Below, one piece after another: positions 1 to 20,000 of a stretch of DNA of 20,000 nt. The stretch is from an uncultured virus (IMG/VR IMGVR_UViG_3300050505_000328) (taxonomy: Duplodnaviria; Heunggongvirae; Uroviricota; Caudoviricetes), in IMG/VR virus record IMGVR_UViG_3300050505_000328. One strand, 5' to 3'. A program made the position numbers and the translations under genes. Every line of letters begins with the position of its first letter. Positions within the stretch are counted from its first letter, which is position 1. The notes beneath the pieces are model-generated. The model saw only the letters and a list, made by a program, of their open reading frames with translations. It ran no database searches and was not told the DNA's origin.

Positions 1-138
1 GATCGACCGGTCAACAAGATCGGCTCGACCGCGCGTGAGTACGGGCGCGGCGACATCGACTCGGCACTGCACCGCGGCCCGTTCGACACGGGCAAGCAGA
101 TCATTCGCAAGCTGCACGGCTTGCCTCCCGGGGAGTGA
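1..138 (+). CDS. 3' end of a hypothetical protein (partial)
   Basis: Frame 1 is open from the window edge (DRPVNKIGSTAREYGRG...LPPGE) to TGA 136-138. Its last codons supply GGGGAG before the next ATG. Confidence 0.65.
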   Translation, partial: DRPVNKIGSTAREYGRGDIDSALHRGPFDTGKQIIRKLHGLPPGE

Positions 139-141
139 ACG

Positions 142-531
142 ATGAAAAAGTACATCCGCGTCCGCTACCAGGTCCTCTCGCTCGACGTGTGGGGCAACGC
201 CAAGGACGGGTTCGAGATCAACGCGATCTATCGGACCCGTGACGAGGTCGAGTGCACGGCCGTGCTCAAGCGTTACAACGAGGGCCGGCCCGGGGAATTC
301 TACCAGTACGAGCCCGAAGACAAGTACATGGTGCGCGCGCTCAAGCAGGCCGACCTGCTTCGCAAGGGCACGCACGTGACGAGCCTGGCGATCGACGGTG
401 AGAACGACGCGACGCTCTACATCGAGGACGCGCGCACCGGCGAGCCGCTCTGGCACCTGGAGTGCCTCGAGCCGGAAAAGGTCGCGAGCGTGGAAGTGAC
501 GCCTTACCCCGTGAAGGAGACTGGCACGTGA
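142..531 (+). CDS. Phage hypothetical protein (DVWGN..DGFE.N motif)
   Basis: ATG after GGGGAG; GC3-rich codons; stop overlaps the next GTG (GTGA). Confidence 0.8.
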   Translation: MKKYIRVRYQVLSLDVWGNAKDGFEINAIYRTRDEVECTAVLKRYNEGRPGEFYQYEPEDKYMVRALKQADLLRKGTHVTSLAIDGENDATLYIEDARTGEPLWHLECLEPEKVASVEVTPYPVKETGT

Positions 532-809
532 GACACTACGAATCTTTCCTGAAGTTCTGCGAGCGCGTGGGTTCCTCCGACGTGAAGCAGGACACCTTCG
601 ACTCGGTCTTTGACGAGCTGACCGACCGCAAGCCGGTCGGCGAGGGGTTCGACTCGGCTGACGCGGTCGACCTGCTCGTGGACTGGTACAAGTCCGCCGC
701 GCGCTACGAAAAGCGCCCGCTCAATATCATCGAGAGCTTCAAGCGCCCGCGCGTGTGGGCGATGTTTCTCGCGTGGGAGCACGCGCGCAAAGCAAGGAAA
801 CGAGCATGA
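528..809 (+). CDS. Hypothetical protein
   Basis: GTG 528 in a GTGA overlap with AAGGAG upstream; trimmed from ORF 462..809. Confidence 0.75.
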   Translation: MRHYESFLKFCERVGSSDVKQDTFDSVFDELTDRKPVGEGFDSADAVDLLVDWYKSAARYEKRPLNIIESFKRPRVWAMFLAWEHARKARKRA

Positions 810-1000
810 AAAACCAAAGACGCAACGACGACGAACGGCGCCTGTGGGTCCTGAACGACGAGGGCCTCTACAACATGCAGCGTGGCTCGCGCCAGTCCGT
901 GCGCGCGTTCGTGCGCGAGAACCGCGCCATGATCGACGAGCACATTGACGCCGCCCTGGCGCCTCCCAAGCCCAAGGCTTGGTGGGAGTACCGAGCATGA
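806..1000 (+). CDS. Small phage hypothetical protein (WVLNDEGLY motif)
   Basis: ATGA overlap at 806 with AAGGA upstream; trimmed from ORF 755..1000. Confidence 0.75.
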   Translation: MKNQRRNDDERRLWVLNDEGLYNMQRGSRQSVRAFVRENRAMIDEHIDAALAPPKPKAWWEYRA

Positions 1001-1200
1001 CCGATTACCACCGCTGGCAGATCGTCAACACGTGGAACGGCGGGGCCGGGGGCCGCGTGCGCGTGTTCCTCTCGGAGCGCGGCGGCGACGCTGGGCACAA
1101 CGAGTGCTTCGAATGGGTGCTGCGCAACACGCCCTTCTCTTTCGAGGAAGCGACGACGCGCCAAGGCTACAAGATCGAACCGTACAAGGAGAGCCCGTGA
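997..1200 (+). CDS. Hypothetical protein
   Basis: ATGA overlap at 997 with GGGAG upstream. Confidence 0.7.
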   Translation: MTDYHRWQIVNTWNGGAGGRVRVFLSERGGDAGHNECFEWVLRNTPFSFEEATTRQGYKIEPYKESP

Positions 1201-1370
1201 CCCCGACCCTGATCAACCCGACTCTCATCAGCTACCACACGCCGCGCGACCGCGCGCGTGCGCGTCTCAAGCGGAGAGCGAGCGCGCTCGTGACCCCGTT
1301 CTTCGCCGTCTCGTGGTTCCTGATCGGCGGCCTCGCGTCGCTGCACTTCTGCTCGTGGGTGGCGCTGTGA
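1197..1370 (+). CDS. Small membrane protein (one C-terminal TM helix)
   Basis: GTGA overlap with AAGGAG upstream. A basic stretch is followed by hydrophobic LVTPFFAVSWFLIGGLASLHFCSWVAL. Confidence 0.6.
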   Translation: MTPTLINPTLISYHTPRDRARARLKRRASALVTPFFAVSWFLIGGLASLHFCSWVAL

Positions 1371-1789
1371 ACTCGTGGGTCAAGGCTGAGTACCGGCGAC
1401 TCCGCGCCAAGGACTGGCCCGCGCACGAGGCTCTCCGCGCGGCGCGCGTCAAGGACGCATGGGACGACGCCGAGGCCGAGGGCTTGGTGCGCGCCGTCTG
1501 CGAGCCCGAGATTGACTACTACGACGACTCGTACGTCGACACGTGGGACGTCTCGGACGCGCGCAAGGCGCGAGCCAAGGCGGACATCGCCGCGCGCATC
1601 GAGCGCGACGGCCACTGGATGTACGCGACGGAGTACCTCGACCCGGTCGACGGCTGGACCGTGGCCGACGCTTGCGGCGGGTTCGTCGGAGAGGACTTCG
1701 AAGACTCCGGCTACGATACGGACATGAGAGAGGCCGCGCTGAAGGCGCTCGCCGAAGTCGACCCGAAACTCTGCCAAGGGTGGTGCTGA
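1367..1789 (+). CDS. Acidic hypothetical protein
   Basis: GTGA overlap at 1367; D/E-rich; coding-like codon usage. Confidence 0.75.
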   Translation: MNSWVKAEYRRLRAKDWPAHEALRAARVKDAWDDAEAEGLVRAVCEPEIDYYDDSYVDTWDVSDARKARAKADIAARIERDGHWMYATEYLDPVDGWTVADACGGFVGEDFEDSGYDTDMREAALKALAEVDPKLCQGWC

Positions 1790-1790
1790 C

Positions 1791-2309
1791 ATGGCCGAAA
1801 AAGACTCCTGCGAATTCGTCAACGGCATGGCCGAGTGTTTCTGGGCCAGCGCCTGGGCGGACCACTGCGAGGAGAAAGGCTGCACGAACCTGAGCGGCTG
1901 CGAGATCACGGAGTGCATGCCCGAGGTCCCCGAGCTGGCCTACCGACTCGCCCACCGCGTCGCGGGGCGCATCGAGGTCCGCGCCAAGCACGGGCTCGCG
2001 TCCCTGTTCGCGCTGGCGTGGAAGGCGGACGGCCTCGACCCGGAAGGCGTGGAGTACCGCGGCGAGCTCGCCAACCGGTTCGGCTGGTGCCTCGCTTACA
2101 AGGCGATGGGCGCGGGCGTGTCGTGGTTCGACGATCACGAGTCGTTCCCGGAGCTCGCCGACGCCGACCTGTTCGGCTGCGAGGGGTGCGGGGAAGTCCA
2201 ACTGGACCTCCAGTGCTACGCCGACGACACGTGCGAGGAAGAGCACGACGACGGGATGAGTGACGAAGAAGAACGCGCGCATGAGCGCAAGCAGATGGGG
2301 ATCACATGA
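1791..2309 (+). CDS. Acidic, Cys-rich hypothetical protein
   Basis: ATG 1 nt after the previous stop; very acidic C-terminus (DDTCEEEHDDGMSDEEE). Confidence 0.8.
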   Translation: MAEKDSCEFVNGMAECFWASAWADHCEEKGCTNLSGCEITECMPEVPELAYRLAHRVAGRIEVRAKHGLASLFALAWKADGLDPEGVEYRGELANRFGWCLAYKAMGAGVSWFDDHESFPELADADLFGCEGCGEVQLDLQCYADDTCEEEHDDGMSDEEERAHERKQMGIT

Positions 2310-2836
2310 CCAACAACATCGCCGAAGCCGACACCGAACCCCCGCCCGTCGTGCAGATGGTCGACCTCTGCAAGGAGCGCGACGTGGGCATCGTGACCGT
2401 GTGCGAGGGCCTGCAACCGCCGGGCGAGTGGGGATTCCAACACTTCCTCTGGCGCGTGACCCTGCTCTACAAGGGCCGCTCGTTGAAGACTGACTTCAAG
2501 TGCGGCGTCGCCCACGTGTACCCGCCAAAGAGCCCGCGCGGCGGTCACAAGCCCGACTGCACGAGCGACCACGTCTTCATGGGACGCGAGAACGGTACGA
2601 GACTCTGCGGACCCGGAAAACCCAAGCCGCCCGACGCGGCTGACGTGCTCTCGTGCCTGTGCTCGGACGCGACCAGTGCCGACCGCGTCACGTTCGAGGA
2701 CTGGTGCTCGGACCTCGGCTACGACACGGACAGTCGCAAGGCCGAGAAGATCTATCTCGCGTGCGTCGAGACGAACGCGAAGCTACACGCCTTCCTCGGC
2801 GAGGACTTCGACCTGTTCGCCGGAGCGGAGCACTGA
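2306..2836 (+). CDS. Phage hypothetical protein (FEDWCxxxGYDxDSRKA motif)
   Basis: ATGA overlap. The C-terminal motif resembles one I recall from uncharacterised phage early proteins. Confidence 0.8.
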   Translation: MTNNIAEADTEPPPVVQMVDLCKERDVGIVTVCEGLQPPGEWGFQHFLWRVTLLYKGRSLKTDFKCGVAHVYPPKSPRGGHKPDCTSDHVFMGRENGTRLCGPGKPKPPDAADVLSCLCSDATSADRVTFEDWCSDLGYDTDSRKAEKIYLACVETNAKLHAFLGEDFDLFAGAEH

Positions 2837-2872
2837 CAATCAGACAAGAACCCCAAACACAGGAGAACGGGG

Positions 2873-3331
2873 ATGAACAAGAGACAAGAACTGGAAGCGA
2901 GACTGAAGAAGGCCGATCGTGACCTGGCGGAAGCCGTCATGGTCGTCGCGCGCTGCGCCCAAGAGGTGAGCGACTGCGCCGACAACAAGCGACTCTGCGA
3001 CGCCTTCGCCGTCAACCCCGAGGAGATGGTCGAGCTCCGGAACGCCCTCACGCACTGGCAGGCGTGCACGCAGAAGTTCCTGAAAGTGGTCGACGAGGTC
3101 GGCGAGTTCAACCGCACAGCGCTCGGCACGGCCGTGCACGAGGTCGTGCTCGGTCGGCTCGAACCTCTGCCACTTACCGACAACCTGCACCTCCAAGCAG
3201 CGCGGCGCGCCTGGGCTGCAAACAACGCCGAGGCTGCCCATCACGATTACGGCGAAGTCTTCAACGACACGCTGCTGTCCTTCGACCGGGACCTCGTCGC
3301 GTTCGCCAAGAGCTACGGAGAGAACAAGTGA
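2873..3331 (+). CDS. Helical hypothetical protein
   Basis: AGGAG RBS upstream of the ATG; GTGA overlap with the helicase gene. Confidence 0.8.
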   Translation: MNKRQELEARLKKADRDLAEAVMVVARCAQEVSDCADNKRLCDAFAVNPEEMVELRNALTHWQACTQKFLKVVDEVGEFNRTALGTAVHEVVLGRLEPLPLTDNLHLQAARRAWAANNAEAAHHDYGEVFNDTLLSFDRDLVAFAKSYGENK

Positions 3332-4794
3332 CCCGAGTCTGGAGCGCCTACCAGCAGGCCGTCTTCGACGACGCCCGGAGCGGCGAGGGCCACACCGTGG
3401 TCGAGGCCGTACCCGGGAGCGGGAAGACGACCACGGGCACCGAGATGCTGCGCCACATCCCGAGCGGGCTGTCCGTGTGGATGGGCGCGTTCAACAAGGA
3501 GATCGCCGACGCCCTGCTCGGCCGCGTGCCCCCCGGCACCCGCACCAGCACGTTCCACAGCTTCGCGTTCGGCGCGACGACGCGCGCGCTCGGGCGCGTG
3601 AAGGTCGACCGCGACCGCATGTACCACGTGCTCGACGCCTACTTCGAATCGCGCGGGCTCGAGGTCTCGGGCGAGTGGGCGGGCGCGCTCTGCAAGGCCG
3701 TGAGCCTGGCCAAGGGCACGCTCGCGTGGACCGAGACGGACGTCGACCTCCTGCTCGACACCTACGGCATCGCGGTGCCGTACAAGACCAAGGAGGAGGA
3801 CACGAAACAACTCGAGCGCCAGCACTTCTGCGAGCAGGCGGCGAAACTTCTCCAGCTCGCCAAGGAGGTGAAGGGCGAGGTCGACTTCGACGACATGATC
3901 TGGTTGCCGGTCGCGCTCGACCTGCCGCTGCCGCGCTTCGACCGCGTCGTGGTCGACGAGACTCAGGACCTGAACCCCTGCCAGCTCGCGGTCATGGAGC
4001 GCGCGATCAAGCCGGGCGGGCGCATCACGGCCATCGGTGATCGCCGGCAGAGCATCTACGCCTTCCGCGGCGCGGACGCGCGGGCGATCGACAACATCAT
4101 CGAGAGGTTCAACGCGAAGGTCCTGCCGCTTTCGATCAGCTACCGCTGCCCGCGGCTCGTGGTCGAGCTCGCGAAGACGCTCGTCCCCCAGATCGAAGCC
4201 GCGCCGGGTGCACAGGACGGCGTCGTCGAGGACCGCGAGCCCGAGGAGATGTGGGACGAGCTCCGCTCGGGCGACTTCGTGATCAGCCGCGTGAACGCGC
4301 CGCTCGTGAGCCTGTGCTGGCGCCTGCTCTCCGCGGGCCGGCCCGCCCACATCCAGGGCCGGGACATCGGCACGAAGCTCGCGAGCTTCGTAGAGAAGAG
4401 CGACTGCAAGACCGTCGAGGAGTTCCGCGCGTACGTGGACAAGTGGCACGCGCACGAGTGCCGCCGGCTCACGAGCAAGAAACCTCCGCGCCCGACGGAC
4501 AACGTCGACGACCAGGCCGAGTGCCTGCTCGCGCTGAGCGAGGGCGTGAGAACGATCCGCGACCTGCTCGGCAAGATCGACAAGCTCTTCTCGGACCGCA
4601 AGGGCGAGCCGAAGATCATCCTGACGAGCACGCACAAGGCGAAGGGACTCGAGGCCGACCGCGTGTGGATGCTCGAGGACACGTACATGAAGCGCGACGG
4701 CGTCGAGGAGATCAACCTCAAGTACGTCGCGATTACAAGGAGCAAGCGCGAGCTGTACCTCGTGAATGGGTTCAACAAGTGGAGGCGGTCATGA
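3328..4794 (+). CDS. Superfamily 1 (UvrD/Rep-like) DNA helicase
   Basis: GTG start in a GTGA overlap after GGAG. Motifs: Q motif (YQQAVF), Walker A AVPGSGKTT, Walker B VVDETQD, motif III GDRRQSIYAFRGA, IV SYRCP, V STHKAKGLE, VI YVAITRSK. Confidence 0.93.
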   Translation: MTRVWSAYQQAVFDDARSGEGHTVVEAVPGSGKTTTGTEMLRHIPSGLSVWMGAFNKEIADALLGRVPPGTRTSTFHSFAFGATTRALGRVKVDRDRMYHVLDAYFESRGLEVSGEWAGALCKAVSLAKGTLAWTETDVDLLLDTYGIAVPYKTKEEDTKQLERQHFCEQAAKLLQLAKEVKGEVDFDDMIWLPVALDLPLPRFDRVVVDETQDLNPCQLAVMERAIKPGGRITAIGDRRQSIYAFRGADARAIDNIIERFNAKVLPLSISYRCPRLVVELAKTLVPQIEAAPGAQDGVVEDREPEEMWDELRSGDFVISRVNAPLVSLCWRLLSAGRPAHIQGRDIGTKLASFVEKSDCKTVEEFRAYVDKWHAHECRRLTSKKPPRPTDNVDDQAECLLALSEGVRTIRDLLGKIDKLFSDRKGEPKIILTSTHKAKGLEADRVWMLEDTYMKRDGVEEINLKYVAITRSKRELYLVNGFNKWRRS

Positions 4795-5156
4795 CCCCGA
4801 CGAAGGAAGAGTACACGGCCGAGCGCTGGCGCTGCGCGAACTGCAAGAAGACGCACGGCAAGGAAGTCCAGGCGATCAACTGTTGCATGTGCGCGTCCTG
4901 CGACAAGCGCCAGGCGACGCGCCGCACGAACCACTGGTCGAGCGGCAACGACATCTGCGACGCTTGCTTCCTCCGCGCCGAGCGCGAGAAGGCTCGCAAA
5001 GTGATGAAGGCGGCCCACGAACACGTAGCCGAAAAACGTCGGCAACTGGAAGCGTCTGAAGCGGACCTGCGAATCAAGACGCAACTGTTCGAGATCGCCG
5101 CCGCTGCCTGCAAGCCCAAGAAGAAAGAGACCGAGGAGCAACCATGCCCGAAGTGA
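4791..5156 (+). CDS. Cys-rich (zinc-finger) protein with C-terminal coiled coil
   Basis: ATGA overlap after GGAGG. CxxC pairs CANC, CASC, CDAC. Confidence 0.75.
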   Translation: MTPTKEEYTAERWRCANCKKTHGKEVQAINCCMCASCDKRQATRRTNHWSSGNDICDACFLRAEREKARKVMKAAHEHVAEKRRQLEASEADLRIKTQLFEIAAAACKPKKKETEEQPCPK

Positions 5157-5956
5157 TCACGACCCACGAAGAGAAGAGAGGCTGCGGCTACCGCAAGCCG
5201 TCGAAGTCCGGCGTCGGCATCTACCTGGTCGGGCCCGCGTTCGACGCGCCGTGCGGGCGCATGCCCTTCAGGCTGGAGCGCTGCCCGACCTGCAACGAAG
5301 GCATCAAGCCATCGCGCGGATGGAACTGGATCACGCCGAGCAAGCTGTTCGGGCCCGAGGCGGAGCACCCGCTCTCGTACGCGCTCCAGGAGTGCAAGCT
5401 CAACGCATCCTTCACTCACCGATTGCCAGTGGCACCGAACACGGTCAGCGTAGCTGTGAGCCCGACGTGCCAGAGCTGCCCGCTCGGCGGCGCTATCCCC
5501 GAGGGCAAGCACGGTCTCATCTGGATCGGCGAGGGTCACTACCCGACGCCCGAGGACTTCCTCGCCGAGGCGCGGCGCATGGGCCTGTCCAGAAAGATCG
5601 GCGCGCTACCGAAGGGCTTCGAGCTCGGGAAGACGGTCGTGTACCTCGCGCACCGGAAGGCGATCAAGGTCCGGCCAGTTCTGGATCTCGCGTCGACACC
5701 AGCACCTGACAACGAAGACGGACCGTGCATCATGTCGCAAGTCTCAAAAACTTTAGACGAACCGTCGTTCCTCCCCGGCATCTTCGCCACGTTCAAGCCC
5801 ACGGGCGTGGACCTGGTGATCGCCGACGCGGAGGCCGTGCCCGAGCGCGCGACGAAGCTGGCCGAGCAGGTCGGCGACGGCGCGCGCATCGTCAAGGTGA
5901 TCCCGAAGGGCGAGCAGGTGAGCCTACCGATCGTGCAGGACGAGGCGAGCCCGTGA
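5144..5956 (+). CDS. Cys-rich phage hypothetical protein
   Basis: GAGGAG RBS. Motifs RGCGYRK, CPTC, CQSC and WIGxxHYPTPxDFxxEAxxMGLSRKI. Confidence 0.85.
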   Translation: MPEVITTHEEKRGCGYRKPSKSGVGIYLVGPAFDAPCGRMPFRLERCPTCNEGIKPSRGWNWITPSKLFGPEAEHPLSYALQECKLNASFTHRLPVAPNTVSVAVSPTCQSCPLGGAIPEGKHGLIWIGEGHYPTPEDFLAEARRMGLSRKIGALPKGFELGKTVVYLAHRKAIKVRPVLDLASTPAPDNEDGPCIMSQVSKTLDEPSFLPGIFATFKPTGVDLVIADAEAVPERATKLAEQVGDGARIVKVIPKGEQVSLPIVQDEASP

Positions 5957-6051
5957 ACGAGCACAAGCTCCTCGGCCTCCTGCGCGAGGCCAAGTAACCG
6001 CGAGCTGGTCTACGACCTCGAGTTAGAATTCCCGCACCTCGTGAGGAAGCA

Positions 6052-6438
6052 ATGCCGAACATCTGCAACACCCCCGGATGGCCCGTCGAGCTCGACGAGC
6101 TCAAGAGGCAGTCACCGAAAGCCGGCCGTCTCCGGCGTCCATTCCGCCCCGGGGACGGGGCCCACTACTACTTCAACGGCGACAGCTACCCGGTCACGGT
6201 CCGGCGAGTGAGCAGGACCGGTCACCAGGTCTGGGTGACGCACGACGTGACCAAGGCCCCGAACCTGTTCGTTCCGCTGAGTGCGAAGGAGGTCGCGCGA
6301 CTCTTCGCCGACCCCGACGGCTACGAGGCGCGGCGCAAGCTCCGCAAGTTCACGCGGCGCAAGGACGGGCGCTATTTCAACCGCGGCACGTGGGTGCTCG
6401 GCCACGGGCGTGAGCACCAGTGGAGCAGGGAGTTCTAG
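6052..6438 (+). CDS. Basic hypothetical protein
   Basis: GAGGA upstream of the ATG; stop abuts the next ATG. Confidence 0.75.
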   Translation: MPNICNTPGWPVELDELKRQSPKAGRLRRPFRPGDGAHYYFNGDSYPVTVRRVSRTGHQVWVTHDVTKAPNLFVPLSAKEVARLFADPDGYEARRKLRKFTRRKDGRYFNRGTWVLGHGREHQWSREF

Positions 6439-7008
6439 ATGAAGATCAAGATCGTCAACAAGACCGACTGGCACACCGCGGACCTGAAGAGAATCGCACA
6501 CGCCGCGATGGTCGCGGCCGGCGCGCGGCCGTTCAAGTTCCGCGAGGTCACCGTGTACGTGAACGACAGCCGACGTAGGGGCGGGCGCGTCCACGGCCGG
6601 GCGTGGATCGGCAAGCACATCGACCCCCAGAACTGGGTCCTGTTCCTCCCGACGCCCGAGCGCGCGACCGGGTACGACCCGGGCGAGCTCCTGCGCGTCG
6701 CCTGCCAGGTCGCGCACCACGAGGCGCTGCACGCCGTCGGGGCCCGGCACGCGGACATGACCGAGGAGCAGCGCTACTGCACCCAGGCCGTGCCGTGGGC
6801 CGACGCGCTCGTGCTCCGCACGAAAGCGGAGGTGAGACCGCCGAAGCCCGAGCCCGCGCCCGAGGAGGCCCGCCAGGCGGCGTTCGAGGACCGCCTCGCG
6901 CACGTGGGCGAGATGCACAAGCGCGCGTTGACGCGGCTCAAGCGAGCGGCGACCTTCGAGAAGAAGTGGCGCCGCAGACTGAAGGCGCTCGAGAGGAAAG
7001 TACAATGA
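6439..7008 (+). CDS. HExxH-motif (zincin-like) protein
   Basis: AHHEALHAVGARH matches HExxHxxGxxH; basic helical C-terminus; AGGGAG RBS. Confidence 0.7.
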   Translation: MKIKIVNKTDWHTADLKRIAHAAMVAAGARPFKFREVTVYVNDSRRRGGRVHGRAWIGKHIDPQNWVLFLPTPERATGYDPGELLRVACQVAHHEALHAVGARHADMTEEQRYCTQAVPWADALVLRTKAEVRPPKPEPAPEEARQAAFEDRLAHVGEMHKRALTRLKRAATFEKKWRRRLKALERKVQ

Positions 7009-7505
7009 CGACTCGATACGACTGCGACCACCGGACCCTGCACTGGAACTCGAGGAAGAACTCGGGGTCGTTCTACCCCGACGGGCCGCTGCAGCTGCAC
7101 GGCGACCGCGCCGCGCTCCAGTCGAACCCCGAGCACTGGACCACGCGCGACACCTACGCCGCGCGCATCATCGTGGGCTTCGAGCGGAAGGGGAAGAGGC
7201 CAGCGACGCTGAACCAGCTCGTCAGGATCGTTCGGCGCGTACGCAAGGAACAGGTCGGCGACCAGGGCGCGACTTTCCTCTCGCAGCGCGGCATCTACCA
7301 GCGCACGAAGAAGCAGGTGATCGACGAGCCCGGTGCGCAGGTGCTCATCATCAACACGCCGGGCATGAAGACGTCGCCGAAGAAGTTCGCGGCGCAGATG
7401 CTCGCGCTGGCGGAGGTGATCGCCACCGAGCTCGGCCAGGACGAGGTGATCCTCGAGATGCAGAAGAACGGGATCACGCAGCAGACGTCCGGGGTGGGGC
7501 CGTGA
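7005..7505 (+). CDS. Candidate SAM lyase / DUF3574-like protein
   Basis: ATGA overlap after GAGGA. The pattern GAT...GIY...E...LA...LGQDEVI resembles the G-x-Y/W...E...Q-D/E-x-V-L signature of T3-type SAM lyases and DUF3574. Confidence 0.5.
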   Translation: MTTRYDCDHRTLHWNSRKNSGSFYPDGPLQLHGDRAALQSNPEHWTTRDTYAARIIVGFERKGKRPATLNQLVRIVRRVRKEQVGDQGATFLSQRGIYQRTKKQVIDEPGAQVLIINTPGMKTSPKKFAAQMLALAEVIATELGQDEVILEMQKNGITQQTSGVGP

Positions 7506-7843
7506 CCGGTCTCAGCAAAGCGTTAGAGGACCTCGCGACATCGGAGCAGAAGCAGCGAGCCCAGTTCGTGGCGCTTCGCCGCTGGGTGGCAGCGATCCGC
7601 GAGGCGCTGCTCCACAAGCTCACGGGCAGACAAGCCGGCTTCAGACCGCACGAGCACGAGGTCGAGCGCATCAAGCGCGACCTGAACCAGTGCGAGCGCC
7701 TGCTCGGGATCCCGTACATCGCCGACGACCCCGTGCTGGAGATCTGGTTGAAGGACAAGGAACGAGCCAGCGTGCATTGGCTGGACTTCGAGCCGTCTGA
7801 GCTGGGCGAGCAGTGGAGAAAGAGCAAGGACCTTGGCCGCTAG
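7502..7843 (+). CDS. Hypothetical protein
   Basis: GTGA overlap; fills the gap in the + strand operon. Confidence 0.7.
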   Translation: MTGLSKALEDLATSEQKQRAQFVALRRWVAAIREALLHKLTGRQAGFRPHEHEVERIKRDLNQCERLLGIPYIADDPVLEIWLKDKERASVHWLDFEPSELGEQWRKSKDLGR

Positions 7844-8081
7844 CTCGTACGCGACCGACTACCGCTTCATCAAGCGCATGAACCCCGGACTCGTGGGCCT
7901 CACTAGTTCACACGGACAACAACTCTTCACGCGCGGGAAGCTGCGCAAAGCGAAGTCGTGCGCTCTCTGCAAGTTCCCGCTCAAGCCGGGAACACTCGCG
8001 TACATGCCGGTCACCAACGGCTACAACCGCATGCACCGGCTCTGCGTCGCGTGCGTGCAAGGACTGGAAGATGGCCGCTAA
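7833..8081 (+). CDS. Small zinc-finger protein
   Basis: CALC...CVAC pairs. The start is uncertain (TTG 7833 after AAGGA, or ATG 7878). Confidence 0.65.
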   Translation: MAASSYATDYRFIKRMNPGLVGLTSSHGQQLFTRGKLRKAKSCALCKFPLKPGTLAYMPVTNGYNRMHRLCVACVQGLEDGR

Positions 8082-8742
8082 CATCCGCCACAGCTCGGAG
8101 AACTCCGAGTTCATGACGCCGCAGTGGCTCACGGACTGGAGCCACCACGTGATGGGCGGAATCGACCTCGACCCGGCGTCGTCGATTCAAGCGAACCGGA
8201 CCGTCCGCGCGAAGAGGATCTTCACGAAGGCGGACAACGGTCTCTTCCAGGAGTGGCACGGCAACGTCTTCCTGAACCCGCCCGGCGGGTACGTCGACGA
8301 GACCGGCCGCGAGGTTATCTTCAAGACCAAGACCCGTCGCGGGTGCAAGGAGACCGGCGCGTGCGGGCTGCCGCCGGGGCACAAGCACCGCGGCGTCGAG
8401 TCGAGCGCCGTCTTCTGGTGGCACAAGCTCATGCACGAGTTCGAGGCCGGCCGCACCGCGTGCGCGGTGTTCCTCGGCTTCTCCCTCGAGATCCTGCAGA
8501 GCGCGCAGACGTTCGCTGGCAAGCAGCCGCTCGACTTCCCCGGGTCGATCCCGAAGCAGCGCATCCGGTTCGAGACCGAGGACGAGAACGGCGTGCGCGT
8601 GCCCGGCGAGCAGCCCACGCACGGGAACGTGATCGTGCTGGTGTGTCGTAACCCGTCGGACCACATTCACGGACCTGAAGCTAGGCTCTTCCAAGAAGTG
8701 TTCTCGCAGATCGGCTACGTGCACGTGCCGAGGGGGTACTGA
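8071..8742 (+). CDS. Phage DNA N6-adenine methyltransferase-like protein
   Basis: EFMTP...GGIDLDPAS...FTKADNGLFQEWHGNVFLNPPG is the phage Dam-like layout. The catalytic motif reads NPPG instead of NPPY. Confidence 0.8.
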   Translation: MAANIRHSSENSEFMTPQWLTDWSHHVMGGIDLDPASSIQANRTVRAKRIFTKADNGLFQEWHGNVFLNPPGGYVDETGREVIFKTKTRRGCKETGACGLPPGHKHRGVESSAVFWWHKLMHEFEAGRTACAVFLGFSLEILQSAQTFAGKQPLDFPGSIPKQRIRFETEDENGVRVPGEQPTHGNVIVLVCRNPSDHIHGPEARLFQEVFSQIGYVHVPRGY

Positions 8743-9203
8743 TGATCTTCGCCATCCTTCGTTGGCTCCGCTTCTGGCTCTGGTACAGGCCGCTCGCGCG
8801 CCTGCGACGCCAGAGTCTCTACGTCGACTGGAACCGCGGCGTCGACGACGCGCGCGGCACGCGCGAGGACCCGCTGCGCACGCTCGCTGAGCTGAACCGG
8901 CGCACGCGCGGGTTGGTCCTCCGCGGTGACCTCGTGGTCGAGCTCGACGGCGACTTCTCCGACGAGGACCTCGAGCTGAGCCTCACGACCGCGCGAGGTT
9001 CCATGCTGGTCGTGCGCGGCGGCAAGCCGATAGCTCGTCGCCTGTACATGACGAACGTGAAGACGTTCATGCGCCGGTACTTCAAGGGCGCCGTCTCGGC
9101 GCGCGACTACCCGAACCCGCCAGGTGCGGTGGGTGGCGTGCAAGTAGATGCGACGGTCGAGCGCGCCCGGTTCGAGGCGCTGAGGTTCGGGAGGAAAAAA
9201 TGA
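8742..9203 (+). CDS. Hypothetical protein with a DUF1565-like N-terminal motif
   Basis: TGATG overlap. YVDWNRGVDDARGTREDPLRTL resembles the YV...G.D...GT...P..TI cap motif of parallel beta-helix proteins. Confidence 0.6.
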   Translation: MIFAILRWLRFWLWYRPLARLRRQSLYVDWNRGVDDARGTREDPLRTLAELNRRTRGLVLRGDLVVELDGDFSDEDLELSLTTARGSMLVVRGGKPIARRLYMTNVKTFMRRYFKGAVSARDYPNPPGAVGGVQVDATVERARFEALRFGRKK

Positions 9204-10090
9204 GCTACTGCGACCACAGCGGTTGCCTGAACCGACCGTGCATGGTCTGCACGTGCCGGCGGTGCGACAGCGAACCCGAGAACGAGAAATTTTGGTCCTG
9301 CGCCGACCACGAGGATTCTGTCGCCGAAAGGCACCTACGCATCCGCGACCGAGCCGCAGAATTCAGGAGACTGCCCATGAACAAAGACAAGAACGCCTAC
9401 CGCACACCAGCCGACGAGCCCGAGCCCGAGTGGAAAGAGCTGACGACCTTCGAGGTCGAGGTCTCGAGCCTGGGCCAGAGCGACGGCGTCAAGATGTACG
9501 GACGAGTCAAGAGCATCACCAACTTCGAGCATTCCGTCGGCACGCACGACGAGAGAGCCAAGGCGACGCTGCGCCTCGGCCAGCGCGTGCGCGTGATCCT
9601 GCAGGTGCTGGCCGCGCTCGCCCTCGCGGGCTGCTCCAGCTCGAGTAAGAACGACGAACTGTTTGGGACAGGAGGAACGTATGGCGAAGCATCTGTGGGA
9701 GGCTCTGGAGGCGCTGCTGGTGCGGCTGGTGCTGGCACCGGCGGAGTGGCTGGTGCAGGCGCTGCAGGAGCTCCTGCGGGCGGCGGAGGGGCTGGGGTGG
9801 ACGCTGGCCCGGCCTGCACCGTGATCCAGGTCGTGGGCTCCGTCTACGCGAACAACTGCGGGACGCCGACACCGCTCAACGGCGTGGCCGGTGCCTGCGA
9901 CGGCGAGACCGACTGCACGTACGACTTCGCGTTCGCGGTCGACCCCGGCTTCGACCCCAAGCCCGGCTGCCCCAAGGACCTCACGGTGACGTACCTGTGC
10001 GTCGACGGGCTGGGCGAGACGCGCGGGAGCAAGAGCGCGTACACGCCGCCCGACGCGGCGACGACCAAGCTCGAGTGCGGGTGCTACTGA
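9200..10090 (+). CDS. Composite ORF: Cys-rich N-terminus, internal lipobox, Gly/Ala linker, C-terminal SUEL/Gal-lectin-like domain
   Basis: Internal VILQVLAALALAGC-SSSS; Gly/Ala-rich linker; I.V..S.Y..NC...V...CDG...C...DPKPGCPKDLTVTYLC. Alternative starts at ATG 9377 (AGGAG upstream) and GTG 9587. Confidence 0.65.
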   Translation: MSYCDHSGCLNRPCMVCTCRRCDSEPENEKFWSCADHEDSVAERHLRIRDRAAEFRRLPMNKDKNAYRTPADEPEPEWKELTTFEVEVSSLGQSDGVKMYGRVKSITNFEHSVGTHDERAKATLRLGQRVRVILQVLAALALAGCSSSSKNDELFGTGGTYGEASVGGSGGAAGAAGAGTGGVAGAGAAGAPAGGGGAGVDAGPACTVIQVVGSVYANNCGTPTPLNGVAGACDGETDCTYDFAFAVDPGFDPKPGCPKDLTVTYLCVDGLGETRGSKSAYTPPDAATTKLECGCY

Positions 10091-10329
10091 TGGCCAGCGA
10101 GGAAGTCGTCCCCGGCATCGCCGCGCTCAGGTGCTGGCTCGACGACAAGAAGATCAGCAAGCACCGCTTCGCGCTCGACATCGGCCAGGACCCGAGCGAG
10201 TTCGGCAAGCTCCTGAAGAAGGACGCCGCGCGCGTGTCGGTGGAGCTCGCGTTCAAGATCGAGCGCGCCACGGGCGGCGCGGTCCGAGCAGAGATGTTCG
10301 TGCCGGTGGAGAAAGTGAGCACAACATGA
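10090..10329 (+). CDS. Cro/YdaS-like helix-turn-helix regulator
   Basis: TGATG overlap. ISKHRFALDIGQDPSEFGKLL (HTH) followed by LAFKIERATGGAV. Confidence 0.8.
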   Translation: MASEEVVPGIAALRCWLDDKKISKHRFALDIGQDPSEFGKLLKKDAARVSVELAFKIERATGGAVRAEMFVPVEKVSTT

Positions 10330-10700
10330 GAGACCAATTCGTGAAGCTGGGCGACGCCGAGGTGCGGTTCGCCAAGGTCGTCGCGGTCGTCGCCGTCCCG
10401 GGCAGGGAGACGTCGGACGTCTACTTCGAGGGTGGCGACGCGCGCGTGGAGCTCTTGCCGGACGAAGTCTTCGCCAAGCTCGACGCGGCCGAGAAGCGCT
10501 ACCGACAGGAGCGCGTGATCCTCGACTTCGCATGCCGCGCTGAAACGGCGCGAGCGGAGCTCAGCGAGATTCACGCGAGTCGCGACTACGACCCCCTCCA
10601 TGGACTACTTGTGGCAGCCGAACGGGACCTCTCCCGCGCCGTGCGCGAGTACATGGGCTACGCAACCGAGCCGGCTAACGCGCCGAAGGGGGATCCATGA
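10326..10700 (+). CDS. Hypothetical protein
   Basis: ATGA overlaps at both ends; trimmed from ORF 10131..10700. Confidence 0.75.
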   Translation: MRDQFVKLGDAEVRFAKVVAVVAVPGRETSDVYFEGGDARVELLPDEVFAKLDAAEKRYRQERVILDFACRAETARAELSEIHASRDYDPLHGLLVAAERDLSRAVREYMGYATEPANAPKGDP

Positions 10701-10972
10701 ACTACCGCCTGCTAGCAGCCGTGGCCCTCTCCGCCTGCGCCTCGAGCCAGCCGCCTGAGGCGTGCCCCAAGTGCTACTCGATCGACGAGGTCGCGCCGTA
10801 CGAGCCGCCGCGGCGCATGATCATCCTCTGCGACCAGCCGGACGCGGCCGCGCCCGAGCCGGCCCCCGTCGAGGACGAGGACGCGGGCGAGTGCGGCGCG
10901 AGGTGCGTGCCGCTCGTCGAGCGCGAGTACCCGCCCCCGAAGTCCGACGACCCGTTCGCGCGCGTGTTCTGA
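10697..10972 (+). CDS. Small lipoprotein
   Basis: Signal peptide and lipobox MNYRLLAAVALSA-C; Pro/Cys-rich mature part; AAGGGGG upstream. Confidence 0.7.
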   Translation: MNYRLLAAVALSACASSQPPEACPKCYSIDEVAPYEPPRRMIILCDQPDAAAPEPAPVEDEDAGECGARCVPLVEREYPPPKSDDPFARVF

Positions 10973-11410
10973 GCGACGAACCTATCCAGTGCTCAACGAC
11001 AATCCTGACACCGACCCTTCCCCGGCGACGTACCTGGTCGTTCCGGATCAACACGACGTACCTATCTGAATCCCAACCGTCCTAAGCGACGGACCGCACC
11101 CGAAACGAGCCTGGGCGACAATCCGGATCACGCCAATCCTTTGCGACGATCCGCGCACCGGCGCGACATTCCGAACCCAGCCATCGCTTCGCGACCTACC
11201 TGCCAGTACCAGACCCGCGCGACACTCCGGCCCACCTCACGCCGGATCTTTCCGACGCGACAAGCCCTGACTGACTTCGCCAACGCGACGTACCGTACCG
11301 GACTTGGCCAACGCGACAACCCATGCCCCATCGAGCCCCTCCTCTGCGACGTACTGGCCCAGCTCACACCGCAAGTCTGCGCGACTAACCCATCCAAAAC
11401 GCTTCTAACC
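10973..11410. repeat. Upstream degenerate array: RCGAC anchor plus 5-nt NN-NCC modules (putative guide-RNA array)
   Basis: 15 RCGAC anchors end at 10977, 11000, 11029, 11057, 11090, 11119, 11147, 11167, 11195, 11223, 11261, 11289, 11317, 11350, 11385. Spacings are 23, 29, 28, 33, 29, 28, 20, 28, 28, 38, 28, 28, 33, 35 (10 of 14 are 5n+3). Example unit: gtacc-gtacc-ggact-tggcc-aacgc-gac. Confidence 0.9.
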
Positions 11411-11431
11411 CCAAAAAGAAAAGAGCAGAGC

Positions 11432-12145
11432 ATGAGCAAACTAGACGAGAGATTCGACCCGCGACGCCTGTACGACATCTACCGCGTCACGATCGCCGTA
11501 CGCGACCGCGTGTGCGGCGGCATGCCCAAGAACAAGGAGCTCATCAAGACGTGGGTCGAGTCGACGACCGGCTACGCCGACGAGAAGAGCGAGAAGCTCA
11601 CGCAGGAGAACGCCGAGCTCGTCGTGAACGAGGTCGCCGAGAAGTCGTGGATAGGCTTCCCCGAGGACAAGCAGGGCCTGTTCATCCCCGCGCGCAACGT
11701 CAAGGCCATGCTCAAGCAGTCGGCGTCCCTCCTCGGCGTCACCAAGAAGAAGCTCGGCAGCAAGCAGATCCTCGCCGAGGGCATGGAGGTGAAGGCGGTC
11801 AACGGCCACGACCGGATCTACCTCGGCAAGAAGACGATCGACGGGACGGACGAGAGCGCGATCCACGTCATGACCGCGCAGGGCCCGCGCACCGCGCTCC
11901 GGCGCATGGACTACGTGACGAAGCCGACGCTCACGTTCGAGATCTGGGTCCTCGGCACGGCCGCGCTGGAGAAGCGGCACGTCGGCGAGGCGGAGCTCGT
12001 CGAGATCCTCACGCACGCGCAGGAGAACGGTTGCGGCGCGTCCCGCTCGCAGGGCGAGGGCAAGTTCGACGTGGTCGAGTTCGAGAAGATCAGCACGGGC
12101 AAGGGCATCGCGACCGAGCCCGCGGCGAAGAAGGAGAAGGCGTAG
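11432..12145 (+). CDS. Stand-alone Cas7/Csm3-like RAMP protein (candidate Vipr-like effector), 237 aa
   Basis: N-terminal strand YRVTIAVRDRVCGG; LFIPARNVKAMLKQ (compare IPGSSLKGxxR); DYV..P.LTFEI; C-terminal Gly loop GCGASRSQGEGKFDV. ATG 11432 follows a purine-rich leader. Confidence 0.85.
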   Translation: MSKLDERFDPRRLYDIYRVTIAVRDRVCGGMPKNKELIKTWVESTTGYADEKSEKLTQENAELVVNEVAEKSWIGFPEDKQGLFIPARNVKAMLKQSASLLGVTKKKLGSKQILAEGMEVKAVNGHDRIYLGKKTIDGTDESAIHVMTAQGPRTALRRMDYVTKPTLTFEIWVLGTAALEKRHVGEAELVEILTHAQENGCGASRSQGEGKFDVVEFEKISTGKGIATEPAAKKEKA

Positions 12146-12537
12146 CGACGAACCAGGACAATCCCAGCCAATCCGTGCGACGTGCCATGTCGTTCCGCAC
12201 CCAACCACGCGACATGCCCCCACATGCCCGCCCAAGCCACGCCCTAGCCGACGCGACAATCCCAGACATTCCGAACCACGTCCTCGTCGACACGACAATC
12301 CCAGCCAACTCGTGCGACGTGCCTTTCAGCTCCAACCCGTGACCGCAGCGACGACACTGGCCACTGCTGCGCGCCGCGACTGACCTTACCATGCCGCCCC
12401 ATCGCGACAGACCCCGCCATGCCAAGATCCCGAACGCCCCATCGCGACGATCCGCACCCAAACTTCGCGACGTACCTTGCCACAACTATTCTCAGCGACA
12501 AGCCGGTACCGGCCGAGCCGAGCCAACGCGACCAACC
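12145..12537. repeat. Downstream degenerate array: RCGAC anchor plus 5-nt NN-NCC modules (putative guide-RNA array)
   Basis: 13 RCGAC anchors end at 12149, 12181, 12213, 12257, 12296, 12318, 12352, 12380, 12408, 12448, 12471, 12499, 12532. Spacings are 32, 32, 44, 39, 22, 34, 28, 28, 40, 23, 28, 33. Example unit: tgacc-ttacc-atgcc-gcccc-atcgc-gac. Confidence 0.9.
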
Positions 12538-12550
12538 AAGGAGACGACCG

Positions 12551-12940
12551 ATGGAAGAGACCGACGAGGACATGATCAAGGAGTGGGTGGCCGCCTGCGC
12601 CATCCACCTAGCCGACACGATCGAGCAACTGATCGTCGTGTCGTACGCGCACATCGAGGCGCTGCCCGAGGACGAGCAGGCGGAGTTCAAGCGCAGGCTC
12701 CTGAACGCGCTCGAGTGCAGGGTCCTCGACCTGGCGTCGCGCGTCACCGTGGCGATGCTCGCCGAGAACGGCGAAACGATCGGGGACGTGATCGGTCACT
12801 TCACCGACCACGCCGTGGCGGCCCACAACTTCCAGCTCCGCGAGATGAACCCGCTCAACCGGATCCTCAACTCGGTGTTCGAGCACGTCGAGCGCGTGGC
12901 CACGGACCGGGCCGCGAAGCGCCACAGCGAGGGGAACTGA
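12551..12940 (+). CDS. Helical hypothetical protein
   Basis: AAGGAG at 12538-12543 before ATG 12551; trimmed from ORF 12419..12940. Confidence 0.8.
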   Translation: MEETDEDMIKEWVAACAIHLADTIEQLIVVSYAHIEALPEDEQAEFKRRLLNALECRVLDLASRVTVAMLAENGETIGDVIGHFTDHAVAAHNFQLREMNPLNRILNSVFEHVERVATDRAAKRHSEGN

Positions 12941-12942
12941 CA

Positions 12943-13500
12943 ATGGCATTGCCCGAAAGAATCCAGACCGAGCAGGACGTCGAGGACGTCTACGAGCACT
13001 TCGAGGTCGAGGCGAACCGCTACGTGCAGATGCGCCTGGCTCGAGACGAGCTCAACGACTTTCAAGGAAGATTCTTCATCAGTCCTGGTGACCTGCGATT
13101 CGCCTCCGACGACGAGGTCCGCGAGCTCAAGCGGTACCTGAACGACGGTGATCGAGACATCTGGTTCGCGCGTGGAGCTCTAAACCAGGTCCAGAGCCTG
13201 GCGAAGATCGTCGGGCTGACGCGAGACAGTCTGGACCCGATCAAAAAGAGCCTCGTCATCAATGAGCACATCCGCTGCTCGCTGAGCGACCTCGTCCTCT
13301 CGCTGCGAATGTTCAAGCCTGCGGTCGAGGCCCTGACTCTGTGGCGCCGCAACCACAACGTGCTCGCGAAGGTGTTCGAGATCCACACCATGCAGTGGCT
13401 GCACGAGCCGAACGAGCAACTCGACGGGCAGAAACCGGAAGAGCTGCTGAACGACGACGCCGGACTGACTCGCCTCGAGTCCCTGCTGGGGATCCGATGA
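12943..13500 (+). CDS. Protein with C-terminal Xre/MbcA/ParS (DUF2384-type) antitoxin domain
   Basis: C-terminus VLAKVFE...QWLHEPNEQLDGQKPEELLNDDAGLTRLESLLG matches W-L-x-x-P-N-x-x-L-x-G-x-x-P-x-x-L-L...G; GAGGGG RBS. Confidence 0.7.
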   Translation: MALPERIQTEQDVEDVYEHFEVEANRYVQMRLARDELNDFQGRFFISPGDLRFASDDEVRELKRYLNDGDRDIWFARGALNQVQSLAKIVGLTRDSLDPIKKSLVINEHIRCSLSDLVLSLRMFKPAVEALTLWRRNHNVLAKVFEIHTMQWLHEPNEQLDGQKPEELLNDDAGLTRLESLLGIR

Positions 13501-13676
13501 TCCCCTGGAACGACATGGACGAGCGCGAGCGCGCGGTCTGGAGCGCGGCCTACGGAGCCGCGTTCATGACGTACCAATACGAGAGGGAAGAAGCTCAGTT
13601 GGAAGACTCGGTCGAGATGGCCGACCGAGCCGTGCACGCGCTGCGCGAGGCGACGAAGAAGGATCCGTATCGATGA
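13497..13676 (+). CDS. Small hypothetical protein
   Basis: ATGA overlaps at both ends. Confidence 0.65.
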   Translation: MIPWNDMDERERAVWSAAYGAAFMTYQYEREEAQLEDSVEMADRAVHALREATKKDPYR

Positions 13677-13876
13677 ACGACGAAGCACTAGAGAAGGACT
13701 GGACCGTCGGTGAGGACGGGCGGTTCAACAGCTCGGCCGAGTTCGAGCGCCTGGTCGGCGTCGTGGAGCAGCTACTGCGCGACCATCGCCTCGGTGACAG
13801 CGTCCGGATGCGAGCCGGGCTCATCATCGCGCAGCTCACGCACGAGCACGGGCTGGTGCCGAGGAGTTCGAAGTGA
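13673..13876 (+). CDS. Small hypothetical protein
   Basis: ATGA overlap; AAGGA upstream. Confidence 0.7.
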   Translation: MNDEALEKDWTVGEDGRFNSSAEFERLVGVVEQLLRDHRLGDSVRMRAGLIIAQLTHEHGLVPRSSK

Positions 13877-14304
13877 GACCCCTGCTCGTCGGCGAGGCGA
13901 ACCCGTACCAGTCCGACCCGCGCCTCGCGCAGCGCTACGCGCTCTACCCGAACCCGCCGCGCTGCGCCGGCTGGAATCTCTGCCACACGATCATGCAGCT
14001 CGACGAGGGCGAGTACCTGCGACGTTTCGACCGCGTGAACCTGTGCGACGGGAAGTGGGCGATGAAGGCCGCACGAGAGCGAGCGTCGGCGTACCGAGTC
14101 GCTGACCTGCCGGAGCGGATCATCCTGTTCGGCGCGAAGGTCTGCAAAGCGTTCGACTTCGAGTACAGGCCGTTCACGCGGCCCAGCCACCGGTACGACC
14201 GCTACGTCATCCTCCCCCACCCGTCCGGGCTCTCGCGCGCGTGGAACGAGCCGGGCGCGCACGAGCGGGCGCGGGCGGTGCTGAAGGAAGCGGGGGTGTT
14301 GTGA
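13873..14304 (+). CDS. Uracil-DNA glycosylase superfamily protein (minimal)
   Basis: Motif A-like LLVGEANP, central VNLC, IILFGAKV, motif B LPHPSG; GAGGAG RBS; GTGA overlap. Confidence 0.8.
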   Translation: MRPLLVGEANPYQSDPRLAQRYALYPNPPRCAGWNLCHTIMQLDEGEYLRRFDRVNLCDGKWAMKAARERASAYRVADLPERIILFGAKVCKAFDFEYRPFTRPSHRYDRYVILPHPSGLSRAWNEPGAHERARAVLKEAGVL

Positions 14305-14507
14305 AAAGAAAAGGCAAGCGCCCACGACTCCGCATCGGCTACCGCACGCTCGCGAAGATCAAAGCCGCGCTCCGTGCCGCCGAACTGCGTGACTGCGGTG
14401 TCGAAGACGAGCACCAGCACGCGATGAAGATCTACCTCGACACGTGGGTCGTGCGTCGACTTCAAACAGCGATACGCGAGATCGAAGGCAAGGAGACCGC
14501 TTCATGA
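14301..14507 (+). CDS. Small basic hypothetical protein
   Basis: GTGA and ATGA overlaps at its ends. Confidence 0.65.
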   Translation: MKRKGKRPRLRIGYRTLAKIKAALRAAELRDCGVEDEHQHAMKIYLDTWVVRRLQTAIREIEGKETAS

Positions 14508-14728
14508 ACCGACAAGAACTCGTCGACTGGGTGGCGTGGCAGATCCAGAAGTCCAAGAACGTGCGCCGAGACACGCTCGACGCGCTCTCGTCCCTTGAAT
14601 TCGGCACCGGACCCGCCGCACGAGCCGCGAGGCGCGTCCCCGACGGGGGTCCCGCTTTTCAGAAGTTCCTGCGCGACGTCGAAGCTCGAGTGAAAGAGAT
14701 CAACTACGACCGCAAGGGTTGGTGGTGA
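14504..14728 (+). CDS. Small hypothetical protein
   Basis: AAGGAG RBS; ATGA overlap. Confidence 0.7.
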   Translation: MNRQELVDWVAWQIQKSKNVRRDTLDALSSLEFGTGPAARAARRVPDGGPAFQKFLRDVEARVKEINYDRKGWW

Positions 14729-15150
14729 TGCCTTGGCAAGCGCAGCTCTATATCGGCGTACCCGTGCGCAACTACGCCGAGATCCGCGAGGTGCTCAAGC
14801 AACTCAAGGTGAAGATACCGAAGATGTCCGACGAGGACCTGCTCTACGAGCAGCCCGGCCTCGAGACGCACGTGAAGTACAAGAACAAGCTTTTCAAGAT
14901 CGATGTTCACCCGATGCACGAGGACGAGGGCGGCTCGACGTTTCCGGTCGCACCCGATGAAGACTGTCCGAACGCGATCGTCGGCTTTCCTCTGACTGAC
15001 CGCTACCGGGGCGCGATCCTCGACGCGCACATCCCGCGCGGGCGCCCCGAGCCCTTCGTGTTCGACCCGCTCGAGTGCCAGGCACTCTTGAAGCAGGTGC
15101 GCGCGTGGTGGCCCGAAGCGAGACTCATGATCTGGGAGCAGTTCTATTGA
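14728..15150 (+). CDS. Hypothetical protein
   Basis: TGATG overlap; coding-like codon usage. Confidence 0.75.
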   Translation: MPWQAQLYIGVPVRNYAEIREVLKQLKVKIPKMSDEDLLYEQPGLETHVKYKNKLFKIDVHPMHEDEGGSTFPVAPDEDCPNAIVGFPLTDRYRGAILDAHIPRGRPEPFVFDPLECQALLKQVRAWWPEARLMIWEQFY

Positions 15151-15263
15151 CAACACGATCGAAGCAAGTGCGCGTGACCGGCGTCCGCCTCGACGAGCTC
15201 GAATTCGCGCCGTTCGAGCACGACCCGAAGCTCGGGGAGAAGTTCAAGAGGAGGCGCAGGTGA
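15147..15263 (+). CDS. Very small hypothetical protein
   Basis: TTG in a TTGA overlap after GGGAG; fills the gap and ends in a GTGA overlap. Confidence 0.45.
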   Translation: MTTRSKQVRVTGVRLDELEFAPFEHDPKLGEKFKRRRR

Positions 15264-15460
15264 CCGACAAGACCGTCGACTGGGGCAAGGTCGAGAACCG
15301 CATGCGGCGCTCTATCCGCGGGACGCTCATCGACCAAGACGCCGCGGAGAAGCTCTTCTACCGGGCGCTCGCCGAGGACCCGAAGCGGTACCGGGCATTG
15401 CACGCCCAACTGAAGCAGGAGGCGGCGACCGAGATGAACCCGCTGGCGAAAAAACCATGA
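15260..15460 (+). CDS. Small hypothetical protein
   Basis: AGGAGG RBS; GTGA and ATGA overlaps. Confidence 0.75.
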   Translation: MTDKTVDWGKVENRMRRSIRGTLIDQDAAEKLFYRALAEDPKRYRALHAQLKQEAATEMNPLAKKP

Positions 15461-15660
15461 ACCGCATCGAGCAGCTCGCCGTCCTGGCCGTCTTGAAGAA
15501 CATCGTCAGCGTGGTCGAGCGACTGGGGCTCGTGCACGAGCACGTCACGAACTACCCGCCGGAAAAAGCTGGTCGAGCACCTGAAAGTGAAGTGAGAGAT
15601 GAAAGACGAAGAGCTGCGACAACACCTCGGAGACCTGCGCATCTACATCTCGTTGCATAA
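15457..15660 (+). CDS. Small hypothetical protein, possibly frameshifted
   Basis: ATGA overlap at the start. The 62-nt overlap with the next gene is atypical for this window. Confidence 0.45.
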   Translation: MNRIEQLAVLAVLKNIVSVVERLGLVHEHVTNYPPEKAGRAPESEVRDERRRAATTPRRPAHLHLVA

Positions 15661-15922
15661 AGCACCGAAGATGCTCGAGGCCCTCGACGCCGTACTTGAC
15701 CCGGAGAACGGCGTCATCGCCGCGAAGCAGGCCGGCTGGGTCCTCGCGCACGAGCGCGCGAACCTGCTCCAGACGGTCACGGCCGAGAACGAGCTCTTAA
15801 AGCTCCAGCTAGCGAGCGTGCCCTCGCGCATCCGAGAGATCTCCGCGGCGATCGTCAACAGCGGTCGCCCCGCGAGCGTGCTGGAAGTTGCTGAGCTCCT
15901 CGAAGTCGAGCTGAAGAAGTGA
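15599..15922 (+). CDS. Coiled-coil hypothetical protein
   Basis: Coding-like codon usage; GTGA overlap downstream. Confidence 0.7.
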   Translation: MKDEELRQHLGDLRIYISLHKAPKMLEALDAVLDPENGVIAAKQAGWVLAHERANLLQTVTAENELLKLQLASVPSRIREISAAIVNSGRPASVLEVAELLEVELKK

Positions 15923-16281
15923 GGCTCCCGACCTACCAATTCGTCGTGACGCTGGACCTCAAGGCGTACGAGCTCTCGGTCGCCCTCGACGGTCGGTCGT
16001 ACTGCTACCGCCCGTGCCTGCTGGCGCGCGTCCTGGCGCCGGACCAGCGCGCGCTGTGGCGGAGCCTCAAGCCGAGCGAGACGATGGTCAAGGTCTCCCA
16101 CGGCACCTACCTCGTCACGCACGCCTGCGTGGACGCTTGCCACTGCCCGCGCTGCGGGGCCGACGTCGGCGTGCTCTGCGGCCGGGAGCCACGTGGTGGG
16201 GGCGCCAGACTCCTCACGACCTCGACCCACTACCAGCGCCGGGACCTGTACCGGGCCGCGCTCGGGCGAGGAAAGAATTAA
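15919..16281 (+). CDS. Cys/His-rich (zinc-binding) hypothetical protein
   Basis: CPRC...C...HYxRR pattern; last gene before the non-coding gap. Confidence 0.7.
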   Translation: MRLPTYQFVVTLDLKAYELSVALDGRSYCYRPCLLARVLAPDQRALWRSLKPSETMVKVSHGTYLVTHACVDACHCPRCGADVGVLCGREPRGGGARLLTTSTHYQRRDLYRAALGRGKN

Positions 16282-16289
16282 CGATCTGC

Positions 16290-16500
16290 CCAACACCTGG
16301 CACCTGTTGGGGGGTGTTGGGTGTTGGGCAACGGAGGGGTTATTTTTCTAAAAATAATTCCGAAAACCTTCCGGAGTTATTTTTCAAAAAATAATTATCC
16401 CAACAGACCAACACCCACCAACACCCGGAGGTGTTTGGCAAAAAAAAATTCTAAGTAGTCGTAATCGTTGATGTCCCTTACATGACCAACACCCCAACAC
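16290..16500. other. Putative replication origin (iterons plus AT-rich palindromes)
   Basis: CCAACAS heptamers on + (16290, 16400, 16408, 16418, 16486, 16494) and - (16304, 16314, 16321). They flank two 21-nt AT-rich direct repeats (16339-16359, 16376-16396) upstream of the primase-helicase gene. Confidence 0.7.
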
Positions 16501-16764
16501 GTGATCTAAGTAAATAGAGGGGTAGAAGTGTAACGGAATGACCATTGGTATATGGCTTCGGTGGAAGATTTTTGAAGACGAGGCTGACAGATCGCGCGCG
16601 CCTGCGCGCATGTACCCGCGCGCGTACACGCGCGTACGCGAGGCGACCGTGGCACCCCGCACTGTCACGGTCGCGACTGCGACGAATGTGGTCTTGACGC
16701 CGACACCGGACTTCTGGCAAAAGCGAAGGTCCGTCGCCGTGAACCCGTAGTCCCGATCCCCAAG

Positions 16765-16798
16765 AAAAAAGCCCCTGGGCCGGGAGACCCAGGGGCTT
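16765..16798 (-). terminator. Rho-independent terminator-like hairpin, minus orientation
   Basis: 11-bp perfect stem AAGCCCCTGGG / CCCAGGGGCTT with an 8-nt loop and an A6 tract on the left (U tract on the minus strand). Confidence 0.55.
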
Positions 16799-16900
16799 GG
16801 AAAGTCGCGCAATGCCAGTGCGAGACCAATCCGACGAGTCGGAAGTTAGCCAAAATCGTGAGCGAGATCAACAACAAAAAGCCCATTCGCAAGGTGGGCG

Positions 16901-19660
16901 GTGAAGGTCTCCAACTTCGACCACGCGAAGGATAACGACCCGAAACAGGGCGATATCACTTGGGAATACTTCGCGGCCGAGCTCGGACCCCACGATTATC
17001 GCTACCAGGTCAAGAAATTCGTCCCCTGCTTCAGCCCGGCCGAGTTCGACCTCAGCGCCCCGAACGTCGTTCGCGACGACGCCTTCGTCGTCCGGCTCTG
17101 GATGTTCGTCCTCGACGTCGACGAGGTGAGCGAGCAGACGTACCTCGCGCTCGTCGCCTTCGTGCGCCAGCTCGGGCTGGCGGCCGTCGTGTACTCCACG
17201 TGGTCGCACGCGGAGTCGCTCGCCAAGACCGGCCTGTACAAGTTCCGGGTCGTCATCCCGCTCGACCAGCCGGTGGACGCGGCGCGCTGGCGCGAGTTCT
17301 GGGCTAAGGCGAATCACGGCCTCTTCGGGGGCGTCGGCGACCTCAAGTGCAAGAACGAGAGCCGGCTCTACTTCGGCCCCTTCGCCCCCGCCGGCACCGA
17401 GGCGGTGAACTTCTACTACGCGCTCCCCGGCAACGCGCTCGCGACCGAGTCCGTGTTCGCCCTGCCCCTGCCCGAGGGCGTGCGCGACACGCGGGCGACC
17501 GACGGCGAGGAGCGGAAGACCAAGGACAGCGAGGCCGTCGCCATGCTCGCCGCCGTGTGGCCGAGCCAGCGCCGGCACGAGGCGCACCTCGCGCTAGCGG
17601 GCGGACTGCTCTCAAGCGGCGTAACCGACGAGCGCGCGGTCGAGTTCCTGTGCGCGGTCGCGCGCCAGCACGACGGCAGCGAAGAGGAGCGCGACAAGCG
17701 CGAGAGCGCCGTGCAGCACACGCGCGACCAGCTCGACGCGAACGAGAAGATCACGGGCTGGACCACGCTCGCGGGCATCGTCGGCTACGACGTCGTCGAG
17801 AAGGTCCGCGCCCTCGTCGAGCGCGCCCCGGACATCTCACTCGAGCAGCTCACGCGCTACTCCAAGGAACTGAAGAAGAGCAAGTTCGACAACAAGCGCG
17901 AGCTGGGCGACGCGCTCGCGAAGGTCTGCGAGCGGCGCCCTTTCCCCGAGCCGCTCGCGCTGAAGCTCGCGGCGGAGCTCGGCACGCGGTACGTCGATTA
18001 CAACGCTAAGTCCATCGCGGCGCTCTTCGACGAGAGCCTGCGCGTCATGGTCGCCGATGGTGAGGACGTGACCGTCGAGCAGGTCGAGGCGCGCATCAAG
18101 CTGAAGCAGGACGAGGTCCGGCAGGAGCGCGACGAGCGGCGGAAGAAAGAACAGCGGCGCGAGCAGGAGGTCGAGCACGACAAGGCGAGCCGCATCCGCG
18201 AGTCGTTTAACAACGGCCGCTCGCACCCGTACACGGTCGAGGAGCTGCAGCGGTTCGCTCCGGTCATCAGCACGGGGCACCAGTGGATCCTGCAGAAGGA
18301 CCGCGCGTTCTACTTCTACCACTACGGCAAGCACCGCGGCCCGTACACGGAGGCGGAGGCGCACAACGCCGCGCTGCGCGAGCTGGCGCCGGCATCGAGC
18401 GCGGGCGTCGAGCTCTACAAGGTCACGAAGGACGGCGCCGAGTTCAAGAGCCTGCGCCAGCTCGTCGCCGAGTACGGCACCGTCGCCGACGAGCTCATCC
18501 TCGACATGCGCGCGCAGACCACGACGTACGACCCGAGCGTGCGGACGATCATCGAGGCGCCGTGCCCGCTCCGCCCGATCGCGCCGGTCTACCACGCCGA
18601 CATCGACGAGTGGCTCTACCACCTCGCGGGGCCGGAGTACTGGTACGACCTGAAGACGTGGCTCGCGATCCTGCCGCGGCTCGACATCGTGCGCGTCGCG
18701 CTCTTCCTGACCGGCAAGAAGAGCCTCGGCAAGAGCCTGCTCGCGCTCGGCTGCGCGCGGCTCTGGACGACGCGCGGGCCGACCTCGCTCGACGCCGCGT
18801 TCGGCCCGTTCAACGACATCGTCGCGAGCTGCCCGCTCTGCTTCGCTGACGAGCAACTACCGAAGGACTTCCGCGGCTACACGATGAACCCGCAGCTCCG
18901 CCACCACATCCAGGCGACCGAGCGCATGTACAAGCGGAAGTTCCTGCCGAACGGCAAGCTCATCGGCGTCACGCCGACGATCGTAGCCGCGCACGACCCG
19001 TCGATCCTGCGCACGCCCGAGGACCTCTCGAATAACGAGATCGAGGGCATCATGGAGCGCTACTTCCACATCGCGGTGCGCGACGCGGCGGGGGACTACC
19101 TGGCGTGGCTCCGCCCGACGACGTTCGAGCGCGGCTGGGTCGAGGGCGACAAGATCGCAGAGTTCGTGATGTGGCTGTACTACAACCACCGGCACGAGTC
19201 GCAGGGCCGCTTCTACATCAACCGCCCCGACGTCGAGAACACGCGCTGGCTCGCGACCTCGAGCGGGGCGCGCAGTGCGGTGCTGCGGTGGCTCTGCAGC
19301 TACCTCTCGGACCGCCGCAAGTTCGAGGGCGACCCGAACACCAAGATGTACGTGCGCGTTTATAAGGGCCAACTGCTCGTCAACATCTCTGGGCTCCTCG
19401 AATTCTGGGACAAGTACATCGGCAACGAGAAGTGCCCGCCCTCGGGGAAGCTCGCGCAGACCATCGGCGAACTCGCGTACCCGAAGCAGCGCATCCAGCT
19501 CCTGAACGGGAAAAGAATCCCGATGAACTACCGCGTGATCGTTCCCGACAACATCTACGCCTGGGCAAAGAACAGCGACCTGATCACGGAAGAGGAGATC
19601 GCGAAGCAGCTCTCCACTGATTCGATCGAAACCAACATTGGTCTCACGAAAACGGCTTGA
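16901..19660 (+). CDS. AEP-type primase fused to a PriCT-like region and a C-terminal SF3/D5-like helicase domain
   Basis: AEP-like motifs FVLDVD, YSTWSH, KFRVVIPL, DLKCKNESRLYF; helical RHEAHLALAGGLLSSG; Walker A-like LTGKKSLGKS and Walker B-like CFADE. Confidence 0.85.
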   Translation: MKVSNFDHAKDNDPKQGDITWEYFAAELGPHDYRYQVKKFVPCFSPAEFDLSAPNVVRDDAFVVRLWMFVLDVDEVSEQTYLALVAFVRQLGLAAVVYSTWSHAESLAKTGLYKFRVVIPLDQPVDAARWREFWAKANHGLFGGVGDLKCKNESRLYFGPFAPAGTEAVNFYYALPGNALATESVFALPLPEGVRDTRATDGEERKTKDSEAVAMLAAVWPSQRRHEAHLALAGGLLSSGVTDERAVEFLCAVARQHDGSEEERDKRESAVQHTRDQLDANEKITGWTTLAGIVGYDVVEKVRALVERAPDISLEQLTRYSKELKKSKFDNKRELGDALAKVCERRPFPEPLALKLAAELGTRYVDYNAKSIAALFDESLRVMVADGEDVTVEQVEARIKLKQDEVRQERDERRKKEQRREQEVEHDKASRIRESFNNGRSHPYTVEELQRFAPVISTGHQWILQKDRAFYFYHYGKHRGPYTEAEAHNAALRELAPASSAGVELYKVTKDGAEFKSLRQLVAEYGTVADELILDMRAQTTTYDPSVRTIIEAPCPLRPIAPVYHADIDEWLYHLAGPEYWYDLKTWLAILPRLDIVRVALFLTGKKSLGKSLLALGCARLWTTRGPTSLDAAFGPFNDIVASCPLCFADEQLPKDFRGYTMNPQLRHHIQATERMYKRKFLPNGKLIGVTPTIVAAHDPSILRTPEDLSNNEIEGIMERYFHIAVRDAAGDYLAWLRPTTFERGWVEGDKIAEFVMWLYYNHRHESQGRFYINRPDVENTRWLATSSGARSAVLRWLCSYLSDRRKFEGDPNTKMYVRVYKGQLLVNISGLLEFWDKYIGNEKCPPSGKLAQTIGELAYPKQRIQLLNGKRIPMNYRVIVPDNIYAWAKNSDLITEEEIAKQLSTDSIETNIGLTKTA

Positions 19661-19686
19661 CGCATTCGCTCGACAAAGTGTATACA
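19657..19686 (+). promoter_or_regulatory. Candidate sigma70-type promoter
   Basis: TTGACG (19657-19662), 18-nt spacer, TATACA (19681-19686), just upstream of ATG 19696 in an AT-richer patch. Confidence 0.35.
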
Positions 19687-19695
19687 GTTCGTTCG

Positions 19696-19872
19696 ATGGC
19701 AAAAAAGCTGGATCCGATGGTGAGATTGTCACCGAAACTCGTGAAACAGATAGATGCTCACGCGAAGTACTTGCGAGCTAAGACCGGGATGGTCGTGAGC
19801 CGGACCAGCGCAGTTCAGGCGCTGCTGACTGAAGTCCTCGAAGAAAAAAAGAACGGGAACAAGCGCGGATGA
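19696..19872 (+). CDS. Ribbon-helix-helix (CopG/Arc-like) DNA-binding protein
   Basis: MVRLSPKLVKQIDAHA...VSRTSAVQALLTEVL matches the RHH strand-helix-SR-helix pattern. Confidence 0.7.
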   Translation: MAKKLDPMVRLSPKLVKQIDAHAKYLRAKTGMVVSRTSAVQALLTEVLEEKKNGNKRG

Positions 19873-20000
19873 GCGCTCTCCTCCCCATCTACCCACCCAT
19901 CGACCCCGAGAAAGAACCTTGGATCTCCGCCACACAGATCTCGAACTACGAACTCTGCAACCGCAAGTGGGCCTGGCGGTGGCTGGAGCGGCAGTACGCG
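19869..20000 (+). CDS. N-terminus of a PD-(D/E)XK (RecB/Cas4-like) nuclease (partial)
   Basis: ATGA overlap. Translation MSALLPIYPPIDPEKEPWISATQISNYELCNRKWAWRWLE... fits the S.S.l..Y..C.RKW start of PDDEXK_1-type exonucleases; the ORF runs off the window. Confidence 0.6.
   Translation, partial: MSALLPIYPPIDPEKEPWISATQISNYELCNRKWAWRWLERQYA

Follow-up and report, generated by a model that had tools for sequence, protein, structure and literature searches.

The locus described here is a VIPR-type cassette by its predicted fold, its context, and its pentamer code, and it departs from the canonical GGY code. It is carried by the genome of a virus, a soil phage of 97,101 bases with a G+C content of 65.9%, of which a stretch of 20,000 nucleotides (hereafter, the window) was analysed. 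Two non-coding arrays, in which GCGAC anchors are followed by NNNCC pentamers, flank a gene encoding a 237-amino acid (aa) protein (Table 1). The cassette is a short-unit, head-to-tail form of VIPR without the published pyrimidine after GG. The relatives of the locus suggest, without proving it, that the guides are taken from the C-rich gene strand rather than from the published G-rich strand. Judging from sequence comparisons, it is about an even bet that the guides are C-rich and cut from the vipr mRNA, as a mirror of the published GG code, and G-rich guides antisense to vipr are a strong rival.

Table 1. Features of the cassette and the adjoining genes, in positions of the 20,000-nt window
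Feature	Position	Strand	Description
Upstream gene, 91 aa	10697..10972	+	signal-peptide-like N-terminus; given as context, membership of the system not implied
Array 1	10973..11431	+ (C-rich strand)	15 [GA]CGAC anchors, in-phase NNNCC pentamers
vipr-like gene, 237 aa	11432..12145	+	lone Cas7-like RAMP (predicted fold)
Array 2	12145..12550	+ (C-rich strand)	about 13 anchors with NNNCC pentamers
Downstream gene, 129 aa	12551..12940	+	position is where a vap accessory gene would be expected

Organization and code of the arrays

The positions of the array starts should be noted. The TGA stop of the upstream 91-aa gene (10970–10972) abuts the first anchor of array 1 and is directly followed by GCGACGAACC (10973–10982). 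At array 2, the G of the vipr stop TAG (12143–12145) is itself the first base of GCGACGAACC (12145–12154). Both arrays therefore begin on a stop codon with this 10-mer, as an earlier note on this DNA had pointed out. The presence of the 10-mer at both starts holds, whereas its special status does not. GAACC is a common first pentamer in the family, and nothing about this 10-mer is peculiar to array starts; the general feature is a first anchor lying on a stop codon. At the other ends, the arrays run up to the leader of the next gene, also as described in that note. Array 1 ends ~20 nt 5′ of the vipr ATG (11432), with its last unit decaying into an A-rich leader, and array 2 ends at the AAGGAG ribosome site 5′ of the ATG at 12551. 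The last anchor of array 2 (12528) is followed by a single pentamer before the AAGGAG site and resembles a closing repeat.

The 20-kb window contains 30 copies of the motif GCGACNNNCC versus 11.8 expected (SD 3.25). The arrays make up ~4% of the window, and 23 of the 30 copies are on the + strand inside them (12 in 10973–11390 and 11 in 12145–12537). Given the high G+C content of the genome, the pattern could be taken for a product of chance or of base composition in C-rich intergenic DNA. However, this explanation, to which we give next to no likelihood, is refuted by the shuffled sequences, in which the largest count is 20 and none of 200 shuffles reaches 30, and by the 5-base phase, which is seen again next to the homologous gene at 59 of 87 loci. 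When the sequence is aligned on the 30 [GA]CGAC anchors, C is found at +8 and at +9 in 27 cases each. C is also found at +13/14, +18/19, and +23/24, a spacing of five bases, and at −4/−5, −9/−10, and −14/−15. Among the 14 spacings between units in array 1, six measure 28 nt and two measure 33 nt, with ~3 spare bases after the pentamers.

Across 811 anchors in the family, the frequency of the second C is 0.86–0.93, and the three middle positions are near-random. Of 472 spacings between anchors, 289 equal 5k+3, and 28, 33, and 38 stand out as peaks. A unit consists of an anchor pentamer ending in GAC, then 4–7 NNNCC pentamers, and then ~3 bases. NNNCC is a better register than the NN-NCC proposed previously, because all three positions are free. 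The free positions differ between units and between relatives, and the arrays reach 1.6–2.1 kb in some relatives. Of the two fixed bases, the 3′ one is kept better than the 5′ one (0.874 versus 0.738, n = 2219), which agrees with the published degenerate forms YNNNG and NNNNG and counts in favour of the C-rich reading. The corresponding asymmetry in type II is too weak (0.88 versus 0.92) to be used as a yardstick. On the minus strand, GG is followed by a pyrimidine in about 52% of 3,028 triplets, and the share of pyrimidines next to the pair is 52–54% overall, versus 91% in type II. A pyrimidine next to GG, considered as a strand marker, is absent in either strand reading. Stop triplets among the free triplets number 78 versus 105 expected on the + strand and 69 versus 80 on the complement. 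A codon-register reading of this depletion was rejected, since TGA is enriched while all TA-containing triplets are low, indicating only an avoidance of TA.

Array 1 does not fold better than shuffled sequences on either strand (z = +0.21 and −0.33), and no hairpin-forming repeat was found. In the window together with 19 loci (123,933 bases), no Rfam family reaches its gathering score; a tRNA search found none, and a hammerhead core motif is absent inside the arrays. A consensus scan of positions 9000–14500 gives no σ70-like promoter. The same scan gives a single terminator-like site, located inside vipr on the minus strand, and this is fewer than in shuffled sequences. The earlier remark that no promoter, terminator, or hairpin repeat is evident at the arrays is thus borne out within this range.

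The vipr-like protein and its surroundings

The 237-aa product is predicted to fold as a Cas7-like RAMP, judging from an AlphaFold2 model (pLDDT 87.6, pTM 0.81) that agrees with the RAMP plan of a core of the RRM type, a loop rich in glycine, and a thumb. A Foldseek search against the PDB gives 131 matches at E ≤ 0.001, headed by type VII Cas7 and the type III proteins Csm3/Cmr4 (E = 3.6e-7). In BFVD, the best match comes from a phage and is annotated as "RAMP superfamily protein" (E = 2.9e-12), and PADLOC matches residues 160–221 to Csm4 (E = 2e-5). A glycine-rich stretch near residues 197–212 is invariant in the family alignment. The protein falls into no Pfam or PHROG family, and a PDB sequence search with the family profile gives chance-level matches only. 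The alignment of the family profile with SUSP1 Vipr by hhalign is not significant (probability 0.6%), and a cluster look-up gives no accessions that would join these proteins to the published seeds. At the level of the fold, phage RAMP proteins are reached through BFVD only. The protein has 182 relatives, and 1,436 clusters at 50% identity are found at E ≤ 1e-3. Microcystis phage Mae-JY09, which infects Microcystis aeruginosa, is a cultured carrier; its member of the family is 30% identical, and its arrays are laid out in the same way. The 5-base phase beside the homologous genes recurs down to 30% protein identity.

The cassette is located in a block of replication genes, with helicase, methyltransferase, and primase PHROGs flanking the locus. 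The upstream 91-aa gene has no Pfam, PHROG, or PADLOC family and no relative in the other fetched vipr loci. The downstream 129-aa gene likewise has no significant Pfam, PHROG, or PADLOC family and no relative at other vipr loci, and nothing besides its position ties it to the VIPR system. When 10 neighbouring proteins of the window are compared with the other vipr loci, none recur, suggesting that the cassette cannot depend on a neighbour's promoter. No long direct repeats with spacers, that is, no CRISPR arrays, are found in the window. No cas gene besides the vipr-like gene is found among the neighbours by Pfam, PHROG, and PADLOC, including Cas5, Cas6, and Cas10, and no further arrays of the same pattern are found elsewhere in the 97-kb genome. 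These observations support the frame given in the earlier note, namely a Cas7-like protein with pentamer-coded arrays and without hairpin repeats of the Cas6 type.

Strand of the guides

The orientation of the array relative to the gene across homologous loci, which that note had named as a check, agrees with a sense reading. The C-periodic strand is the vipr coding strand in 59 of 87 non-redundant relatives and the G-periodic strand in none of the 87; in the remaining 28, neither strand passes the periodicity threshold. A search by the DNA anchor pattern alone found 17 loci, one of which has neither array nor vipr, and all 16 that bear vipr have the C strand as its coding strand. Solo arrays away from vipr, sought as an orientation test, are not found among these matches, 16 of the 17 adjoining vipr. 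In SUSP1, which represents the validated type, vipr is encoded on the G strand, the strand of the guides, and the same holds for nine of nine SUSP1 relatives examined out of 24 fetched, in one of them weakly. Wherever it can be tested in this way, the guide strand is thus the vipr strand. The first GAC anchor overlaps the vipr stop or lies within 5 nt of it in 22 of 45 loci, and in 14 of these 22 the TGA stop itself lies within a TGAC anchor. Of 30 upstream arrays, 21 reach to within 33 nt of the vipr start. Since the arrays touch the vipr stop or its ribosome site, no space is left for antisense promoters.

We consider, at slightly under even confidence, that a large Vipr-like branch (the 1,436 clusters) reads CC plus three free bases per step, a three-letter mirror of the GGY/NN code, and that its guides are cut at GAC anchors from the untranslated ends of the effector mRNA, by a route that would use no promoters, no hairpin repeats, and no Cas6. 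The arrays and vipr would be transcribed as one + strand RNA, in which the arrays would be the 5′ leader and the 3′ trailer. Vipr protomers would coat the C-rich tracts, one per pentamer, with the two C bases held and the three free bases exposed. The exposed linkers at the anchors may be trimmed by Vipr or by host RNases, so that a hairpin of the Cas6 type would not be required. Such trimming, for which the earlier note proposed RCGAC as the cutting site, would yield RNAs of ~23–43 nt starting at the anchor. By analogy with GGY/NN VIPR, the resulting filaments might bind and silence matching DNA of rival phages or mobile elements.

The two strand options had both been put forward in the earlier note. 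The comparative evidence favours a + strand polycistronic RNA, while the antisense option still fits the NNNGG layout. In the latter case, the cassette is the same but the guides are G-rich and antisense to vipr, each being an NNNGG tract ending in GUCGC in a head-to-tail "staggered" array. We regard this as a serious possibility, though appreciably short of even. The minus strand reads NNNGG followed by a fixed 3′ element, which is the published variant motif and layout, and for the C-rich reading a switch to the exactly complementary dinucleotide is a suspicious coincidence. GG is fixed in all tested VIPRs, NNNGG is listed as a variant, and the minus-strand anchor is at the 3′ end of the unit, like the SUSP1 tail. 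In one relative, a long tract of GGC/NN opens the contig; it lies on the vipr strand and follows GTCGC, which is also in line with G-rich guides. Contrarily, antisense guides need, at almost all loci, a promoter within non-conserved neighbours or within the first, variable codons of vipr, and the scan of 9000–14500 detects no antisense promoter. Such guides would match the vipr mRNA, in its leader and trailer, with full complementarity, and the count of 0 of 87 for the G strand on the vipr strand is unexpected for free-standing arrays.

Transcription signals at the loci of the relatives bear on both readings. Where an array lies upstream of vipr, transcription of vipr must pass through the array. 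A + strand TTGACG-17-TATAAT (11/12) is located upstream of the array at locus L075. At L050, a + strand TTGACA-17-TAAGGT, below the threshold of the scan tool, has its predicted start at the first anchor. Both sites favour guides cut from the + strand RNA. A promoter scan of the array edges (−35 at least 5/6, −10 TANNNT, ~14–16 kb per edge class) gives two minus-strand matches at right edges, both from the near-duplicate loci L016 and L022, versus two plus-strand matches at left edges, which does not speak for antisense transcription. As a strand test, edge promoters of the σ70 type are too few to decide. In L014, whose array is low in GC, a minus-strand extended −10-like motif is seen by eye at the right array edge and counts against the C-rich reading; it is not among the sites listed by the scan tool. 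Strong hairpins are located 3–30 nt past the downstream arrays facing convergent genes at L091 and L015; they adjoin the would-be promoter side of antisense guides and argue against them. At L004, however, vipr and its downstream array are separated by a + strand terminator, made up of a hairpin with six T after it, and a strong hairpin is found at this place in about eight other loci. These hairpins favour G-rich guides and suggest that simple co-transcription is not universal. Canonical terminators at array edges are four in all, with mixed orientation.

Either kind of guide should be weighed against arrays that are not guides but a cis-regulatory leader or trailer through which Vipr, by binding, would regulate its own mRNA, or decoys for the Vipr of a rival phage, which we hold to be improbable. 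The arrays sit in the untranslated parts of the vipr mRNA, decoy "solo vrRNAs" of satellites appear in the accessible part of a published study (10.64898/2026.10.15.759431), and the searches made gave no target. When 84 runs of at least six pentamers are compared with 522 kb of local DNA, allowing 0-, 1-, or 2-base skips, only a poly-C self match is obtained, and the longest unit of the window gives 0 matches to viral_contigs in two exact scans; these are weak searches, relying on exact matching and small databases, and the two-base-per-step rule of type II, with 14 fixed bases, would bring an estimated hundreds of chance matches. However, near-random and variable free positions suit guides that bear specificity rather than a fixed operator, and arrays of 1.6–2.1 kb are too long for a plain leader.

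Relation to known systems and implications

VIPR, composed of Vipr and vrRNA, is described for type II from Escherichia phage SUSP1 and a Pseudomonas fulva prophage, and in the accessible parts of these reports all experimentally shown vrRNAs carry GG (10.64898/2026.04.26.720920, 10.64898/2026.04.26.720927); the GGY/NN pattern given in the earlier note is correct. As in type II, a lone small Cas7-like RAMP is borne by a phage without a CRISPR array or other cas genes, and long intergenic tracts of 5-base repeats, in which a fixed pair alternates with hypervariable bases, lie on both sides of the gene. Unlike in type II, it is CC instead of GG that is fixed on the vipr strand, the G strand is opposite to vipr, and the pyrimidine preference next to the pair is lost, as given above. 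The units contain 4–7 pentamers here and 9–16 in type II, a 5-base anchor takes the place of a structured 3′ tail of ~40 nt, and no accessory gene is conserved. Promoter-like boxes precede the vrRNAs of SUSP1 by our own reading, whereas there is no promoter per unit here. The arrays also differ from the ribozyme-interspersed VIPR types I and V in having no hammerhead ribozymes between units.

The best structural matches of the predicted model are the Cas7 backbones of class 1 CRISPR systems (Csm3/Cmr4 and type VII Cas7). In Cas7 filaments, one protomer per fixed guide step is a principle common with VIPR. Unlike class 1 CRISPR-Cas, the locus has no CRISPR repeats or cas operon, and its step is five bases, not six.

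The repeat variants NNNGG, YNNNG, and NNNNG and "staggered vrRNA arrays" appear in fig. S18 and the methods of 10.64898/2026.04.26.720920, in the accessible text of which small-RNA sequencing confirmed only the ribozyme-interspersed and single-vrRNA forms. Judging from that legend and the methods text, the present arrays resemble the staggered ones in that the units are head to tail, the end of one unit marks the start of the next, and the minus strand reads NNNGG. The canonical GGY code is not found here; of the variants, the locus would suit the looser NNNGG alone, and this on condition that the RNA is made from the minus strand reading. Vipr repeat motifs other than GGY, namely GAC/NN, CAC/NN, WGT/NN, and TGH/NN, are published in 10.64898/2026.10.21.760802. 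Those clusters have, like the present locus, a Vipr-like fold beside non-GGY 5-base arrays, and their existence shows that the fixed motif can change. CC is not among the motif examples in the accessible part of that paper, whose method describes the sequences as "reoriented" in an unspecified manner. According to the accessible part of another report, a vrRNA of six repeats is functional (10.64898/2026.10.15.759431); this result and the non-GGY motifs count in favour of the C-rich reading.

VIPR, a class of RNA-guided DNA binders described in 2026, is only months old, and the rules known for it come from one type. If C-rich guides inside the effector mRNA hold true for this widespread branch of soil phages, the fixed letters of the code would be evolvable, and the family would offer another scaffold, in which each protomer has three programmable bases. 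A promoter-free array-gene-array single transcript would then be attractive for engineering. If the guides are antisense, this would be the first family with arrays obligatorily transcribed against the effector gene, which would need an explanation of its own.

The vipr locus and its arrays

The window is part of a single virus record of 97,101 bases (G+C content 65.9%), and its genes lie almost all on the + strand. The gene vipr, encoding a Cas7-like RAMP, is surrounded by genes for a DNA helicase, a methyltransferase, and a primase-like protein, and is flanked by two non-coding tracts. Array 1 begins immediately 3′ of the TGA of the upstream gene and runs to a short A-rich leader followed by the vipr ATG. 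Array 2 begins at the final base of the vipr TAG and runs to an AAGGAG ribosome site followed by the ATG of the next gene. The identical ten bases opening both arrays at stop codons, pointed out in the earlier note, are read directly in the window sequence. Two genes downstream of vipr, a 185-aa protein carries a C-terminal Xre/MbcA/ParS antitoxin-type toxin-binding domain (Pfam PF09722, E 2e-6).

Coordinates of the features discussed
Feature	Source	Positions	Strand	Basis
Two non-coding tracts flanking vipr	window	10973-12550 overall; gene 11432-12145	+	sequence/ORF inspection
185-aa protein	window	12943-13500		
Rejected array candidate	window	9660-9830 (in ORF 9200-10090; GG signal 9719-9812)		
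Giant array	L010	4041-5668		
Giant array	L055/L141	2990-4715		
Giant array	L076	670-2763		
Low-GC relative	L014	3650-3960		
Promoter-like site and leader	L075	158-345	+	
Hairpin and six T	L004	3651-3700		
GGC/NN tract	L141 (record G001)	21-160		
Cyanophage family member	L105	2465-3600		
SUSP1 vipr	SUSP1	28474-29061	minus	

Each array unit opens with a pentamer ending in GAC (the anchor), followed by NNNCC pentamers. The window holds 30 copies of the word GCGAC-NNN-CC, where 11.8 are expected (at least 30 in 0 of 200 shuffles), and 23 of these copies lie on the + strand within the arrays. Alignment on 30 anchors gives a 5-base C periodicity on both sides, with a three-base phase break at each anchor. 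Neither strand of the arrays folds better than shuffled sequence, and an Rfam search of the window gave no family. The absence of an evident promoter or hairpin repeat, also claimed earlier, holds: a consensus scan found no promoter-like site around the locus, the arrays contain no hairpin repeats, and the sole terminator-like site lies inside vipr, a number below the shuffle expectation. No targets of array units were found by local search or by exact-match scans of viral contigs for the longest window unit. One upstream candidate array was rejected, since a Gly/Ala-rich coding frame there mimics the 5-base GG signal.

The 237-aa vipr product matches no Pfam or PHROG family, and PADLOC gives a weak Csm4 match with its glycine-rich C-terminal part. 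A word-indexed search yielded 182 relatives, a few of which carry Csm4/RAMP source labels, and an exhaustive search yielded 1,436 clusters at 50% identity (E ≤ 1e-3). The AlphaFold2 model, built with an alignment of 38 relatives as input, is confident (pLDDT 87.6). Among solved structures it best matches Cas7 subunits from type VII and type III effector complexes (E 3.6e-7); among viral structures, a phage "RAMP superfamily protein" scores best (E 2.9e-12).

Relation to published VIPR systems

In the accessible parts of two 2026 preprints (10.64898/2026.04.26.720920, 10.64898/2026.04.26.720927), Vipr is described as a lone phage-borne RAMP that polymerises on a vrRNA of 9-16 YNNGG repeats with a fixed 3′ tail. 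Vipr hides GGY and exposes NN, which pairs with DNA, every third base being skipped. The first of these describes, in the part available, seven types, repeat variants NNNGG, YNNNG, and NNNNG, and "staggered" head-to-tail arrays, the last standing outside the set of forms confirmed by small-RNA sequencing. The window locus likewise has a lone RAMP on a phage, without a CRISPR array and with pentamer arrays on both sides, and is a VIPR-class system in variant form. Non-GGY motifs exist in Vipr-like systems; the accessible part of that source (10.64898/2026.10.21.760802) neither names CC nor explains the orientation given to the sequences.

Loci of vipr relatives were taken from genomes, viral contigs, and metagenomes. 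Their anchors vary by locus, all with terminal GAC; among them are GCGAC, a longer word with TGCGAC at its end, and an AT-rich word of 10 bases. The last occurs in a relative with 44% G+C, where the first anchor shares bases with the vipr stop; this word ends in TTGAC and includes hexamers resembling −10 and −35 boxes. Anchors are spaced by 5k+3 in 289 of 472 cases (53 loci), most often by 28, 33, or 38, so that a unit is made up of an anchor pentamer, then 4-7 further pentamers and three spare bases. Units of this length are plausible as guides, because a six-repeat vrRNA works (10.64898/2026.10.15.759431). In the fixed pair, the 3′ C is better conserved than the 5′ C (0.874 vs 0.738). The three bases between fixed pairs are near-random and favour neither purines nor pyrimidines (3,028 triplets), whereas in type II a pyrimidine follows GG in 91%.

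Of the 44 loci with flanks of 500 nt or more on each side, arrays are upstream only in 14, downstream only in 15, on both sides in 7, and undetected in 8. The largest arrays, each next to a single vipr gene, span 1.6-2.1 kb and hold about 50 or more units. At other vipr loci none of the ten neighbouring window proteins was found again, so vipr travels together with its arrays as a cassette.

Strand of the guides

The guide strand, which the earlier note had left open, is a genuine question. Judged from sequence, there is about an even chance that the guides are C-rich and derive from the + strand, the sense strand of vipr. In phage SUSP1 (VIPR type II), vipr and the GG-periodic tracts share one strand, as they do in 9/9 further type II loci examined (24 fetched), one weakly. 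Of 87 non-redundant loci in the window family, 59 have vipr on the C-periodic strand and none on the G-periodic strand, 28 falling below the array-strand threshold, many with short flanks. A pattern-only scan of viral contigs gave 17 array loci; a vipr relative adjoins the array in 16, and in all 16 the C strand is the vipr strand. This orientation across homologous loci tilts toward sense guides without deciding the matter, the guide strand being the vipr strand wherever tested.

The minus-strand alternative, G-rich guides antisense to vipr, is somewhat less likely but a strong rival. Its NNNGG tract followed by a fixed element is precisely a variant layout in the available part of 10.64898/2026.04.26.720920, whereas + strand guides make the switch to the exactly complementary pair a coincidence needing explanation. 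However, an antisense promoter would have to lie inside unrelated neighbour genes or among the first codons of vipr, which are variable, and the guides would be complementary to vipr mRNA.

The placement of the arrays favours + strand guides. In 22 of 45 loci the first anchor is no more than 5 nt from the vipr stop or overlaps it (TGA within TGAC in 14), and in 21 of 30 the upstream array stops at most 33 nt short of the vipr start, so that the arrays have no room for promoters of their own. Moreover, vipr behind an upstream array can be transcribed only through that array. Promoter-like + strand sites lie just upstream of the array at L075 and L050, the latter below the stricter rule of the scan tool. 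At L075 a near-consensus promoter (11/12) precedes a leader of ~170 nt with a long inverted repeat, which may be a regulatory RNA element, then a two-unit array and vipr. Strong hairpins directly 3′ of downstream arrays where the next gene is convergent also argue for + strand guides.

Hairpins between vipr and the array at several loci fit antisense guides better. At L004, a hairpin and six T separate the vipr stop from the first downstream anchor; they are a + strand terminator, or an attenuator that may set how much protein message is made relative to array RNA. The contig L141 also speaks for the minus strand: it opens with ~25 canonical GGC/NN pentamers, located between GTCGC and a repeat-rich tail, on the strand that also carries a family vipr 2 kb downstream. 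This tract may be a lone guide serving another system, or it may mark the edge of a second, inverted cassette, the latter being possible because the contig is cut at the tract and only 73% complete.

The cultured cyanophage Microcystis phage Mae-JY09 (PP395641) carries a family member with 30% identity. A GCGAC anchor directly follows its TGA stop, and the array, C-rich on the gene strand, closes with a 13-bp hairpin. This phage is a natural system suited to testing the guide strand.

Follow-up and report, generated by a model that had tools for sequence, protein, structure and literature searches.

What is the role of a single RAMP gene in a phage genome when non-coding arrays with a period of five nucleotides lie on both of its sides? 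Such a gene was noticed in a 20,000-nt stretch of DNA, here called the window, from the uncultured virus IMGVR_UViG_3300050505_000328. The initial annotation of the window proposed an RNA-guided system other than CRISPR that resembles the VIPR systems of phages. Here, we describe the gene and its arrays, compare them with those of homologues and of VIPR, and discuss how the arrays may be read.

The RAMP gene, its genome and its arrays

The virus record is 97.1 kb long with the same ORFs repeated at its ends, and the virus itself measures ~93 kb. It encodes an integrase, a DNA polymerase, a thymidylate synthase, and an endolysin and is, as judged from its sequence, a temperate phage. The RAMP gene had been described as solo, with neither cas genes nor a repeat-spacer CRISPR, and this description held in the ORFs and the region scanned. 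No cas family was found in 15 ORFs searched with Pfam and 49 searched with PHROGs, of about 133 candidate ORFs, and a CRISPR array was rejected because positions 10500-13200 contain no long direct repeats. The PF03787 model gave no match in the one genome searched (0/1), and it misses the present RAMP too.

The gene (11432..12145, + strand) encodes a protein of 237 aa with a predicted Cas7/Csm3-like fold, based on an AF2 model, its structural matches, and a family profile. The model has a pLDDT of 88.5 and is structurally closest to Csm3, Cmr, and type VII Cas7; the 31 top-ranking matches are all CRISPR proteins. Csm3 aligns over 163 residues (Z 12.9, rmsd 3.9 Å), and type VII Cas7 is matched by Foldseek with an E of 6e-8, so that the RAMP fold suspected from the letters is supported by the predicted structure. 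In sequence, the protein is without a match to a named family in Pfam, PHROGs, NCBIfam, PDB, or ESM Atlas. A profile search nevertheless assembles a family of 1561 cluster representatives (50% identity) at E≤1e-3. The RAMP motifs include a thumb around H145-R158 and a G-loop at N199-F212, with the family consensus GxGA[DS]RSQGxGKF. The G-loop weakly resembles that of Csm4 (22 of 105 members match, best E 5e-5).

Two genes on the same strand adjoin the putative system: an ORF of 91 aa (10697..10972, +) without a Pfam match, whose stop codon abuts the first anchor, and an ORF of 129 aa (12551..12940, +) without a Pfam match over the cut-off. Two genes downstream of the RAMP, an ORF of 185 aa (window 12943-13500) carries an Xre/MbcA/ParS antitoxin C-terminal domain (E 2e-6). 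A 296-aa ORF at 9200-10090 combines a Gly/Ala-rich linker with a Cys-rich end, a style that recalls myxobacterial lipoproteins and that we take as a weak hint at the host. Further along, a 919-aa primase-helicase gene is flanked by stretches of lower GC (16300-16900 and 19660-20000) without long + strand ORFs, which are possible promoter or origin regions. Elsewhere, a phage gene cluster of sugar-nucleotide epimerases, glycosyltransferases, and a methyltransferase (G000 C1, about 52800-60500, L127) perhaps serves DNA or capsid modification.

The two flanks of the RAMP gene contain 30 listed RCGAC motifs. When the motif at 12544, which lies between the RBS and the next ATG and beyond the range of the initial annotation, and one of the overlapping pair 12348/12351 are set aside, 28 anchors remain, 15 upstream (10973-11381) and 13 downstream (12145-12528). 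If 12348 is the one retained, these are 25 GCGAC and 3 ACGAC. NNNCC follows directly after 26 of the 28, whereas 2000 mononucleotide shuffles average 0.59 such cases and never exceed 5; the count first given is thus confirmed. The period of five is likewise upheld: the lag-5 autocorrelation has a z of 3.5 in the upstream and 4.2 in the downstream flank, none of 500 dinucleotide shuffles is as high, and two coding controls show period 3 alone in the same test. Chance or a coding artefact as the source of the arrays is ruled out by these shuffles and coding controls.

The upstream array (10973..11420, placed on the + strand from its operon context) consists of 15 RCGAC anchors and units of 20-38 nt built from NNN-YC pentamers. 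Its first base is the base right after the stop codon of the ORF at 10697-10972, and its 3' end enters the A-rich leader of the RAMP gene. The downstream array (12145..12537, +) has 13 anchors and units of 22-44 nt; its first anchor overlaps the RAMP stop codon, and it ends with a bare anchor and one pentamer (12528-12537) directly ahead of the next RBS. At the DNA level, the units thus span 20-44 nt and the register shifts at every anchor. A length of 8+5n nt is found in 14 of the 26 complete units, and the 59 pentamers of these 14 have entropies of 1.92, 1.98, 1.87, 1.17, and 0.41 bits at positions 1-5. The fixed part of the pentamer is therefore the dinucleotide YC at positions 4-5, and positions 1-3 all vary. 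The conserved triplet with a variable NN that had been proposed does not stand, since its third base is nearly free (1.87 bits). No sigma-70 promoter was found in 9900-13600, and the one terminator-like site in this region is under the shuffle mean.

Arrays and code in two clades of homologues

Period-5 flanks, which the initial annotation expected beside homologues, are indeed present there: a two-strand scan of 123 homologous loci detected 134 arrays in 90 of them, and in 134/134 the CC lies on the strand of the gene. We refer to these loci as the CC clade. The array starts at most 30 nt from a + strand stop codon in 53 of the 134, and several arrays overlap the stop, such that TGA-C forms the first anchor. 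In loci compared by eye, the neighbour genes are unlike one another. Of 121 loci passed through a unit parser, 71 yielded anchored units, 703 of which are unique; 474 of the 703 are sized 8+5n nt. The units can be written as GAC + (NNN-YC)n, where GAC is the common anchor core. Non-first pentamers of the family have entropies of 1.97, 1.99, 1.94, 1.09, and 0.20 bits at positions 1-5, the low values at positions 4-5 being partly built in because the parser demands C-rich ends. Known RNAs and ribozymes, looked at to fix the strand of the arrays, gave 0 Rfam matches in 20 sources.

Several loci depart from this pattern. In a CC array of L055, the units at about 2587-2665 are turned round as a block, so that GG pentamers and GTC anchors appear on the + strand. 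L104 (3840-4180) has a CC-type array with the anchor TTGCAAC in place of NCGAC. In L096 (4055-4260), a sigma-70-like promoter and then a self-complementary, probably structured RNA lie just upstream of the CC array. Three anchored CC units at about 15611 in L137 (G002), ~35 kb from the RAMP gene, are possibly an orphan array, or chance. The sole homologue record (30%) among 50,697 GenBank phages is the cultured Microcystis phage Mae-JY09 (PP395641.1, L121), with a CC array at 2465-3600.

Pentamers that end in G were first seen in two loci of 30% identity. They belong to a sister clade whose profile matches that of the CC clade at HH 100% and that of canonical Vipr at 0.4%. Of 47 loci of this clade, 42 carry YG arrays with NCGAG anchors, without exception on the strand of the gene, and 275 of 382 units are sized 8+5n nt. 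The NNN-YG pentamers have entropies of 1.99, 2.00, 1.81, 1.04, and 0.16 bits at positions 1-5. The anchor and the pentamer end in the same base within each clade, C in the CC clade and G in the YG clade. The G-loop of the sister clade has an invariant H and E at the positions of CC-clade N199 and D/S204; N199 itself is present in 75 of 104 CC-clade members in one alignment and is invariant in another. At the level of sequence, this comparison shows that the repeat code switches together with the protein (G-loop) between the clades. Because there are only two clades, the switch is one evolutionary event and not a statistical covariation.

Relation to VIPR and to CRISPR RAMPs

Canonical vrRNAs of VIPR string together 9-16 YNNGG repeats and end in a structured tail; the NN bases pair with the target and one target base is skipped at the wobble position (10.64898/2026.04.26.720920). 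The alternative repeats NNNGG, YNNNG, and NNNNG are named in the Methods of the same work. In addition, GAC/NN, CAC/NN, WGT/NN, and TGH/NN are reported in 21 clusters beside Vipr-like folds (10.64898/2026.10.21.760802).

As far as the accessible portions of the sources go (10.64898/2026.04.26.720920, 10.64898/2026.04.26.720927, 10.64898/2026.10.15.759431), the closest system is VIPR type II of Escherichia phage SUSP1. Common to both are a phage-borne solo RAMP and flanking non-coding period-5 arrays, without cas1/2 or a nuclease; a 3-nt target step, a wobble base at a loose position, and targets on other phages are probably shared as well. In contrast, the repeat here is a fixed YC (or YG) with three variable bases rather than GGY/NN. 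The units, known here as arrays at the DNA level, would give short anchored RNAs of 8+5n nt, whereas VIPR RNAs are ~100 nt long, hold 9-16 repeats, and carry a structured tail at the 3' end. There are also 28 units here, compared with 4 in VIPR type II. When loci were compared by eye, no conserved vap accessory gene was identified beside the present RAMP.

The SUSP1 gene was taken as vipr because its H17, K33, E71, R138, D177, W178, and R179 fit, by eye, the residues named in 10.64898/2026.04.26.720927. The G-reading residues D177 and W178 of this protein fall opposite A203 and S/D204 of the present RAMP, in an alignment that is weak (HH 4.7%). The present family shows no profile link to SUSP1 (HH 4.7%) or to one canonical family (3.7%), whereas that canonical family matches SUSP1 at 97.4%. 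The GG repeats of SUSP1 lie on the vipr gene's own strand, and so do 239 of the 243 GG runs in the canonical family (80 loci), with 1.38 bits at the Y position. The resemblance to VIPR suggested in the initial annotation is thus retained in that VIPR is the closest system, but the GGY/NN motif fails on the strand of the gene and the G-reading residues are missing. Since three defining features of the characterised VIPR systems are not seen here (the motif on the gene's strand, the architecture of the RNA as read from the DNA, and the G-reading residues), the locus is not filed as a VIPR member. In our judgement, the present system works like VIPR but is not a canonical member, and its RAMP family appears separate from the characterised Vipr proteins.

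The non-canonical VIPR-like clusters of 10.64898/2026.10.21.760802 and the NNNGG, YNNNG, and NNNNG repeats likewise combine period-5 arrays, other fixed bases, and Vipr-like folds. The clusters are modelled as three fixed and two free bases, and the available text describes no anchor, 8+5n rule, C-coded strand, motif-residue covariation, or targets; this is a comparison of text only and the two sets may overlap. The TGH/NN or CAC/NN class outlined there could be the YG sister clade. The reverse complement of CC arrays reads NNNGG, and CC-clade loci may fall in the published NNNGG or CAC/NN classes on the opposite strand. In openly accessible literature text, we found no description of anchored 8+5n units or of a C-coded strand.

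With the RAMPs of class 1 CRISPR systems (Csm3/Csm4, Cmr, type VII Cas7, Csf2), the present protein shares the fold (Z 11-13) and a weakly Csm4-like G-loop, and the locus shares a multi-unit array with a short constant anchor. It differs from them in having no repeat-spacer array, no other cas genes found, a step of 5 nt instead of 6 nt, and an interrupted guide.

Targets, proposed mechanism and alternatives

In the main target search, 647 units (438 CC units of at least 33 nt and 209 YG units of at least 38 nt) were compared with masked phage DNA under 4 rules in 2 sets; hits as good as the two best, given below, are expected by chance about 0.07-0.11 times per rule and set. The observed matches equal the null almost everywhere, and the exceptions lie in the YG clade. 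For example, L241:4044, read as contiguous triplets, matches a DPPY-motif gene at 22 of 24 bases (per-guide E 1.1e-4, ~0.07 over all guides). It decodes to the antisense of a VTDPPYG motif, and an N6/N4 methyltransferase is encoded by a local gene that carries this motif. It has 59 exact 21-nt matches in viral contigs, of which 2 extend to 24/24, and the 25 commonest translations of its matches are all VTDPPYG. A second unit, L258:3972, matches 19 of 20 bases in the second set (2.1 Mb) under the rule 'positions 1-2 + one skip' (E 1.7e-4); the guide and a gene for an HTH + IrrE peptidase both encode RLRFTLAHE (peptide E 2.6e-5).

Peptide-level matches of YG units at E<1e-3 number 4 in the two frames in which position 3 is the wobble base and 0 in the other four, and shuffled guides (five per guide, in the two wobble frames) give 0.0 matches. 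The other YG candidates are a capsid gene (L231 1234-2142) and an AAA_24 gene (L258 95-910), both in the guide's own locus, and a gene of a related locus. The L231 and L258 units decode to peptides nearly identical to those of the capsid and AAA_24 genes, respectively, but differ from these genes in wobble bases; they are possibly aimed at close relatives, or at self. Over the five candidates, mismatches at positions 1, 2, and 3 number 4, 4, and 19 of 43, a count favoured at the wobble by the choice of three of the five at the peptide level. For the step along the target, which the initial annotation had framed as a gapped code, these candidates support 3 nt and indicate that the triplets of the sister clade derive from targets and that their third base falls on the codon wobble.

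For the CC clade, window units included, no target rose above the null in the virus's own genome, in loci, proviruses, or whole phage records, or at the peptide level. Self-targeting by 27 window units under 12 rules equalled the null in their own genome. Cross-targeting in loci was null for the first 120 of 237 units and, among 220 C and 209 G units, for the first 170 of each; 76 units under 9 rules likewise gave nothing above the null. A search of 98 genomes gave 0/98, and collection scans with three decoded patterns of 18 specified bases each gave 1, 0, and 0 matches, the one of which did not extend and was judged chance. The best window candidate, unit 11053 with 16/18 to L355 (per-guide E 0.006), is within the null and was rejected.

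The CC triplets correlate most closely with codon usage in the sense frame (rho 0.72 versus 0.05-0.47), and stratified shuffles give z values of 3.9 for a step of 3 nt, -2.3 for 4 nt, and 0.5 for 5 nt; a 4-nt step, also without excess matches, is disfavoured. Dependence across the CC is seen at all three positions (slopes 0.24, 0.73, and 0.97), with one negative and four null among nine predicted pairs. The junction test, which uses stratified shuffles since unstratified ones overstate the signal, gave none on its positive control, the canonical GGY arrays (N5 given N4', lag-2 slope -0.51, z -1.0, 1203 junctions), and the step and junction signals of CC arrays are therefore only suggestive. 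Mismatches between orthologous units (29/18/27/42/7 of 199) single out no free position among 1-3. Under the skip rule, a unit of 28 nt holds 10 paired bases and short CC units 10-12, which gives little specificity. This is the strongest ground for suspecting that the CC clade does read position 3.

Taken together, we consider it probable that the locus encodes a VIPR-like RNA-guided system of a temperate phage, with a separate RAMP family, and that it acts as follows. The arrays would be transcribed in sense within the operon, as their context suggests; the + strand also folds less than its complement (-21 to -24 versus -40 kcal/mol per 100 nt). The RNA may then be cut at the GAC anchors to yield short guides. 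By analogy with VIPR structures, one RAMP protomer would cover each pentamer and grip the fixed YC. Each pentamer would span three target bases, of which those facing positions 1-2 pair and the one facing position 3, at the codon wobble, is skipped or loosely read, as is indicated for the YG clade and presumed for the CC clade. The resulting filament would repress competing phages or prophages by binding their DNA, repression by binding being proposed because no nuclease lies nearby.

Targets, once decoded, are neutral with regard to the strand, since both strand readings give 'three bases, then NN'. A system of the same kind could make its RNA from the opposite strand as (GG-NNN)n ending in GTC, which is an NNNGG repeat; the sister clade would then be a CAC/NN class and the locus an already-counted divergent VIPR. 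We regard this as possible, if on balance unlikely. Repeats that would accommodate it are published (NNNGG, YNNNG, and NNNNG in 10.64898/2026.04.26.720920; GAC/NN, CAC/NN, WGT/NN, and TGH/NN in 10.64898/2026.10.21.760802), canonical units of L229 end in GG-NN-GTC on their sense strand much like the antisense reading, and L074 and L083 show, by eye, a hairpin and a T-run between gene and array on the + strand. However, GG lies on the vipr strand in 239/243 canonical runs and in SUSP1. CC arrays lie between co-directional genes, 53/134 of them starting within 30 nt of a + strand stop, so that opposite-strand RNA would need its own promoter for every array, inside unrelated genes. Moreover, the base that would serve as Y is almost unconstrained (1.94 bits, compared with 1.38 in canonical runs), the equivalents of D177/W178 are A and D/S, and, as the motifs end in C in one clade and in G in the other, either choice of RNA strand leaves one clade with an invariant C.

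All three variable bases may pair, so that each unit reads a contiguous target of 12-24 nt with the CC looped out, a code unlike the one-base skip of VIPR; we hold this to be doubtful. In its favour, all three positions have near-maximal entropy, dependence across the CC includes position 3 (slopes for p3 given p1' of 0.41 in the core clade and 0.55, z 3.4, in the sister clade; p3 given p2' 0.97), some contiguous matches of L241:4044 are perfect, and the shorter CC units (median 33 nt versus 43 nt) would need the extra base for specificity. Yet 19 of 27 mismatches in the five sister-clade candidates fall at position 3, the junction test is without signal on its positive control, the thumb insertion of known RAMPs displaces a target base (10.64898/2026.04.26.720927), and no contiguous CC-clade target was found. 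A further reading, which we think unlikely, is an independent, second lineage of solo viral RAMPs with C-coded sense guides. Here a long array would be cut wherever the constant anchor occurs, each of the many short guides would keep a handle of the 8-nt type, and all three variable bases would pair contiguously. The empty CC-clade searches would also suit array RNAs that carry no target information and act as scaffolds or decoys for the RAMP, for example by titrating host Cas or the Vipr of another phage. This we consider very improbable, as hypervariable triplets keep a strict register over hundreds of units and units of the sister clade can be decoded into motifs conserved in coding sequence.

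When VIPR was described in 2026, CRISPR RAMPs were suggested to descend from it, and a single code had been tested. The present family shows that the code is switchable together with the protein, and it has a CRISPR-like addition that is missing from tested VIPRs, namely an array of multiple guides in which a constant anchor separates the units. If the preferred VIPR-like mechanism is true, it would offer guides of ~30 nt and two orthogonal protein-RNA pairs for programmable repression, as well as a direct test of a gapped code relaxing toward contiguous pairing. If instead the second-lineage reading is true, the family, with its Csm4-like G-loop, would represent a surviving link between VIPR and CRISPR arrays, and the YC and YG clades would form a natural pair of orthogonal guide codes, with two residues of the G-loop as the switch.

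Both types occur together on the contig L039 (14-1455 and 2580-3700): a canonical GG-type VIPR with vipr, a vap-like gene, and GG arrays is followed ~1.2 kb downstream by a CC-type RAMP that has arrays of its own. This suggests that GG and CC codes can coexist without cross-talk. L206 (3130-5549) and L229 (3090-5558) contain canonical GG arrays of more than 2 kb with a one-base register shift per unit; they probably correspond to the 'staggered arrays' described with the discovery of VIPR (10.64898/2026.04.26.720920).

Follow-up and report, generated by a model that had tools for sequence, protein, structure and literature searches.

Cytosine-phased pentamer arrays around a Vipr-like RAMP gene in an uncultured virus: a probable divergent member of the VIPR family

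On either side of a small gene in the genome of an uncultured soil virus of the Caudoviricetes (IMG/VR record IMGVR_UViG_3300050505_000328) lie two non-coding stretches composed of short units that share a phase and differ in their letters. The question raised by this locus is what kind of information such units carry and what reads them. For the first of the two stretches it had been predicted, from the letters alone, that unit lengths go in quantised steps of one protein subunit, that the information sits in the variable positions of each pentamer, and that the array is not a tandem repeat in decay. The window analysed here is the whole stretch of 20,000 nucleotides that contains the locus; the parent record is one contig of 97,101 bp with 65.9% GC. 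The viral location is confirmed by this 97-kb virus record and by the relatives of the locus, which were found in IMG/VR contigs and in Microcystis phage Mae-JY09.

The two arrays and the genes around them

The features described in this section are all on the plus strand. The upstream ORF (10697-10972) encodes 91 aa with a lipoprotein-like N-terminus and has a GC3 of 0.96; it is regarded as context, its membership in the system being putative. Its stop codon abuts array 1 (10973-11431), the first GCGAC of which stands immediately 3' of the TGA. The 459 non-coding nucleotides between this stop codon and the start of gene X are rich in C and poor in G (0.41 and 0.21, respectively) and comprise 16 CGAC-delimited units of the form (NNN-Y-C)n followed by NNNGC-GAC, plus a trailing unit which has no anchor and merges into the A-rich ribosome-binding region of gene X. 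The limits that had been predicted for the array, 10973 to 11410, are real, although the array continues to 11431, where the start codon of the next gene is reached.

Gene X (11432-12145) encodes a Vipr-like RAMP of 237 aa with a single RRM, a predicted Cas7 fold and the G-loop ENGCGASRSQGEGKF. It is followed on its 3' side by array 2 (12146-12550; 405 nt), which has the same build as array 1. A CGAC overlaps the TAG of gene X, and the array extends as far as the ribosome-binding site of the gene that comes next, its last anchor being followed by CAACCAAGGAGACGACCG and then by the ATG. This next gene, ORF Y (12551-12940; 129 aa, GC3 0.95), belongs to no family. It occupies the place in which a vap accessory gene would be expected and is not conserved in the related loci. 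A mechanical listing had given a single ORF at 12391-13500, which was rejected as one gene since its first 184 codons are an artefact (GC3 0.43). The stretch 12391-12942 is an Arg-rich, out-of-frame read over array 2 and gene Y and not a gene start, and the actual genes inside the listed ORF are 12551-12940 and 12943-13500. The second of these, two genes past the Vipr-like gene X, encodes 185 aa, and its C-terminus matches the toxin-binding domain of Xre/MbcA/ParS antitoxins (PF09722, E 2e-6).

Units of array 1 were defined by cutting 10973-11410 after every CGAC, which gave lengths of 23, 15, 14, 28, 33, 29, 28, 20, 28, 28, 33, 5, 28, 28, 33 and 35 nt. Ten of these 16 units have a length of 5n+3 (binomial p = 2.5e-4 against one in five), and when the array was cut at GCGAC only the figure was 7 of 12 (p = 0.004). 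The quantised lengths of the original prediction therefore stand, even if its own count of 10 of 14 varies with the way in which pieces of 5-15 nt are merged. Counted from the start of each unit, position 5 of the pentamers is C in 59 of 70, as compared with 33.8 +/- 3.5 in 5000 shuffles of the unit interiors, the highest of which reached 48; for C at position 4 the figure is 41 of 70, against a shuffle mean of 27.8. A separate count of the same array found C in 63 of 74 at position 5 and in 43 of 76 at position 4. The check that had been proposed, an entropy for each pentamer position, showed values far from uniform, with 1.93-1.99 bits for the first three positions, 1.66 for the fourth and 0.84 for the fifth. 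A sharp line divides fixed from variable positions, as had been supposed, but the variable ones are three (N1-N3) and not the two (NN) originally named. It was also confirmed that units differ while the phase persists: no identical pair occurs among the units of at least 18 nt in the genome of the window.

In array 2 the C phase is equally clear (60 of 66; shuffles 30.5 +/- 3.5). Its length quantisation is weaker, with 5 of 15 units being 5n+3 and several 5n+2 or 5n+4. Over the 97,101-bp genome the phased pattern is present at arrays 1 and 2 only. A plain Fourier scan over the whole array gives no 5-nt peak, because every unit resets the phase by 3 nt, and pentamer counts within units were used in place of Fourier periodicity. 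Tandem Repeats Finder reported nothing within the arrays. There are 15 pairs of near-duplicate units, too few to show which of the variable positions is free.

Gene X and its association with the arrays

Comparison was extended to 17 further loci (12 from IMG/VR, one from a MAG and four metagenomic), one of the 17 being identical to the window. Every locus with a homolog of X of at least 50% identity has arrays upstream, downstream or on both sides, on the sense strand of X. In Microcystis phage Mae-JY09, for which no mention was found in the literature searched, a homolog with 30% identity is followed by a CGAC-punctuated, C-phased array. Of 11 whole viral contigs, 10 have their clustered units next to X, on the strand of X, and nowhere else; the eleventh is a double locus, described below, whose two units failed the neighbour filter. 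A reverse search was also made, in which a DNA pattern of one perfect 28-nt unit, blind to any protein, was run against IMG/VR. It returned 21 stretches. An X-family ORF (hmmsearch E 6e-14 or better) accompanies, on the same strand, all 16 of those that have four or more units; the five stretches without X contain one or two units each, about as many as chance would give. In about 25 viral contigs the association of array and gene is valid in both directions, the arrays being always on the sense strand of the gene, and the arrays are a real, non-random and functionally linked feature.

The relatives show the same build. Lengths of 5n+3 were counted in 153 of 208 units across 15 loci and in 184 of 255 distinct units. 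The modules among these 184 units mostly have five steps (59 units), six (49), four (24) or seven (19). In 600 inner pentamers positions 1-3 have 1.95-2.00 bits, position 4 is C at 0.72 and T at 0.16, and position 5 is C at 0.95, a value inflated by the filter, which demanded at least 70% C there. CGAC is universal across the loci and the 1-5 bases that precede it are clade-specific. A longer and well-conserved anchor of about 12 nt, ending TTCTCGAC or TTTTCGAC, was seen at L011:3950-4110, and anchors appear to co-vary with the protein clade.

The double locus is an IMG/VR contig (L014:1500-4000, the same as L063) in which all parts lie head to tail on one strand. A canonical 191-aa Vipr (2173-2748) with GGC/NN arrays comes first, then a homolog of X (2986-3648) with a CC array, and then a further GG array. 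In a metagenomic locus (L019:825-3307) there are two X paralogs, at about 937-1647 and 2483-3307, with 38 CC-type units between and around them.

Gene X belongs to no family in Pfam or PHROG. A weak match to the Csm4 model of PADLOC was obtained (E 2e-5, residues 160-221), and some of the 182 metagenomic homologs of X are labelled Csm4 or RAMP by their source. The AlphaFold2 (AF2) model of the protein, with a pLDDT of 84.6, has a predicted RRM core, helices at 35-62, a beta-hairpin at 138-163 and the G-loop at 200-211, and its best Foldseek matches are Cas7 of type VII, Csm3 and Cmr4 (E about 1e-7, probability 1.0). On this model X is predicted to be a small stand-alone RAMP of the Cas7 type placed outside a CRISPR-Cas locus, and other cas-like genes, including cas1 and cas2, were absent among the proteins scanned. 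The family is large, as 1431 cluster representatives were recovered at E 1e-3 or better in a profile search of 1.84 billion representatives.

A remote relation to Vipr is supported by profile comparison. The broad X profile (A3) was aligned with the canonical Vipr profile (A2) by hhalign at 92.1% (E 6.3e-7, 150 columns), with helix-1 and the G-loop in register; as a control, A2 reached 96.3% against the Vipr of Escherichia phage SUSP1. The narrow X profile (A1) scored 4.3% only against A2, and the two scores of X profiles against the single SUSP1 Vipr sequence, 0.7% and 11.7%, are no match. Sequence profiles thus place X as a remote member of the Vipr superfamily. According to the text of the structural preprint, D177 and W178 of SUSP1 Vipr read two guanines and R179 stacks on a pyrimidine (10.64898/2026.04.26.720927). 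In the profile alignment these residues fall on A203, S/D204 and R205 of X, and of the three base contacts only the arginine is kept, R205 being near-invariant.

Comparison with VIPR and the strand of the guide RNA

VIPR (Viral Interference Programmable Repeat) is described in the 2026 preprint texts as a lone phage RAMP, Vipr, flanked by YNNGG arrays (10.64898/2026.04.26.720920, 10.64898/2026.04.26.720927). The same texts state that the NN bases read double-stranded DNA with every third target base skipped, that the published vrRNA has 9-16 repeats and a conserved structured 3' tail, and that an accessory vap gene is "typically" next to vipr (10.64898/2026.04.26.720920, 10.64898/2026.04.26.720927). 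One Vipr protomer is reported per 5-nt repeat, clamping GGY (10.64898/2026.04.26.720927), and these texts treat the system as a gapped code based on G, from which CRISPR backbones may have descended. The Methods of the VIPR preprint give the repeat variants NNNGG, YNNNG and NNNNG for some types, all motifs named there containing G, and the legend of its Fig. S18 refers to "staggered arrays" of back-to-back units. Further Vipr-like motifs, GAC/NN, CAC/NN, WGT/NN and TGH/NN, are listed in the text of another paper (10.64898/2026.10.21.760802).

The likeness between the X loci and type II VIPR, the type of phage SUSP1, is considerable. Both consist of a phage-borne, lone and small RAMP gene flanked by long intergenic arrays, with a strict 5-nt repeat of fixed and hypervariable positions, arrays on the strand of the gene, neither cas1/cas2 nor CRISPR repeats, and remotely homologous proteins. 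In the SUSP1 locus (KT454805.2) vipr lies at 28474-29061 on the minus strand and the YNNGG runs are on that same strand. There are also differences. The arrays of X have a fixed Y-C at the 3' side of each sense-strand step and three variable positions, whereas VIPR has GGY and two. X modules are mostly of 4-7 steps and end in a CGAC anchor of 5-8 nt, whereas those of VIPR have 9-16 and a pseudoknotted 3' tail of tens of nucleotides. The G-loop residues D177 and W178 are not kept in X. Moreover, no conserved co-directional vap gene was found at 14 X loci, and apart from X no plus-strand ORF of at least 50 aa is common to three or more of the 14 (blastp E 1e-5). Runs of GG on the sense strand occur in 47 of 80 canonical loci, and a CC run in the double locus only; conversely, CC runs occur in 10 of the 14 X loci and GG in the double locus only. 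In departing from GGY/NN while keeping 5-nt repeats X is like the other divergent VIPR types, and its units, one ending where the next begins, are back-to-back in the same manner as the staggered arrays.

From this comparison it is probable that the arrays and gene X form an RNA-guided system of the VIPR family, as a divergent and non-canonical clade. The running text of the VIPR papers, to which this comparison is confined among text, figures and data tables, mentions neither a repeat based on CC or YC nor a CGAC anchor or modules of 5n+3 nt. What differs from that text is the other fixed bases, the three free positions per step and the very short anchor-delimited modules. The X clade may, however, already be one of the preprint's seven types, seen from the opposite strand, with NNNGG and the staggered arrays as candidates.

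The locus was also compared with CRISPR. In Class 1 CRISPR one RAMP subunit covers one fixed step of the guide, and the same logic may hold for X, the predicted fold of which is that of the Cas7/Csm3/Cmr4 filament on crRNA. The step of X is however 5 nt with sequence-specific fixed bases, whereas that of CRISPR is 6 nt without sequence demand, and the locus lacks long repeats, Cas6, Cas5, a large subunit and adaptation genes. The sole repeat in the arrays is an anchor of 4-8 nt, and neither the direct repeats of about 23-50 nt nor the non-periodic spacers and cas genes of a CRISPR array are found. The intervening "spacers" are themselves 5-nt periodic and thus are not raw captured foreign DNA.

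By analogy with Vipr, the arrays would be transcribed along with the surrounding plus-strand genes, and X protomers would bind the RNA, one per 5-nt step, each holding the fixed Y-C dinucleotide and leaving variable bases exposed for the recognition of target DNA. The CGAC anchor, together with the few clade-specific bases before it, would shift the phase by 3 nt and so delimit modules of mostly 4-7 steps, and the 5n+3 lengths are proposed to arise because of this shift. The likely use would be the silencing of competing mobile elements. That unit length goes in steps of one subunit, as originally proposed, is a reasonable reading, since X is related to Vipr, whose published structures hold one protomer per 5-nt repeat (10.64898/2026.04.26.720927). 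The idea of subunit-quantised, position-coded information was largely right in form.

Which strand provides the guide is decisive for what the code is. A sense-strand, cytosine-coded guide RNA is somewhat favoured, and several features of layout and homology point to it. The canonical G-type arrays of SUSP1 and of the 47 loci mentioned above are in sense orientation, and in the double locus the canonical arrays and those of X are all on one strand. The arrays abut the stop codons and ribosome-binding sites of co-directional genes, and sense RNA would be much less structured than antisense RNA (-110 versus -184 kcal/mol), folding energy on either strand being equal to that of shuffles. In X, moreover, the guanine-reading residues are changed and the pyrimidine-stacking arginine is retained. 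These arguments are indirect, and the pattern could equally follow from one inversion, in an ancestor, that affected only the gene. A guide from the antisense strand, reading G-R-NNN and close to the published NNNGG variant, is rather unlikely by the same analysis.

The best surviving alternative is that this is the same system with its guide RNAs made from the minus strand, as 5'-GUC-(G-R-NNN)n with GUCGC at one end, and hence an ordinary NNNGG-type VIPR antisense to its vipr gene and operon. The reverse complement indeed reads G (0.95), R (0.88) and three free bases, which agrees with the published variants NNNGG, YNNNG and NNNNG and with the presence of G in every motif named in the preprint text. 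The anchor would then stand at the 3' end of every module, including the one adjoining gene X, as does the 3' tail of the canonical vrRNA, and in 46 of 76 pentamers a pyrimidine would follow the GG, which faintly recalls GGY. Such guides would however require that, at every locus and on either side of X, transcription run antisense to a cluster of co-directional genes (the orientation of the neighbouring genes having been judged by GC3, which is rough), and their promoters would have to sit in coding sequence or in a spacer of about 45 nt. The antisense arrangement occurs in none of the 47 repeat-bearing canonical loci, and in the double locus the antisense unit would fall between sense G-type arrays that are 30 nt apart. 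The loss of the guanine-contacting residues in X tells against it as well, and this explanation as a whole is considered unlikely. If the RNA were from the minus strand, the finding would shrink to a new representative of a VIPR type already described, unusual in its antisense layout.

The sense-strand reading has a difficulty of its own. A C-rich and G-poor untranslated RNA is a good loading site for Rho, and to have such a sense RNA upstream of gene X is awkward and counts against that reading. A scan of positions 9000-14000 gave no promoter and one terminator-like site, which lies in gene X on the minus strand and is fewer than in shuffles. Rfam, at E up to 1, gave no matches in or around the arrays, and a look-up of RNA sequencing runs returned none that contains the locus.

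If the guide is the sense strand, the locus might represent a second and orthogonal VIPR code, in which each protomer clamps a pyrimidine-cytosine pair, three bases per step are free and a CGAC phase-shifter takes the place of a folded tail. This full reading is advanced tentatively, its chance being judged a little below even. Were it true, the 5-nt step may specify a full 3-nt target step, and the two codes of the double locus would let two guide sets work without cross-loading. Confirmation would also mean that the base-clamping pocket of Vipr proteins is evolvable, that two codes could operate in parallel and not interfere with each other, a useful property for programmable repression, and that a phase shift in the RNA can set guide length.

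Targets were sought with 128 units (at least 28 nt, 5n+3, from all loci) decoded by 11 rules, taking N1N2, N2N3 or N1N2N3 with 0-3 skipped bases in single units and adjacent pairs. The search space was 0.44 Mb, made up of the own genome and related viral contigs on both strands with the arrays masked. Minimum mismatches were equal to those of pentamer-order shuffles, and the nine adjacent unit pairs of the window's genome, decoded by four rules with gaps of 0-6, gave no match in the same 0.44 Mb. The double-stranded DNA site predicted by the N1N2-plus-one-skip rule is identical for either strand. No wobble-like GC asymmetry was found among N1-N3 (z = 1.2).

Turnover of units and the remaining explanations

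The content of the arrays changes quickly. In the loci L009 and L013, X is identical at 207 of 210 residues and the flanks are 91-93% identical, and the arrays can be aligned over 73 nt only; unit content is hypervariable between near-identical phages. L005 and L004 differ by the loss of one block of units between short internal repeats. Units are replaced and lost far faster than gene X changes. This fast turnover is expected of guide-like cargo and not of an array of binding sites.

Contigs from four DNA runs matched the window as fragments only. One of low depth, from another rhizosphere run, matches both sides of 12346-12348 in array 2 and has 66 other letters between. In another contig the start of gene X is retained and the sequence upstream is unlike that of the window. 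These two divergent contigs hint weakly at array polymorphism, 12346-12348 being the place of a possible unit insertion.

The arrays might instead act as DNA, as phased binding sites for X or another protein, for example in an origin, a partition or packaging site or a silencing nucleation site, with no guide RNA involved. The strict tie of the arrays to one protein family would suit such a role, as would the primase-helicase and the UvrD-like helicase encoded within the same window. Iterons and similar sites follow the helical repeat of 10.5 bp, with which a 5-nt period and a 3-nt reset do not fit. Binding sites are as a rule conserved, but each of these units is unique and the units are quickly replaced, and the fold predicted for X is of the RNA-binding Cas7 type, its relative Vipr binding RNA of 5-nt repeats. 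This possibility is considered very improbable.

A TRAP-like or Rho-binding leader and a decaying tandem repeat, the latter already discounted in the original prediction, were both rejected, since the arrays are tied exclusively to a RAMP gene and their units turn over, which speaks against either. The idea that the C arrays serve as sponges for canonical G-type vrRNAs was likewise rejected, no excess of complementarity to 164 canonical repeat runs having been found.

Elsewhere in the window, the plus-strand genes listed at 3064-4794, 8071-8742 and 16901-19660 encode, respectively, a UvrD-like helicase (PHROG 1967, E 2e-90), a DNA methyltransferase (PHROG 111) and a primase-helicase-like protein of 919 aa. 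The intergenic region before the primase gene (16300-16640) contains short perfect direct repeats, namely GGGTGTT in 2.4 copies, ACCAACACCC in 2 and CGCGCGTACA in 1.9.
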